Positions 1 to 64,000 of a stretch of DNA of 64,000 bases are shown piece after piece. The notes under the pieces are model-generated. The model did not search any database and was not told the DNA's origin. It was given only the letters and a program-made list of their open reading frames with translations. Positions within the stretch are counted from its first letter, which is position 1. Each line of letters starts with the position of its first letter. Position numbers and translations under genes: made by a program. Origin of the DNA: Verrucomicrobiota bacterium (lineage in GTDB: Bacteria > Verrucomicrobiota > Verrucomicrobiia > Opitutales > Seribacteraceae); the NCBI GenBank assembly GCA_027622665.1, contig JAQBYT010000003.1:128001-192000 (forward strand), in the 5' to 3' direction.

Positions 1-723
1 AAATCGATTCTGAAAAATGAGATCAAATATCTCTTCTCGGACAGGTGCGGGAGGAAAGTCAAGCTCAGGCAACAATGCCGTGGCCTTTTCCTTAAGCTCT
101 ACAAGATCGAGCCCATACAGAGAATTGAACTCGAGAACCTCTCCCTCACCACCGATACATTCTTCGACCAAGGCGTCGATTGCATCGAAATCAGCAAGCG
201 CTTCGCACTCTTGCAAAGTGCCGAGTTCCAGAGGGTGACGCTCTTCCGGATCAGAAAGAGAAGTCCTACGCCTGCTATTAGACTTATGCCTTTGCTTTTG
301 ATTTTGGTTAAACTGCTGTGGCTTACCCTTACCGCCTCCCCCTCTTTTCTTGTTCTGCCAATTTTGTTGACGCGGGTTGCGATGCCCATGTCGATTCTTG
401 TCTTTTTGACCACCCTCAGCCGAAGAGTGCTTTCCTTGGTCCGATTCTTCAGCCGCCGGAGGAGGTCCCTTTTCTTCAGTTGGTTCGGAACCATCGGTAC
501 TGAAGAAAACCTGCTGAGACTCTTTTCCTTGGGATGGTTTTTTTTCCGATTCGGAAACGCTTTGGGCAAGAGTCTTCGTTTTTTTCCGTGAAGTTTTTTC
601 CCTTGAACCGACAGCTTCAGTTCCACCAGCAGGGCTCGGACTTTTTTCATTCACTTCATCGACTGAGGACACCTCGTCTTCCTTTATTTTTCCGCGAGAT
701 TTTTTTGATCGTGTAAGCGCCAT
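1..723 (-). CDS. rho: Probable transcription termination factor Rho, 5' part with long low-complexity N-terminal extension (runs off window)
   Basis: Hand translation from ATG at 723 is open for 241 codons to the window edge (MALTRSKKSRGK...RNPRQQNWQNKKRGGGGKGKPQQFNQNQKQR...LYGLDLVELKEKATALL...REEIFDLIFQ). The last segment resembles the Rho N-terminal helical bundle. The coaE-rho order is known in the PVC group (e.g. Chlamydia). The ATPase domain is not visible. Confidence 0.6.
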   Translation of the reverse strand, partial: MALTRSKKSRGKIKEDEVSSVDEVNEKSPSPAGGTEAVGSREKTSRKKTKTLAQSVSESEKKPSQGKESQQVFFSTDGSEPTEEKGPPPAAEESDQGKHSSAEGGQKDKNRHGHRNPRQQNWQNKKRGGGGKGKPQQFNQNQKQRHKSNSRRRTSLSDPEERHPLELGTLQECEALADFDAIDALVEECIGGEGEVLEFNSLYGLDLVELKEKATALLPELDFPPAPVREEIFDLIFQNRF

Positions 724-739
724 GGCATGTTTGGGTATA

Positions 740-1372
740 CTATTGGGAAGAGCTAGAACTAGCAAGTGCGGGAAAAAGAAAATGGCGGCACAACCGCTCG
801 ACCTGCTGCCCCAAATAGGAGGTTTCGCCATCGCCCAGCAAAACAAAGTCGGCCCGACGAGCCTTCAACCCGGTCGGCAATTGAGCATCGAGGCGATTAC
901 GTGCCTCGGTCTGATCTAGACCTCGTTCCAACAAGCGATGCATTTGAGTTTTAGGATTAGAGAAAATAGAGACGACAAAGTCGAATTCGGACTCAAGAGA
1001 ATTCTCGAACAGAAGAGGCAACTCAACAGTTACGAAATTTTCTTCAGAATTAGTTACCGCGTGCAACCACTCGGTGCGTATTAGAGGGTGAAGAAGTTCC
1101 TCAAGCCACCTTCGTTTTAAAGGATTAGAGAATATTAGATGCCCGAGCTGTCCTTTGTCAACAGTTCCCTCTACAGAAAAAACCAGTTCGCCAAACTCCT
1201 TTCGCAATGCGCCCTTCACCCCTTCGTCTTCGCTGAGCAAACGGTGAGTGATGACATCGGTGGAAACGATGCCCGACCCGACCTCTCGAAAGAAATCCAA
1301 GGCCACGGACTTCCCGCAAGCGATTCCGCCAGTCAATCCTACCACCATTTTCTCTGTTTCCTCGCTACTCAT
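740..1372 (-). CDS. coaE: Dephospho-CoA kinase
   Basis: GLTGGIACGKS P-loop, LEELLHPLIR, ELPLLFE, RLDAQLP motifs. Confidence 0.95.
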   Translation of the reverse strand: MSSEETEKMVVGLTGGIACGKSVALDFFREVGSGIVSTDVITHRLLSEDEGVKGALRKEFGELVFSVEGTVDKGQLGHLIFSNPLKRRWLEELLHPLIRTEWLHAVTNSEENFVTVELPLLFENSLESEFDFVVSIFSNPKTQMHRLLERGLDQTEARNRLDAQLPTGLKARRADFVLLGDGETSYLGQQVERLCRHFLFPALASSSSSQ

Positions 1373-1503
1373 TTTACATTTTCTAAAAAAAGGGGAACCG
1401 AACCGAGGGCAACCACGGAAACAGCGGAATTCTCAAACTCGCCAAGAATCCACTTGCCATCCGTGTACTTGTTGACATGTTGCAAATCGCGTTTTTGGGG
1501 CAT

Positions 1504-1590
1504 GGTAGGGTATCCAAGTGGCTAAAGGATGCGGACTGTAAATCCGCCCGCTTCGTGCGTTCGTCGGTTCGAATCCGACCCCTACCACCA
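1504..1590 (+). tRNA. tRNA-Tyr (GTA)
   Basis: Acceptor stem GGTAGGG/CCCTACC, anticodon arm GCGGA-CTGTAAA-TCCGC, long variable arm, T-arm GTCGG-TTCGAAT-CCGAC, encoded A-CCA end. Confidence 0.97.
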
Positions 1591-1638
1591 TTTATACTTT
1601 GCGAAAAGGCAAATTCACGAATAGTAAATTTTACAGAA

Positions 1639-1740
1639 ATGAAACGCATAGGCAAATGGATAGTCATTGTAATTAGCGGATGCATTTTCTTTCTGTACCA
1701 AAAGATGTGTAGCGGTCGGTTTGACGACCTTCCACAATAG
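1639..1740 (+). CDS. Candidate 33-aa small membrane protein
   Basis: MKRIGKWIVIVISGCIFFLYQKMCSGRFDDLPQ: basic N-terminus plus a hydrophobic stretch; stop lies 8 nt before the J-domain gene. Confidence 0.3.
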   Translation: MKRIGKWIVIVISGCIFFLYQKMCSGRFDDLPQ

Positions 1741-1748
1741 ACAACAAG

Positions 1749-2336
1749 ATGCGGATTTCTGCGAACAACATTCTCGTTGGCGGACTTTCTAGCTTCGCAT
1801 TAGCCGTGCTCTTCGCGACCTTTGCGGGCAAGGCCATTCGCGGGGTTTACGAGCAATGGGAAGGTCTCCAAGACCGAGCGACCTTCTGGCAATTCTTCTC
1901 AAGCGGAGGACAACAAAACGACATTCTCGGATTAACGCACAAACTCATCTGGTTGGGACTAATGTTTAGTATGTGGTGGATATTGTGGAAATTCGATATT
2001 TTCTTTCGGCACGATTCAAAAGAGGAAACCAGTGTTGAAGATAAAGGTATTGAAGAACCCTCACATTCCCAAAAACCCGAGGACGAGGATATCGAAGAGG
2101 AAACCGATGAACCTGAAACATCACCGGATCCACAGGAAGATAATTGCGCAAGCGTCTTGGGACTTGTCGATCCCTACGACATGGATGAAGTAAAAAGCGC
2201 CTATCGCACCCTGATAGCCCAGTACCACCCGGACAAAGTGAGCCGTATGGGAGATGAAATCCGAGAGGTGGCGGAACGCAAAGCCAAGGAAATAAACGTA
2301 GCCTACGATTTTTTCCGACGCAAGTACGACCTTTAA
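1749..2336 (+). CDS. Membrane-anchored protein with C-terminal J domain (DjlA-like co-chaperone)
   Basis: Two hydrophobic segments, acidic linker, C-terminal VKSAYRTLIAQYHPDKV...KAKEINVAY. Confidence 0.88.
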   Translation: MRISANNILVGGLSSFALAVLFATFAGKAIRGVYEQWEGLQDRATFWQFFSSGGQQNDILGLTHKLIWLGLMFSMWWILWKFDIFFRHDSKEETSVEDKGIEEPSHSQKPEDEDIEEETDEPETSPDPQEDNCASVLGLVDPYDMDEVKSAYRTLIAQYHPDKVSRMGDEIREVAERKAKEINVAYDFFRRKYDL

Positions 2337-2437
2337 GAAAACTTACGATAACCTACCAGACGCTCTCGCCGATTCCGGCTTGCCACACTATGGTTACGTC
2401 TTATTTTCCATTGCCTCCTAATGTTCCCTATAAAAAA

Positions 2438-4294
2438 ATGAGTAAACAAGCTGCCACACACCAGTTCCAAGCAGAGGTCAATCAGGTCCTCGATATAGTA
2501 GTCAACTCTCTCTATAAAGATAAGGAAATTTTCATTCGTGAACTAGTTTCCAACGCATCGGATGCTTTAGAGAAACTGCGTCGAACCCAAATCACCGAGA
2601 AGAAGATCTTCGACGATCATTTGGAATTGGAAATCAATGTTACGACTGACGACGAAGCGGGCATCATTACGATTCAGGACTTTGGCCTTGGAATGACGGC
2701 TGAAGAGTTGACCGATAATCTGGGAACCATCGCTCACTCGGGTTCCAAAGAATTCATCGAGGCACTAAAGGGCGATGGCGAAAAGAACGAAGCTTTGATC
2801 GGGAAGTTTGGCGTGGGTTTCTATAGCGTCTTCATGGTAGCCGACAACGTAAAGGTATACTCCCGCTCATGGGAACCCGACGCCGAAGGTCAATGCTGGG
2901 AAAGTGATGGCTCAGGATCCTACACTATTGAACCCGTGGACGGTCAACGACGCGGAGCCAAGGTCGTCATCAAACTGAAGGACGAACACAAGGATTTCGC
3001 TAAAGCCGATCGAGTTAAGGAAATAATCAAGAAGTACTCGGCTTTCGTGCAGTTCCCAATCTCGGTTAACGGTGACAAGGTCAACACTGTCGATGCGTTA
3101 TGGCTTCGTTCAAAAAACGAAATCAAGGACGAGGAATACGAAGAATTCTACAAATTTCAGGCGAATGATTATCAAGCCCCTCTCCTTCGTCTGCACTTCA
3201 GCACCGACGCCCCCCTCGAAATAAATGCTCTGCTTTTTGTCCCTAAACGCAATATGGAGAAGCTCGGCATGTGGCGAAGCGAGGTAAAAGTCGCTCTTCA
3301 TTGCAGGAAAGTTTTGATCGATCCCGAACCCAAGGCGCTCTTCCCGGAATGGCTTCGCTTTATCAGAGGCGTGGTCGACAGTACCGACCTGCCACTAAAT
3401 GTCTCTAGGGAGACCATGCAGGACAGCGAACTTTTGCGAAAGTTGAACCAAGTACTGACCAAACGCTTTCTTCGATTCCTTGCCGAACAGGCCAAGAAAG
3501 AACCGGAAACTTATTTAGAGTTCTGGAAACAATTCGGTCTACTCATTAAAGAAGGGGCCGCGACCGACTTTGCGCACAAAGAAAACCTCGCCAAACTTTT
3601 GCGGTTCGAATCATCCGGTCTCGACTCGGGTGCATTAACGGGTATGGAGGAATATGCATCCCGAATGACTGGTGAACAAAAGGAAATCATCTACCTCTTT
3701 GGCCGCAACCGTGAGGCAATCGAGGCCGGCCCTTACTTAGAAGCATTAACGGCTAGAAATCTAGAAGTCCTCATTCTCACCGAACCCGTCGACGAGTACG
3801 TCATGCAGACTCTGGGAGAGTTCGATGGGAAAAAGCTCGTTTCGGGAGATTCCGAAGATCTGAAACTTGAAAAGCTGGATGATGAACCCGAGGGCAAACG
3901 ATTGAACAAAAAGGATACTAAATCCCTTTGCAAGTGGTTGAAGGAATCGCTTGGCGATCGCGTCTCGGACGTGGAGGAAGGTGAACGCCTTATCGACAGC
4001 CCGGTTTGCGTAGTTGGCGGAGACGCAATGGGAGGACCCTCCGCGCGCCGCATGATGAAGATGATGCAGGGTGCCGATTCCAATCTTCCCGCTCCTGCCG
4101 TTAAGCTACAAATCAATCTTCGCCATTCCATCATTCGCGGACTTTCGCAACTTCGAGAAACAAACGCCGACACGGCATCTCTCGTAGCTCACCAACTTCT
4201 GGACAACGCGCTCGCCTCCGCTGATCTCCTCGAAGACCCTCGAGAGATGATTGCCCGAAGCTTTAAAGCCTTGGAAAAACTGACCGCCACTTAA
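2438..4294 (+). CDS. htpG: Molecular chaperone HtpG (Hsp90)
   Basis: FQAEV, IFIRELVSNASDAL, DFGLGMT, GKFGVGFYS, DLPLNVSRE; start placed at MSKQ (2438) rather than 2390. Confidence 0.98.
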   Translation: MSKQAATHQFQAEVNQVLDIVVNSLYKDKEIFIRELVSNASDALEKLRRTQITEKKIFDDHLELEINVTTDDEAGIITIQDFGLGMTAEELTDNLGTIAHSGSKEFIEALKGDGEKNEALIGKFGVGFYSVFMVADNVKVYSRSWEPDAEGQCWESDGSGSYTIEPVDGQRRGAKVVIKLKDEHKDFAKADRVKEIIKKYSAFVQFPISVNGDKVNTVDALWLRSKNEIKDEEYEEFYKFQANDYQAPLLRLHFSTDAPLEINALLFVPKRNMEKLGMWRSEVKVALHCRKVLIDPEPKALFPEWLRFIRGVVDSTDLPLNVSRETMQDSELLRKLNQVLTKRFLRFLAEQAKKEPETYLEFWKQFGLLIKEGAATDFAHKENLAKLLRFESSGLDSGALTGMEEYASRMTGEQKEIIYLFGRNREAIEAGPYLEALTARNLEVLILTEPVDEYVMQTLGEFDGKKLVSGDSEDLKLEKLDDEPEGKRLNKKDTKSLCKWLKESLGDRVSDVEEGERLIDSPVCVVGGDAMGGPSARRMMKMMQGADSNLPAPAVKLQINLRHSIIRGLSQLRETNADTASLVAHQLLDNALASADLLEDPREMIARSFKALEKLTAT

Positions 4295-4312
4295 AGTTTT
4301 CATCAAGGCCTT

Positions 4313-5686
4313 ATGAAAGCTTCACCTCTGGCGCGCTTATCGTTTGCGATTGCAGCGGTCATCTCCCCAATAGGGGCAAAGAGTCCAAATATCCTGTTCA
4401 TAATGGCCGACGACCTCGGCTGGATGGACTTGGCTTGCCAAGGAAACAAGTTGGTCGAGACCCCCAACCTCGATCGACTGGCCAAGCAGGGCATGCGCTT
4501 CACCGATGCCTACGCCGCCGCTCCCGTATGCTCGCCCACCCGCTGCGCAGTGCTGACCGGGCAGGCTCCTGCCCGAATCGGTTTGACCACCCACCTGCCG
4601 GGACTCTTCTTTCCCAAGGACGGGCGTCCCCAACCGGCCAAGCTGACCCCCCAACTGGACACGGGACACATTACCATTGCAGAGAGAATGAAGGAAGCTG
4701 GCTATGCATCTGCCTTCCTTGGCAAATGGCACATAGCCCCAAGCTCGGGCAAGGGTGGAAAAGTAGCTAAGGAAGTCTCCCCGATCGGTCAAGGATTCGA
4801 CTTGAACGTCGGAGGAACCTCATACGGCGGACCGCCCAGTTTCTTTTCCCCCTACCGGAATGCCGAGCTACCTGACGGGCCCGAGGGGGAATACCTCCCC
4901 GACCGGTTGGTCGACGAAACCATTCGATTCGCCGAGGCGAACAAGAACAGGCCCTGGATGGCTCACTTGTGGTTCTACACCGTGCACTGGCCTATGCAAG
5001 CGCCAGTGGGATTACTCCGGAAATATGCCGACCGCAAGGGACCGGGACTCAACGACACCCGCTACGGTGCGATGATCGAAGCAATGGATCTGGCCATCGG
5101 TCGGCTGCTCAAGGCCTTGGAGGAGATGAACGCTGACAAGGACACGCTGGTGATCTTCACGAGCGACAACGGCGGATTCGCCGGGGTATCCGACTGCCGG
5201 CCCCTGCGAGAATCGAAGGGCCACCTCTACGAGGGAGGCATCCGAGTTCCCCTGATCGTCCGCTGGCCGGAGAATGTACGGGCAGGCGCCCTTTGCAAGG
5301 AACCCGTGATAAGCATGGATTTCTACCCTACCTTCCTAGAGCTCGCAGGGCTGAAAGCTGGGGAGAAGGCCTTGGACGGGGAAAGCCTCCTTCCACTCCT
5401 CAGCCAAACAGGCAAGCTCAAGCGCAAGGCGATTTACTTTCATTATCCCAACTATGCCTGGCACATGGGCAATCGCCTCGCAGGCGCCATCCGGGAAGGG
5501 AAGTGGAAAATGATCCGCAACTACGACGATGGCTCCCTTGAGCTTTATGACCTGGGAAAGGACTTGAGCGAAAAAAGAAACCTCGCAAAGGAAAGCCCTA
5601 AGGTCTCACAGCGCCTGAACCGAAAACTTTCCCAATGGCTCAAGGAAACGAATGCCCCCATGCCCACCGTACAGTCTGTTCCCTAA
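4313..5686 (+). CDS. Secreted formylglycine-dependent sulfatase (S1 family)
   Basis: Signal peptide, PNILFIMADDLG, CSPTR, GKWH, SDNGG, YEGGIRVP. Confidence 0.95.
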   Translation: MKASPLARLSFAIAAVISPIGAKSPNILFIMADDLGWMDLACQGNKLVETPNLDRLAKQGMRFTDAYAAAPVCSPTRCAVLTGQAPARIGLTTHLPGLFFPKDGRPQPAKLTPQLDTGHITIAERMKEAGYASAFLGKWHIAPSSGKGGKVAKEVSPIGQGFDLNVGGTSYGGPPSFFSPYRNAELPDGPEGEYLPDRLVDETIRFAEANKNRPWMAHLWFYTVHWPMQAPVGLLRKYADRKGPGLNDTRYGAMIEAMDLAIGRLLKALEEMNADKDTLVIFTSDNGGFAGVSDCRPLRESKGHLYEGGIRVPLIVRWPENVRAGALCKEPVISMDFYPTFLELAGLKAGEKALDGESLLPLLSQTGKLKRKAIYFHYPNYAWHMGNRLAGAIREGKWKMIRNYDDGSLELYDLGKDLSEKRNLAKESPKVSQRLNRKLSQWLKETNAPMPTVQSVP

Positions 5687-5687
5687 G

Positions 5688-8600
5688 ATGTATCGCAACT
5701 TTCTTTCTCTTTGTTCCCTGCTTTGCCTAGCCATTTCCGACCTTCTCTGCGCCGAGGTAGTAGAGGTCACCGCCTCCGGCTTTCAGCCAGGGAACGAGCC
5801 CGCCCATGCGATCGATGGGAATCCCAATTCGAGGTGGTCAGCCGAAGGCAAGGGTCAGTGGCTACAGCTCAAGCTAGACAAGGAGACCGTTTTCACCGCC
5901 TTCGAGGCAGGATTCGCCCGTGGCACCCGCCGGTACGAGTTTTCGATTCATACCTCTCAGGACGGAAAGAAGTGGAAAGAATCGTACTCAGGCAAAAGCG
6001 CAGGCAAGGGAGATCAAGTGAACAAGTTCGAATCGCCCGCCACCTCCGCCCGCTTCATCCGCTTCGTCTCGCAGGGAAACAACGAGAACATGTGGGTAAA
6101 CCTGCACGCTTTCAAGATTCAGGGAGTCAAGGTCTCGAAGAAACTGGTCAAGCCCTCCACAGCCAAGCTGGTAAAGTCAACCAGTGGGCTTGAGGTTTCC
6201 GTCTGGGCTGAAAACCCCCTTATTGCCAGCCCGGTGGCAATCAGCTTCGACGAACAAGGCAGAGCATATGTCACTCGCGTGCGCCGCCGCAAGGCATCCA
6301 GTCTCGACCTGCGGAATCACCGGGCTTGGGTGAAGCACGACCTTTCCATTCGCAGTTTGGAAGACAAACTGGCCTTCTACCAAAAGGCGATGGGGCCGAA
6401 CGCATATCCGGACATCCGGCCCTACTCACCCCCCGATCGCAACGCAGACGGCAAACGAGATTGGCGAGATCTCGCGGTGCAGACGGAGGAGATTCTCCGA
6501 ATCGAGGATACCAATGGGGACGGCAAGGCCGACAAATCGGTCGTCATCGACAAGGACTTGGCTTCCCCCGTTACGGGTATTGCGGCTGGTGTGCTTTGGT
6601 CCGAAGGAGCGGCCTATGCGACGGTGGAACCGGATGTATGGAAGTACGAGGATTCCGATGATGATGGAACGCCCGACAAGAGAACGCTCATCAGTCGGGG
6701 CTACACTATACACATTGGACAAGGGGGGCACAATGTATCCGGTCTGACCATGGGGCCTGACGGGCGAATCTATTGGTCGGTCGCGGACAAGGGAATCAAT
6801 GCCACTGGCAAGAACGGTGAACATTTCTTTTATCCTGATCGCGGGGCCATCATGCGATGCGAACCCGATGGGTCTCGTCTCGAGACCTTTGCTCTTGGCG
6901 TACGTAATGGTCAGGAACCGGTCTTCGACGAATTCGGCAATCTCTTCAGTGTGGACAACGACGGAGACTATCCCGGAGAGCGCGAGCGTTTCATTTACAT
7001 CGTGGAAGGGGGTATGACTGCATGGCGTCTTCATTGGCAATGGCATGGCTACCAAGACTTCGCAAAGATATCCGGCGAGAAACCCTACAACGTATGGATG
7101 CAGGAAGGTTTCTTTCGTCCCCGGTTTCCCGGACAAGCCGCATTCATCATTCCACCGCTTGCAAGCTATTCTAATGGACCTTGTGGTTTCGCTTACAATC
7201 CCGGCACCGCTCTCAACGAAAAATACCGAAACTTCTTCTTTCTCGCACAAGGTCGGAAACTGTCTGCGTTCAAGGTGCGTCCAAAGGGGGCGGCCTTCGA
7301 GATGTTTGATGAACAGACCATTCCCGGGTGTAGTAGCAACACCGGGCTCGCGTTCGGGCCTGACGGAGCCCTCTACGTCACGGACTGGATGAACGGTCCG
7401 AGCGATCGCGGTCGCGTGTGGAAGGTGGATGATCCGAAAGCAGCCGATTCACCGATTCGAAAAAGGGTCCGCGAAATTTTATCGAAAGGCATGAAGAAGC
7501 GGACCATCGACGAACTGAGCGGATTCCTGCGGGAAGATGATTTTCGAATCCGCAAGACCGCTCAGTTCGAACTCGTTCGACGAGGTGATGAGGGTAGAAA
7601 ACATCTCCTCGCCAGCACTCGCCAAACCGAACACAGGTTAGCTCGCCTTCATGGCATTTGGGGCTTGGGGCAAGTGGCCCGTGGTTGGCCCGACAACGCA
7701 AAAGGTGATCCCGAGGCCATCAAGCCTCTCCTCGAACTGCTTGCCGCCGAAGACGAGGAAGTGCGAACCCAAGCCGCGAAGGTGCTCGGTGAGTCCAAGC
7801 ACTTGCCTGCGGCAACGCCGCTGATCGGTCTACTGGAGGACGAATCCATTCGGGTTCGCTTCCACGCCGCCAACGCGTTGGGTAAACTGCAGGATACTCA
7901 AGGCGTTGAGCCACTCTTGGCATTGATTGCGGAAAACAACGACGAAGATGCCTTTCTTCGTCATGCCGCAGTAATGGGTTTGGTGGGCTCAACCAAGTCA
8001 AACGTCAAACCCTTGCTCGATGCCGCTAAAACTTCCGAATCCTCCGTCCGCCTCGCTGCAATCCTCGCTCTTCGCCGCCATGCCCATCCAAGCATAGCGT
8101 TGTTCCTCAAGGACGACGATCTTTACCTCGTGACCGAAGCGGCCCGAGCGATTCACGACGACTTCTCCATCCCCGACGCTTTACCGGCCTTGGCCGAAAT
8201 CCTGGATCGTCCGGATTTGGCGGGTGAACCTCTGCTCAGGCGGGCAATCAATGCAAACTTCAGAGTCGGCCGCTCATCCGACGCCGAGCGTCTGGCCCGC
8301 TATGCCGCCAAGTCAGATGCCCCTGAAAATATGCGAACCACCGCCTTGGCCTGTCTCGCTCTTTGGGCACAACCTCCTGTGCTCGATGCCGTGGAAGGGC
8401 GTTATCGTCAATATCCACCGAGAAATCCGAAGCCGGCCGCAAAAGCCTTGGCCAAGGTGGCGGACGAATTGGTCGCCAATGCATCCGCCAAAGTGTTGAC
8501 AGTGCTTGCTCGAGCCATTGAGCGCCTCAAAGTGGTCGATCTCCTCCCCGTTGTGCATGCAGCCTACGAATCCGAAAAAGCTACCGCTTTTCTACAGGCT

Positions 8601-9407
8601 CAACTTCTGGAAACCATGGCGGAGATGAGCGACCCCGACTTAGGTGAATTTGTGAAGGCAGCCTTGACATCCAAGGATGCCCGCTTGCGGGCGACCGCTC
8701 AGAAGAGATCTTGGGCAGCTGGCTTATCCGGCATCGAGGTATTTGCCAAAGTTCTTCAATCCGGCAGCCTGCCCGAGAAACGTTCCGCCCTCGACAACCT
8801 CGCCCAATCCGCGGACGGCCAAGCGGATGCCTTGCTTGCCAAACAGTTTGCGAAGGTCGACCCCCGGCTCGAGTTGGATCTTCTCGAAGCAGCCCGCACA
8901 GCCAAGGGACCGGTCGCAAGACACAAAGCCAAAGCTCTCGATGAGGCATTAGCCGCCAAAGGCCCATTGGGGCCGTTCTCCCCCACCCTGCGTGGCGGTG
9001 ACTCGGACGAAGGAAGGAAAGTCGCCATGGGACACCCCGCGGCCCAATGCATACGTTGCCACAAGATCGGATCCACAGGCGGAGTGCTGGGGCCGGATCT
9101 TTCCAAGGTAGCTTCTCGCTTGTCGTCCGAGAAGATTCTCGAGTCTCTGGTTAATCCGCAGATCGAGCTGGCCGAGGGGTACGGCTTGCTTGTGGCCACT
9201 TTGAAGGATGGATCCACCGTTGCCGGCTCAATCGTGAAGGCCACCCCAAAGAGCTATTCCTTCCAGTCCCCCGACGGGAAGGAATCAATGCTCGACCGTT
9301 CCCTGATTGCGGAAGAGGTTCTGACCTCTCCCATGCCTCCGACGGGAGTCATTCTCACCAAGGTTGAAATGCGCGACCTCATAGCCTACCTCATCACCCT
9401 TAAATAA
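5688..9407 (+). CDS. PVC-type heme-binding protein: discoidin (F5/8-like) domain, dehydrogenase-like beta-propeller, HEAT repeats, C-terminal cytochrome c
   Basis: Signal peptide; [11 protein letters not shown] (discoidin); DxNxDG loops, GPDGRIY, GVRN, DNDGD (propeller); [12 protein letters not shown] (HEAT); CIRCH...GPDLS...SPMP. Start at MYRN (5688). Confidence 0.88.
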
Positions 9408-9408
9408 A

Positions 9409-9803
9409 ATGAAAGCCCGCCTCGTTCTCGCCTGTCTTGCCACGGGAGCTCTTTTTGGAAAACCCGAGGGCAAGCCCAATGTCCTTCTGCTCACGATCGA
9501 CGACTTGAATGACTGGGTCGGTTGCCTCGGGGGCCATGCTCAGGCTTCCACCCCCAACCTCGACCGCCTCGCCAAGCGGGGCATGCTCTTTACCAACGCC
9601 CATTGCCAAGCCCCCATCGGCAACCCCTCACGAACAAGCTTCATGCTCGGTCTGCGCCCGGCCGACGCTTGGCCATCGACAAGCAACTCGTGTCCGACAT
9701 CGGCAGCAAATCCCGCCTATGGGACTACGGCACCCAAGCCTACCCCGAGGAAAAGTTCGTTGATCACATCGTGGCAGACCGGGCGATCAAGAGCCTCGGC
9801 TAA
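9409..9803 (+). pseudogene. Sulfatase pseudogene (choline/iduronate sulfatase-like)
   Basis: Signal peptide and [14 protein letters not shown]...TPNLDRLA are intact. The catalytic motif reads APIGNPSR (GGC at 9619-9621 where Cys is expected). The frame breaks near 9660; a later segment (LWDYG...[12 protein letters not shown]) continues in another frame and stops at 9803. Confidence 0.85.
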
Positions 9804-9847
9804 ATAGGTGGGAAAGTGATCAATGAATTGATCGCCTGAAAACCAAA

Positions 9848-10012
9848 ATTCAAAAAACATTCTTCATATCCTTGTTCACTTTGGCTGTTGCAGTTACTGC
9901 CTTCTCCAAGGATCGGCCCAATGTGCTTTTCCACGTATCAGGCGACCACGCCTACAAAGCTGTCGGATTCGATGGATACTGAACCAATCTCAATGAGATT
10001 AAGGATATGTAA
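9848..10012 (+). pseudogene. Eroded N-terminal remnant of a second sulfatase
   Basis: Hand translation from 9848: IQKTFFISLFTLAVAVTAFSKDRPNVLFHVSGDHAYKAVGFDGY* = signal peptide plus degenerate RPNVLFIxSDDH; no ATG, stop at 9980. Confidence 0.55.
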
Positions 10013-10199
10013 TCTTCACTCGAACTTTCCGACATCAGGTAGAAAACGAGACGAAAACGTGGTTAGCGGATTGAGGAGCTAGGAGTCATACTGTCAGACC
10101 TTCTAGCTCACACATTAGAACAATCGACAAGATCCACAGCATTAATCTCAAGCAAAAAAAGAAGTGACGAACCTGAGAAATCGAGAATAAGCTCAAGAG

Positions 10200-11270
10200 A
10201 TGAATGAAATCAGTCACATAGTTAAGGAGCACCTCAGCAGACTTGGCCCGCTAGACTATTTCACATTAGGCGTAAATTTCTTCATCTTGTTGTTTTCCAA
10301 GAAGTTCGCTAATCACTACGGAGGCATTAAGGACGAAAATCGAAGCCGAAGCCGCCTTCGAATTCTGCATTGCGGAAACTTCCTACTTTTTGCCACTTAT
10401 CTCGTGGCAGTCGTGTTTGAGTTTCGATTGGCGGTATCCTTCAGCCAAACTTTTCTCGTCATCCTTGCGAGCTATCTCCTGATTCATTTCGTCGAAGCAG
10501 TAATTCTGCAAAAATACGGGAAAACTCGTACCATCGAGGAGGTAACCCGAACGACTGAAACTCACACATCTCGGACGCTAGAACTCGTTGTTTGCGCCAT
10601 CATCTTCTGCATAGCCACGGTACTATTGATCAACATCTGGGGATTTGAGGACTGGCTTCAAACTACCAGCGTACTAGGTTTTCTCGCCCTTTTAGTGTTC
10701 GCGACCAAGGAATATTGGGCGGGCGATTTTCTCAGTGGCATAATCCTAATCGGGCAAGGACGAATCGAACGCGGCGACGTGTTGATCATCAAGGAAGAAG
10801 ACATTCGTGGAATCGTCCTTCAAATAAACGGACTTCAGACAATTATTCGAAATCTCGTAGATGGACACGACATAATTCTACCTAATTACAAATTAAGGCA
10901 ATCTCGAGTAGACGTACTCAAGACCGACTTGAGACGCGGCGTTCGTAATCACGTCGACTTCATGATTGGATACGGAAAGCCATCCGAGGACGTGAATGCC
11001 TTTCTTTTGGAGGTATGGGAAACCGCAGTTGCAAAAGGTCTGGTTCTGAAGGACGTCAGTTCCGACATTGCACTTAAAGAGTGTGGCGATCACGGCAACC
11101 GTTGGCGAATCAGCTATACCTTAAAGAGTCCGCACCGACTGATAGAGACCAAGAACCTCATCCGCAAGGCAGCTTATGACTTGCAGGAAAAGCACGACAT
11201 AGAACTGGCAACTCCGACCACCATTCGATTCCCTGACGGCCATTTCCCGAACGCGAATGAACAAGCATAG
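10200..11270 (+). CDS. Small-conductance mechanosensitive channel family protein (MscS-like)
   Basis: About 5 TM segments, DFLSGIILI...IERGDVLII...GIVLQINGLQT...IILPN, C-terminal IELATPT. Confidence 0.85.
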   Translation: MNEISHIVKEHLSRLGPLDYFTLGVNFFILLFSKKFANHYGGIKDENRSRSRLRILHCGNFLLFATYLVAVVFEFRLAVSFSQTFLVILASYLLIHFVEAVILQKYGKTRTIEEVTRTTETHTSRTLELVVCAIIFCIATVLLINIWGFEDWLQTTSVLGFLALLVFATKEYWAGDFLSGIILIGQGRIERGDVLIIKEEDIRGIVLQINGLQTIIRNLVDGHDIILPNYKLRQSRVDVLKTDLRRGVRNHVDFMIGYGKPSEDVNAFLLEVWETAVAKGLVLKDVSSDIALKECGDHGNRWRISYTLKSPHRLIETKNLIRKAAYDLQEKHDIELATPTTIRFPDGHFPNANEQA

Positions 11271-11655
11271 TCCGAAAACCCTACTGGAATCAGCGGCCGA
11301 AGCACGCAAAAATGCCCATTCGAAATATTCGAGATTCTCGGTAGGTTCGGCTCTGCTAACCGAAGACGGTTCGGTTTTCTTGGGTTGCAACGTCGAGAAC
11401 GCATCCTACGGACTCACCATTTGCGCAGAACGCGTTGCCTTGACATCTGCAGTCACCGCGGGGCACAAATCTTTTCAGGCCATAGCGATAGTGGCCGACG
11501 AATTGGCGGCGCCGTGCGGAGCATGCAGGCAAGTTTTAGCTGAATTCTGCAAGGATGATTTTCTCATTTACATTGCCTCGGCCAAAGACAGCGCATCGTT
11601 CGAGACTCACCTCATGGGAAAGCTTTTGCCTGAAAGGTTTCATTTCCATCCATAA
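11257..11655 (+). CDS. cdd: Cytidine deaminase (homotetrameric type)
   Basis: YSRFSVGSAL, GCNVENASYGLTICAER, PCGACRQ. Confidence 0.96.
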   Translation: MNKHSPKTLLESAAEARKNAHSKYSRFSVGSALLTEDGSVFLGCNVENASYGLTICAERVALTSAVTAGHKSFQAIAIVADELAAPCGACRQVLAEFCKDDFLIYIASAKDSASFETHLMGKLLPERFHFHP

Positions 11656-11659
11656 GGTC

Positions 11660-13237
11660 ATGACTTCCAAGACCCTTATCTTCATCCTTTTTATTTTAGC
11701 GGGCTCATGTTCCCTTTTCGGGAAAAGGCCAAACGTCCTGCTAATAATGTCGGACGACATGGGCTACTCCGACATCGGTTGCTTCGGAGGAGAAATCCTC
11801 ACCCCTCACCTCGATTCTCTATCTAAGGGAGGAATCCGCTTTACCAACTTCTACAGTGAGAACATGTGCTGGGTCTCTCGTGCTTCCATGCTGACCGGCG
11901 TCTATCACCGAACGTCCCTCAAGAACAGCACCCTTCACCCCCGCTGCCTACCCCTGCCCAAATCACTCCAAGCTAACGGATATGCAACCGGAATGATGGG
12001 CAAGTGGCATTTGGCGGGTAATTATACGAAAAACAACGGCGCCAACGCCGTCTACCCCGATCAGCGCGGTTTCGACCGTTTTTACGGAATTCTTGGTGGA
12101 GCCAACAGTTTCTTCGCCCCTTTCGGTTTACGCCGGGACCGCAAGTCAATCGACGACGAATTCATGAATGATCCGGATTATTACTTCACCGACGCGATTG
12201 GCAAGGAAGCCATCGCCTTTCTCAAGGAAACGCCAAAGGACAAACCCTTTTTCCTCTACTTGCCCTTCACCGCCGCCCACTGGCCGTTGCATGCGCCCGC
12301 TGGGGAAATCGAAAAGTACAAGGGGAAGTTCTCCGCCGGTTGGGACGAACTGCGTCGTAAGCGTCTCAAGCGGATGAAGGAGCTCGGGGTCATTGACCCG
12401 GGAGTCAAGCTCTCCCCCCGCCACCCCAACGTACCGGCATGGAAGGATGAGAAACACAAGACCTGGCAGGAGAGAAGGATGGAAGTCTACGCCGCTCAGG
12501 TCTCTATCATGGACAGAGTAATCGGACGAGTACTCGATCACTTGCGCAAATCCGGCCAACTGGACGACACTCTTACCTTCTTCACCATCGACAACGGGGG
12601 CTGCCACGTTGAATACGGGGCAAATAGGAAGGGAGACTACCTGCCGGAAAAGACGAGAGACGGAAGGCCCATGAAGCCAGGCAACCTGACGGATCTCATG
12701 CCGGGGCCTGAAATCACCTACCAAAGCTACGGTTACGGATGGGCGAACCTTTCAAACACTCCGCATCGACTTTTCAAGCAATACGATCACGAGGGAGGAA
12801 TCCACACACCGATGATTGCTCACTGGCCGAAAGGCATAGCGGGCAAAGGTAAAACTGTCGACACCCTCTCCCACCTCGTGGACTTGATGCCAACGATTCT
12901 CGACGCCACGAAGGTAAATCCACCTAACACATCCGGCGGCATGCCTCGCATCAAGTGGGATGGTCGATCGCTTTTGCCATCCCTTAAAGGAGAAAAGCAA
13001 CCAGATCCCCAGATACTATTCTTTCATCACGCCAAAGGACGCGCCCTTCGTTCAGGTAAATGGAAACTGGTCAGCAATCGCGACAAAGGGAAAAAAGCCA
13101 AATGGGAACTCTACGACCTCTCCACTGACCCTAACGAACTTCAAGACATTGCCGAGCAAAACCCAAAGCAAGTTCAGGCTCTAGCCAAAAATTGGGAAGA
13201 CAAAGAAAAAGAATTCGTTTCGAGAGGGAAAGACTGA
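11660..13237 (+). CDS. Arylsulfatase (S1 family), motif CWVSR
   Basis: RPNVLLIMSDDMGYSD, CWVSRASMLTG, GKWH, AAHWPLHA, DNGG, HEGGIHTP; start at MTSK (11660). Confidence 0.92.
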   Translation: MTSKTLIFILFILAGSCSLFGKRPNVLLIMSDDMGYSDIGCFGGEILTPHLDSLSKGGIRFTNFYSENMCWVSRASMLTGVYHRTSLKNSTLHPRCLPLPKSLQANGYATGMMGKWHLAGNYTKNNGANAVYPDQRGFDRFYGILGGANSFFAPFGLRRDRKSIDDEFMNDPDYYFTDAIGKEAIAFLKETPKDKPFFLYLPFTAAHWPLHAPAGEIEKYKGKFSAGWDELRRKRLKRMKELGVIDPGVKLSPRHPNVPAWKDEKHKTWQERRMEVYAAQVSIMDRVIGRVLDHLRKSGQLDDTLTFFTIDNGGCHVEYGANRKGDYLPEKTRDGRPMKPGNLTDLMPGPEITYQSYGYGWANLSNTPHRLFKQYDHEGGIHTPMIAHWPKGIAGKGKTVDTLSHLVDLMPTILDATKVNPPNTSGGMPRIKWDGRSLLPSLKGEKQPDPQILFFHHAKGRALRSGKWKLVSNRDKGKKAKWELYDLSTDPNELQDIAEQNPKQVQALAKNWEDKEKEFVSRGKD

Positions 13238-13321
13238 TCCTTGCCCCTAGAAATCCTTTGTGACGGCTCATTCCATTAGTGACTTAATGGCATTTCAAAC
13301 TAAGGTCGAGGTTCCATTCAA

Positions 13322-15751
13322 ATGAAGATTCCTCACCTACATCTTCCAATATTTCTGGCCTTTGGTTCGGTATTAACAAGTGCCACTGCTTACGGCGGAA
13401 ACGATTTCGAGCAATCAGTGAAACCCATACTGGCGAAGCGATGCTTTCGTTGCCACGGACCGGAGAAACAAAAGGGCAAGTTACGACTGGATCAATTGGA
13501 TCCCGACATGGTGAAAAGCAATGCCGCCGAGACTTGGCACGACGCCCTGAATCAATTGAACCTCGGAGAAATGCCCCCCGAGGATGAACCGCAACTCAGC
13601 CCAGAGGAACGGACCACGCTCACGCAGTGGCTTAACTTCGAATTGAAGCGGGCCGCCAAAGCCCTTCAACACACCGGCGGACAAGCCGTGCTTCGTCGAC
13701 TCAATCGGGCGGAGTACCAAAACACCATGACGGACCTGCTGGGTTTCGAGATGAATTACAGCGAGGATCTGCCGTCCGACGCCCGCTCCCCGGAAGGATT
13801 CAAGAACAACGGCGCCTCCTTGGGCATGACCGCGCTGCAAGTCGAAAACTATCTCAAGATCGCGCGGAAGGCCATGGACTTCGTCCTTATGGAGGGAGAG
13901 CAAGAGGAGAGAGAAATTACTGAGCTTGATCGAAACAAAGGGGCCATGAAAGGCCCCAACAGCAAGCGTTTCCCCGGCCTTTCTTCGGACCGCCTGGGGA
14001 GAGTGAACTTTTGGCACGGAGCCTTCAAGGATTTGCCGCGGACAGGTAAATTCAGCATTCGCGTGAAGGCCTACACGGACCGCAAGCCCGGTCAACCAGC
14101 CCCCATGCTCTTCGCTCAATATGGTTATTTCGTTCCGGGGCTAACCCTGAACATAATGGGCGACGCCGGAGAAATCACCATTATGTCGAATACTCCGGAA
14201 TATTATGAAATTTCCGGTTGGCCCGAGTGCTTCCCCCTGCCGGAGGCTCACGTGCCGAACGACAAGTTGAGCGGAATAATCGCGCTGCAAAACGCACTCG
14301 ACGACGGCAATCCGCCCCCCAAGGCCATCAACGAGGTAATCGAGGAAAAAGACAAGAAAGGAAAGATCAGAAAGAAGAAGGTCAAGGTCTACCCTGAGGA
14401 TCCTGATTTCCCACGCATCATCATCGAGTCTGTCGAGTTCGTCCGCAACGACTATCCGTCCTGGCCCCCGCCGCTGCACCGAAGAATCATTCACGATGGA
14501 GAGGAATTGTCAGATCCGCAAGCGATCGACAAAATACTGAACCGTTTTCTTCGGCGCGCTTGGCGACGACCGGTCAACGAGGACGAATCGAAAAGGTGGC
14601 TGGCCCACTTCGAGAGGATGCGGAAGCAGGCGGATTCTCCCATATCGGCTCTAAAGGAAACCCTGTCCGCCGCCTTGGCGTCCTCCCACTTCCTCTACCT
14701 CACCGAGCCTTTCAAGTCCGATAAATCCAGAAGACTCAATGCCCATGAGTTGGCCGCGCGCCTATCCTACTTCCTCTGGAGCTCGATGCCGGACGAGAAA
14801 CTGTTCGACTTGGCTGATTCCGGACGCTTACTCGACACCAAGGTGCTCGGCGAACAATTCAAGCGCATGCTCGCGGATGAAAAAGCCGATCGCTTCGCCG
14901 ATCAGTTCAGCATGCAATGGCTCGATCTCGAGGGAGTCGAAAGGGTGGCCATCAACCCCCAGTACTACAAGGACTTCGACAACCGCCTGAAGCCGGACAT
15001 GGTCGGCGAGACCCAAGCCTTCTTCAAGGCAATCCTCCGCAGCAACACCTCGGCCCTACAGTTTCTCGACGCCGACTTCACCATGCTGAACGCCACCTTG
15101 GCCAAGCACTACGGGTTGAGCGGGCCGAAGTCCCAGTTCTTCGAGCGGGTTTCCTTGAAAGACACGAATCGCCCGGGAGGCCTCCTCGGTCATGCCTCCA
15201 CCCACCTTGCCGGTTCGGACGGAGCGGATTCTCACCCGATCAAGCGAGCGGTCTGGATCAGGGAACATCTCCTGCACGATCCGCCCAATCCTCCGCCACC
15301 CGACATTCCCAGCTTGGAACAAAGCGTGCCTGAATTCGAGAAGCTTTCGGTACGGGAGCAGCTCGAAATCCATCGGGAAAAGGCGGCGTGCGCCGAATGC
15401 CACCGCAGCATCGATCCTTGGGGTATTGCCTTGGAACGGTTTGACGCCATCGGGTTATCCAGGGAAAAAACCGCCACCCAGAAAAAACCGGTGTCCAGTG
15501 ACACGGTACTGCCCGGCAACCACCCAATCGCCGGTTTGGCCGATCTCCAGAAGTATCTCCTTAACGAGAGACGCGATCAGTTCGCCCATGCCTTGGTCAC
15601 CAAACTGCTTATTTATGCTCTCGGCCGCGATGTCGAGTTGAAGGACCAGCCCTTGATCGAGGAATTAAGCAAGTCCTTCGCCCAGAACGATTATCGCTTG
15701 CCCGCCCTCATGGAGGATATTGTGCAGAGCCCACCCTTTTTGTCGCGATAA
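13322..15751 (+). CDS. DUF1592/DUF1588/DUF1587/DUF1585/DUF1595-type protein with planctomycete cytochrome c domain
   Basis: Signal peptide; CFRCHG...EMPP; LRRLNRAEYQNT; RRAWRRP; ELAARLSYFLWSSMPD; PIKRAVWI; CAECH; YALGR. Confidence 0.92.
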   Translation: MKIPHLHLPIFLAFGSVLTSATAYGGNDFEQSVKPILAKRCFRCHGPEKQKGKLRLDQLDPDMVKSNAAETWHDALNQLNLGEMPPEDEPQLSPEERTTLTQWLNFELKRAAKALQHTGGQAVLRRLNRAEYQNTMTDLLGFEMNYSEDLPSDARSPEGFKNNGASLGMTALQVENYLKIARKAMDFVLMEGEQEEREITELDRNKGAMKGPNSKRFPGLSSDRLGRVNFWHGAFKDLPRTGKFSIRVKAYTDRKPGQPAPMLFAQYGYFVPGLTLNIMGDAGEITIMSNTPEYYEISGWPECFPLPEAHVPNDKLSGIIALQNALDDGNPPPKAINEVIEEKDKKGKIRKKKVKVYPEDPDFPRIIIESVEFVRNDYPSWPPPLHRRIIHDGEELSDPQAIDKILNRFLRRAWRRPVNEDESKRWLAHFERMRKQADSPISALKETLSAALASSHFLYLTEPFKSDKSRRLNAHELAARLSYFLWSSMPDEKLFDLADSGRLLDTKVLGEQFKRMLADEKADRFADQFSMQWLDLEGVERVAINPQYYKDFDNRLKPDMVGETQAFFKAILRSNTSALQFLDADFTMLNATLAKHYGLSGPKSQFFERVSLKDTNRPGGLLGHASTHLAGSDGADSHPIKRAVWIREHLLHDPPNPPPPDIPSLEQSVPEFEKLSVREQLEIHREKAACAECHRSIDPWGIALERFDAIGLSREKTATQKKPVSSDTVLPGNHPIAGLADLQKYLLNERRDQFAHALVTKLLIYALGRDVELKDQPLIEELSKSFAQNDYRLPALMEDIVQSPPFLSR

Positions 15752-15796
15752 ATGCCAAAGTCTTTCATGTTTCAAGAGCAATTGTAAGAAAGACTC

Positions 15797-17137
15797 ATGC
15801 AGAACAAACCATTTCAGATGAATCGCAGAAACATGCTCAAGGCGGCAGGCATCTCCTTGGCCTTGCCTTGGATGGAGTCGTTCGCAGGGCCACGCGCCGC
15901 AGTTCCCCCGAAGCGGTTCTGTTCCATTTACTTTCCTTACGGCGTCAGCCTCCCCAACCAAGATGGCGAATACGGTCAATGGCACTGGTTCCCAAAGGGC
16001 GAAGGCAAGAATTTCACTTTCAACAAGTCGCTCGACCCCCTCGAACCGATGCGTGACCAAGTCACCGTGCTGGGCGGTCTTTCCCATCCCAAGGTAAGAA
16101 GAATCGGAGGTCACGACAGTGGCGACACTTTCCTCACCGGCGAGGAAATGAGCTTGGCCACGACCGGCTTGAAAAACTCCATTTCCTTGGACCAGTTCAT
16201 GGCGCGCTCACACAAGCTGGGAGCAAGCACCCGCTTCACCAGTTTGGTCCTTTCCTCGGATGGCGGTGTGGGTATGCCGACTCGGGCCAACACCCTCTCC
16301 TATGCCCGCAGTGGCCAACCCATACCTTCCCTGAACCGGCCCGCCTTTGTTTTCGAACGGCTTTTCGGTCTGAAAGGCGATTCCATCGACGCCCAAAGGA
16401 AAGGTTTCACCCGAACCGGCAGCCACCTCGACTTATTGCTCGACGAGGCCAAAAGCCTCCATCGGAAACTGGGCAAGACGGACCAAGGCAAGCTCGACCA
16501 GTACCTCACCTCGGTGCGTGAGATCGAGCAGGACGTCGAGCGCTCCGCCCAATGGCTTAACGTTCCGCGCCCCAAGGTGAATGCCGAGGGCTTGAGCCTA
16601 GATGCGGACAACGAGACCCCGGGCAAGCTGATTCATACGATGCTCGACTTAATCGCCCTCGCCTTTCAGACCGATTCGACCCGTTTCGTCACCTACCAGC
16701 TGGCTAGCATGCACGGAGCCATTTCCATCGCCAACAAGTTTCCTTCGCTTCTCGGGTTCCCCAAGGACGCCCATGGTCTGGCTCATGGAGCCGGCAAGGG
16801 TGCGGGGGCTGAGAATCGGGGTAAATGGGACCGCTACCAAACCGAATGCCTAGCCTACTTGATGAAGCGCTTGAGCGAAATGAAGGAAGGCGACGGCAGC
16901 GTGCTGGATAATACTTGCATCTTTTACGGCAGCAGCAACAGCAAGACCCACAACAACAACAATTATCCGCTGATCCTGGCCGGAGGAAAGAACCTCGGCT
17001 ACAAGCACGGACAGTACCTGAAATTCGGCAGCGAAGTGCCTCTGGCCAACTTGTTCGTCACGATGCAGAAGAGCTTGGGGGCAAAGGCCGATTCCTTTGC
17101 CGACAGCACGGGCGAACTGAAAGAAGTCCTCGCCTAG
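15797..17137 (+). CDS. DUF1552 domain protein (Tat-exported)
   Basis: NRRNMLKAAGISLALPWMES Tat-like leader, SISLDQ, VFERLF, KLDQYLTSVREIE, LAFQTDSTR, HNNNNYPLILAGG; typical partner of DUF1592 proteins. Confidence 0.92.
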   Translation: MQNKPFQMNRRNMLKAAGISLALPWMESFAGPRAAVPPKRFCSIYFPYGVSLPNQDGEYGQWHWFPKGEGKNFTFNKSLDPLEPMRDQVTVLGGLSHPKVRRIGGHDSGDTFLTGEEMSLATTGLKNSISLDQFMARSHKLGASTRFTSLVLSSDGGVGMPTRANTLSYARSGQPIPSLNRPAFVFERLFGLKGDSIDAQRKGFTRTGSHLDLLLDEAKSLHRKLGKTDQGKLDQYLTSVREIEQDVERSAQWLNVPRPKVNAEGLSLDADNETPGKLIHTMLDLIALAFQTDSTRFVTYQLASMHGAISIANKFPSLLGFPKDAHGLAHGAGKGAGAENRGKWDRYQTECLAYLMKRLSEMKEGDGSVLDNTCIFYGSSNSKTHNNNNYPLILAGGKNLGYKHGQYLKFGSEVPLANLFVTMQKSLGAKADSFADSTGELKEVLA

Positions 17138-20064
17138 TTTCCGGTGCTCTCCAGGTAGGCAAGGAGGTCAAGAACCTCCTGTTTGCTCAAGTTGTTCAGC
17201 AAGCCGGGAGGCATGATGGACAAATCAGAGCGCTTTCTCTCCAGCACTTCCGCCTTTGGTATTTTCTTCGTCTTGTCCGGCTGAAGCAGGTTCTCCGCTA
17301 GCAAGAGGTGGGGAGCTCGATAATCCAGAGTCGGTATGATTTGCCCGTTCAGAGTGCGGCCGCCGGTTAGTTCCAAGACGTCGCCCCGATAATTTTGGGC
17401 AATAGTTTCGGACGGCGAGACGATCGCTTGGAGCAAATCCTTTCGTCCCAGGCGGCTGGCCACACCCGAAAGGTCGGGACCAATGGGGAACCCCTCTCCT
17501 CGGAAACGATGGCAACGGCTGCACAAGGCCAAGCTGAACATATGCTTTCCTTTCTCCATCGAACGTGCCGTCGAGCGAGATTCGAGATCCTTGGAGAAAT
17601 CCGAGCTTTTCCAGTTTTGGACGAACTTTCGTCCAGTAAAGTCGGGCAGCGGAGGCATTTTTCTTTTGCTGCCGGCCAAGGCCTCGTAGGCTTTCCTTTC
17701 TCCCTCGGGCACATTGGCCAAGGCATCTTTCTTGATTCTGCCCAAGGTCCTCGGGAGACCGCGGCTGTCACCGACGTATCCCGTGGCTTCGCCTATCTTG
17801 CGAAAGTAGGCTTCGCGATCAGCTTTCGACCATCCTGCTTGGGCGTGCCGTAATTGATAGAGGTAATGCACCGTTTGAAGCGGGGCGTTGCAAGTTTGCA
17901 GCAAGGCAATGGTTTGGGTCACGGCTCGCTCCGGATCAAGCTGGATGAGAAGCGGGGCGAGGACCCAGTTGAGCTTGTCCGATTGGCTCGGGTAGAGAGA
18001 ACGCAGTTGGTCGAGAATGGCTTTTTGCGGTGGATTCTCCGCTTCGGGAAGGCAAATAGCATAGAGATTGGCCACTCGCAGGCAAAGATCCTCGTCTAGC
18101 CATTTCAAGTCCAGCTTGACCAGTCTAGACAGGATATCCGCTGATTGCTTGGAATCGGCATGGGCCAAGGCGGTCCAACTCGTCAGCAGAGTCAAGGGGT
18201 CCCCGTTTCCCGTCAAGGCGGCGTGCCGCCAGCGCTCCAAGGGTTGATGCTCGAGGGCGATGCGGGCAGCATAGCGAATGCGCGGGTCGGGACTGCCCAA
18301 ATGAACCCAAAGTGAGACCAACGTTCCGGCGGAACCATCACCGAGCAGGGTGTCCTCGATATCTTGGCTTGGCTTACCGTGGTGAAATTCCAGCTTACGG
18401 CGAAGGGATCTCGCTTTTGTAGACAGCTCGGACCGTGCCCTTTGTTGAGAGGTGGCGACTGGAGGTTTGTTCTTCGGGCCGACGTAACGAACCCGGTAAA
18501 GAGCGCTTTGCGTCCGGCGACCGCCGGTCACGAAACACATGGCCCCGTCCGGGCCGAAACCCAAGTCGGTGACGTTGAGGGGGCGGCCTCGCAAGAAGAC
18601 CTCGGCCACCCCAACGTAGCCCGCTCCGCGCTCGATCATATGGACGGCGAGAATGCGCCCGTAGGTCCAGTCCAGTACGTAGAGGGCTTCCTGGTGAGCC
18701 GAAGGGAAATTGCTTTGGTGCCCGAATTTCACGGAGGTGGGAGATCCCTTCCCGATGTGGACACTGGGTTGGGCGTTGTCGGGATGATCGGGATAGTATG
18801 GCGGCCAGCTTCCTGTGACTGCCCGCCAACCGAAATCGGCTCCGCTGGTCAGGTGCTTGACTTCGGTTGGACGGTACCAAGGCGTGCCCATGTCGTTTTC
18901 GGCATCGGCATCGTAGGTAAAGGCTTCGCCGTCCCGATTGAAGGCGATGCCGTATGGATTCCGCAGGCCACCGCAAAAGATTTCGATCCGCTTACCGTCC
19001 TTGTCCATTCGCAAGACGTGCCCCTCGTTCGGCCGGTAGGCCAAGCGGTTGCGGCGAAGGGGGGAGGTGCGGTTGGCAAGGTCGGCGGGAATACGGACGG
19101 AGTCGCCTTGTATGGCGTAGATCATTCCATCGGGACCCAAGGCCAGATCGTTGCGCCCGTGCCCCACCCCACCCTCCGACGCGTACAAGGATTTCACATC
19201 GTCGAACTTCCCGTTCCCGTTTGTGTCCCGCAGGCGATAAAGTGCCTTCGAGTTGTTGGCGTTGGCGTAGAGGGCGCCGTGAGCATAGAGCAAGCCGCGA
19301 CACTCCTTCAAAGTGTCCTCGATGATCTCCGCCCGGGTGATCTTCTTTCGGTCTTCCGAAAAACTGAACCGCAACAGGCCCTTGTCCTCTCGTCCGATGG
19401 TCACCCTGCCCTCTGGGTCGAATGCGAGGCTGACCCAGGAGCTCTCGTCCTTACCGGCCGAGCGCAACAGCTCGACCTCGTAGCCGGGCAAAGTGAAGAA
19501 GGTCGCGGGATCGGTGCCTTTCTCCGCGTAGGAAGCCTGCTTCCATTGGGTGTAGTCGTCGAGGGAGTCCAAGGTGAGAGTGGGCAGGTTCCACCAAGGT
19601 TCCGGAGAGAGGGAGCCGAAGGTATCCATGGTTCCAGTTTCTCCCTCGTTCCCAATGGTCGCCTGCCAGTTCTTGTCCGTGACCAAGGAACCTTTCTTGC
19701 CCTTGCCATCGGTCCAGTCCAACTGCAGGGCGACCGCGGGAGAGTCGTCCACCGAGACGGCCTTGAGCGAAAGCAGGTTCTCGCCTTTTTGCAGAAGCGA
19801 GGTTACTTTCTGGTCAATAAGGGACCCATTGGCGGGAACTTCGCCCACAAGTTGGTCGTTGAGGCGGATGGAGAGCGAGGCGAAGTCGGCGATGCCGCGA
19901 AGCCGAGCCGACGTGACGTGATCGGGTATCTCGACGCTTTGCCTAAATTCAACCCGTACCTTGGCCTGCCTGCCGTCCTTGACCCAAATCCACTCAGGGG
20001 CGGCTTGGGCGATGCTTGAGAAGCCTAAGTAAAGAAAGCAATAGAGCAGTCGAACAAAGTTCAT
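17134..20064 (-). CDS. PVC-type heme-binding beta-propeller/HEAT/cytochrome c protein
   Basis: Signal peptide, N-terminal WIW jelly-roll-like segment, DTNGNGKFD, GPDGMIY, GLRNPY, YDADAE, RYAARIALE, CSRCH...GPDLS...SIMPPGL. Confidence 0.88.
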   Translation of the reverse strand: MNFVRLLYCFLYLGFSSIAQAAPEWIWVKDGRQAKVRVEFRQSVEIPDHVTSARLRGIADFASLSIRLNDQLVGEVPANGSLIDQKVTSLLQKGENLLSLKAVSVDDSPAVALQLDWTDGKGKKGSLVTDKNWQATIGNEGETGTMDTFGSLSPEPWWNLPTLTLDSLDDYTQWKQASYAEKGTDPATFFTLPGYEVELLRSAGKDESSWVSLAFDPEGRVTIGREDKGLLRFSFSEDRKKITRAEIIEDTLKECRGLLYAHGALYANANNSKALYRLRDTNGNGKFDDVKSLYASEGGVGHGRNDLALGPDGMIYAIQGDSVRIPADLANRTSPLRRNRLAYRPNEGHVLRMDKDGKRIEIFCGGLRNPYGIAFNRDGEAFTYDADAENDMGTPWYRPTEVKHLTSGADFGWRAVTGSWPPYYPDHPDNAQPSVHIGKGSPTSVKFGHQSNFPSAHQEALYVLDWTYGRILAVHMIERGAGYVGVAEVFLRGRPLNVTDLGFGPDGAMCFVTGGRRTQSALYRVRYVGPKNKPPVATSQQRARSELSTKARSLRRKLEFHHGKPSQDIEDTLLGDGSAGTLVSLWVHLGSPDPRIRYAARIALEHQPLERWRHAALTGNGDPLTLLTSWTALAHADSKQSADILSRLVKLDLKWLDEDLCLRVANLYAICLPEAENPPQKAILDQLRSLYPSQSDKLNWVLAPLLIQLDPERAVTQTIALLQTCNAPLQTVHYLYQLRHAQAGWSKADREAYFRKIGEATGYVGDSRGLPRTLGRIKKDALANVPEGERKAYEALAGSKRKMPPLPDFTGRKFVQNWKSSDFSKDLESRSTARSMEKGKHMFSLALCSRCHRFRGEGFPIGPDLSGVASRLGRKDLLQAIVSPSETIAQNYRGDVLELTGGRTLNGQIIPTLDYRAPHLLLAENLLQPDKTKKIPKAEVLERKRSDLSIMPPGLLNNLSKQEVLDLLAYLESTGN

Positions 20065-20073
20065 GGCGTTGCT

Positions 20074-21825
20074 CTAACCATCCACTCTGGTGAGCATGAG
20101 TAGGCGGAACTCGAGGGCCTGCGACCCCGGGATGTTCAAGGCCTGCAGGGTGAGCGTGCCCTTCCCTTTCTTGAGTTCGATTACGCCTAGATTCATGGGC
20201 TTGAAGGCCTTGACGTAGGACTCGGTGCGGGGCGAGCGATCGTTCTCCATCCCCCGCAGCGGTGGATCATTGGGCTTGCTCACCTTGGCCTGTACCTTGG
20301 CTTCGTTGAAGGACAGCTGGACAACGGAGCCAATGTCTTTCTTCGGGCAGGCGTACCACATTTGGGCAAGATATTTGCCGGAGACGCCCACCTTGGCTTC
20401 CCAAGTCAGCTTGTCCTCGATTTTGGTCCAGTTGGAAAAAAAAGAACAATTAGGGAACTTGTTGGAGCGCTGAAGGCCGCCGTGGGCGGTGGCGTCTCGG
20501 GCAGGAATCTGGGTCATCTTGGCCCCGGGATGAGCGATCACGAAGGGACGATTGTCGGTCCCCAGTTCCGAGGCCACCTCGGCGTCGAACTTCTTCACCG
20601 CGGCCAACAGCTGGGCATTCACATCGGGGTGTTTCTTGCCCACTTCCACGCGTTGACCGGGATCCGCGGGGATGTCGTAGAGCTTGCCCTTGTTGTCCAG
20701 GCGGAAGCGTTGGTTGCGGGCACTTGTCCGGCCTTTCCAGTGGGAAATCAGGATGCGTTCGGGCCAACCCTCCTCTTTTCCGATTAGGAGCGGCTTCAGG
20801 CTGGTTCCATCGAGCTTCTTGGCCGTCTTGGCGGGTATGCCACAGAGATCGGTCAAGGTGGGCAGCAGGTCTATCACGGCGGCGATTTGAGGAAGCTCGG
20901 TCCCTGGCTTGATGCCGTTCGGCCAGCGGACGAGCAAGGGGGACCGCACGCCGCCTTCATCGGTGGATCCCTTTCGGCCCCGCATGTCGCCGTTCCAGCG
21001 AACGCCGTTGGGCCCGTTGTCGTGAAAGAACAGGACGATGGTATCGTCGGTCACCTTCAATTCGTCAAGCTTGGCCAGCAGTCGACCGACGTTCCAGTCG
21101 ATATTCTCGCACATGGCGAGGGAGCACAACTGATGAAGCCGCTTCTCCTTGTGTGGGTCGCGATTATGCAGCTTCAGTTCCTTCTTCTTGAACTTGTCCC
21201 AGAAGCGGTCGGGCACCTGCATCGGCGAATGCGGCGTATTGTATGGCAGGTAGGCGAAGAAAGGCTTTTTTGCCTGCACGCTTTTCTCCATGAAGGTCAT
21301 GGCGTGGTCGGTGAAGTCGTCGATACAAAAGCCCTTTCCTTTGACCAGCTTGCCGTTTCGCTCGAGCTGCGGGCTGAAGTAGTTTCCCCAGTGGCCGGAG
21401 CAAAAGCCGTAGTACTCCTGGAAGCCACGCCCGTTCGGGTGGTAAGGGAACTGCATGCCGTTGTGCCACTTGCCGAAGGCGCCGGTACGGTAGCCCGCAG
21501 ATTTAAACAGATCGGCGATGGTGGTTTCGTCGAGGTCGAGCCGCTCGCCGCCAGCGGATGTGCTGTATACACCGCTCCTCGGGTGATAGCGCCCAGTGAG
21601 GAATTCGGCCCTAGTTGGCGAGCAGACGGGGCAAACGTAAAAGCGATCGAAGGAAGCCCCGTCTCTAGCTAGAGAGTCGACGTTGGGAGTGGAGAGGTCG
21701 ACGTTGCCGTTCAAGCTGAGGTCGCCCCAGCCTTGGTCGTCGGTCAAGAAGACCACCACATTGGGCTTGGCGGAAAGGAATAAGCTACAAAAAAGAAGGT
21801 AAAGAAGGGAGAAGGTTTTTCGCAT
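20074..21825 (-). CDS. Arylsulfatase (S1 family) with C-terminal beta-sandwich extension
   Basis: [39 protein letters not shown]; start at MRKT (21825). Confidence 0.95.
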
Positions 21826-21883
21826 ATTGTAGATGCTGGAGGCTAATTCATCGAGGGCAAGAACAAGTGCGCGGAAAAACTGT

Positions 21884-22966
21884 CTACCCTTCTTTTTTCC
21901 CCTCGGGTTTGGCAAACAGACTGAATATTCGCAGAACGGAGGTGTTGGACAGGTAGTTCTCAGGCGTTTTCCCCCTTCCTCCGTTCCCGCTGCTGCCACC
22001 CGGAACGTAAGTGGGCACGAGAAGTTGGCGCTTGTCCGGGTGTAGACTAAGGTCGTAACCGGAACCGTTCTTTATGGAATGCATTGGCTCGGGTTGATCA
22101 ATCTTCCAGAAAGTCAGTTCCGAAGCCGTGTGTAAGATCTCAGTATGTCCGACCAAGGTATTGTCCTCAAGGAATCGCAAGGCATTGAACGGACCGTCGC
22201 TCTTTCCTTTGATTTTTAGCTCGTTCTTCACTTTACCAGTGGCCCAGTCGAAGATCAAGACGGTCGGCTTGCCCGGGCAAAAGGCATTACTTTTGGCTTC
22301 TTTCATGCCCCCGACGGCGAGCAGTTTGCCATCTCCGCTGAAAGCTAAGGAACGGACGCCGCCTACGTCGGCGATGAAGTTTTCCTTTCGAGTATGCAGT
22401 AATTTGGCGTCCAGTTCGCGGATCTGCTTCCAGTCGCCGATGCTCCATTGGCGAACGGAACCATAGAGGTCTCCACTGACGAGGTGTTTACCGTCCGGCG
22501 AAACAGCTAGGCTGAAGATACATTCCTGATGACCTTCGAGCTTCGTCGCCAGCTTGCCGTTGCGGGTCTGCCATACTTTGATCACGGCATCGTCGCCCGC
22601 GCTGATCAAGTACTTACCGTCCGCGGTCACGACGAGGGCTCGCACGTTGTCGCCATCAGCTTCATCAATGGTCCAAACCGGTTTGTCGCTTTTCTCGTAG
22701 TTCCAGCACCTAATCACACCTTGGTAGTCAGCCGAAAAAAGCTTCTTTTCCTTGGGATGAAAGACCAACGAAGAAACCCAAGTCTTGTGACCGTCGAGGG
22801 ATTTCTTCTCGTTCTTCTCCAGTTCCCAGACATGGACCAGCTTATCTTGTCCACCAGCGGCCACCCAATGTCCATCGGGGCTGAACTGAGCCCGAAACAA
22901 CTGGCGACCATGCTCCAGTTCGAGGGACGGCCAGGCCTTGGTAACGTCAAGGGGAGGAACGCTCAC
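21884..22966 (-). CDS. WD40-repeat beta-propeller protein
   Basis: Repeated GH...L.FSPDG..L.SG..D..V..W units; GTG start overlaps the DUF1501 stop. Confidence 0.92.
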
Positions 22967-24249
22967 AACATAACCTCCTTGATTGGTTCGCAGTCATCGT
23001 TGGCAATGGAGAGCTTCTGGCCCTTGTGACGATACTTTTGGCGATGCGACTGGATACCGAGCACGCTGAATATGGTATGGAAGAGATGTCCCACGTCGTA
23101 GCCTTCGCCATTTACGAAGGCACCGTCCTTGGTGGTATCGCCGATGATGGCCCCACGTTTTATTCCGCATCCCGCCAAGGCGATGCTCCAACAGTCGGGC
23201 CAATGGTCTCGACCAAGGCGTGAATTGATAAGTGGCGTGCGCCCGAACTCGCTCATCATGACGACCAAGGTATTATCCAGCATGCCTCGATCGTCGAGAT
23301 CGTTGATCAGGGCAGCGAATGGTTGGTCCGCCTGAGGAACGAGCCGTTGGGACATGTTGAAATTGTCGCCATGGGTATCCCAATGGTAACTGTTCACCTT
23401 GACGAAGCGAACGCCAGCCTCAAGCAACTGGCGGGCTTGCAATACGTGTCTTCCCAAGGGATGCAGCCCATACCGTTCGCGGTCCTTGGGATCGAGCTTT
23501 TCGTCGTCGAAGATCTCCTTCCGGGCCATCAACTTCCGAGCCATGTCGTAGCTCGTCTCGTAGGCGTCGACATCGGAGGTGTTGCGATAAGCCCGGAAAC
23601 GCTCGTTAGCCTTTTGACGCAGGGCATTTCGGGCAGCGTCGAGTTCGGCGGTCACGCCGTCCGGTCGATGGATGTGAACAGGGGGTCGACCATCTCCCAA
23701 AGCCAAGGCCCCATACCGGGCGTCAAGAAAACCGGCCTCCCGATGAATGAATCCTCCGTTGCCCGGCTTGATCCATACGTAGGGAGGCAGTTCCGGCTCG
23801 GCGGGACCGAGCAATTTGGCCACAGCCGAACCGAGATAGGGGTAGTCCACGCCACGATCCAAGGGATCTCCTCTTTGCATACGTGGCACGCCTGTGGAAT
23901 GATTCGGATCCTTGGTCGCCATGGTTCGAATGACAGATATCTTGTGGGCGATCTTCGCGGTGTTGGGCAACAGTTCGCTGAAATGAATGCCGGGGATGCT
24001 GGTCTTTATGCTGCGAAACGGGCCCGCGAACTTGCTCTCCGGCAAAGGGTGCCAGCTTTCATACTGACTTATGCCGCCATCCAACCAGATGAGGCAGACT
24101 TGCTTTTGCTTTTCCTCGATCTGCTTAGCGATGGAGGGATGGAGCAAACTGCCGAAACCAACTAGCCCGCCCAAGTTACCAAGCATCCGTCGCCTAGTGA
24201 TGCCATGTACGGCTTGGCCGCATGCAGAGCTATGTATTGTTGCAGGCAT
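22963..24249 (-). CDS. DUF1501 domain protein (Tat-exported)
   Basis: TRRRML leader, WLDGGISQYESW, SELLP, ARQLLEAGVRFV, WDTH, SEFGRTP, GRDHWP; start at MPAT (24249), overlapping the upstream stop (TGATG). Confidence 0.93.
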   Translation of the reverse strand: MPATIHSSACGQAVHGITRRRMLGNLGGLVGFGSLLHPSIAKQIEEKQKQVCLIWLDGGISQYESWHPLPESKFAGPFRSIKTSIPGIHFSELLPNTAKIAHKISVIRTMATKDPNHSTGVPRMQRGDPLDRGVDYPYLGSAVAKLLGPAEPELPPYVWIKPGNGGFIHREAGFLDARYGALALGDGRPPVHIHRPDGVTAELDAARNALRQKANERFRAYRNTSDVDAYETSYDMARKLMARKEIFDDEKLDPKDRERYGLHPLGRHVLQARQLLEAGVRFVKVNSYHWDTHGDNFNMSQRLVPQADQPFAALINDLDDRGMLDNTLVVMMSEFGRTPLINSRLGRDHWPDCWSIALAGCGIKRGAIIGDTTKDGAFVNGEGYDVGHLFHTIFSVLGIQSHRQKYRHKGQKLSIANDDCEPIKEVML

Positions 24250-25913
24250 CAATGATTGAACATGAATTCGGCGGAGTTCAACAAGGCCCAAGCCAAGTCG
24301 CCCAAGGCCGCGGTTCGTCTTGGTTCGTTCCGGGCAAGATAATCGGCGATCCAGATTGCCTCCTCCTTTTCCGGAAGGCGCGAAAGCACGGCAAGATACA
24401 TTTCCTTGGCCATGGCATCGGGAGCATCCATTTTGCTCAACCGATCGATCAGGTTTCCAGCCCGAGGTTTCAGCCAATGCTCGATCAAGCGGTCGTTCAT
24501 GAGGAAAAGCGACTTGTTGACTCCCGGACTGAAATCAACCTCCGCCTCGCCCGGTGGTCGGCCAAAGGTTTGAATGAAAATTGCCTCCATCTCTGCCAAG
24601 GATGGCGGGAGTTCGACGTTGCTACCGGTGAAATATCCCTTGCGGTCGAATTTCTCGGCTTCCGGGTCGACCTTGAGGGCTTTGGCATGCTTTGTATTCC
24701 CAGTGGCCCGCAAGACGGCTCGCAGTAATTGCTCGGGGGTTAAGCCCTTGGGCGACGTCACCCGATAACTGGCCGGCTCGACCTTGGTCACGCCTTCCGG
24801 CAGTCTACTGCTTCGTTGGTAGGTCTCGCTTAGCATAATTTCGCGAAGCAACCATTTAAGGTCGAAGCCATGAGACACGAATTCACCGGCAAGCAGTTCC
24901 AACAATTTTGGGTGCGAAGGCGAATTTTTCCCGTGCATTTGGTCGAGAGGATGGGAGAGACCACGGCCCATTAGCAGAAACCAGATACGGTTAACGCTGT
25001 TGCGTGAGAAAAGTTCGTTCTCCTTGGCGGTCAAATCTTTCGCAAGACGTTCGCGAGGTCGGAACTTTGGAACAGCAGGCAAACCATCCTCGGCCGGTTT
25101 CTCGTACTCCTCCCCCTTCTCAAACTGAGGAATCTCCACTTCCGCTCCATTCGGCAATCGTGGCCCTGTGCTCATTTTCTCCAGATCGAAGACGGACTCG
25201 AATTCCACCTTCTTTCCCGCAAGTCCTTCCACGAGGTAGACCTTCTCCTCTTTTTTATGGGTAGCTTGCTTGGTTTGGTTGAGATAGGCGAACAATCCCC
25301 AATAATGAGCTTGCTTCCATTCGTTTACCGACGGGTGGTCGTGACACTTGGCGCAGGTCAGGTCCATGCCGAGGAGAAGCCGAGCGATGTTCTCCGTCAT
25401 GGCATGGTGATCGACCGTGCCTAGAAACTTCATTGCCGGGCGGTCCACACCCTGCCCATTGGCTTCGATCATCTGACGAATCATAACGTCCCATAGAGGT
25501 TTTTTGCGAAGAGTTTGCTTCAGGAATTTGACCCATTCCCCTTTCGGGACTTTGCCTTGGTCCAAGCGTTCCAGAAGCATCACCGAAAATCGTTCCGTCC
25601 AATGGGCGGCAAACTGGTCGCCGGCGATCAAGCGGTCTATCAACTCTTTACGCTTTCCTTTCGACTTGTCCGCCAGAAACTCGGACACTTCGCCAGCAGT
25701 GGGGATATTGCCCGACAGGTCGAGCGTGACACGCCGCAGGAAGCCGGCGTCATCCGCGGTTTCGGCAAAAGGGACGTCACCGGCTTTGGCCCAAACAAGA
25801 TCATCGATTCGATTATGCAACCCCTGTTCGCCGGACAGAGGGAATCCCAAAACCAAAGACATGGCGAACCAAGGCATATTTCCCAAAAGGATATCGAAGA
25901 GATTTTTCAACAT
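24249..25913 (-). CDS. DUF1549/DUF1553 (PSCyt2/PSD1) protein
   Basis: FLRRVTLDLSGNIPT, CAKCHDHP, VNRIWFLLMGRGL, PSHPKLL, FDLKWLLREIMLSETYQRSS, WALLNSAEFMFNH. Confidence 0.93.
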   Translation of the reverse strand: MLKNLFDILLGNMPWFAMSLVLGFPLSGEQGLHNRIDDLVWAKAGDVPFAETADDAGFLRRVTLDLSGNIPTAGEVSEFLADKSKGKRKELIDRLIAGDQFAAHWTERFSVMLLERLDQGKVPKGEWVKFLKQTLRKKPLWDVMIRQMIEANGQGVDRPAMKFLGTVDHHAMTENIARLLLGMDLTCAKCHDHPSVNEWKQAHYWGLFAYLNQTKQATHKKEEKVYLVEGLAGKKVEFESVFDLEKMSTGPRLPNGAEVEIPQFEKGEEYEKPAEDGLPAVPKFRPRERLAKDLTAKENELFSRNSVNRIWFLLMGRGLSHPLDQMHGKNSPSHPKLLELLAGEFVSHGFDLKWLLREIMLSETYQRSSRLPEGVTKVEPASYRVTSPKGLTPEQLLRAVLRATGNTKHAKALKVDPEAEKFDRKGYFTGSNVELPPSLAEMEAIFIQTFGRPPGEAEVDFSPGVNKSLFLMNDRLIEHWLKPRAGNLIDRLSKMDAPDAMAKEMYLAVLSRLPEKEEAIWIADYLARNEPRRTAALGDLAWALLNSAEFMFNH

Positions 25914-26010
25914 AAGCGCTACCTTAGTATTAATTGCCTACAACTCGACGGCAGCTCAAGACACAAGGAGCTTTTAACAAATAATTTTCTTGTCAAGAGT
26001 GACCTAAGCC

Positions 26011-26038
26011 TTGCTAAACAAAGCTCTCTTCCTAGGCT
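26011..26038 (+). promoter_or_regulatory. Candidate sigma70-type promoter, possibly giving a leaderless mRNA
   Basis: TTGCTA-N16-TAGGCT, ending 7 nt before the ATG at 26046. Confidence 0.4.
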
Positions 26039-26045
26039 TATCGGC

Positions 26046-27068
26046 ATGCACACTAAACCAATCCTAATCCTTACTCTTTTAGTTACCTCCTGCATAAGTG
26101 GCTTTGCCGCCGCCCCTCTCGTCTACGAAGGCGCACAAGGTCTCGGCAAAGGTAAACACCTCGTATTCATAGCGAGCGACCACGAATACCGCTCCGAAGA
26201 GACTTTGCCTGCCCTTGCCCGTATCTTGGCCAAGCACCATGGCTTCAAGTGCTCCGTTGTCTTCGGGGTCAACGCCAAAGGCGAAATACAGCCAGGGGCC
26301 AATAACGTGCCTGGCATCGAGGAGTTGGCGAAGGCGGATATCATGGTGGTTTTCACTCGCTTCCAGAACTGGCCGGAAGACCAGATGAAGCACTTCGTGG
26401 ACTATTTGGATCGGGCCGGACCCATCGTCGGGCTCCGCACCGCCACCCACGGATTCAACAAGATCCCCAAGGACAGCCCGTATGCAAAATACAACAACGG
26501 CTTCGGCGGGGACGAATACAAGGACGGCTTCGGTCGCCAGGTACTGGGCGAAAAATGGGCTGGCCACTATGGCGGCAACCACCGTTCGAGTACGCGACTC
26601 GACATCGTACCCGAACAGGCCAAGCATCCGATTCTGCGGGGCGTGAAGAACATGTGGGCACAGTGCGGCGGCTACAACACCAACCCCTTGAAGCCTTACA
26701 CTACCTTGGCCATGGCCCAGCCCCTCAAGGGAATGTCCCCGGATTCGCCCGACGACGAGACCCGCAAACCCGTTCCCGGAGCCTGGACGCGCCACTATCT
26801 GGGTAAGGACGGCAAGACAAAGGGCCGCGTATTCACCAGCACCTACGGGGCATCCAACGACATCGAAAGCGATGGTTACCGGCGCCTCCTGATCAATGCC
26901 TGCATCTGGGCCGCTGGACTGGAGGATGCGATCAAACCCGACCTCAAGGTCGATTTCGTGGGTCCCTTCAACGGTACTTGGGCACGAGGCAAAGGTCGAC
27001 GCAAAGGAGGCACCAAGCCGAGCGATATGGCTGGCTGGAACACTCCCATCGTGCCGTTGCAGGAGTAG
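26046..27068 (+). CDS. Secreted ThuA-like (class I glutamine amidotransferase-like fold) protein
   Basis: Signal peptide MHTKPILILTLLV, ASDHEYRSEETLP, GLRTATHGF, HPILRGV, AWTR, GRVFTSTYG. Confidence 0.82.
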   Translation: MHTKPILILTLLVTSCISGFAAAPLVYEGAQGLGKGKHLVFIASDHEYRSEETLPALARILAKHHGFKCSVVFGVNAKGEIQPGANNVPGIEELAKADIMVVFTRFQNWPEDQMKHFVDYLDRAGPIVGLRTATHGFNKIPKDSPYAKYNNGFGGDEYKDGFGRQVLGEKWAGHYGGNHRSSTRLDIVPEQAKHPILRGVKNMWAQCGGYNTNPLKPYTTLAMAQPLKGMSPDSPDDETRKPVPGAWTRHYLGKDGKTKGRVFTSTYGASNDIESDGYRRLLINACIWAAGLEDAIKPDLKVDFVGPFNGTWARGKGRRKGGTKPSDMAGWNTPIVPLQE

Positions 27069-27092
27069 AAGAATAGTTTTGGACGCCGCCTA

Positions 27093-27623
27093 ATGAACGT
27101 CGGGTCCACAGTAGCTCAATCGATCCTGTTGACCATCCTTTGGCTGGGCTTCGCCTACGTCTCCAGCGAATTCAATGACGGCGAGCCACCCAAGGCAATC
27201 GAGGTTTTGGCTGAATCCGTGGAAATCGAGACCGCCCTAGAGAACAAGGAGCTTCCGGAATCAGTGGTCCAACGGCTGATCGATAAACAAAGCGGCCCCT
27301 TCATGACGAAGGAGGAACTGCGAAAGGCAACCGAGGAGTACGAGAGAAACCGCTGGCTGCTGGCCGGACTAAGCGTTTTGTTGGGCATCGGGACCTTTGT
27401 CGTGGGCATGAAACTTGTAGGGCACTGGGGCTATGCCGTAGCCGCCTTGGCCTTGGGACCGGTGTTGGTGGCCTATTACTTTCTTTATAAAGCCAACTTA
27501 CCCTCGACTCCAACGCCCAGCCTGCCCCTTTCGAAGGGACTCGTTTCCCCTAGTTCAGGCCCAGCACGATGGTCTCCGAGTAGCGGAGTTCGCCGGTTAT
27601 GGCATCGTGAAACTGGAAGATGA
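27093..27623 (+). CDS. Hypothetical membrane protein (about 3 TM)
   Basis: Three hydrophobic segments; the 3' end overlaps the convergent phoD-like gene by 74 nt. Confidence 0.65.
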   Translation: MNVGSTVAQSILLTILWLGFAYVSSEFNDGEPPKAIEVLAESVEIETALENKELPESVVQRLIDKQSGPFMTKEELRKATEEYERNRWLLAGLSVLLGIGTFVVGMKLVGHWGYAVAALALGPVLVAYYFLYKANLPSTPTPSLPLSKGLVSPSSGPARWSPSSGVRRLWHRETGR

Positions 27624-29394
27624 CCTGAGGGTGCGGAAAGGCGAACCAGCGCTCGCCGTCGCGCTCGACCGGGTTGTTGAAGACATTGTTCACCTGCACC
27701 ACGCAATAATGTGGAAAGGTGCGGTTAGCTCGAGGGATGTCCGCCATAGCGTAACTGGACCAACGTATGTCGCAGGCCCGAGGCCCATACTTGAACTTGC
27801 CATTGGAGGGACGACCGCCCTCGTCCTTCATAGGGGCGTGGTTGATCGAGTTGTGAGGGCCGCTGGCGAATTCGTAGACATTGTCCGTTATCTTGATGGC
27901 GAAACTGTTATGGAGGTCGCCGGTAAGCACGAATACCGCCTTGTCGAGGCCGTCCCAGAATTCAATGAGTTCCTCGCGCTCCTTGAGGAACACGGTCCAG
28001 GCATCGTCCTTCTTGATCGTTGCCTGCTTGTCGTCTCCTCCTCCGCTGCCGACGTGGGGCACCATGAAGTTGACCGAGGAGACCACGAAGATAAAGTCCG
28101 ACTTACTCTTGCGAATGCCGTCCTTGAGCCACTTGAGTTGCTGCTTGCCGATCATGGTGGCCTTGGGGTTGTCCGGGTTGTCGACGTTATGCAGGTTACG
28201 ATGGGTGCGCGTGTCGAGGAGGAAGAAATCGCAATTGGAGACGGTGAACTTGCCGTAGCAGCGCCGCCCGATGGAATAGGATGCTCGACCAGTCGCCTTG
28301 GCCGCGGGCTTCACCTGCAGCTTGTTGGGGCCCAGCACCTTCACTATTTCGTAGACCGCGGAGTTCGGGTTGCCGGGCTGGGCGTCCAGTTGTGAATCGG
28401 GCACCCCCGCGGTGGGCGTGCCCCAGTGCACGTGGAGGTTGGCCATGTCGGCCAGAGGAAGACTGGTGAAGTCGGCATCAGGGTCTTCCAGCACGTCGGA
28501 TCCCTTTTCAAAATGAGCGGATCCAAAATGAGCCGGCGCATCATGCTCCGTGGGATTGGCCCAAGCTAGGTAATCGAACCAAGCTTGTGTGGCGATATCG
28601 CGAAAGACGGCCCGACGGTTGACGTACCCGGTCTCGCCGGCCCCGTAGATGTCGTTGATCAGTTCATGATCGTCGGCGGTGAAATAGGTGGGTACGTGGC
28701 GGTGCCATTCGGCGAGGTTTCGGCCGCGGTGCAACAGGTCCTTGTAGTTTTGCCAGACCCCGACGACGGTGGGGGCGTGGCGGACGATGCGGGGGGCCTC
28801 GACTAGGCCGACTTGGTGGAGCCATTCCTGCGGTGGGTAGTCGCGACGCGTCTCGTATAGCCAGTCGCCGTTGAGGATAGCAAAGTTCACCTGGTCGCGC
28901 ACCTTCGCGTTCAAGGTATCGAAGACAGGCAAAGTGGGGCCCACGCTGTCGCCTCCGCCCTTAGGATTATTGCCGCAGGCGAACTCAAAACGGAAGTTGA
29001 ACAATCCCTTGGGGTTGCCCTTGGGATTCTCGAAATCCTTAGCCCGCGGCATGGTGCGAAAGGATCCGCTCAGCTGGTGATCGGCGATGCGGTAGTGGTA
29101 GCGAGTGTTCGGCACGAGCCCGCCGATGGTGAGGAAGCCAGTGTAGTCATGCTCGGGACCTCGGGTGGTGAAGGTGGTCGTGCGGTCCAGCTTGTTTGCA
29201 TCAGTCCCGCAAAACACCACGACCTCGCCTTGCCGCTCGGTGCGGACCCATATCGTCATTGAATCGGTAGCGGGACGTCCGAGAATGGGACCCTCGGTGA
29301 CGCGAATCGGGGTGGGAGTAGTGTCTTGAGCAAGAAGTACACCAATACTTAAGAAAAACGAAAACATAATACAGGTTTTTAGCTGATTTCTCAT
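27550..29394 (-). CDS. Alkaline phosphatase D (PhoD) family metallophosphoesterase
   Basis: N-terminal FN3-like LVPNTRYHYRI, NGDWLYE, ADDHE, FLLDTR, QLKWL, TGDLH. Confidence 0.88.
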   Translation of the reverse strand: MRNQLKTCIMFSFFLSIGVLLAQDTTPTPIRVTEGPILGRPATDSMTIWVRTERQGEVVVFCGTDANKLDRTTTFTTRGPEHDYTGFLTIGGLVPNTRYHYRIADHQLSGSFRTMPRAKDFENPKGNPKGLFNFRFEFACGNNPKGGGDSVGPTLPVFDTLNAKVRDQVNFAILNGDWLYETRRDYPPQEWLHQVGLVEAPRIVRHAPTVVGVWQNYKDLLHRGRNLAEWHRHVPTYFTADDHELINDIYGAGETGYVNRRAVFRDIATQAWFDYLAWANPTEHDAPAHFGSAHFEKGSDVLEDPDADFTSLPLADMANLHVHWGTPTAGVPDSQLDAQPGNPNSAVYEIVKVLGPNKLQVKPAAKATGRASYSIGRRCYGKFTVSNCDFFLLDTRTHRNLHNVDNPDNPKATMIGKQQLKWLKDGIRKSKSDFIFVVSSVNFMVPHVGSGGGDDKQATIKKDDAWTVFLKEREELIEFWDGLDKAVFVLTGDLHNSFAIKITDNVYEFASGPHNSINHAPMKDEGGRPSNGKFKYGPRACDIRWSSYAMADIPRANRTFPHYCVVQVNNVFNNPVERDGERWFAFPHPQVIFQFHDAITGELRYSETIVLGLN

Positions 29395-29405
29395 TATTTT
29401 ACAGA

Positions 29406-29933
29406 TTAGTAACCAAATATAAATAAACTTTGAACCCTAGTGTAATTCCTTTCTGCGAAGAATGGTTCCATTCTATTCACTACCATTTTAAATGTGTTGT
29501 AATGATTAGACTCTTGGTTGTGAGACAATGCTTGAGGTACTAATAGAAATAAGTGGTTCGCATGCTCGCAAATATGGCACTTCCAGAAGTCTAGAAGGTC
29601 CATGTTATTCATTATTGTTTTCCCTCGTTCGACCTCCAAGAGAATTCCGGTATCGTTAATTCTTTTGAAGTAATCCGGTCTGAGACCTTTTGTTCTGTAG
29701 TGGCTAAAGAGTCCTTTTTTTTCACTTTGGAAACCAAGTCCATGAGCAAAATCTAAAAATACAGACTGCACTTTGTGTGAACTGTTGCCCGGTTGGTTTA
29801 CTGCATTAATTTCCTGCCTTATGTCAGGTCTGTTGAGGTGATTCAGAAGAGCATCTCCAGTTTTATTTACCAACTCATATTCAAGTGTGCCAATGACTTG
29901 GTTTTGAGAGAATTTATGTATAGCGGTTGGCAT
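29406..29933 (-). CDS. AT-rich hypothetical protein, putative PD-(D/E)xK restriction-endonuclease-like
   Basis: LRPDYF...GILLEVERGK; about 38% GC by hand count versus about 60% or more in sampled flanking lines. Confidence 0.55.
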   Translation of the reverse strand: MPTAIHKFSQNQVIGTLEYELVNKTGDALLNHLNRPDIRQEINAVNQPGNSSHKVQSVFLDFAHGLGFQSEKKGLFSHYRTKGLRPDYFKRINDTGILLEVERGKTIMNNMDLLDFWKCHICEHANHLFLLVPQALSHNQESNHYNTFKMVVNRMEPFFAERNYTRVQSLFIFGY

Positions 29934-29943
29934 TCCAAATGGA

Positions 29944-31401
29944 TTACTTCTTTTTCAGCAAATGCCTGACCTTGTCGTACTCGGGGTTTACGCACTTGGC
30001 TCCCCAGCGCTTGAGGGCGCTCAAGAGACCGATGTCCGACTCTGGCTTTGCTCCCTTGTCGCCGGTTTTCTTGATCCACTGGGACAGGATCTTGCGGTGC
30101 TTGGACAATTCCTTCTTGTACTTGGGATCCTTGGCCAAGTTGTGGATTTCATGGGGATCGTTGGCCAAGTCGTACAGTTCCTCCGGTTCTTTCTTTTCGC
30201 CGAAGAATATGAGTTGCGTCTTGTTCATCTTCCCCTCAGCCATGAGGCGTCGGAACTCTTGGGAAACGGGCCACGAATCCTTGTAACTGGGCTGCATAAA
30301 GGGGCGATCCGTAAGATAGTTGCGGAGGTACTTGTACTTGGGGGTGACCACCGCGCGGATGTGTTCGATGGTGTAGTCGCAGCGGTCGCGGGCAGAGACG
30401 AGATAGGAGCGCGGATTGTGATCCGGCGAGAGGAAGTCCTGTCCTTCCATGTAGTCCGGCACGGGTGCGCCCGAGGCCGCCACGGTGGCGGCGCTGACAT
30501 CTATGTTGCTGACCAGTTCGTCGGTCACTTGCCCACCCTTGATGCCGTGTCCCGCCACGATCAGGGGCATGTGGATGCCGCCCTCGTAGAGGAACTGCTT
30601 GTGGCGGTGCAGCTTGTACCCATGGTCGCTGAAGAGAAAGATCAGGGTGTTTTCGTAATGCCCGTCGCGCTTGAGAGCTGCAATCACTTGGCCGACGTGC
30701 TCGTCCGTCTTGAGCAGGCAGTCGTAGTGGTGGCCGATTTCCTCGCGAACGAGCTCGGTGTCGGGATAGTACGGGGGCACAGGCACCTTGGAACGGTCAA
30801 CGACGTCGGGAGCGCGGCGTCCCAGTTTGCCGCCGCCTAATTGCACTTGGCCGAAGAACGGTTGGTCCTTCGCCTTTCCCTTCCAGCAGTTGCCGGCGAC
30901 CAAGTCGGCGGGGCCCCACCCTCTTTTCTTGGAATGGTGTCGCAGATAATTATAGAGTTTCTTTGAGTCGAAGGTGAAGTTGTAGTCGTCCTTGCCTCCC
31001 TCGTTGAAGGTCCAGTAGCCGGCTGCCCGCATAATTTCCGGTATGGTCTTTATACTGAGTATGTTCTCGTCGAACTTCCCCATGTTCTGGCCACGGAAGC
31101 TCGCGCGGCAACTGCGGTGGTTGTGTGCCCCGATGGAGGTCTGGTACATCCCCGTGACGGTAGCCGATCGCATGGCCGAGCAGACACCGGCGGTGGTGTA
31201 GAAGCGATCGTACTTGATGCCGCTCTTGGCCAAGGCGTCGATATGGGGCGTCTTGATAAAGGTGTCGCCGTAGCAACCGAACCAACCGCTGACGTCCTCC
31301 AGAAAGATCCACAAGACGTTGGGCTTGCCCTTGGCCGAAGCAGTGAAATGAAAGCTCGCCAAAGTCAGAGCAAGGAGCAAACGGCGAAACAAACGATTCA
31401 T
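29944..31401 (-). CDS. Sulfatase (S1 family), motif CSAMR
   Basis: Signal peptide, KPNVLWIFLED, CSAMRSATVTG, PPYYPD, SDHG, ARDRCD; start at MNRL (31401). Confidence 0.93.
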   Translation of the reverse strand: MNRLFRRLLLALTLASFHFTASAKGKPNVLWIFLEDVSGWFGCYGDTFIKTPHIDALAKSGIKYDRFYTTAGVCSAMRSATVTGMYQTSIGAHNHRSCRASFRGQNMGKFDENILSIKTIPEIMRAAGYWTFNEGGKDDYNFTFDSKKLYNYLRHHSKKRGWGPADLVAGNCWKGKAKDQPFFGQVQLGGGKLGRRAPDVVDRSKVPVPPYYPDTELVREEIGHHYDCLLKTDEHVGQVIAALKRDGHYENTLIFLFSDHGYKLHRHKQFLYEGGIHMPLIVAGHGIKGGQVTDELVSNIDVSAATVAASGAPVPDYMEGQDFLSPDHNPRSYLVSARDRCDYTIEHIRAVVTPKYKYLRNYLTDRPFMQPSYKDSWPVSQEFRRLMAEGKMNKTQLIFFGEKKEPEELYDLANDPHEIHNLAKDPKYKKELSKHRKILSQWIKKTGDKGAKPESDIGLLSALKRWGAKCVNPEYDKVRHLLKKK

Positions 31402-31555
31402 TGGGTGATGCGGGTTGAACGGATGAAAGGGAAACCTCGCAGATTCCTTTTTTCGAAACGGCAAGTCAATCCAACCTTTCGCAAAAGGAAGCGCCATCTA
31501 GGAAAAGTTTACTGGACGAATGAGAGGGTCTCAGCATGATAAACGATACTCAGAC

Positions 31556-33478
31556 ATGAAAACATCAAAAATATTGACTCTACTCGCCATAGCCTTGGCA
31601 TCGGCAATCGTAATCTCGGCCGAGGAACGGCCAAACGTTCTCTGGATCACGGCCGAGGACATGAGCCCCACTCTCGGGTGCTACGGTGACAAGGATGCCA
31701 TCACGCCCCACTTGGATGCCTTTGCCAAGCAGAGCGTACGATACACCAAGGCCTACGCCAGCGCCCCGGTCTGCTCGCCCTCCCGTTCCTGCCTCATCAC
31801 GGGATGCTATCCACCATCCCTCAGCACGCAGCAAATGCGCTCCGGATTCCCTATGCCCGAGCGCATGAAAGGCTTTCCCGCCCTCCTGCGAAAGCAAGGC
31901 TACTACACCACAAACAACGTCAAGACGGACTACAACAGCGGCAACTACCAGGACATTATAAAAAGTTCATGGAACGAAAGCAGCGCCACCGCCCATTGGC
32001 GTAAGCGTTCCGACAAGTCTTCCTCCATATTCTCTGTCTTCAACCTGATGACTTCCCACCAAAGCCGCACCATGGTGTGGCCACGCGAAAAATTCCTGAA
32101 GGAAGTGCAAAGTAAGCTGAAGCCATCCGAGATCCACGATCCCGTCAAGATCACCTTGCCGCCGTACTATCCCGACACCCCGATCATTCGGCGCACCGTG
32201 GCCCGTTTCCACGACTGCGTGACCGCGATGGACAAGGAAGTCGGGGCCATTTTGAAGCAACTGGAGGAGGACGGGCTCGCCGACAACACCATCGTGTTCT
32301 TCTATTCCGACCACGGGTCGGGCATGCCGCGCCACAAGCGGGCCTTGCTGGAGAGCGGTATGCGGGTCGCCCTGATGATTCGGTTTCCGAAGAAATGGGA
32401 GCACCTCGCCTCGGGCAAGCCGGGCTCCACCTTGGATCGCTTGGTAGCCTTCGTCGATTTCGCCCCAACCGTGCTCAGCCTCACCGGCACGCCGATTCCC
32501 AAAGAGATGCAGGGTCAATCCTTCCTTGGCTCAAAGGACACCAAACCCCGCAAATACGTCTACGGGCACCGCGACCGGGTGGACGAAGTGCGGGACCTCG
32601 CTCGCTCCGTTAGGGACGATCGCTACCTCTACATCAGGAACTACATGCCGCACCTCGGCTACAACCAGCCCACCGTCTGGCCGGACCGCGGCGAAATACG
32701 CCACGAGTTCTATCGCCTTTCCAGCCCCAGCAAAATGAACGCAGCCCAATGGCACTTCGCCGGCCCCACCCGCGCCGTCGAAGAATTGTTCGATTGCCAA
32801 AACGATCCCCACAACCTGAACAACTTGGCGGGCTCCAAGGAGCACCGGGAAGTTCTCGAGCGCCTCCGCAAGGAACATCGTCGCCACATTCGTCGCACGG
32901 TGGACCTCGGATTCCTGCCTGAAAGCGAGGCTTGGTCTCTCTTCGAAGGTAGCTCGGGTTGGGAGATGGGCCAAGGCGGCAAGGCGCCCGTGGGACCTTC
33001 CCAAAAAGCCGCCGCTCAAGTTGGGATGGCAAAGGAGGAAGTTTTTCTGAAAAACCTTTCTTCCAAGGATCCCAATGTCCGCTACTGGGGAGCCATCGGC
33101 TTAACAGCCCTCAATGACAAACCATCGGGCAAGGCCCTGAAAAAGCTGAAGGCGACCCTCAAGGATACATCGGCAGCGGTTCGCATCGAGGCGGCCAACG
33201 CCCTCGCCACCCACGACGACGTCAAGACCGCCCTCCCCGCCCTAGTAAAGGACTTGGCTCACGAAAACCTCATTGTCGTAACCCATGCCGCCCGCACCAT
33301 AGAATTGCTGGGTAATAAAGCGGCCTCAGTTGCTCCCCAAATGAAAAAAGCACTCGAGCGAGCCGAAATAATACGCCCACCCGACCTCTCCCCAGTTATC
33401 GTCCTCCCGGGCGACAAGGACCTCGCCATGTTCGTAGCCTTCTCCTGCCAAGCCTTCCTCGACGGACTTTCGAAATAG
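31556..33478 (+). CDS. Sulfatase (S1 family) with C-terminal HEAT repeats
   Basis: RPNVLWITAED, CSPSR, KTDYN, SDHG, RDRVDE; VRYWGAIGL and VRIEAANAL repeats; start at MKTS (31556). Confidence 0.94.
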   Translation: MKTSKILTLLAIALASAIVISAEERPNVLWITAEDMSPTLGCYGDKDAITPHLDAFAKQSVRYTKAYASAPVCSPSRSCLITGCYPPSLSTQQMRSGFPMPERMKGFPALLRKQGYYTTNNVKTDYNSGNYQDIIKSSWNESSATAHWRKRSDKSSSIFSVFNLMTSHQSRTMVWPREKFLKEVQSKLKPSEIHDPVKITLPPYYPDTPIIRRTVARFHDCVTAMDKEVGAILKQLEEDGLADNTIVFFYSDHGSGMPRHKRALLESGMRVALMIRFPKKWEHLASGKPGSTLDRLVAFVDFAPTVLSLTGTPIPKEMQGQSFLGSKDTKPRKYVYGHRDRVDEVRDLARSVRDDRYLYIRNYMPHLGYNQPTVWPDRGEIRHEFYRLSSPSKMNAAQWHFAGPTRAVEELFDCQNDPHNLNNLAGSKEHREVLERLRKEHRRHIRRTVDLGFLPESEAWSLFEGSSGWEMGQGGKAPVGPSQKAAAQVGMAKEEVFLKNLSSKDPNVRYWGAIGLTALNDKPSGKALKKLKATLKDTSAAVRIEAANALATHDDVKTALPALVKDLAHENLIVVTHAARTIELLGNKAASVAPQMKKALERAEIIRPPDLSPVIVLPGDKDLAMFVAFSCQAFLDGLSK

Positions 33479-33484
33479 CAACCT

Positions 33485-33649
33485 CTACTTAAGTTCGAGA
33501 AATCTTTTTCGCTCCTCCTCGACGATGGGATGATAGGGAGCGGCCTTTTCGAGTTGAGTGAAGGCGGCAAGAGCCTCCGGACGACAACGAAGCTCTTTGT
33601 TGAGCACCCCAATGTGGTATCGATGGGCGGGAAAATGGTGAGCAGGCAC
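33485..33649 (-). pseudogene. Possible C-terminal remnant of a TPR protein
   Basis: Hand translation VPAHHFPAHRYHIGVLNKELRCRPEALAAFTQLEKAAPYHPIVEEERKRFLELK* resembles one TPR unit; upstream frame closed. Confidence 0.3.
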
Positions 33650-33758
33650 GCAAAGAACAGCAGAATGTTATTCTGAGCGGGAGACAGGTAGTCGACAAGC
33701 GACCCCTCCTCCGACAAAGGTCTTGGCGTTTTTTTTCTCCTGCAAGACGAAGCTTACG

Positions 33759-34445
33759 TTACTTAGCCTTATGAATTAGCTCAACTGCTTTCTCGGCGAA
33801 TCGCTTGCCCAGTTCGACATAGCCTTCTTTGGTATAATGAAGGCCATCCTTGGGGCCGTTTAGATCATCGGTATCGACCCATGCGCCACGAGGGTTTTTC
33901 TCCGCCACGTCGACTTGAGCCTTGCGCACTTCCATCCAATGGGAGTTGCCGGGCTTCTTGTTCATGCAGTCGCTGAGCCTACCGATGACAAAATTCACGT
34001 CATTCCGACCTAGATCGCCGCTCAATTGTTTGACGAGACCCGCGAAGCTTTTCTCGTAGACTTCGCCATGGCGTTCCTTGGCATCACGTTCGCCCTGCAT
34101 CCAGACGAAGGTCACGGTATCGTACTTCTTCTCGCCCACGCCTTCCTCGACCACCTCCATGAGCTTGTCGTAAAGCAATCCGTCGGCTTTCGGGGTGTCC
34201 CCTTTGGCAGGTTTCCAATCCTTGTACCAACGGCGAATAGGTTGACCGCCTTGGGCGCTCTTGACCACGATGACATCGTCGGGAGCAAGCAGTTTTTTGA
34301 CCGTGGGCGTGAAAGACAAGGCAGGATTGAGCCCGGCCATGTTGGATTGCCCCGAAAGGATCAAAAGGTGCGTCTTTCCCCATCCGGAAAAAGAGAACAG
34401 GAAAGGAAGGAAATATAGGAGAATGCGTTTCGTTTTCATGGTCAT
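33759..34445 (-). CDS. SGNH carbohydrate acetylesterase (sialate O-acetylesterase / CE6-like)
   Basis: Signal peptide, GQSNM, WMQGE, DGLH. Confidence 0.9.
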   Translation of the reverse strand: MTMKTKRILLYFLPFLFSFSGWGKTHLLILSGQSNMAGLNPALSFTPTVKKLLAPDDVIVVKSAQGGQPIRRWYKDWKPAKGDTPKADGLLYDKLMEVVEEGVGEKKYDTVTFVWMQGERDAKERHGEVYEKSFAGLVKQLSGDLGRNDVNFVIGRLSDCMNKKPGNSHWMEVRKAQVDVAEKNPRGAWVDTDDLNGPKDGLHYTKEGYVELGKRFAEKAVELIHKAK

Positions 34446-34479
34446 TGCTTATGGGTATCGATAGAAACTCGTCGAGATA

Positions 34480-35590
34480 TAAATACGAGCATTGCTACAG
34501 CATGCCCGTGTGCCACCCCTCCAGAATAGCCCTTATGACGGGACGCTACCCGCTTCGCTTTAAGGCCGGTTGGGAATCGTTTCCAAAAAACGAAGAAAAG
34601 CATTCAATAGGTCAGGTCATGAAGGACGCAGGTTGCGCCACGGCGGTAGCGGGAAAATGGCAAATGACGCTCCTGAAGAAAGATCTCGAACAACCGTATC
34701 GAATGGATTTCGACCAATGGAGCGTATTCGGATGGCACGAAGGTGCCCGCTACCACAGTCCGATGATTTACCAAAACGGCAAGGTGCGCGAAGGCTTGGA
34801 AGGAGAGTATGGTCCCGACCTCTACGTCAAGTTCCTCTCAGATTTCATGAACGCAGTCAAAAAGTAGGCAAAGCCTTCTTCGCCTACTACTCCATGGCTC
34901 TGGCCCACGACGTTACCGACGACCTGAAGTGGCAAGTTCCTTACGCTACCGGCAAGGATCGATGGATGAATTACGGGAAAATGATTACTTCGATGGATAA
35001 AATGGCGGGCAAGCTATTGGCGACTCTGGACAGATTAAAACTCAGAAAAAACACCCTTGTTTTGTTCACGGGCGACAACGGCACTGCGGGACGTTCCAAG
35101 TTGAGGCATTTCGGCAAATCAGGAAAGAAATACGAATACGAAAAAGTCGTCGTACGCCAAAACGGAAGGAATGTCCCCGGAGGAAAGGGACTACTTAATG
35201 ATCGCGGCACACATGTTCGGTTGATTGAAAACTGGCCGAAGAGTATAGCTCCCGGTTCGGTAAGCGAAGACCTTGTGGGTTTCAGCGACTGGCTCCCCAC
35301 TGTAGCGGAAATAGGACGGGCAAAACTCCCTAAAGAGGTGAAGTTTGATGGACAAAGCTTCGGCTCAAGTTTTCGTGGAAAGAATGAATCCGCACGCACC
35401 TTTGCTTTTTCCGAGTCCAAGGGAGGGAAAGCCTTTGTTCGAGATCAACGATACAAACTCTACGCCAACGAAAAATTCTACGACCTATCCATCGATCCGA
35501 AAGAAAGAAAACCTCTAGCAAAAGGGAAAGTAACGGAAACTCGAAAGCGTCTTGAGACCACCATTAGGGAAATAGGATATGGAAAATGTG
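34480..35590 (+). pseudogene. Sulfatase pseudogene (5' truncated, frameshifted)
   Basis: YEHCYSMPVCHPSR...AGKWQ...YGPD in one frame; FFAYYSMALAHD...GDNGT...GGKG in another; apparent 1-nt deletion near 34850; no signal peptide or N-terminal DD motif; reading frame runs into the opposite gene. Confidence 0.85.
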
Positions 35591-35619
35591 ATGGCGAGGG
35601 AGAACCCCCTGAAACCGTC

Positions 35620-37158
35620 TCAGTATTCGATAACCCAGCAGCGTCCTTGCGAGAAATGCTCGGCCTCGTCGGCCGTAATCCAACGTTCTTGATAGCGTTC
35701 ACCCCATGAATCAGTGAAAGCGATTTCCTCGGTTTCGTTATTATAACCGTGGATAATGCAGATGTGATTGCTGTCGTCCGAACTGGGTTTAGTAAAGTTT
35801 CCGGCTTCCTTTACCGCCTTGTTCATAAGGCTTTTCCATTCGCGAGCATCCATTCCTTTTCGGTCAGCTGTCCGCTCGTTGGCTATACGATTGAAGGTTT
35901 TTGTGGAGTGAAGGCCCCAAAGGATAGGCACACCGGAATCGATGGAACGAGCCAGCTGCTTAAAAGACGGATGTCCTCGCAAGGGCTTGAAGTTTCGACC
36001 GGCCGAAACGACTTCCTGCTGAACCGCTTGGACTAGGGTTGGGGTATGGGTTCCACCGCCCAGTCCAGTATTGCCTGCCATGGCGAGTAAGTACATGTCG
36101 GCCGGGATCGCCATATAGCGCATACATCGCTCGAAAGTAGCCGGCACGCAGTAACCCTTGGGACCTTGGTCAACCATGGGAAGATTTTTGATAACAACAT
36201 CTCCATTAGGTCGGCGATCAACGTTTTCTCGATGAATGCGTCGGATGTACATATCGGCCGTCTTTCGCGTTTTCCCTCTGGCTTCTGCAGAAGCAACGGT
36301 TTCAACCGAGAGGCTGACGAACTCCCCATCCATTACCGAGAGCAAAAAGCTGTGCCCGTTCCAGTCCCATCTAGAAACCTTTCGCTTGGCGGAACCTTGA
36401 CCGAAATTCTGTCGACGAGGTTTTCCTAAAATATTTTCGAAAAGCTCGGCCACTACATTGGCGTCGCGTTCCATCCATTTTTCCAGTTGTCGCGGATCCT
36501 TGGTTACCCTTCCGTCCTTAAAATGCTCCTCCGCCGCCCCGGCCGCAGCGAAACAATCACCCTTGTTGGCAAATACCAGAGAAAGCCCGGTCACCTTATC
36601 CGCATCACCATAAAGCGCGGCGGAATAAGGACGAGCACCGACAAAACGATAGTTTGATGGAGGGTACAGTCGATAACTGGTCTGACGGGCGGTAATCGAT
36701 TCACGCGGCCACCGCAAACGGGTTCCGGCGGCGACCGGATCATCATCCCAGAGCGAACCGTCAGCGAACAAGGGCTCCCCGATGATTTCATTTAAAGCTC
36801 GAAAGTCTTTCTGCGAGGATCCCGGCGATCCAGTTGGGGGGGAAGGAACGCCTGACTCCTGGACCGAGGGAGACTCAGGTGCAATCGGAGCCGGGCGAGG
36901 CAAGGAGAGAAGCCTTTGTCGCTCGCGCAAAAGGTAGGCACGGCTATTTAAATCAAATAAATTCAAAGGGGACTTGAACCGAACCCCGTCCTCTCGTCGC
37001 AAAATAACGTGATCGGGTTCCACCTTCTCGACCACGGCTCGAATCGAAACGCCTTGCAAACTGCTAAGGGTCACAAATTCTTGAGCGTTCAAACAAGAAA
37101 GGCCCGCGACAGAGTAAACGAGCAAGCAGAAAGCAAAAACTCGATTAAAGATAAACAT
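35620..37158 (-). CDS. Secreted protein with N-terminal SHD1-like domain and C-terminal papain-fold (C39-like) peptidase
   Basis: Signal peptide; VILRREDGVRFKSPLNLF (SHD1-like); Pro-rich linker; DQGPKGYCVPAT...HICIIHGY...FTDSWG (Q-C-H-D). Start assumed at MFIF (37158). Confidence 0.75.
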   Translation of the reverse strand: MFIFNRVFAFCLLVYSVAGLSCLNAQEFVTLSSLQGVSIRAVVEKVEPDHVILRREDGVRFKSPLNLFDLNSRAYLLRERQRLLSLPRPAPIAPESPSVQESGVPSPPTGSPGSSQKDFRALNEIIGEPLFADGSLWDDDPVAAGTRLRWPRESITARQTSYRLYPPSNYRFVGARPYSAALYGDADKVTGLSLVFANKGDCFAAAGAAEEHFKDGRVTKDPRQLEKWMERDANVVAELFENILGKPRRQNFGQGSAKRKVSRWDWNGHSFLLSVMDGEFVSLSVETVASAEARGKTRKTADMYIRRIHRENVDRRPNGDVVIKNLPMVDQGPKGYCVPATFERCMRYMAIPADMYLLAMAGNTGLGGGTHTPTLVQAVQQEVVSAGRNFKPLRGHPSFKQLARSIDSGVPILWGLHSTKTFNRIANERTADRKGMDAREWKSLMNKAVKEAGNFTKPSSDDSNHICIIHGYNNETEEIAFTDSWGERYQERWITADEAEHFSQGRCWVIEY

Positions 37159-37283
37159 GGCTTCGATACTTGCCGAAATAACACTCCGCATGCAAACCTT
37201 ATGGAAAAGGGTCAGTTGCAGGAATGACAACTTGCATAAAAAGGGATTGCAGACCTGCAAAAAGTGCTTCTAAATGAAAAGAT

Positions 37284-37682
37284 ATGAATGTTCAACGCCC
37301 AACGCTACCCTCTTTACTAACATGGGCAATAGTTGTCGCTGCCCTATTCATGACTGCCTGCTCGAACACGGGAATGAACCCTTTTGCCTCGGGAGAAGAT
37401 CAGGTCAACGAGAACATCAAGAACCTAATGGGTCTGCAACCCGGCATGACCAAAGGACAGGTTTTTAAGCTAGCAGGTGTAGCCAATTACATAGAAGGCG
37501 AGAGCTGGGGGAGTGTTTGGTTTTACAAGTACCGCCCCGGAGGAGACGAAGGAACCCTTGCCGATAGTAATGTGGAAAAAAACTACATGCCAGTTGTTTT
37601 TGACTCAAGTGATCGCTTGATTGGATATGGGTATGAATTCTACAAGAACACCATGGATCAACTTGGTTCGGGACCATATTGA
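37284..37682 (+). CDS. Lipoprotein, DUF3192/BamE-like
   Basis: Lipobox MTAC; LQPGMTKGQV...VWFY...PVVFD...LIGYG. Confidence 0.72.
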   Translation: MNVQRPTLPSLLTWAIVVAALFMTACSNTGMNPFASGEDQVNENIKNLMGLQPGMTKGQVFKLAGVANYIEGESWGSVWFYKYRPGGDEGTLADSNVEKNYMPVVFDSSDRLIGYGYEFYKNTMDQLGSGPY

Positions 37683-37720
37683 TCACAGAAGTGGAGATCG
37701 AAGTATTAGGTAAAACGGAA

Positions 37721-37748
37721 TTGACGAGACGAGAAGAGAACATAATAT
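37721..37748 (+). promoter_or_regulatory. Candidate promoter of rplM-rpsI
   Basis: TTGACG-N16-TAATAT upstream of rplM. Confidence 0.45.
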
Positions 37749-37776
37749 AGATTGTTTTTCCCTATTCTTCCTTACC

Positions 37777-38208
37777 ATGAAAACAACCTTGGCTAAGGTC
37801 GGTGCAGAAACCGACCGAAACTGGCGAATCGTAGATGCTTCTGACCAAATACTTGGACGGCTTGCCGTAAAGGTGGCAAATGTATTGCGAGGTCGCGACA
37901 AACCGATATTCACTCCACACATTGATGCAGGAGACTATGTCATCGTTGTAAACGCTGAAAAAGTAAAGCTTTCGGGAAAGAAGGAAGAGCAGAAGCAATA
38001 TATGTTTTACAGCGGTTACATGGGTGGGGAGAAATACCGTAATGTTGCTGACTTCAGGAAAAAACGACCCGAGTTTCTCATCATGAATGCGGTCAAAGGA
38101 ATGTTGCCCAAAAACAAACTTTCTAGCCAATTACTTACAAAACTTCGAATTTACGCTGGTCCTGAGCATCCTCACGAAGCTCAGTCACCACAACCCTTGA
38201 ATATTTAG
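37777..38208 (+). CDS. rplM: 50S ribosomal protein L13
   Basis: LGRLA, FTPHIDAGDYVIVVNAEK, AVKGMLPKN, HPHEAQ. Confidence 0.99.
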   Translation: MKTTLAKVGAETDRNWRIVDASDQILGRLAVKVANVLRGRDKPIFTPHIDAGDYVIVVNAEKVKLSGKKEEQKQYMFYSGYMGGEKYRNVADFRKKRPEFLIMNAVKGMLPKNKLSSQLLTKLRIYAGPEHPHEAQSPQPLNI

Positions 38209-38231
38209 CAAAAGCCACCTCGATAGATTAA

Positions 38232-38636
38232 ATGAGCCCTAAGAAAAAAGAAGATACACACATTGCCACAGGTCGCCGTAAGACTAGCACGGCTCGAATC
38301 CGCCTTATTGCGGGGGCAGGAAGCTTCACCGTAAACGGACGAGAAGTAAACGAATACTTTCCCACGTCCCAGTTGCGCAAGACCGTCGCCGGACCTCTCG
38401 CAGAGGTTGAAATGTCCGATAGCATAGACTTAATCGTAAACGTTAGCGGGGGCGGTTGCTCCGGACAAGCCGGGGCAGTTCGACATGGCATCGCAAGAGC
38501 ACTTGAGAAAATGGATCCCGAGTTAAGGAAGACCCTCAAGAAAGCTGGACACCTCCGGAGAGATCCTCGCAAAAAAGAGCGAAAGAAACCCGGACAACCC
38601 GGAGCACGAAAACGTTTCCAATTCTCCAAGCGTTAA
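38232..38636 (+). CDS. rpsI: 30S ribosomal protein S9
   Basis: TGRRK, GGGCSGQAGA, ERKKPG...FQFSKR. Confidence 0.99.
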   Translation: MSPKKKEDTHIATGRRKTSTARIRLIAGAGSFTVNGREVNEYFPTSQLRKTVAGPLAEVEMSDSIDLIVNVSGGGCSGQAGAVRHGIARALEKMDPELRKTLKKAGHLRRDPRKKERKKPGQPGARKRFQFSKR

Positions 38637-38659
38637 ACGCTTTTATAGAAAACAATTTC

Positions 38660-38699
38660 AACCCTCCGGATAAAAATCCGGAGGGTTTTTGTTTTTTTT
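38660..38699 (+). terminator. Rho-independent terminator after rpsI
   Basis: Perfect 12-bp stem AACCCTCCGGAT-AAAA-ATCCGGAGGGTT followed by a T tract. Confidence 0.9.
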
Positions 38700-38702
38700 A
38701 TT

Positions 38703-38732
38703 TTGCCACCTTTGACTAACAAGTCATAAACT
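38703..38732 (+). promoter_or_regulatory. Candidate argC promoter with embedded ARG-box-like palindrome
   Basis: TTGCCA-N18-TAAACT; the spacer contains TGACT-AACA-AGTCA (38713-38726). Confidence 0.45.
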
Positions 38733-38745
38733 TTTACTTTTGCCC

Positions 38746-39774
38746 ATGAACGCCTGCATTATAGGAGCATCCGGATATTCCGGTCGAGAACTGGTAAGCC
38801 TTCTGGCTGTACATCCGAACATATGTCTTTCGGCTGTCACCTCCAGAAGCTTGGCGGGATCCCCGGTGGAAGTTGCTCTGCCTAGGATGCGAGGGAAGGC
38901 CCCACACCTGTCTTTTTCCTCGCCCGATCCCGACGAACTTGCCCAACGCGATGATCTGGACATTTTCTTTTTGGCACTACCGCACGGCACGGCTGCCGAA
39001 TACGCGAGTCCGTTGGTGGAGGCGGGCAAACGCGTAATCGACTTGAGTGCAGACTTTCGACTTTCTTGTCCAAAACTTTACGAGGAATTCTACGGTATCC
39101 CCCACCCTGCCCCGGAACTTTTGAAGAAAGCCATGTATGGACTTCCCGAGCTCCACGAACTAACTTGGGAAAAGAGCAAGCTCATAGCTTCACCGGGTTG
39201 CTACCCCACCAGCATTCTAGTCCCATTGGTCCCTTTGCTCGAAGCAGGATTAGTGGAAGCAGAAGGGATTGTCATCAACAGCTTCAGCGGAGTTAGCGGA
39301 GCAGGTCGACAAGCATCGGAAAAACTCTTGTACTGCGAAAGAAACGAAAGTGCAGCAGCTTACGGTCTGCCAAAACATCGTCACCTTGCTGAAATCGAAG
39401 AGCAGCTCGGCATAGCCTGCGGCGAGGAAGTAGTAGTCTCCTTCCATCCACATCTCGCACCTATGAATCGGGGAATCGCCACCACCATCTCAGTGCCTGC
39501 AAAGGGTAAACTAGACACCCCATTAATCGAGAATTGTTGGCAACAAAAGTATGCCGGCAGGCCTTTCACTCAAATCCTGCCCAGTGGCGAGTTCCCCGAC
39601 GTTGCCCACGTCAACGGCACCAACCGAATCGATTTCTCCGCGGTGGCAGACGGACGGACTGGGCGCTATATTCTTACTTCCGCCGAAGACAACCTGCTCA
39701 AGGGCGCCGGCGGACAAGCCGTACAAGCGATGAACGTTTGCTCGGGCTTCGAAGAAACTGCTGGGCTGCCATGA
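38746..39774 (+). CDS. argC: N-acetyl-gamma-glutamyl-phosphate reductase
   Basis: GASGYSG, LALPHG, IDLSADFRL, PGCYPT, SGVSGAG, DNLLKGAGGQA. Confidence 0.98.
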   Translation: MNACIIGASGYSGRELVSLLAVHPNICLSAVTSRSLAGSPVEVALPRMRGKAPHLSFSSPDPDELAQRDDLDIFFLALPHGTAAEYASPLVEAGKRVIDLSADFRLSCPKLYEEFYGIPHPAPELLKKAMYGLPELHELTWEKSKLIASPGCYPTSILVPLVPLLEAGLVEAEGIVINSFSGVSGAGRQASEKLLYCERNESAAAYGLPKHRHLAEIEEQLGIACGEEVVVSFHPHLAPMNRGIATTISVPAKGKLDTPLIENCWQQKYAGRPFTQILPSGEFPDVAHVNGTNRIDFSAVADGRTGRYILTSAEDNLLKGAGGQAVQAMNVCSGFEETAGLP

Positions 39775-40988
39775 AATTCTACGAGAACGTCGATGGGCTT
39801 ACCGAAGTCTCTGGATTTTTCTGCGGAGCCATACATTGCGATGTGCGAGGGAAACGAGATGGCCGCATCGACCTCGGTATCCTTTACTCGAAAAGACCCT
39901 GTTCGGGAGCCGGCGTATTCACCACAAACGACATAAAAGCCGCTCCGGTTCTTCATGGGCAGACCATACTTGCTGAAGGAAATGAATTCCATGCCATCGT
40001 AGCGAATAGCGGTAACGCCAACGCGTGCACAGGCCCACAAGGTGAAGTGGATACTAGAACCATGGCCTCGGAAGTCGCTCGACAGCTTAGATTGAAACCT
40101 GAACAAGTTTTCGTCTGCTCCACCGGCCGAATAGGTGAACCCTTGCCGATGAGTCGCATCACAGCCGGTATTCGCGATGCCGTCCAAGACATCGAGGACG
40201 GAGTCGACGGCGGAATGGGCTTCCAGCAGGCCATTCTTACTTCCGACACCACTACAAAGTCCTGTCTAGCAGAGTTCGAGACGACCGATGGGACAGTCCG
40301 AGTTGCAGGAGTGGCAAAAGGAAGCGGCATGATCGAGCCAAACATGGCAACCATGCTCGCCTTCATAGTCACTGATGCCAGCCTGCCTTCCCAACTCCTC
40401 CAAGACACTCTTAAAACAGCCGCCGATAAAACATTCAACCGCATCACAATCGATGGCGACATGAGCACCAACGACACCGTCCTCGCTCTCGCCAACGGTT
40501 TTTCCAATGTAGACATTTCGGAAAAAACTCCGGATATTTTGGCCGATTTCCAGACTGCGGTTGAAAAAGTCTGTGCCTGTCTCGCTCGCAAAATGATTGG
40601 AGACGGGGAAAAAGTCACTAAGCTCATTGAGCTCGTCGTAAAAGGGGCACCGAATGACGCCGCAGCGGAAAAAGTTGCTAGAAGCATTGCCAACTCCCTC
40701 CTTGTCAAAACATCGTGGTACGGTTCCGACCCTAACTGGGGACGAATTGTAGATGCAGCTGGATATGCGAAGGTAGGAGTCGATTTCTCCCAAATGGAGC
40801 TTTTCTATAATGAAGTCCCCGTTCTCGCCAAAGGCAAAGCCCTCACTCGGAACAAGGATAAGTGGAAAGAAGTAGTCGCCGAAAAAGAGTTTGCTATTCA
40901 TCTCGACCTCAACCTGGGGCGAGGGACGTGCAACTTGCTGACCACCGATCTAAGCGTAGCTTACGTAGAGTTCAATAAGAGCGAATGA
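39771..40988 (+). CDS. argJ: Ornithine acetyltransferase / N-acetylglutamate synthase
   Basis: NSGNANACTG, STGRIG, KGSGMIEPNMATML, DGDMSTND, DPNWGRI; ATGA overlap with argC. Confidence 0.98.
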   Translation: MKFYENVDGLTEVSGFFCGAIHCDVRGKRDGRIDLGILYSKRPCSGAGVFTTNDIKAAPVLHGQTILAEGNEFHAIVANSGNANACTGPQGEVDTRTMASEVARQLRLKPEQVFVCSTGRIGEPLPMSRITAGIRDAVQDIEDGVDGGMGFQQAILTSDTTTKSCLAEFETTDGTVRVAGVAKGSGMIEPNMATMLAFIVTDASLPSQLLQDTLKTAADKTFNRITIDGDMSTNDTVLALANGFSNVDISEKTPDILADFQTAVEKVCACLARKMIGDGEKVTKLIELVVKGAPNDAAAEKVARSIANSLLVKTSWYGSDPNWGRIVDAAGYAKVGVDFSQMELFYNEVPVLAKGKALTRNKDKWKEVVAEKEFAIHLDLNLGRGTCNLLTTDLSVAYVEFNKSE

Positions 40989-41860
40989 GCGATAACGCTG
41001 AGATTGAGGCCATTCAGGCCAAGGCTGCCGTATTGGTGGAGGCCCTCCCGTATGTGCGCCATTTTCGAGGTTCCACCTTTGTCGTCAAGTACGGCGGTAG
41101 CTTCATGGACGCGCCCGATCCTAAAACCCGATCGCGTGTAGCCAGAGATATAGTTTTTTTGAATTCAGTCGGCATCCGCGTGGTCGTTGTACACGGTGGC
41201 GGCAAGGCAATAACGCGAGCTATGAATGAGCGCGGAATCGAGTCGGCTTTCATTGACGGACTCCGAGTTACGGACTCTCGAGCAATCAAAATTGTCGACG
41301 AGGTACTAAACGTCGATATAAACGGAGAGATTGCTGCCTTCGTCGAGGAGAACGCTTGCGAAGCGGAACGACTCCCGGGAAAGGAAGTCCTGCAATGTGT
41401 AAAACTTGACTCCGATCCCGACCTTGGCTTTGTCGGTGAAATCACCAGAGTACTCGTAGACTCGATAGACGAAGCTCTCGACAACGGAAAGGTGCCGATA
41501 ATCTCTTCCACAGCAGCAGACTCTTCGGGTGTCTGCCACAACGTGAATGCAGATATCGCCGCTGCGAAAATCGCGATTGGTCTGCGAGCTCGGCGACTGG
41601 TGTACCTTTCCGACGTGCCGGGCTTGCTCCGCGATCCGGAGAACCCCGACACCCTAATATCGAGCTTGCCCGTAGGCGATGTGGAACGACTAAGGCGAGC
41701 CGGAATCATAGCCAAAGGCATGCTTCCGAAAGTGAATAGCGCGGTGGAAGCACTGCAAGCAGGAGTGAGTCGGGTTCACTTAGTCGATGGTCGTTACCCG
41801 CACAGCCTACTTCTTGAAATCTTTACCGACACGGGCATCGGTACTGAAATCGTGCACTAA
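40985..41860 (+). CDS. argB: Acetylglutamate kinase
   Basis: VVKYGG, VVHGGG, GLRVTD, NVNAD, GMLPK, LLLEIFT..GIGT. Confidence 0.98.
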   Translation: MSDNAEIEAIQAKAAVLVEALPYVRHFRGSTFVVKYGGSFMDAPDPKTRSRVARDIVFLNSVGIRVVVVHGGGKAITRAMNERGIESAFIDGLRVTDSRAIKIVDEVLNVDINGEIAAFVEENACEAERLPGKEVLQCVKLDSDPDLGFVGEITRVLVDSIDEALDNGKVPIISSTAADSSGVCHNVNADIAAAKIAIGLRARRLVYLSDVPGLLRDPENPDTLISSLPVGDVERLRRAGIIAKGMLPKVNSAVEALQAGVSRVHLVDGRYPHSLLLEIFTDTGIGTEIVH

Positions 41861-41880
41861 GGAAACACTCCGCGAACCAT

Positions 41881-43089
41881 ATGGACATTACTGAATACGG
41901 CCACTGTCTCATAAGTAATTATGCAGCTCCTCCCGTAGCATTCGATCGTGGAGAAGGTGTGCGCATTTGGGACGTGAAAGGCAATGAGTATCTCGATTTC
42001 TCTTCGGGCATCGCGGTAACTTGCCTAGGCCATTCGCATCCTAAGTGGGTAAACGCCGTGCAGAAACAAGCGGCAAAGCTCGTCCATTGTACGAATCTTT
42101 TCGCGATTCCAGAACAAGCTCGCCTCGCGGAAAGGTTAACGGCAAAAGCCGGCACCGGAAGGATGCTGTTTTGCAATAGCGGAGCAGAAGCAAACGAAGC
42201 TCTCATAAAATTGGCTCGCCTATACGGGTGTAGCAAAGCAGGGGGAGAAGAAGGGAAAATCGTCAAAATCGTAACGGCGGAAGGAGATTTCCACGGAAGA
42301 ACATACGGGGCAATGTCAGCCACTTCAGGCTCAAATATTCGTAGTGGATTTGCTCCGCTCGCTCCGGGTTTCACTTTTGCGAAATTCAACGAACTCGCAA
42401 GTTTTGAGGCATTATTGGACGAAGATACCGCCGCCGTACTTATCGAACCAATCCAAGGGGAAAGAGGGATTCGCGAAACGGACGACGATGTCCTTCGCGG
42501 GATTCGCCAACTCTGCGACGAGCGAGGGATTTTGCTGATGCTTGACGAGGTACAGTCCGGCATGGGTCGAACCGGCCGTTTTTTTTCCTACGAGAGTGCC
42601 GGAATAAAGCCTGATGCAATCGCCTTAGCCAAAGGGCTTGGTGGTGGATTTCCCATCGGGGCAATATGGGTGCATGAATCCCACGCCGACCTCTTCAAGC
42701 CGGGCTCGCACGGCACGACTTTCGGAGGCTCTCCCCTAGCCTGCGCAGCTGCACATGCGGTCCTTGACGTGATCGAGGAAGAAAAACTGATTGAAAAAGT
42801 AGCCATCCAAGGCGCGTCGTTCAAGGCCGAACTGGAAGCGCTTGCCGCCAAGCATCCGAATCTCGTGAAAGAAGTCCGCGGTCGCGGCTACCTTCTGGCC
42901 ATGTCCATGAAAGTACCTAGCGGAGAAATCATATCTGCTCTACGTAAGGAAGGACTCATCGCAGTACCGGCAGGTGACGATTCCGTACGTCTACTGCCCC
43001 CTCTCAACGCGACTGAAGGAGAAATTACCGAGGCCCTCGAAATTATTGACAAAACCCTATCCACATTTCCAACTGTCCCGAAAACATGA
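41881..43089 (+). CDS. argD: Acetylornithine aminotransferase
   Basis: YLDFSSGIAV, NSGAEANE, FHGRT, EPIQGE, DEVQSGMGRTG, AKGLGGG; arg operon context. Confidence 0.96.
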   Translation: MDITEYGHCLISNYAAPPVAFDRGEGVRIWDVKGNEYLDFSSGIAVTCLGHSHPKWVNAVQKQAAKLVHCTNLFAIPEQARLAERLTAKAGTGRMLFCNSGAEANEALIKLARLYGCSKAGGEEGKIVKIVTAEGDFHGRTYGAMSATSGSNIRSGFAPLAPGFTFAKFNELASFEALLDEDTAAVLIEPIQGERGIRETDDDVLRGIRQLCDERGILLMLDEVQSGMGRTGRFFSYESAGIKPDAIALAKGLGGGFPIGAIWVHESHADLFKPGSHGTTFGGSPLACAAAHAVLDVIEEEKLIEKVAIQGASFKAELEALAAKHPNLVKEVRGRGYLLAMSMKVPSGEIISALRKEGLIAVPAGDDSVRLLPPLNATEGEITEALEIIDKTLSTFPTVPKT

Positions 43090-44030
43090 AACATTTCCTC
43101 AAAGAAAATGATTTCTCCAATGATGAAATCCTAGAAATTTTTGACCAAGCGTCTCATCTGAAACAGAATCGCAAGCAGGGATTGGCAAACGACTTGGCCG
43201 GTCAAACGTGGGGTCTACTTTTCTATAAGAACAGCACCCGAACTCGAGTTTCGTTCGAGGTGGGAATAAATGAGCTTGGCGGTAAAGCGCTTGTACTCGA
43301 CCAAAAAGCCACCCAAATCGGGCGTGGTGAAAGCATTCACGACACGGCAAAAGTACTTTCCCGATACCTGCATGGTTTAGTTATTCGCACATTTGAACAC
43401 GAAATCATCGAGGAGTTCGCCGCCCACGCCGATATACCCGTGGTTAATGCACTGACGGATCTTCTGCATCCTTGCCAGATCTACGCCGACTGTTTTTCCA
43501 TTGCTGAAAAGTTAGGTGACAGCCGAGACCCGTTTGCATCACTTGCAGGAAAGAAACTGGCCTTTTTAGGAGACACCTCCTGCAATATGGCCAATTCTTG
43601 GATTATGGCGGGAAAACTATTCGGCATGAAAGTTTCTCTTGCCGGCCCCAAAGATTTCGCTCCGAAACCAGATTTCCACGACCTCCTAAACAACGAAAGG
43701 ATGGACTGCGATTTCCAGTTCACTTCCGACCCCAACGAGGCAGTAACGGATGCGGATATTGTCTACACCGACGTCTGGGTCAGCATGGGGTCCGAAGAAG
43801 AGGAAGAATCTCGCATTGAAAGCATGAAGCCTTTCGCAGTGACGTCCGAACTTCTCTCTCAGGCCAAATCGAAGGCACTGTTCATGCACTGTATGCCGAC
43901 TCACCCTGGAATGGAAGTAAGCCAAGAAGTTCTCGACTCTTCACAGACAATTATCTTCGACCAAGCCGAGAATCGCCTACATGTCCAGAAAGCTATTCTG
44001 GCCAAGCTGGCAAGCAACTCAGCGACCTAG
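43086..44030 (+). CDS. argF: Ornithine carbamoyltransferase
   Basis: STRT, HPCQ, DVWVSMG, HCMP (usually HCLP), QAENRLH. Confidence 0.96.
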   Translation: MKHFLKENDFSNDEILEIFDQASHLKQNRKQGLANDLAGQTWGLLFYKNSTRTRVSFEVGINELGGKALVLDQKATQIGRGESIHDTAKVLSRYLHGLVIRTFEHEIIEEFAAHADIPVVNALTDLLHPCQIYADCFSIAEKLGDSRDPFASLAGKKLAFLGDTSCNMANSWIMAGKLFGMKVSLAGPKDFAPKPDFHDLLNNERMDCDFQFTSDPNEAVTDADIVYTDVWVSMGSEEEEESRIESMKPFAVTSELLSQAKSKALFMHCMPTHPGMEVSQEVLDSSQTIIFDQAENRLHVQKAILAKLASNSAT

Positions 44031-44066
44031 GCCAGAACACCAAAAATTACCTAACTCTTGAAAACC

Positions 44067-45293
44067 ATGAAAATCGTGCTCGCCTACTCAGGAGGTCTAG
44101 ACACCTCCGTTCTCGTTCACTGGTTCGCAAAGGAACAGAATGCCGAGGTCATCACTTATTGTGCCGACATAGGACAGGAAGAAGAACTCGATGGTCTGGA
44201 GGAGAAAGCTCTGACCACAGGTGCTTCCGCACACCGAACGGTCGACCTGGTCGATGAGTTCGCTTCCGACTTCATCTTTCCCATGGTTCGTGCAGAGGCC
44301 GTGTATGAAAGCCAGTATTTGCTTGGCACATCAATCGCTCGCCCGCTCATCGCCAAGGCCCAAATCGATATCGCTCGAGAATTCGGAGCAGACACCGTGG
44401 CCCACGGCGCTACGGGCAAGGGGAACGACCAGTGTCGCTTCGAGCTAGCCTTCGCTGCTCTCGCACCGGAGATCAAGATTATCGCTCCTTGGCGTGACGC
44501 CGAATTCCGAGAACAATTTCCCGGTCGCACTGAAATGATCGAGTACTGCTCCAAGAACGGTATCGACGTAGAAGCCAGTGCATCCAAGCCATATTCCATG
44601 GATCGCAACCTGTGGCACATTTCATACGAAGCCGGCATACTCGAGGACCCTTGGTTCGACCCAACCACGCCCGACAACAAAGGCATGTTCAAGCTTAGCG
44701 TAGACCCTGCGGATGCCCCGGACGACCACGAGTATCTAGAGCTCGAATTCGAAAAAGGTGACTGCGTGGCCGTCAACGGCGAACCACTCAAACCTGCAGA
44801 TCTCGTTCGCAAACTTAACTCTCTTGGAGGAAAGCATGGCATTGGGAGGATAGACCTTGTCGAGAACCGTTTCGTGGGAATGAAAAGCCGTGGTATCTAT
44901 GAAACTCCTGGAGGTTCCATCCTGCTTCATGCCCATCGGCAGCTAGAAACCCTCACCATGGATCGTGAGCTCATGAACCTGCGCGACTCCCTAGTTCCAC
45001 GGTATGGACAAATGGTGTACAATGGCTTCTGGTACGCCCCCGAACGCGAAGCCCTCCAAGCTCTCGTGGACAAAAGCCAAGAAACCGTTTCGGGCACCAT
45101 ACGCTTAAAGCTCTTCAAGGGAAACTTGACGACTGTGGGGCGAAAGTCTCCCTTCTCGCTGTACGACGAAGACATTGCTTCCATGGAGAAGTCAGACAGC
45201 GACTACCGCCCGGAAGATGCAGGTGGCTTCATTCGATTAAACGCTATTCGTCTGCGAGAACGTAATCGCAAGCAAGGTTATCGGGGATCCTGA
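44067..45293 (+). CDS. argG: Argininosuccinate synthase
   Basis: [43 protein letters not shown]. Confidence 0.98.
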
Positions 45294-45314
45294 AAATGTC
45301 CAAAAAGGTGCATT

Positions 45315-45356
45315 CCACTTTGCTGCGGTTTCGCCCTTATAGCAAAGTGGCGCTTT
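45315..45356 (+). terminator. Hairpin after argG, possible terminator
   Basis: Perfect 10-bp inverted repeat CCACTTTGCT / AGCAAAGTGG with a 16-nt loop and weak T tail. Confidence 0.45.
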
Positions 45357-45394
45357 CAATTGCCTTTCACTCCTGCTAGCCTCCGGTTAATCCG

Positions 45395-45964
45395 ATGCGC
45401 CTCCTGCTAATAGATAATTTTGATTCATTCACATACAACCTCGTGCAATACTTTGGCGAGCTTGGGGCTGAGCAAGAAATCTTTCGCAACGATGCCATCA
45501 CTCCCGAGCAAGCTATTGAACGAGAACCGGACGCGGTGGTCATCTCACCGGGTCCTTGCGATCCCGACCAAGCGGGCCAAAGTCTAGCCATAATCGAAGC
45601 CTTTGCCGGGAAAAAGCCAATCTTCGGCGTTTGCCTTGGTCACCAATGCCTCGGCCAGTATTTCGGCGGAAAAGTCATTCGGGCCGCGCGCCTAATGCAC
45701 GGAAAAACCTCTCCGGTGCTCCACGACGAAAAAGAAATATTTGCGGATCTACCCAACCCATTCGAGGCCACGCGCTACCATTCATTGATAATCGAACCCA
45801 ATTCAATACCCAACTGCCTCGAAGTTACGGCCAAAACGGAAGAAGGCGAAATCATGGGTATTCGCCACAGGGAACTACCCGTGTGGGGAGTACAATTCCA
45901 TCCCGAATCACTTGCCACTGAACAAGGTATATTAATCTTGAAAAACTTCTTAGAACTCTGTTAA
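45395..45964 (+). CDS. Anthranilate/aminodeoxychorismate synthase component II (TrpG/PabA)
   Basis: [33 protein letters not shown]. Confidence 0.96.
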
Positions 45965-46005
45965 AAAAATACCACTTTGGTGATGGTGGTAAAAAAAGTA
46001 AAATA

Positions 46006-46464
46006 ATGCGGTGTCCAAAGTGTTCGTCTGAGGACTCAAAAGTCCTTGATACTCGAGCGAGAAAAGCGGCATCAATTCGTCGTCGTAGAGAGTGTTTGTC
46101 ATGCGAGCATCGCTTTTCAACCATCGAGGAAGTGTTGCGGGAAGACTTGATAGTGGTAAAACGCGACGGGCGCAGGGAAAGCTTTGACCGTCACAAAACA
46201 GCCAAGGGATTGGAACGAGCCATATCAAAACGCTCCATAGACGCAGAACAAATCAATGCCCTGTTGTCGGAAACTCTTCGGCGTATCGAAAACGAATACG
46301 ACAACGAAGTGCCAAGTCGTGCTATAGCAGATGCCATCATTAGCCGTCTGCGAAACGTCGATGAAATCGCATGGTTGCGCTTTGCCAGTTTCTACGAGGA
46401 TTTCAGAGGACTTTCACGATTCGCACGGGAAATCGTAAATTCGAAAGGTGGGGGGAGTGACTAA
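46006..46464 (+). CDS. nrdR: Transcriptional repressor NrdR
   Basis: CPKC...IRRRRECLSC..RFSTIE zinc ribbon plus ATP-cone (VVKRDGRRESFD, AWLRFASFY). Confidence 0.97.
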   Translation: MRCPKCSSEDSKVLDTRARKAASIRRRRECLSCEHRFSTIEEVLREDLIVVKRDGRRESFDRHKTAKGLERAISKRSIDAEQINALLSETLRRIENEYDNEVPSRAIADAIISRLRNVDEIAWLRFASFYEDFRGLSRFAREIVNSKGGGSD

Positions 46465-46954
46465 AAAGGGAAATTCGAACCAACAAAAAACCGACGACTA
46501 CACACGCTTGACCAATCTCAATTCCCTTGTCTCATTTCTTGGAGGGAATATTAGTTGTGTTGAATCGGAACAGTTGAATGTAGCCCTTGCATTTCTTCGG
46601 TCAAACAATCTCGAACCCGAAATGCCCCCCCGATCTTTCGAACACTGCGTATCACAAGTTGTTCGCTTTCATGACCCCAGTCAAATCCACTTTAATTTCG
46701 CTCATTGGGACGCTCGCCGTGGAGAAGTTGATCCACTTTGGTTACGCACTACAGTACTTGAAAAATTGTCGCAACTCGGCGACCACCCGAGTGTTCTTCT
46801 AATTGTCTCGGGTCTAAGAAACGCCTTGCTTCGTGCAGGTCGCCGATGGACTCGTCGCCGAGAAGAAACTTATCGAGAAGCCATCCACACGATCGAACTT
46901 CTGGCTGCTCGCCAAGCGAATCCCGAACAAAAACTGTCGGTTCTATTCATTTAG
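46448..46954 (+). CDS. Hypothetical cytoplasmic protein
   Basis: Fills the nrdR-pheA gap and overlaps the nrdR end; globular composition; exact start uncertain. Confidence 0.7.
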   Translation: MGGVTKKGNSNQQKTDDYTRLTNLNSLVSFLGGNISCVESEQLNVALAFLRSNNLEPEMPPRSFEHCVSQVVRFHDPSQIHFNFAHWDARRGEVDPLWLRTTVLEKLSQLGDHPSVLLIVSGLRNALLRAGRRWTRRREETYREAIHTIELLAARQANPEQKLSVLFI

Positions 46955-46982
46955 ACGGGACCTAAAGTCCCGCCAATTGAGC

Positions 46983-48062
46983 TCAGGACGAGGTATTGGG
47001 ATAACTGCCGAGACATTTCACGAAAGGGCAAACCTTATCTAGCTCGGCGATGGCCTCTGATACCGGTTCGTCGTCTCGATGGCCAAGGAAATCGACAAAA
47101 AAATAGTAGTCCCAAGGCTTGAGTCGACTTGGTCGAGACTCAATCTTGCAAAGGTTAATGCCACGATCACCAAAAGGTCTGAGACCTTCTTGAAGGGCAC
47201 CCACCTTATCCGTAAGTGACAGAACCAAACTGGTTTTGTATTCAATGTCTTCGCGGTAAGCCAAGGACTTTCGGCCGACGACGAGGAAACGGGTCAAATT
47301 GTCCTTATGATCCTGAATTCCTTCCGCAATGCAGGGAACGTCATAGAGGCGACCCGCCAGAGCACCCGCAATGGCGGCAGTCCCTGAAGCGCCCTTGGCT
47401 GTTCGTACCGCTTCGGCGGTGCTGGTTGCGTTTTCAAGGCGGGCAGTGGGCAAATTACGGCGAAGCCACTCCCCGCATTGAGCGAGCGCTTGATCCTTGG
47501 AGGATACTTTCTTAATTTCCTCAAGCGGTGAAGTGGAGAGTAAACTATGCTCGATCTTGAGGTAGACTTGAGCGATGATCGTCAACTCGGTGTCCACTAA
47601 GAGATCGAGCGAACGGTTCACCGACCCCTCGGTGGAATTCTCCACCGGAACCACTCCATAGTCGCACTCGGAGCGCTCCACCTCGCGAAAGACGTCCGGG
47701 ATATCCGAAAGGGGCTTATAGGAAAGAGCCGAGCCGAAATTCTTGATCGCTGCTTGATGAGTAAAAGTAGCTTCGGGTCCAAGATAACCGATCTGTAAAT
47801 CTTTCTGCAAGGCAATCGATGCGGAAATCACTTCCCGATAAATCGTCCGCAAGGTTGTGACCTCAAGCAAACCCTCGTTAAGCTTCTCCAGTTTTCGGAA
47901 AACCTCTTCTTCGCGAGCAGGATCGTAGGGATCTAAACCTTGTTCGTTCTTGATGCGACCAATTTCCGCAGAAGCGCGCACACGGTCGTTGAGCAACCGA
48001 GTAACGTCACGGTCGATATCATCAATTTTAGATCGAAGCTGTTCCAGTTCTGAGGATTTCAC
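46983..48062 (-). CDS. pheA: Chorismate mutase / prephenate dehydratase (P-protein)
   Basis: LRSKIDDID...DPAREE, LGPEATFTHQA, PVENSTEG, NLTRF, IESRPS; GTG start assumed at 48062. Confidence 0.97.
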   Translation of the reverse strand: MKSSELEQLRSKIDDIDRDVTRLLNDRVRASAEIGRIKNEQGLDPYDPAREEEVFRKLEKLNEGLLEVTTLRTIYREVISASIALQKDLQIGYLGPEATFTHQAAIKNFGSALSYKPLSDIPDVFREVERSECDYGVVPVENSTEGSVNRSLDLLVDTELTIIAQVYLKIEHSLLSTSPLEEIKKVSSKDQALAQCGEWLRRNLPTARLENATSTAEAVRTAKGASGTAAIAGALAGRLYDVPCIAEGIQDHKDNLTRFLVVGRKSLAYREDIEYKTSLVLSLTDKVGALQEGLRPFGDRGINLCKIESRPSRLKPWDYYFFVDFLGHRDDEPVSEAIAELDKVCPFVKCLGSYPNTSS

Positions 48063-48155
48063 TGAAAAACATGGTTGCGAGTGGAGCAAATGTGGATTGT
48101 TTAGAGGATCTCCGTAAGGCAATCAATAATTCGCCTAACTAGATTTTACGCAACC

Positions 48156-49850
48156 ATGAAAACTTCCTGTAACAGACCGTACTCCTCAATAATCGTGGAC
48201 GGCATCGATCGAGCACCCAACCGGTCCATGCTGCGAGCCGTTGGCTTTGAAGACGCTGATTTCGAAAAACCTCAAGTAGCCGTGTGCTCGGCATGGAGCA
48301 TGGTGACACCCTGTAATGCTCACCTCGACGAATTGGCCAAGAGATCTGTTATTGGCGTAGACGAAGCGGGTGGCAAAGCACTCCCATTCGGCACGATAAC
48401 GGTTTCCGACGGTATCAGCATGGGCACACCCGGAATGAGGTACTCGCTGGTATCCAGAGAGGTTATCGCAGATTCCATCGAAACCGTCGTTGGCGCAGAG
48501 GGCATGGACGGAGTGGTCGCCATCGGAGGATGCGACAAGAACATGCCGGCCTGCATAATGGCCCTAAGCCGTCTTAACCGACCGGGAATTTTTGTCTACG
48601 GAGGCACCATCCTTCCCGGAATTCACAAGGAACAGAACTTAGATATTGTATCCGTGTTCGAGGCCGTCGGCGCCCACTCGGGGGGTAAGTTGAGTGAAGA
48701 CGAATTGAAGGAAATAGAAACTAAGGCGATTCCCGGACACGGTTCCTGTGGAGGTATGTACACGGCAAATACGATGTCGTCCGCAATCGAGGCTCTCGGA
48801 ATGAGCCTACCCGATAGTTCGGCCCAGCTCGCCATCTCCGAGGAAAAACGCATTGATGCAGAAAAAGCAGGCGCCGCCGTAGTTAACCTAATAGAGAAAA
48901 ACATATGCCCTAGTGACATCATGACCCGCGAAGCATTCGAAAACGCCATCACCGTTGTCATCTGTCTTGGTGGTTCCACGAACGCGGTGCTCCACCTACT
49001 GGCCATGGCTCATTCGGCAAACATCCCACTCAAACTAGACGACTTCACTGAAATCGGCAAAAGGGTACCCGTACTTTGCGACCTCAAGCCAAGCGGCAAG
49101 TACAACATGTCTCACTTTGTTCGGATCGGCGGACTGCGCCCTTTGCTCAAGGCACTCCTCGACGAGGGCCTTCTTCACGGCGACTGCCTCACCGTCACAG
49201 GCAAAACTGTCCGTGACAACATCTCTGACGCGGAACCCTATGCTCCCTACCCTGATGGACAGGATCTCGTGCGTCCGTTCGACAATCCCATCAAGCCCGA
49301 TAGCCATCTTCGTATCTTGTATGGCAATCTTGCCAGGGACGGCGCCGTGGCAAAGATTACGGGTAAGGAAGGACTCAGGTTCTCAGGGAAGGCAATCGTC
49401 TTCGAATCAGAGGAAGCCTGCCTAAAAGGAATTCTTGATGGCGAAGTAGAGGCTGGCCATGTTCTGGTCATCCGGAATGAGGGTCCGGTGGGAGGTCCGG
49501 GTATGCGCGAAATGCTCTCTCCGACCGGAGCCATTATGGGCAAAGGTCTAGGCGATCAGGTCGCGCTTATTACCGACGGAAGGTTTTCCGGAGGAAGCCA
49601 TGGCTTCGTGGTTGGCCATGTCACCCCGGAAGCTGCGGTAGGAGGTCCTATTGGAGTAATTAGGAACAACGACCCGATCACCATCGACGCAGAGAAAAAC
49701 GAACTTAACCTAGATATTTCCGAAGATGAGCTTGAAGCTAGGCTCGAAGCTCGGACACTTCCCGAAGCCAAAGAAAAACGAGGTGTACTCGCCAAGTATG
49801 CAAAGCTCGTAAGCTCTGCCTCTCTAGGTGCTATAACGGACGGATTTTAA
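48156..49850 (+). CDS. ilvD: Dihydroxy-acid dehydratase
   Basis: [44 protein letters not shown]. Confidence 0.98.
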
Positions 49851-49857
49851 TCGCACT

Positions 49858-51426
49858 ATGAACAAAGATTTATATCTCGAATTCAAGGATGCCAATTTTT
49901 GGGCTGACTTCTCATTCGTCGACTTTCCCGAAGGTTATCTCGAGTCGATGGGAACTAGTGTCAACGACGCCTTAGTTGCCATGAGGGAACTGGAGGGAGG
50001 AGCGTTAGCCAACCCAGATGAAAATCGCATGGTTGGTCACTATTGGCTTCGAGCCCCTGAACTAGCTCCCAGCGAAGAGATAAGAAACGCCATACAAGAT
50101 ACACTCGCTAAGACAAAAAATCTAGCCAACCGAGTCCATGAAGGCGACTTGAGAGCGCCTGCCGGTGCATTTACCGACCTTCTGATCATAGGTATTGGGG
50201 GTTCCGCACTAGGTCCGCAGTTCGTAGGAAGAGCATTGGGACACCCAAAGACAAATAAGTTGGCGGTACATTTCTTCGACAACACCGATCCCGACGGCAT
50301 AGATTTGACCCTCGCCGAAATTGATGAACGACTAGCCACCACTCTGGTCATCGTAATTTCGAAGTCCGGAGGCACCCCTGAAACTCGGAACGGCATGCTA
50401 GAAGCAGAGAACGCATTTGCCCAAAATGGCTTAGACTTAGCAAAACAAGCCATCGCAATTACTGGAGAAGGCAGCAAACTACACCAACACGCCACCTCAA
50501 AAGGTTGGCTAGATTTCCTCCCTATGTGGGATTGGGTCGGTGGCAGGACTAGCGAAACAGCTGTGGTGGGACTCCTACCGGCGGCTCTTCAGGGGATCGA
50601 CATCGACGCATTCCTTGAAGGAGCCAAAGTGATGGACAAACTCACTCGAGTGAGTGACTTCCAGAACAACCCTGCGGCCATGCTAGCCATTGCATGGCAT
50701 TACCTCACCGATGGCAAAGGTTCGCGCGACATGGTGATTCTTCCATACAAGGATCGCCTCGAGTTGTTCGCCAAGTACCTCCAACAACTGGTGATGGAGT
50801 CTCTCGGCAAGGAAAGAGACCTCGATGGCAATACAGTTCACCAAGGCATTGCAGTCTATGGAAACAAGGGGTCGACCGACCAGCACGCCTATGTTCAACA
50901 ATTACGAGAGGGTGTGCCCAACTTCTTCGCCACTTTCATAGAGGTCCTCAAGCACCGTGAGACTGCAAGTCCTCCGGTGGATGACGACGGCATGACATCA
51001 GGCGAATACCTGCACGGATTCTTCTTGGGCACACGAGATGCCCTTTACGATAAGGGGCGGAAATCGATCACCCTTACAATCCAAGAAATCACTCCCGCCT
51101 CAGTTGGCGGTCTCATTGCCCTCTTCGAGCGAGCAGTCGGACTCTACGCCTCGCTAATCGGTATCAACGCGTACAACCAACCGGGAGTTGAGGCAGGGAA
51201 GAAAGCGGCCGCATCCGTACTGGAAGTAAGGAAATCCGTTTGCGATTATCTACAAAAGAACGAGCAGTCCCCTATGAAAGCAAAGGAAATTGCATTAGCC
51301 ATCGGCTGTTCCAGCCGAGAAACATGGATTTACAAGATCTTGGAGAACCTTGTTGCCAACCAACCCGAAACCTACGCAAGAGAATCCGGCGCCCACTCGC
51401 TGGCGGATCGATTCGTCAAAGTTTAA
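49858..51426 (+). CDS. pgi: Glucose-6-phosphate isomerase
   Basis: ANPDENRMVGHYWLR, GIGGSALG, SKSGGTPET, VGGRTS, QQLVMESLGK, QPGVEAGK. Confidence 0.98.
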   Translation: MNKDLYLEFKDANFWADFSFVDFPEGYLESMGTSVNDALVAMRELEGGALANPDENRMVGHYWLRAPELAPSEEIRNAIQDTLAKTKNLANRVHEGDLRAPAGAFTDLLIIGIGGSALGPQFVGRALGHPKTNKLAVHFFDNTDPDGIDLTLAEIDERLATTLVIVISKSGGTPETRNGMLEAENAFAQNGLDLAKQAIAITGEGSKLHQHATSKGWLDFLPMWDWVGGRTSETAVVGLLPAALQGIDIDAFLEGAKVMDKLTRVSDFQNNPAAMLAIAWHYLTDGKGSRDMVILPYKDRLELFAKYLQQLVMESLGKERDLDGNTVHQGIAVYGNKGSTDQHAYVQQLREGVPNFFATFIEVLKHRETASPPVDDDGMTSGEYLHGFFLGTRDALYDKGRKSITLTIQEITPASVGGLIALFERAVGLYASLIGINAYNQPGVEAGKKAAASVLEVRKSVCDYLQKNEQSPMKAKEIALAIGCSSRETWIYKILENLVANQPETYARESGAHSLADRFVKV

Positions 51427-52490
51427 TCAAGCACGTTCGGAGGTTTCTTCGGCTTGAGTTTGGTCGTTGCGCCGGGCTTGGGTTTAGGGGGCGGCGGCAC
51501 TTTCGAACGACCCAAGTCATGGTGTCCCCAGTAGTAACTCCACCAATCACTAGAGCGGTGAGCGGGTTTCCATCCGGCGGGAAATTTTCTTTTGGATGAA
51601 ATTTCCCGAGCAGCCAAGTAAGTCGAAAAACTATCGGGAAAGACCTCGAACAAGAGATAACGATCGGTAGGTTTGAGAGAGGCCAAAGTTTTCATGTATG
51701 CGGAACCTGATTTACCCAAAGCCAATTCGTCTTCGCCCACGTTGGGACGGCGTTCCATGGTGAATCGTATAAGTTTGTCTCCCCCGGGAATCGCCGTGAG
51801 GCTAAAGAACGCGTTCCCGGGTTTCTTTTGACCGAAATGGGCAGCTAACTTCTTGCCATCGTACTCCCTATCTTTGTTCGGCTTTATTCCGGATTGGGCG
51901 ATGGCTTTATCGGCGCTTTTCCGCAAATTCGAATCGTCCAGAGGATAGATTTTTCCCTCCCTGCATAGAAACCGAAAGGGGGTAGCCTTTGGCGGAGCAG
52001 GCTTGGGGTCCGGCAAGTTGACGTCCTTGCTCAGACTTTTGGACGAGGGCTTTGGAGCCTTGGCCAACAAACCTTTTATTTTCTTTAGCTTCACTTCGAT
52101 TTTTTTCTTCTCGTCATCGACCTTTTTCTTCTCAGTTTGTAAGACTGTTGGATTCCCCAAACTTTTGGGTACTGAAGACTTAAGATCGGATAATTTTTTT
52201 TCCAACTTGGCGATCTCGCGGACAAACTGTTGATCCTCCTTGTTCTTTGCCGCCATTCCCAATTCCAATTTTTTCTTCTCTTCCAGCAACCCGTTTCGCT
52301 GATCTTCGAATTGCCGCATCGCCATCTCCATTAACTCATCGTAATTTTTCTCGTCCACGATGCGCTTGACCGCTGAATCAGCTCCGAGTTGCACAACGAT
52401 GAGCAAAATAATAAGGATACCAACGACCGTTGTCATCGTATCCAACAAGGAATCAAGGCTGCCTACCGCGTCTTTCTTTCTTTTTTTCAC
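51423..52490 (-). CDS. Single-TM ExbD/MotB-like partner with coiled coil (Asp-bearing)
   Basis: Basic N-terminus, SLDSLLDTMTTVVGILIILLIVV, coiled coil, Pro/Lys linker, C-terminal FEVFPDSF...A.E....GW.P domain; downstream of the ExbB-like gene. Confidence 0.7.
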   Translation of the reverse strand: MKKRKKDAVGSLDSLLDTMTTVVGILIILLIVVQLGADSAVKRIVDEKNYDELMEMAMRQFEDQRNGLLEEKKKLELGMAAKNKEDQQFVREIAKLEKKLSDLKSSVPKSLGNPTVLQTEKKKVDDEKKKIEVKLKKIKGLLAKAPKPSSKSLSKDVNLPDPKPAPPKATPFRFLCREGKIYPLDDSNLRKSADKAIAQSGIKPNKDREYDGKKLAAHFGQKKPGNAFFSLTAIPGGDKLIRFTMERRPNVGEDELALGKSGSAYMKTLASLKPTDRYLLFEVFPDSFSTYLAAREISSKRKFPAGWKPAHRSSDWWSYYWGHHDLGRSKVPPPPKPKPGATTKLKPKKPPNVLD

Positions 52491-53476
52491 GATCCCGAAA
52501 AGAGTGAAAGATCGATTTCACCCTCTCCATCAAGAGGGAGGTGCCCGAATCGGCAATCGTACTTCGCGCAAACTTGGGTGGCTTTATACCATGCAGCGAT
52601 ACCTTTGCTCCGCACCAAAAAGATCACGAAACGAGCTTCCGGATCAGGTCTATTAGCCTTGCGTGCCTCCTCGTATTTGCGAACGATCTGTCGAGATGCT
52701 GGTGACAATTGCAAGGCAGGGAACCGCAGAATCTTTCCCTTTTTGTCTTTGAGTGTAATCGTGCTGCCATCTCGCTTTATGAACTGAGCGTCCATCTTAC
52801 TTCCTTTGGCACTTTGCCAACTTCGATACGGTGCTTCCTTCGCCAGCATCTTAACCAATTTCTGCAGCTTAGGGTTGTTCGAAATTTCCGATGTTTTCAC
52901 CTCGTAAGCAATGTCTTTGCCTTCATACACACGTATCCCAATGTCACGGCACTCTATAAACGTAGGCTCCAAATCGCCCCCCACCCCTGATCCACTCTGC
53001 TTAACTACCATAGTCTCGAATTCATTTGGATCCTTCATCAGGTCCCACTCCTCCTCGGCTTCATCAAAGTTTTCGGTCAATATTGCGATTTCCGCCGACA
53101 CCTTCTGACTCTCCGCCTTCAATGCAGTAGATTTTTTGTTTTGCTGCAAAACGGCTGACTTCTTTTTTTCAATCGCAGCTATTTCGACAACAAGCTTCTC
53201 CTTTTTCGCCGGATCAATTTTTTTCGTTGGATTTGCTCGAATAGACTTAATCTCATTGCGAATCTTTTCGATGATCGCCTTTTGTTCATCCATTTTCTTC
53301 TGAAATTCCTCGTCCTCCTCCAACGCAGTCTCGATTTTTTCGTTAACCGCTTCCGGATCGATTTGAGCTATCACGACAGCCGTAATCATCAAAGTGAGGA
53401 TTCCCAAAACGCATGCCAGGATGCTGAGGAAGGGGAAAAGCGAGACCTGCAGGTCGTTGTTTTTTTTCTTCTTCAA
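52487..53476 (-). CDS. Single-TM ExbD-like partner with coiled coil and inserted SHD1-like domain
   Basis: VSLFPFLSILACVLGILTLMI (no Asp); coiled coil; RSWQSAKGSKMDAQF...ITLKDKKGKILRFPALQLSPASRQIV (SHD1-like); C-terminal FLVRSKG...FGHLP. Confidence 0.7.
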   Translation of the reverse strand: MKKKKNNDLQVSLFPFLSILACVLGILTLMITAVVIAQIDPEAVNEKIETALEEDEEFQKKMDEQKAIIEKIRNEIKSIRANPTKKIDPAKKEKLVVEIAAIEKKKSAVLQQNKKSTALKAESQKVSAEIAILTENFDEAEEEWDLMKDPNEFETMVVKQSGSGVGGDLEPTFIECRDIGIRVYEGKDIAYEVKTSEISNNPKLQKLVKMLAKEAPYRSWQSAKGSKMDAQFIKRDGSTITLKDKKGKILRFPALQLSPASRQIVRKYEEARKANRPDPEARFVIFLVRSKGIAAWYKATQVCAKYDCRFGHLPLDGEGEIDLSLFSGS

Positions 53477-53499
53477 GGTTACGGCTCCATAAACGTCAC

Positions 53500-54567
53500 C
53501 TAACTCCGTTGGTCTGCCTTCGGTTCATTCGCCGACTCAACCCCCGCGATGGCGGCATAATGATGTGCGACGTGAGTCATTTGCTCCGCAACGTAAGTCT
53601 GTGACTCCTGAACTTGGACAAGATATGCCTGCAGGTTCTCGATGCGTTGCAGGAGGGCGGAAGGATCGCCGGAAGCATGAACTGAATCGGTTGGTTCGCG
53701 GAGACGCTTTAGAAAGTACTCGTTACAATACTCGTCCACCTTATTGAGCAGATCCTCTTCGGCTTTTTGCATCATACTAGTCGGAAACATCACGAACAAG
53801 CTGAAAACGAGCGACACCAAGGTGGTATCAAATGCTTCGCTCAAGCCACCCGTGACTTGACCTAATTTCTCCTTGATGACTGCAATATCGGCGGCAGCGC
53901 CCATCTCGCCGCCAAAACTTGAGACTGCATCACTAATACCAAGAACGGTACCAATGAATCCAAGTATCGGAATAGCCCAGATGAACACCTTGATAATAAC
54001 GTAACTGGACTCGACCATAGTCGCGTCGATCTCGGATTGAGAAGACAGCACGTCCGCCGTTTCCGAATGATTTCGCCGTACTCGAAAGTGTTCCAATCCC
54101 CTTAGGATTCGAGTGATAAGGAAGCTTTCCTTAGGATCGAAACCTAAACGCTTAACATGAGCCTCGAAATGCGAGAGGTTTTCAATTCGGATATCTTCGG
54201 ATATTTCTTCCGGCAAAACCTTGAACTGGATGACACTCAACTGATTCATCAGCTTACGCCGCTTAAACCAGAGGATAGCGAACGACCAGCAGGCCAAGTA
54301 AGTGAGAACGAAAGGGACCCAACCTCGGTCATAAAAATAAAGATAAATCACGTTTGTGCTCTCGGAGATATGGAACACCAAAATGAAAAGGTAGAACGCA
54401 ATGCCCAATGCGAGCCCAAGCAATGCAGCCTTGGCCATCGGAACGGATGTGGCGGAAGCGTTGTCGAACTTACCCATTTCGCCGGCGCTTCGCTGCATCA
54501 CGTTGATTTGGGTGAACTTGTCCTTGTCCACCGCAATTTTACGGACTGTTCCTTTTTGCTGAGCCAT
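53500..54567 (-). CDS. MotA/TolQ/ExbB proton channel family protein
   Basis: Four TM segments; WAIPILGFIGTVLGI and GGLSEAFDTTLVSL; start at MAQQ (54567). Confidence 0.9.
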   Translation of the reverse strand: MAQQKGTVRKIAVDKDKFTQINVMQRSAGEMGKFDNASATSVPMAKAALLGLALGIAFYLFILVFHISESTNVIYLYFYDRGWVPFVLTYLACWSFAILWFKRRKLMNQLSVIQFKVLPEEISEDIRIENLSHFEAHVKRLGFDPKESFLITRILRGLEHFRVRRNHSETADVLSSQSEIDATMVESSYVIIKVFIWAIPILGFIGTVLGISDAVSSFGGEMGAAADIAVIKEKLGQVTGGLSEAFDTTLVSLVFSLFVMFPTSMMQKAEEDLLNKVDEYCNEYFLKRLREPTDSVHASGDPSALLQRIENLQAYLVQVQESQTYVAEQMTHVAHHYAAIAGVESANEPKADQRS

Positions 54568-54630
54568 AAAAACAATTATTTGGAATAAAGATATTGCCTT
54601 CAACTCGAAAGACCGCAAAAGAACAGCCTT

Positions 54631-54659
54631 TTGTCTTTCTAGTGAAATTTAAATAAACT
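54631..54659 (+). promoter_or_regulatory. Candidate sigma70-type promoter
   Basis: TTGTCT-N17-TAAACT upstream of 54674. Confidence 0.35.
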
Positions 54660-54673
54660 TTATCTTCTGATCA

Positions 54674-55198
54674 ATGGTGGAACTAACAATGAACAAAGAC
54701 GGAAAACCGCGCAAGAAGGGAAGCGGCAAGACAATAGGTGCTGGTTGCTATGCCAAAATACCGTGGTCCGACCTGAAAAAATTCATTGGATCCGAGGTTT
54801 CCATCCCAGTCAGTAGAGTGTGGCTGCGAAACCTGAATGCCGATCTGGACAAGTATGTAGACCAGTCACCAAATTCTTTGCCTGAGCCTAGCGTTGACGA
54901 AAGCCTTCCACCATCTACCGGCACCGCAGAAACGTTGCCCGACTCCACGCCGGAGGTGCCGACAGAGTTAGAAGAAATCGTAGCCATTTCTGAATCGGAG
55001 CCGCTGAAATCTGATGATTCGTCCGATTTCGCAGAAACAGAGATTCCATCAGTTCCCGAACTAGGTCCTGAAGAAACTAAAGACACTCCGGAGGAGGAGG
55101 ATTCTCAGCACAAAGCGAAGGACGAAAACGAAGAGATTGCCACGGGGAATTCATTAGCTGGAATCGCCTATCGTTACTCCCAGAACTTCGATCTATAA
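54674..55198 (+). CDS. Hypothetical protein: small basic N-terminal domain plus acidic disordered tail
   Basis: KPRKKGSGKTIGAGCYAKIPWSDL...IPVSRVWL followed by an E/D/S/P-rich tail. Confidence 0.75.
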   Translation: MVELTMNKDGKPRKKGSGKTIGAGCYAKIPWSDLKKFIGSEVSIPVSRVWLRNLNADLDKYVDQSPNSLPEPSVDESLPPSTGTAETLPDSTPEVPTELEEIVAISESEPLKSDDSSDFAETEIPSVPELGPEETKDTPEEEDSQHKAKDENEEIATGNSLAGIAYRYSQNFDL

Positions 55199-55233
55199 GC
55201 CCCGATGGGATTATAAGATCGGGGCAAAAAACG

Positions 55234-56289
55234 CTAAGGTTTTACTGCAGGCCCGAAAGGATCGGCTGGTAAAGGTGGCTCACCTCCGGGAACAGGCATA
55301 GGCACAGGACCACCGGGTGCAGGTGCAAAAGGATTTGCTTCAATGGGTGCGGGGCTGGCAGGGTCAGGAGCAGGTCCGCCAGGTGCAGGGGCAAAAGGAT
55401 TTGCGTCAATGGGCGCGGGGACGGCAGGGTCAGGAGCAGGTCCACCAGGTTCAGGTGCAAAAGGGTTGGCCGGCATGGGGAAGTTTCCTCCTCCGGGAAC
55501 CATTGGCGGCACACCGCCAGGATCAAGAGGTGGTGCAAGAGGTTGCCCCATGACAGGGAGACCCAAACCAGGAGGAACTCCGGGATCGGGATTAGGAACC
55601 GCCACAGGACCACCACCGGGAAATGGAGCCGCCGGCATAGCCGTACCCGGAAGAGGAGCAGAGGGAACTGCCCCTGGCAAAGGGGTGAAAGGCGAGGGAG
55701 TGGCAATTACTCCCGATCCTACGCCCGAGGGGGGAAGTTCGAAGGGTGCCATTTCCGGAGTTCCATCGGCCACAGGGAAGGGTTCGGGCGAAAAGGGAGC
55801 TGGTTCCGGCGCAAAGGGAGCTGGTTCCGGTACTGAGGAAATGACCGGATTGGGAGAAAAAGGCTCCGATGAAGGTTCAAACGTTGGAGCGGGAAAAGCG
55901 GAAGCGGGAACGAATGAGTTGTCGCCAGGTCGCGAAGCAGGTTCAGGTTTCTCTGCTTTAACTACATCGGTTTCGGGATTAGCCTCCAAGTCCTCGACCT
56001 TGACGTTCCGTACCCACCAGTCACGAAAAACTATGGATCCGTCTTCCTTATATTCTTGAACGGCTCCCCAACGAGTCCCTTTGTGTACAGGAATAAGAAG
56101 GCGACGATCGTGATCGTACGTGTGTCGAGCCATCCACGATTTCTCTACGGCCGCAACCCTGTAAGGAGATGCAAAACCAGGAGCACGAGCACCGCGATAC
56201 TCAGCAACCGAGCGACACGAACCAAGAAAGAAGGTAAAGCTCAGGAGACATGACAACCCGAGGAATAGTGATAACCTTATCGAGTTCAT
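55234..56289 (-). CDS. Lipoprotein with short WxARxxYD domain and long Pro-rich xPF tail
   Basis: MNSIRL...FFLGSC lipobox; WMARHTYDHDRRLLI...EDGSIVFRDWW; 11 xPF motifs including 3 NPF and 1 DPF. Confidence 0.8.
   Translation of the reverse strand: MNSIRLSLFLGLSCLLSFTFFLGSCRSVAEYRGARAPGFASPYRVAAVEKSWMARHTYDHDRRLLIPVHKGTRWGAVQEYKEDGSIVFRDWWVRNVKVEDLEANPETDVVKAEKPEPASRPGDNSFVPASAFPAPTFEPSSEPFSPNPVISSVPEPAPFAPEPAPFSPEPFPVADGTPEMAPFELPPSGVGSGVIATPSPFTPLPGAVPSAPLPGTAMPAAPFPGGGPVAVPNPDPGVPPGLGLPVMGQPLAPPLDPGGVPPMVPGGGNFPMPANPFAPEPGGPAPDPAVPAPIDANPFAPAPGGPAPDPASPAPIEANPFAPAPGGPVPMPVPGGEPPLPADPFGPAVKP
55307..55470 (-). repeat. Imperfect 66-nt intragenic tandem repeat (about 2.5 copies)
   Basis: Encodes ANPFAP(E/A)PGGPAPDPA(V/S)PAPI(D/E) units. 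Confidence 0.85.
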
Positions 56290-56350
56290 GTAATAACAAA
56301 AAGGCATCTAAGCCCAACAAGCAAGCGAGGAGTGAGCGAGGGATGGGGAT

Positions 56351-56851
56351 TCACCTTACACTTGAAAGGAGTTTGAGTTTGTTCGAACTCATACTGAAGC
56401 ATTCGATTTCACCATTTTGCAGATTACAACGGTAAATCCAGCGCTCGTTAACATCGCAAATAAACTGGAATTGGGGAGGTTCCGGAAGTTTCTGCGTCTT
56501 GAGGTTATCCGATATCGTTTGGAAAATAATGGAGTGAATGCGGTCGTAGTTGATTTTTTCCTGTTTGCCGATGGCTTCCTCAATGTCTCCGCGCACATCA
56601 TTCAGACTTTCATGAACGACTCCCGAAAGTCTATCGTAATCGATCTCCGTCAATGGTAGCGAGGACAGAGCGTTCAAGATCTCTTTATTAAAATGAGGCG
56701 ACTCGCTTGTCGCAGTCACAACAGAGGATAAATCAGGGGGACCCCCGGACGATGAAACCGAAACTTGACCGGTATCCGATGCACTCGAGTCGCCTGACTC
56801 AAAACAGCCGCTGATTAGAAAAACAATGAGGAGCGGGAAAGAAATTTTCAT
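56351..56851 (-). CDS. Hypothetical lipoprotein
   Basis: MKISFPLLIVFLISGC lipobox; two internal I(D/N)YDR helices; Cys-containing C-terminal beta segment. Confidence 0.78.
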   Translation of the reverse strand: MKISFPLLIVFLISGCFESGDSSASDTGQVSVSSSGGPPDLSSVVTATSESPHFNKEILNALSSLPLTEIDYDRLSGVVHESLNDVRGDIEEAIGKQEKINYDRIHSIIFQTISDNLKTQKLPEPPQFQFICDVNERWIYRCNLQNGEIECFSMSSNKLKLLSSVR

Positions 56852-56993
56852 AGCGAGAGGAAAATGTTTGACGATTCAAGCGATGAATCTGTGATTCAAA
56901 GAAAACCGAGATGGGTATAAGGTCAAGCTTGAGGTGCGGTTTCAATTGGTTTCGAGCTTGCCCTTCGCGTATCCGGAATTTGCATGTCGAATC

Positions 56994-57980
56994 ATGAAAG
57001 AACATATACGCTGGGGAATCCTAGGCACTGGTCGCATTGCCAATGCCTTTGCAGAAGGACTCTCCGTCCTTACCGATGCTGAACTGAAGGCCGTGGGTTC
57101 GCGAAATCCCGAGACTGCCATAGCTTTTGCCCAAAAGTGGCAGATTGCCAATCGTCACGCTTCCTACGAATCCTTAGCGTCCGACCAAGAAATAGACGCA
57201 GTCTACATAGCGACACCCCACACGGAGCATGCCTCAAATACCGTAATGTGCATAGAAGCAGGCAAAGCCGTTCTTTGCGAAAAACCGATGGCCGTAAATT
57301 CACAGCAGGTTCGGCGCATGGTCGATATCGCTCGAACCAACAAAACATTGTTGATGGAGGGGATGTGGTCACGGTTTCCACCTGGAATGGCGAAGGTTCG
57401 TGAACTCGTTGCCAACGGAACCTTGGGAAAACTTCGCTCCCTACAGGCCGATTTCGGCTTTAAGGCCAAGAATCGCGACCCACAAGGCAGATTGCTAAAC
57501 CTGGAATTGGCAGGTGGTTCACTTCTGGATATTGGTATTTATCCGATATCCCTATCCTCCATGCTCTTTGGCAAACCGGAAAAAATCGTCACCACTTGGC
57601 ACAAAGGCGAAACAGGAGTGGACGAGCAAGCGGCATATATCTTTCGGCACGCCGAAGGAGCACTTTCTATCATGCATTCTTCTTTTGAGGCACAAACCTC
57701 TCAGGAAACAGTAATTGCAGGCAGCGAAGCGAAGCTAAAAATCTCAAAGCAGTGCTGGCGTCCCCAAGAATTAATCTTAACGCGCAATGACGAATCGGAG
57801 GAATGTTTCTCCCTACCCTTTTCTGGTAACGGTTTTAACTATGAAGCCGCCGCATTCATGGAATTGATGCGAAATGGCAAATGGGAAAGCGACGTAATGC
57901 CCCTCGATGAAAGCATTTCAATAATGGAGACCTTGGACGAAATCCGCGACCAATGGGGATTACGCTACCCTTTTGAATAA
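56994..57980 (+). CDS. Gfo/Idh/MocA family oxidoreductase
   Basis: WGILGTGRIA, YIATPH, VLCEKP, GGSLLDIGIY; start at MKEH (56994). Confidence 0.94.
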   Translation: MKEHIRWGILGTGRIANAFAEGLSVLTDAELKAVGSRNPETAIAFAQKWQIANRHASYESLASDQEIDAVYIATPHTEHASNTVMCIEAGKAVLCEKPMAVNSQQVRRMVDIARTNKTLLMEGMWSRFPPGMAKVRELVANGTLGKLRSLQADFGFKAKNRDPQGRLLNLELAGGSLLDIGIYPISLSSMLFGKPEKIVTTWHKGETGVDEQAAYIFRHAEGALSIMHSSFEAQTSQETVIAGSEAKLKISKQCWRPQELILTRNDESEECFSLPFSGNGFNYEAAAFMELMRNGKWESDVMPLDESISIMETLDEIRDQWGLRYPFE

Positions 57981-57987
57981 AATAGCC

Positions 57988-58731
57988 TCATTCCCCACCC
58001 TTCCCATCGGGCCTTGCATACCAAAAGCTGCAAAAGCGTTTGGACCTTAAAACAAACGGAAAAATCATCGGCAATAGAATCACGCCGAATATCCTAGCTT
58101 TGGAATGCCAAAACAGCTTGCGAGAAGAAGTCACAACAGGATGACACTTCAGTATCCGGAAGATGTAACCGCTCTTTCGACACCACCTTTTAAGAGCCAT
58201 GGATAGAAAAATTTCCTCCCCTGCAAATACTTTCTCGGAAAATCCACCTATGGACTCAAAGGCTTCCCGGCGACAAAAGATAAAGCTCCCGGCAGCCATA
58301 CGAAAAAATCGTGAAACTAAGTTCCAAAAAATTGCAAAGAAGTGATTCGACGAGCCTTCCGGCAGTTTAGAATCGAAGCGTAGTGTAGAACCTCCCGCCC
58401 CGACGTCGCCGTCGATCATGAAAGTCAGGCTCTGTTTAAGTAATGGGTGAGGTACAATTGTGTCTGCATCCACAAAAAACAAGTATTTGCCTTTCGCTTC
58501 TCGAGCACCGGCATTTCGGGCCCTGGAAATTTGATTGATCGGCTCAAAAACTACGCGAGCTCCGGCGGCAATAGCGATCTTGGGCGTACGATCCACGGAA
58601 TTGTTGTCGACTACAATCATTTCTCCGGCGATTGGCAATAACTCGTCCATACCGCGTCGAACCTCGGCAATGGTATCCGCAAGAAGAGCTTCCTCATTGT
58701 AGGCTGGAATAATTACCGAGTAACTGATCAT
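57988..58731 (-). CDS. Glycosyltransferase family 2
   Basis: SVIIPAYNEE, VVDNNS.D, ARNAGA, FVDADT, GGF, TSSRK. Confidence 0.93.
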   Translation of the reverse strand: MISYSVIIPAYNEEALLADTIAEVRRGMDELLPIAGEMIVVDNNSVDRTPKIAIAAGARVVFEPINQISRARNAGAREAKGKYLFFVDADTIVPHPLLKQSLTFMIDGDVGAGGSTLRFDSKLPEGSSNHFFAIFWNLVSRFFRMAAGSFIFCRREAFESIGGFSEKVFAGEEIFLSMALKRWCRKSGYIFRILKCHPVVTSSRKLFWHSKARIFGVILLPMIFPFVLRSKRFCSFWYARPDGKGGE

Positions 58732-58919
58732 AGAGATATCTCTAACGCTTATCCGGATTTACCATCTCTGAGAAATAAATCAGTAGGATTTCGGCAATAA
58801 TTATAACGACCAAGTAATCCTAACGGGTGCATCCAAGGGCAACTGCCAAGAGAACCGAATAATGTCGGCGAACAAATAAACCTATTTCAACTTCTTCGAA
58901 ATCGGCTCACGAAAGCCAT

Positions 58920-59558
58920 TCAAGTCTTGCTGAAACGCTTGGCCCTTCTTGGGACTCCAAAGGCAAGCCCGACCTGCCAACCTTCCAGGCGGGCATTGGG
59001 TCGGCGGCCATATAGATCGCAATCACCCTCGGGCTGAAGAAGCTTGTCACCTTTCACGTCCGCTGCGATTTCCGCCAAGGTAGGTACCGGATATCCTCGT
59101 TTGGCAAGACCATCTCGAAGAAAAGCGATACGATCCAACTCGGCTTGAGCCGCAAGATTAGCGAGAGATCGGCGGAAATCCGCAACTTCGCCCTCTACAG
59201 CGGGTGCGGAGGCAACCGATTCCGCCGGCAACTCATAAGAGTGAGCAGCTGCAGGTTCCAATTCCTCAGATTCCGTAGGGTCCTGCCCATTGTCGCCCTC
59301 GGCAGTGAAACTCTCTTCAAAGTCATCCATCGAAAAAGGTTCTTCCTCACTGTCAACACCATCCTCTGCGGTCGGATGGATAATCCCTTCCACAGTCGCC
59401 GATGAAGCGCCTGCACCCAAGTCGTCTGGTTCCGCGACTTCAGGATCGGCCATGATGTCGGCGAGTTCCTCGTCTGAATTAGATGTAGGATCTTCCTGCA
59501 CTTCGAAAATTTTGTCGGTTTCGGGCGGTAGACCCGTGGAGTCGGGCTGGGGGTCCAT
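58920..59558 (-). CDS. Hypothetical protein, acidic disordered N-terminus and small basic C-terminal domain
   Basis: Open 212-aa frame filling the intergenic space; D/E-rich then helical. Confidence 0.7.
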   Translation of the reverse strand: MDPQPDSTGLPPETDKIFEVQEDPTSNSDEELADIMADPEVAEPDDLGAGASSATVEGIIHPTAEDGVDSEEEPFSMDDFEESFTAEGDNGQDPTESEELEPAAAHSYELPAESVASAPAVEGEVADFRRSLANLAAQAELDRIAFLRDGLAKRGYPVPTLAEIAADVKGDKLLQPEGDCDLYGRRPNARLEGWQVGLAFGVPRRAKRFSKT

Positions 59559-59636
59559 GAAATCAAACTTTTACCGGAGAAAGAAAAGTGGCAAGTGAAA
59601 AGTGAGAGGACAACGCTAGGTTGGGACTGAAATTAT

Positions 59637-60590
59637 TTAGGAATCGGTAGCTACGCCATCGGATGACGTATTGGATTCAGGGGCTGAGTCGTCTTCCTTG
59701 TCAAGCGTGCCCCCCTCCTCTGGTGTCGAATCCCCGGAACGCTCGATTTCTATCTGTTCATCAGCCTTAAGGAATACATTGGGTTCTCCGAAGCCGGGGA
59801 TTTCCTCCGCAAAGCAGTAATTAGACTGCACGAGAGTGGCACGAAGGCGTCTAGAACGACGACTGGGGGCGTTTGGGGCAGTCCGACGGACAAGGAACTC
59901 CATTCCCTTCTTGATGCCATCCTGATAGCCAACGGGTAAAAACACACCGGCTCCCGAAGGTCTGGCATTCGTCACGGTGACGTTCAATTTATCGGCATAA
60001 TAAATCCAAGGCGGGGTCTTAATGCTGTCTCGATAAAATTTTTCTCGGTCTCGAAAATCGACGAGAATTTGTTCGCGGGCAAAAATAAGTTTGTCGAGCT
60101 TGGACTGAAGGGTTTGGGTTTCCTTTTGGACACCCGCCAATTCCACCTCCAAGCCTTTGCGCGTGGCAGCAATTCCATCTGCATCGGTCTTCAATGGCCC
60201 CAACCGTGCATTGACTTCGGCAAGCTTGGACTGAGCGTCCAGACGCGAAGGAACCAATCCCTCGCTCTGCGTTTCGGCTTCCTTGAACTCTTCAGCCACC
60301 TTGGCGAGCTCACTTTTCAGGTAATCAATTTTTTCTTTGGTTTCCTTAAAGGCGCCTTGGGCCTCATCGATGGCTTCCCTATGTTCACTGATTTCACGAA
60401 AAACAGCTGCAAGGGCAAGCTTGGAGGCATTCTCGTCTACAACCATCTCCTTCTTCAGGTTCTCAATGGAATCTTCACGATCTGCACGACGTTCTTCTTT
60501 TTCGGCAACGATGCCCGGAACAATCGCAAAGGCGATTCCGGCCAAAAGGGTAAGCCCCCATGCAAAAAATCTAGAGATTTGTGATTTCAA
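59637..60590 (-). CDS. Membrane-anchored coiled-coil protein with C-terminal beta domain
   Basis: TM FFAWGLTLLAGIAFAIV; long coiled coil; PPWI...GVFLPVGYQDGIKKGMEFLV; start uncertain (TTG 60590 or 60626). Confidence 0.75.
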   Translation of the reverse strand: MKSQISRFFAWGLTLLAGIAFAIVPGIVAEKEERRADREDSIENLKKEMVVDENASKLALAAVFREISEHREAIDEAQGAFKETKEKIDYLKSELAKVAEEFKEAETQSEGLVPSRLDAQSKLAEVNARLGPLKTDADGIAATRKGLEVELAGVQKETQTLQSKLDKLIFAREQILVDFRDREKFYRDSIKTPPWIYYADKLNVTVTNARPSGAGVFLPVGYQDGIKKGMEFLVRRTAPNAPSRRSRRLRATLVQSNYCFAEEIPGFGEPNVFLKADEQIEIERSGDSTPEEGGTLDKEDDSAPESNTSSDGVATDS

Positions 60591-61416
60591 CGTTTTGGTT
60601 TTCTCGCAAGCCACCGATGCGCCCAAACATGGGAATAATCATAGCAACGCTATGAGATAAGCCAGCCTCCTTGACCAAGATCTGGCATAGGCGCCGGCCT
60701 TTGTCGGAGACGATGAACCGCATATTCTCCTCCAAGCCTTTGTTGCGACCGATGGGAAGCATCAGCACTCCGGCTTTCAAGTTGAGACTTTGTACACGGG
60801 TAGAGAGGCTTTCCCCACGCTCAATCCATGGTCGCTCGTTCAAATCTCGCTCAAGGGCAGCTAGCACACTCTTGTAATGAAAGTCCAGCGTACGGGTCTC
60901 GTCGGCATAGTCAGCCAACTGATCCTGTACACCCTCACCGTTTGCTCGTTCTTCCTCTATTCGATTTCTTATGGTCTGTAGCTCAGCAGTTTTTGCGGGA
61001 TTTGCCAAAGCTAGCCGATCGAAATCCTCCTGAGCATGCTCAAATTCTTTCTTTAGAGCCTCGATGGCGAGGTTAGCCTGATGGGTCGCATCACGAGTTT
61101 GGGCAACCTTGTCTCGCTCCGCCTGAAGGTTAGACTCAGATTCCAGAATGAGACGTTCGTTAGAAATGGTATCTTGCTTGATTGAGCTCAATTCATCCTG
61201 AAGGCTCTGATTGTCCCGTTTCTTTCGGGCTAGGTTGGCTTCTTGGGCACTCTTTTTTTCGGCCGCAGATTGCTCCAGTAGAGAAAATTCTTCGTTGAGC
61301 GTACTTAGCTGAGTGGAGGCATCCTCACCCCGCATCCAAAGCAACAATACGAATACCAAGGCGGCAATAGAGAAAATTATCGCAAGCCAAATTTCGATCC
61401 GAGAAATTTTGTACAT
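60571..61416 (-). CDS. Membrane-anchored coiled-coil protein with C-terminal beta domain (paralog of neighbour)
   Basis: TM IWLAIIFSIAALVFVLLLW; coiled coil; RPWI...GVLMLPIGRNKGLEENMRFIV. Confidence 0.78.
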   Translation of the reverse strand: MYKISRIEIWLAIIFSIAALVFVLLLWMRGEDASTQLSTLNEEFSLLEQSAAEKKSAQEANLARKKRDNQSLQDELSSIKQDTISNERLILESESNLQAERDKVAQTRDATHQANLAIEALKKEFEHAQEDFDRLALANPAKTAELQTIRNRIEEERANGEGVQDQLADYADETRTLDFHYKSVLAALERDLNERPWIERGESLSTRVQSLNLKAGVLMLPIGRNKGLEENMRFIVSDKGRRLCQILVKEAGLSHSVAMIIPMFGRIGGLRENQNVEITNL

Positions 61417-61419
61417 ATG

Positions 61420-62043
61420 CTATAAGGGAGGCAAGGGAGCAAAAGGGGAAGGAGCAACTACATCTCCTACGCCCGGTAAAGGTGGCAAACCGGAATCCGG
61501 CGGCATTGGAGCAAATGGGGATGGCGCCGCCGGGTCTTCGGGAATGGCGGGAGTAGGAAGCGGGCCAAGTTCCTCGATGACCGGGGTAGTGGGAGCAAAT
61601 GGTTCAGGAACGAAAGGCAACGGCTCTTCGGTTGCGGGTGGTTCCGAATCTTCGACGGCATCGGGTTTCGAAATATCCATACCGGCTTCCTTTTCTATTT
61701 CCTTGCGCCTAGAGTTCAACCTAGCTTTCTCGGACTCTATCCAGCGTTTTTCGCGAATGGCATCTTCATCCTTTCGCCTTGCAATCATGAGGTTCTCAGT
61801 AATGAGGGGGCCCCTTCCCCACCAACGATCGTAATCAATGAGGCCATTTTCATTTCGCCCCCAGTTCCTTCCGATTCGCTTATTTCCAAACGAGGAGATG
61901 AGTCGACGATTATCAAGATCATAATGGTATCGAGCATTCCATTCTTGATAAACAATCGGAGCTTCGCTCTCCGTACGATAAAAGCACCCATCGAACAAAA
62001 CGATGGCAATAATAGAAAGTAGACTTGAAGGAAATACCCTCAT
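61420..62043 (-). CDS. Lipoprotein with WxARxxYD domain and Pro-rich xPF tail
   Basis: VLFDGC lipobox-like; WNARYHYDLDNRRLI...ENGLIDYDRWW; tail with LPF, EPF and two SPF. Confidence 0.75.
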   Translation of the reverse strand: MRVFPSSLLSIIAIVLFDGCFYRTESEAPIVYQEWNARYHYDLDNRRLISSFGNKRIGRNWGRNENGLIDYDRWWGRGPLITENLMIARRKDEDAIREKRWIESEKARLNSRRKEIEKEAGMDISKPDAVEDSEPPATEEPLPFVPEPFAPTTPVIEELGPLPTPAIPEDPAAPSPFAPMPPDSGLPPLPGVGDVVAPSPFAPLPPL

Positions 62044-62098
62044 AATTGAATACCATTGCTACGCATAGGCAAAAAAGCAAGCGCGTAGAAAAGCATTA

Positions 62099-62644
62099 TC
62101 ATGCCTCCACAGGAGGTTTCCAGACAAAACGAAATGGCTTGTTTTCCCATTCCGGACCAGCGTAACCAATGCCAATACGAGGACCGATGACGATTTCATC
62201 ACAATTAACGACAAAATTGTCGTCCTCGACCCAAAGCCCTGATCTTTCATCAATCTCCGACCGGTTACAGTCTCGATTAACCGAGAATGCCTGGGTAAGA
62301 CGACCGGGACCGACCACACCACAACACCCTCGGATAAGAACTGCAGCCGGGTAGTCTATGGGACCGGTCACGGCATTCAACATCCAGTGCATACCATAGC
62401 ACAGGTAAACGTACCAGTGCCCTGCGGGCCCGAACATCACCTCGTTTCGAGCGGTTTTGCCACGATGGGCATGGCAAGCCTTGTCCGCCGGTCCATCGTA
62501 AGCCTCAGTCTCACAAATTCTCATGCGAAAAGATTCCGAGGACTCCGACGCTCTACGACAAAGCCATTTGCCAATAAGCTCTCGAGCCACTTCAACTGTA
62601 GACCGATTAAAAAACGAAGAATCCAGCACCTTGCTTTTTCTCAT
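62099..62644 (-). CDS. DNA-3-methyladenine glycosylase (MPG/AAG family)
   Basis: VARELIGK, ETEAY, YVYLCYGMHW, AVLIR, GPGRL, PRIGI. Confidence 0.95.
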   Translation of the reverse strand: MRKSKVLDSSFFNRSTVEVARELIGKWLCRRASESSESFRMRICETEAYDGPADKACHAHRGKTARNEVMFGPAGHWYVYLCYGMHWMLNAVTGPIDYPAAVLIRGCCGVVGPGRLTQAFSVNRDCNRSEIDERSGLWVEDDNFVVNCDEIVIGPRIGIGYAGPEWENKPFRFVWKPPVEA

Positions 62645-62660
62645 TTTAAAAAGCAAAAAG

Positions 62661-63116
62661 CTAATACTTCTTGTCTCGAGAATCGAGCAGTATGGTCACG
62701 GGACCGTCATCCACCGCCTCAACGTCCATATGAGCGCGAAACCGTCCGGTGGGGACCGGCTTTTGAAGCTCTTCGGTCATCCTCTCTACAAAACATTCGT
62801 AAAGAGTCTCCCCGAGATCAGGTGAAGCCGCCCGATTGAAGGAGGGGCGAAAACCCTTTCTCACATTCCCATAGAGAGTGAATTGACTCACTACCAGCAC
62901 ATCCAAATCTCTATCCTTCAAGGACAAGTTCATCCGGTCTTCATCGTCTTCAAAGATTCTTAATCCGGCGATTTTAGGAACTAGCCAGTTCAAATCTCCG
63001 ACCTCATCCTCACCCGAGACTCCAAGATATACCAGAAGACCTTCTCCGATTTCACCAACGACTGCACCCTCCACTCGAACAAGTGCTCTTTGAACTCGAC
63101 GTACGACAGCCCTCAT
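62661..63116 (-). CDS. dtd: D-aminoacyl-tRNA deacylase
   Basis: LRIFED, VSQFTL, RPSF, GPVT. Confidence 0.96.
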
Positions 63117-63240
63117 CTAGACCCCGAATGGATAGCGTTGTGATATCCCCGAAAACGAGGGCAACATAATACAATCCCCCGGACAATTCTTCAGAAACTG
63201 AAAATTATGCAGATTCTGCTGAGACAAAATGGTTAAACGC

Positions 63241-64000
63241 CTAGTCTTCCGCCGCTACGGCATCCATGACCTCGGCTACGGCTTCAGCAGCCAAGGGGGT
63301 GGTGAGATAACGTTCTCCACAACTAGCCCCAATAACGACGATGCGTTTACCTGCCATTTCAGGACGGTTGCCAATACGCAAGGCGGCCGTGACCGCAGCC
63401 CCCGTGGAAATACCTCCGAGAATCCCTTCTTCAACACCAAGGCGACGAGCCATAGCGAATGCGTCATCGCTGTTAACTCGTTGCACCTCGTCCACTATAT
63501 CCAAATTCAAATTCTTGGGCACAAAGCCGGCCCCGATCCCTTGTATCTTATGCGGCCCCGGCTTCACCTCTTCTCCGGCGAGGGTTTGGGTGATTACCGG
63601 ACTTTCCTCCGGTTCGACCGCTACCGAAAGGAGATCGGGGTTGCGTTGCTTGATCACCTCGGAAACTCCTGTGATCGTGCCACCGGTTCCAACGCCGGCG
63701 ACAAATGCGGCGATATCCCCCTCCACGTCGGACCATATTTCCTCGGCAGTCGTCTGACGGTGAATCTCCGGATTGGCAGGGTTTTCAAATTGCTGCGGCA
63801 TAAATCCTCTTTCGCCATACTCCTCCAACAATGAATTCGCCTTGGCGATAGCACCCGGCATTCCTTTGGCGCCGGGAGTAAGCACGATGTCGGCTCCCAG
63901 TAAGCGGAGGAGGACTCGGCGCTCCTTCGACATGGTTTCCGGCATCGTCAAAAGGCACTTATAACCTTTGGCTGCGCAAACGAAGGCAAGAGCAATGCCC
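63241..64000 (-). CDS. cysK: Cysteine synthase A (5' end outside window)
   Basis: [13 protein letters not shown]...[37 protein letters not shown]. Confidence 0.96.

Follow-up and report, generated by a model that had tools for sequence, protein, structure and literature searches.

A channel subunit with two unlike membrane partners in Verrucomicrobiota: a family in which the ion-site aspartate is fixed in one partner and optional in the other

Three linked ORFs on the minus strand of the window, i.e. the whole 64,000-nucleotide stretch analysed here, form a triplet of a channel subunit, A, and two paralogous partners, B1 and B2 (all coordinates given below are of minus-strand features). The A gene (53500..54567) encodes a 355 aa protein of the MotA/TolQ/ExbB channel family with four transmembrane (TM) segments according to hydropathy. 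We took the ATG as its start, because the closest homolog has 355 aa at 100% coverage; the listed ORF runs on to an upstream TTG. After a spacing of 23 nt follows B1 (52487..53476; 329 aa, TTG start), which has a basic N-terminus, a TM segment lacking an aspartate, a stalk, and a TolR/ExbD-type head with an SHD1 (SLA1 homology domain 1) insert. B2 (51423..52490; 355 aa, GTG start) has a basic N-terminus, a TM segment with Asp13 and Asp17, a stalk, a head that shares this topology and contains an insertion, and a proline-rich tail. The stop codon of B1 and the start codon of B2 share the sequence GTGA, the 4-nt overlap reported in a preliminary description of this DNA, and each B protein has, as stated there, a single TM segment by hydropathy. 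The motifs quoted in that description were all found: LDSLLDTMTTVVGILI, LFPFLSILACVLGILT, AFDTTL, PFRFLCREG / PTFIECRDIG, and FEVFPDS..GWKP / FLVRSKG..GHLP. Its central claim, a channel-family triplet with two different B partners, was confirmed from the ORFs, the family match and the profile homology.

The triplet is flanked by pgi and unrelated ORFs, amid housekeeping genes, and no neighbouring gene is conserved across the clade of the window copy. A TonB/TolA transducer, TolB/Pal and a TonB-dependent receptor were absent from the scanned flanking ORFs and from the conserved neighbours of 122 loci. Promoter and terminator scans of the triplet scored at or below chance, and contigs from RNA runs cover each of the three genes in part and at low depth, the flanks likewise, with DNA carry-over as a possible source. 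The same genome contains a second triplet, whose B1 has the aspartate, and three ordinary exbB-exbD-exbD clusters with an aspartate in both partners of each.

The membership of A in the MotA/TolQ/ExbB family is supported by a match to Pfam PF01618 above the curated cut-off (E 1.3e-9; 38.3 bits, cut-off 22.9). It also matches the PADLOC profile ZorA2 (E 3.2e-5), and the best PDB sequence match of its core is 8vvn (E 0.23), which we take to be ZorA; the PDB search with the full A profile returned coiled-coil noise. The TM proline Pro200 and both ring threonines are kept in all 46 alignment rows: Thr207 (53947..53949), in the P..G..GT motif also found in the ExbB/TolQ proteins of this genome, and Thr249 (53821..53823). 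Two residues before the latter lies Asp247 of the AFDTT motif (53827..53829), where the 46 rows have Asp (35), Glu (7) or Tyr (4), and where all seven motif-matching canonical ExbB/TolQ proteins of this genome have a hydrophobic residue.

Compared as single sequences, B1 and B2 are weakly similar (26% over 107 aa, E 9e-4); their profiles are homologous end to end (hhalign, 99.55%, E 2.3e-23), with B1 Ser18 opposite B2 Asp17. The long stalks of the preliminary description were borne out. The helical stalks comprise residues 41-148 of B1 (53033..53356; AlphaFold2 secondary structure) and 50-143 of B2 (52062..52343), which is about 100 residues in the window pair, and across the family the two lengths are matched over a range of roughly 45 to 200 residues (rho 0.83, n=45, relatives being non-independent). 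Charge complementarity between the stalks gave no signal (rho -0.26, p 0.16, n=30, with 16 further representatives skipped by noisy regex anchors).

The proposed ExbD/TolR-like fold was recovered for the B1 head (residues 159-316, 52529..53002), which VIA-align matched to TolR 5by4 (Z 8.1, rmsd 2.9, 86 aligned residues of 105), the next unrelated row having Z 6.5. When the whole B2 model was used for fold searches, stalk matches filled the lists and gave no information on its head (residues 170-309, 51564..51983); by profile homology to the B1 head, the B2 head is predicted to be of the TolR/ExbD type. ESM Atlas placed the B2 head with unnamed PVC clusters at 0.89-0.90 and gave no usable match for the B1 head. 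Within the latter, residues 216-271 (52664..52831) correspond to SHD1: the structural alignment to 2hbp has Z 8.6, rmsd 1.7 and 56 aligned residues, SHD1 was the top Foldseek row, and the match to Pfam SHD1 was below the cut-off (E 0.038). This insert, present only in the B1 subclade of the window and absent from other B1 rows, went unremarked in the preliminary description, and so did Asp13 of B2. Neither B protein of the window matches Pfam PF02472 (ExbD), and a short-stalk B1 relative stays below its cut-off (E 0.0036; 17.8 bits, cut-off 25.4). The long B1 and B2 profiles aligned with canonical ExbD at the N-terminus only (probability 8-9%, two ExbD rows partial), the profile alignment to ExbD being reached only through short-stalk relatives. 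Searched against PDB sequences, the full B1 profile gave coiled-coil noise and the short one nothing.

The preliminary description held that one partner has the membrane aspartate and the other lacks it, and this proved correct: in the profile alignments B1 Ser18 (codon AGC, 53423..53425) and B2 Asp17 (52440..52442) occupy the column of ExbD Asp25, the short-form profile aligning with the Asp of solved ExbD at E 0.024. The conserved TM aspartate of ExbD-type partners is thus present in B2 and absent from B1. In B2 it was found at all 92 loci read and in 125 of 129 homolog rows (three gaps, one Asn), whereas B1 has it in 25 of 109 loci, with Ser, Asp, Cys, Asn, Ala and Thr all seen at the site. 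At the 89 loci where both are readable, a count that includes the window and nine loci entered by hand, the B1/B2 state is no-Asp/Asp in 65 and Asp/Asp in 24; Asp/no-Asp and neither were not encountered. The pattern is therefore one-directional but not absolute: the ion-site aspartate is a fixed feature of B2 and an optional one of B1. A second acid of B2, Asp13, lies one helix turn toward the cytoplasm (52452..52454; 126 of 129 rows).

The state of B1 has changed at least four times among 59 representatives on the tree, and a single clade of Asp-bearing B1 rows was rejected (p-AU 4.7e-41). In a rooted 44-row set there were five changes, with Asp copies nested by Ser sisters on starred branches (L111 with L107, L137 with L115). 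All 105 close B1 homologs that retain the N-terminus have Ser (the other 15 of 120 lack that terminus), and Ser-bearing B1 spans Verrucomicrobiota, metagenome contigs and cyanobacterial plasmids; because the metagenome sample was limited to the 80 loci that best match the A protein of the window, the Ser counts are inflated by one clade. In a held-out set, 19 of 20 newly fetched loci belonged to a sister family, and the sole true member was Ser/Asp. The constancy of Ser in the close B1 homologs and its wide spread argue against B1 being a decaying remnant that lost its aspartate once B2 or a different motor had taken over, as does the purifying selection on B1 (dN/dS 0.17-0.18 against two relatives). 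Since 78 of the 79 loci with sufficient DNA downstream moreover retain both B genes, we consider decay very improbable.

The gene order is also constant, B1 always preceding B2. At one locus (L102), A and B1 are present but the 6.4 kb downstream contain no B2, and no locus with sufficient room has B2 without B1. The latter counts against another explanation, in which A5 and a B2 homodimer make up the working motor, with two aspartates and an ordinary mechanism, and B1 is an accessory: an inert plug, a throttling competitor, or a stalk-bound adaptor outside the pore. B2 alone does have every canonical feature, many residues are tolerated at the B1 site, and, ExbD D25N being dominant negative, a paralogue lacking the aspartate could brake the motor. 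On the other hand, a Gly and a Phe in the TM segment of B1 are invariant and in register with B2, the B1 stalk matches that of B2 in length, and the aspartate was regained or kept in several lineages, which fits a pore-lining position. We regard an accessory B1 as unlikely.

It is also conceivable that the complex is a 5:1:1 motor with two ion sites, in which the missing B1 aspartate is replaced by A Asp247 or B2 Asp13. Asp247 is present in 40 of 42 Asp-less representatives and Asp13 in 61 of the 63 loci whose B1 lacks the aspartate. Neither position is acidic in the canonical ExbB/ExbD of this genome or in a vWA-headed sister family (A motif AFNST), and all 11 AFETT rows go with an aspartate in B1. 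However, the acids persist beside an Asp-bearing B1 (an acid at the Asp247 position in 15 of 17 representatives, at the Asp13 position in 19 of 20 loci), and they are missing at L148/L150 (AFNTT) and at L062 (AFYCT, B2 -4 not acidic), where B1 has Ser. The link hinted at in the preliminary description between the AFDTT aspartate and the missing one in B1 is accordingly not supported, and strict compensation by Asp247 as a rule is ruled out by this retention together with the two losses among Asp-less representatives; Asp247 is a family-typical acid and no strict substitute. It showed no covariation with the B1 state on four independent pairs, too few for significance either way. Being at i-2 from the ring Thr, it would lie off the pore face on a regular helix, and the invariant A Arg81 is a candidate structural partner for it. 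Replacement by either acid therefore seems to us quite improbable.

We consider it marginally probable that A forms a pentamer around a B1/B2 heterodimeric axle in which only B2 Asp17 is obligate for the coupling ion. Family membership and the intact Pro/Thr ring residues suggest the usual pentameric ring, and B1 and B2 would together provide one axle (5:1:1), their stalks running side by side across the periplasm and carrying two TolR-type heads that are probably anchored in the cell wall. Given the observed pattern, B2 Asp17 alone would have to bind the ion, the B1 helix serving as a structural partner. A 5:1:1 complex fits the co-occurrence of B1 and B2, their matched stalks and a predicted pairing. 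The latter scored 0.52, which is weak support (best control 0.00); of 157 solved pairs, 116 reach the mark for this score, against 2 of 215 mismatched pairs, but 18 of the solved pairs and both mismatches do so at 0.60 or less. Contacts agreed by at least 82% between runs and the pLDDT of the partners was at least 74; the prediction covered the B1-B2 heterodimer only, and the score may reflect likeness to solved ExbD/TolR dimers.

According to PMC9389320, in the current 5:2 motor model one proton passes per 36-degree step, two axle sites swap, and a turn takes ten ions; five ions per turn would demand an entirely new model. A motor with a single ion site, as opposed to two alternating ones, would either advance in 72-degree steps, using five ions per turn, or act as a back-and-forth ratchet. 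For E. coli ExbD, bioRxiv 10.1101/2022.09.26.509584 reports that only D25E keeps 5-10% activity and that D25N is dominant negative; this argues that one dead axle helix can poison a canonical motor, and it counts against a one-site motor. Also against it stand the 25 of 109 loci with Asp in B1, the L102 locus, the B2 homolog with Asn, and the housekeeping surroundings of the window copy with no neighbour conserved in its clade.

The output of a one-site motor may be that of an envelope sensor signalling inward, by analogy with ZorAB. This is our leading, if tentative, guess because there is no linked TonB/TolA-like gene and most Asp-less relatives have a coiled cytoplasmic tail, often with a zinc ribbon: of the 41 Asp-less representatives, 36 have an A tail of more than 130 aa, and 22 of these have the ribbon as well. 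Force transfer to an unlinked transducer comes next, as a guess only slightly less likely. The window's own A has a short, cytoplasmic, helical C-tail without a zinc ribbon, unlike most of these relatives, which counts against a one-site reading with an inward signal.

Alternatively, there may be no rotary motor at all, and displacement of the heads would open a gated ion channel or sensor, or else a sodium-coupled device in which Ser helps to bind the ion. With one of two symmetric sites gone, the turnstile model as set out in PMC9389320 loses its basis, and some relatives have defence-like surroundings. Two cyanobacterial plasmid copies adjoin a CBASS cyclase with a 2TM effector and a Cmr/CARF-HEPN operon, and GAP1-N2/DO-GTPase genes lie beside 10 of 13 loci of the two-Asp FxFQD clade (with an HMM seeded from five of them) and beside this genome's second triplet. 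Yet the ring Thr/Pro residues are invariant, the cyanobacterial loci seen number two, both plasmid-borne, and no GAP1-like gene was found by the window copy or in 44 Asp-less loci with 6 kb upstream. We think such a device improbable.

Of the known systems, ExbB-ExbD and TolQ-TolR resemble the triplet in having a PF01618 channel that keeps the ring Thr/Pro residues, single-pass partners whose head is TolR-like, and the Asp25 to which B2 Asp17 corresponds. They differ from it in that A has four TM segments, the two partners are unlike, the stalks have about 100 residues, B1 usually lacks the aspartate, the locus has no TonB/TolA gene and the B proteins fall below the Pfam ExbD cut-off. Zorya resembles the triplet in the weak match of A to ZorA profiles, the cytoplasmic tails of relatives and the location of some copies in defence islands; no ZorC, ZorD or ZorE accompanies the triplet, and the A tail of the window is short. 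The ZorB head is OmpA-like. Against PADLOC, B1 and B2 gave nothing better than E 0.006, in coiled-coil regions, and hence no ZorB-type partner. The AglR-AglQ-AglS system of Myxococcus xanthus likewise has one channel gene and two TolR-like partners, while the triplet lacks Glt partners and its B1 lacks the aspartate predicted for both AglQ and AglS. AglR5 with an AglQS heterodimer is modelled (PMC11761067), and AglQ and AglS are both predicted to have the conserved Asp, with hetero- versus homodimer stated to be unknown (PMC9389320). The preliminary view that such B subunits are homodimers is thus too strong as a general rule. ZorB is described in PMC11946911 as a homodimer with an essential Asp26. 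TPH-vWA pairs with orphan TolQ-like genes (PMC12204202) are also heterologous axle pairs without TonB, with an aspartate in both partners. There the heads are of the vWA type, whereas those of the triplet are TolR-type and no vWA match was found in B1 or B2. The nearest other A family retrieved in this gene order (AFNST/AFYTT) is accompanied by pairs of stalked partners that match vWA, with Asp in both partners at the 14 loci for which both TM motifs were printed; from the description in that paper, we infer that it is the TPH-vWA family.

Heterologous axle pairs are therefore already in print (AglQ/S, PVC pairs, TPH-vWA), with an aspartate in both partners where stated; what is new is the conserved asymmetry of this aspartate between partners, together with the SHD1 insert in B1. 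Our literature search, which most subscription papers lay outside, found neither the triplet family nor an axle pair with a single aspartate described; these genes may appear among the gene-neighbourhood tables of PMC7159879 or in the figures of PMC12204202.

The A/B1/B2 family was found in 33 of the 201 genomes of the phylum that were searched, with homologs in planctomycetes and cyanobacteria, and its being common is one reason for interest. We regard it as a serious, if not yet probable, possibility that a natural 5:1:1 motor running on one ion-binding aspartate is widespread here, with sister lineages toggling the second site by one codon. A one-site axle cannot be cleanly built from the homodimeric MotB, ExbD or TolR, and a natural heterodimer with one fixed aspartate and two-Asp near relatives would make the number of ion sites directly testable. 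If true, a one-Asp 5:1:1 motor would mean that motors of this class can do without two alternating protonation sites, and natural one-site/two-site pairs could be used to measure step size and ions per turn. The triplet may therefore be a natural test of the need for two ion-binding sites in such motors.

The three ORFs of the triplet, on the minus strand of the window, were found as in the preliminary description, including the motifs quoted there and the 4-nt overlap of the two partners. A (53500-54567, 355 aa) is a MotA/TolQ/ExbB-family channel, and B1 (52487-53476, 329 aa) and B2 (51423-52490, 355 aa) are single-TM stalked paralogues. The genome has a size of 4.5 Mb, and its closest named relatives are uncultured Opitutales. 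The triplet is flanked on one side by a convergent gene that we take, from its sequence, to be pgi-like, and on the other by unrelated ORFs without Pfam matches; the B2 stop overlaps that of the convergent 522-aa gene by 4 nt (51423-51426). The window also encodes two lipoprotein-like proteins, each combining a short, conserved domain at the N-terminus with a long Pro-rich tail (55234-56307 and 61420-62043; no Pfam match), and two overlapping coiled-coil ORFs, each with a single TM and similar C-terminal beta domains (59637-61416; none above the Pfam cut-off).

A scored above the cut-off of Pfam MotA_ExbB, far under that of the TolQ profile and weakly against ZorA, and hydropathy indicates four hydrophobic segments. 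It has been established that a threonine ring faces the axle in 5:2 motors, i.e. pentameric channels around a two-helix axle (PMC12204202 section 8). Pro200, Thr207, Phe246 and Thr249 are present in 46/46 diverse homologs, where residue 247 is Asp in 35, Glu in 7 and Tyr in 4, and this column is hydrophobic in the seven canonical ExbB/TolQ proteins of the same genome that match the motif. These patterns indicate that the ring is intact, and that Asp247, two residues ahead of the ring threonine, is an extra trait of this A family.

The B1 and B2 profiles align end to end, with Ser18 of B1 facing Asp17 of B2. The AlphaFold2 models (mean pLDDT 81 and 82, respectively) both consist of a TM helix, a long stalk and an alpha/beta head. 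Among 48,161 chains, the top two matches of the B1 model were SHD1, over B1 residues 216-271 (Z 8.6), and TolR of E. coli (86 aligned, Z 8.1, rmsd 2.9), followed by a row with Z 6.5; with the B2 model, the result lists were filled by stalk matches. The register to ExbD was set via short-stalk relatives. The short-stalk B1 profile is homologous to that of the window B1 (99.6%) and places Ser opposite the Asp of the ExbDs of the same genome (85.7%, E 5.5e-6). The short-stalk B2 profile, searched against the PDB up to E 10, matched two sequences only, both ExbD (E 0.024 and 0.026), and its Asp falls on that of NVTPFIDV. Each of these profile links is modest, and they agree in placing the B1 Ser and the B2 Asp in the ExbD Asp25 column.

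The A gene was collected at 122 loci. Of these, 36 are regions flanking matches in 33 of 201 sampled genomes of the phylum, 80 are the best of 581 metagenome matches, and the others are three genome contigs, the second triplet of the same genome and two cyanobacterial plasmids. Nine loci were entered by hand; B1 or B2 genes that could not be read were either truncated by a contig end or had no gene call. With this metagenome part, and including the window, the B1 site was Ser in 70, Asp in 25, Cys in 10, Asn in 2, and Ala and Thr in one each of 109 readable loci, B2 had Asp in 92/92, and the 89 loci with both partners readable comprised 65 with Asp in B2 only and 24 with Asp in both. A separate, independent B2 alignment of 129 rows gave Asp 125, gap 3 and Asn 1. 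The Asp position thus does not vary freely, as variation is limited to B1, but the preliminary description has to be recast: Asp is fixed in B2 and optional in B1. The one-to-two gene order alone does not cause the loss, since three ordinary exbB-exbD-exbD clusters of the same genome keep Asp in both partners.

Among 59 representatives at <75% identity, B1 lacks the Asp in 42 and has it in 17, two clusters being mixed; on their A tree the B1 state changes at least four times, and a single clade for the Asp rows was rejected. In a tree of 41 of the 59 plus three added Asp rows, with six rows of the sister family as the outgroup, the triplet family forms one starred clade with three unresolved branches, namely a two-Asp branch, a short-stalk branch mostly without Asp and the long-stalk branch of the window, and five state changes in all. 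Within the window's branch, B1 Asp occurs at three separate places amid Ser relatives. The B1 Ser codon is AGY in 66/69 loci.

In ExbD only Glu substitutes for Asp25, weakly, and the D25N variant has a dominant-negative effect (bioRxiv 10.1101/2022.09.26.509584); ZorB Asp26 is essential (PMC11946911). Two other acids were considered as possible compensation for the missing B1 Asp. The AF[DE]TT acid of A, highlighted in the preliminary description, is indeed conserved in most representatives, but independently of the B1 Asp (40/42 Asp-less versus 15/17 Asp-bearing), and on four independent pairs, too few for significance, no covariation was seen. A second B2 acid, at i-4 from the Asp, occurs in nearly all loci whichever the B1 state, and one locus (L062) with Ser in B1 has neither acid. 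Thus, neither acid follows the B1 state. Within B1 itself, a charged residue anywhere in positions 13-37 was present in only 2/54 Asp-less rows.

Several observations bear on a B1-B2 heterodimer. Of 79 loci with 2.6 kb or more of downstream sequence, 78 have both genes; the exception, L102 (5588-7886), has A and a Ser-type B1, with no B2 within 6.4 kb downstream. The Asp column and the head are separated by about 42-65 residues in short forms and by 113-209 in long ones, a spacing that is matched within pairs (rho 0.83, n=45, a few clades driving the correlation). B1 is under purifying selection, one very close pair giving a dN/dS of 0.64 on dS 0.02. The predicted complex, modelled as the hetero pair only, was a weak pass (0.52 versus 0.00 for the best control; contact agreement of 82% or more, partner pLDDT of 74 or higher). 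The score mark was reached by 116/157 solved and 2/215 mismatched pairs, 18 of the solved and both mismatched ones scoring 0.60 or less, and part of the B1-B2 score may come from resemblance to ExbD/TolR dimers of solved structure.

No conserved neighbour was found around the window's clade. The two-Asp FxFQD branch adjoins GAP1-N2, DO-GTPase, GYF and vWA genes, sets of which are predicted conflict systems (PMC7159879, whose main text contains no occurrence of MotA, ExbB, TolQ or proton). A second triplet of the same family (L005 6625-9755, and L162 in the window's own genome, contig C20), with Asp in both partners, has GAP1-N2, DO-GTPase2, GYF/RDD and vWA genes upstream, and genes for an Ig/TSP3 protein and a squalene-cyclase-like one downstream. 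The two cyanobacterial plasmid copies, short-stalk Ser/Asp triplets from Microcystis and Anabaena (L152 7863-10463, L153 7851-10430), are directly preceded by CBASS plus helicase genes and by a type III-B Cmr operon that includes CARF-HEPN; a viperin gene is nearby. A C-terminal tail of >130 residues is present on A in 36/41 Asp-less representatives, with a zinc ribbon in 22 of those 36; the window A has neither. On this basis we tentatively lean towards a putative envelope sensor signalling inward. Other architectures include an A of ~947 aa, about twice the usual size, with a long helical region (L140 7637-10480, L144 2-2848). One short-stalk branch (L050, L053, L055-L058; B1 site Cys, Asn or Ala) has a 650-700 aa secreted-type gene between A and B1, with weak NHL-repeat matches in 3/4 tested. 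A sister A family (L163-L181, AFNST/AFYTT), common in this bacterial order, has stalked vWA-type partner pairs with Asp in both.

For AglQ/AglS, Asp is predicted in both and the dimer type is left open (PMC9389320), with a heterodimer in an AlphaFold model (PMC11761067; for Myxococcus ExbD1/ExbD2 and AglQ/S see also PMC11658791, PMC9120999). Heterologous tolR-like pairs occur in PVC bacteria, TPH-vWA pairs carry an Asp in each monomer (PMC12204202 section 8), and the non-flagellar relatives of stators are diverse in structure (PMC12505986). Our literature search found no account of the triplet family or of any one-Asp axle pair. The triplet resembles 5:2 motors in anatomy, with a putative stoichiometry of one B1 and one B2 per pentamer and putative ion coupling; by the tests applied, it belongs to none of Ton, Tol-Pal, Zorya and TPH-vWA. 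It is a real and conserved variant within the ExbBD/TolQR class of motors that has not been described before. Its value is that constraint on one axle Asp has been lost in one direction only, a point relevant to the two-site model.
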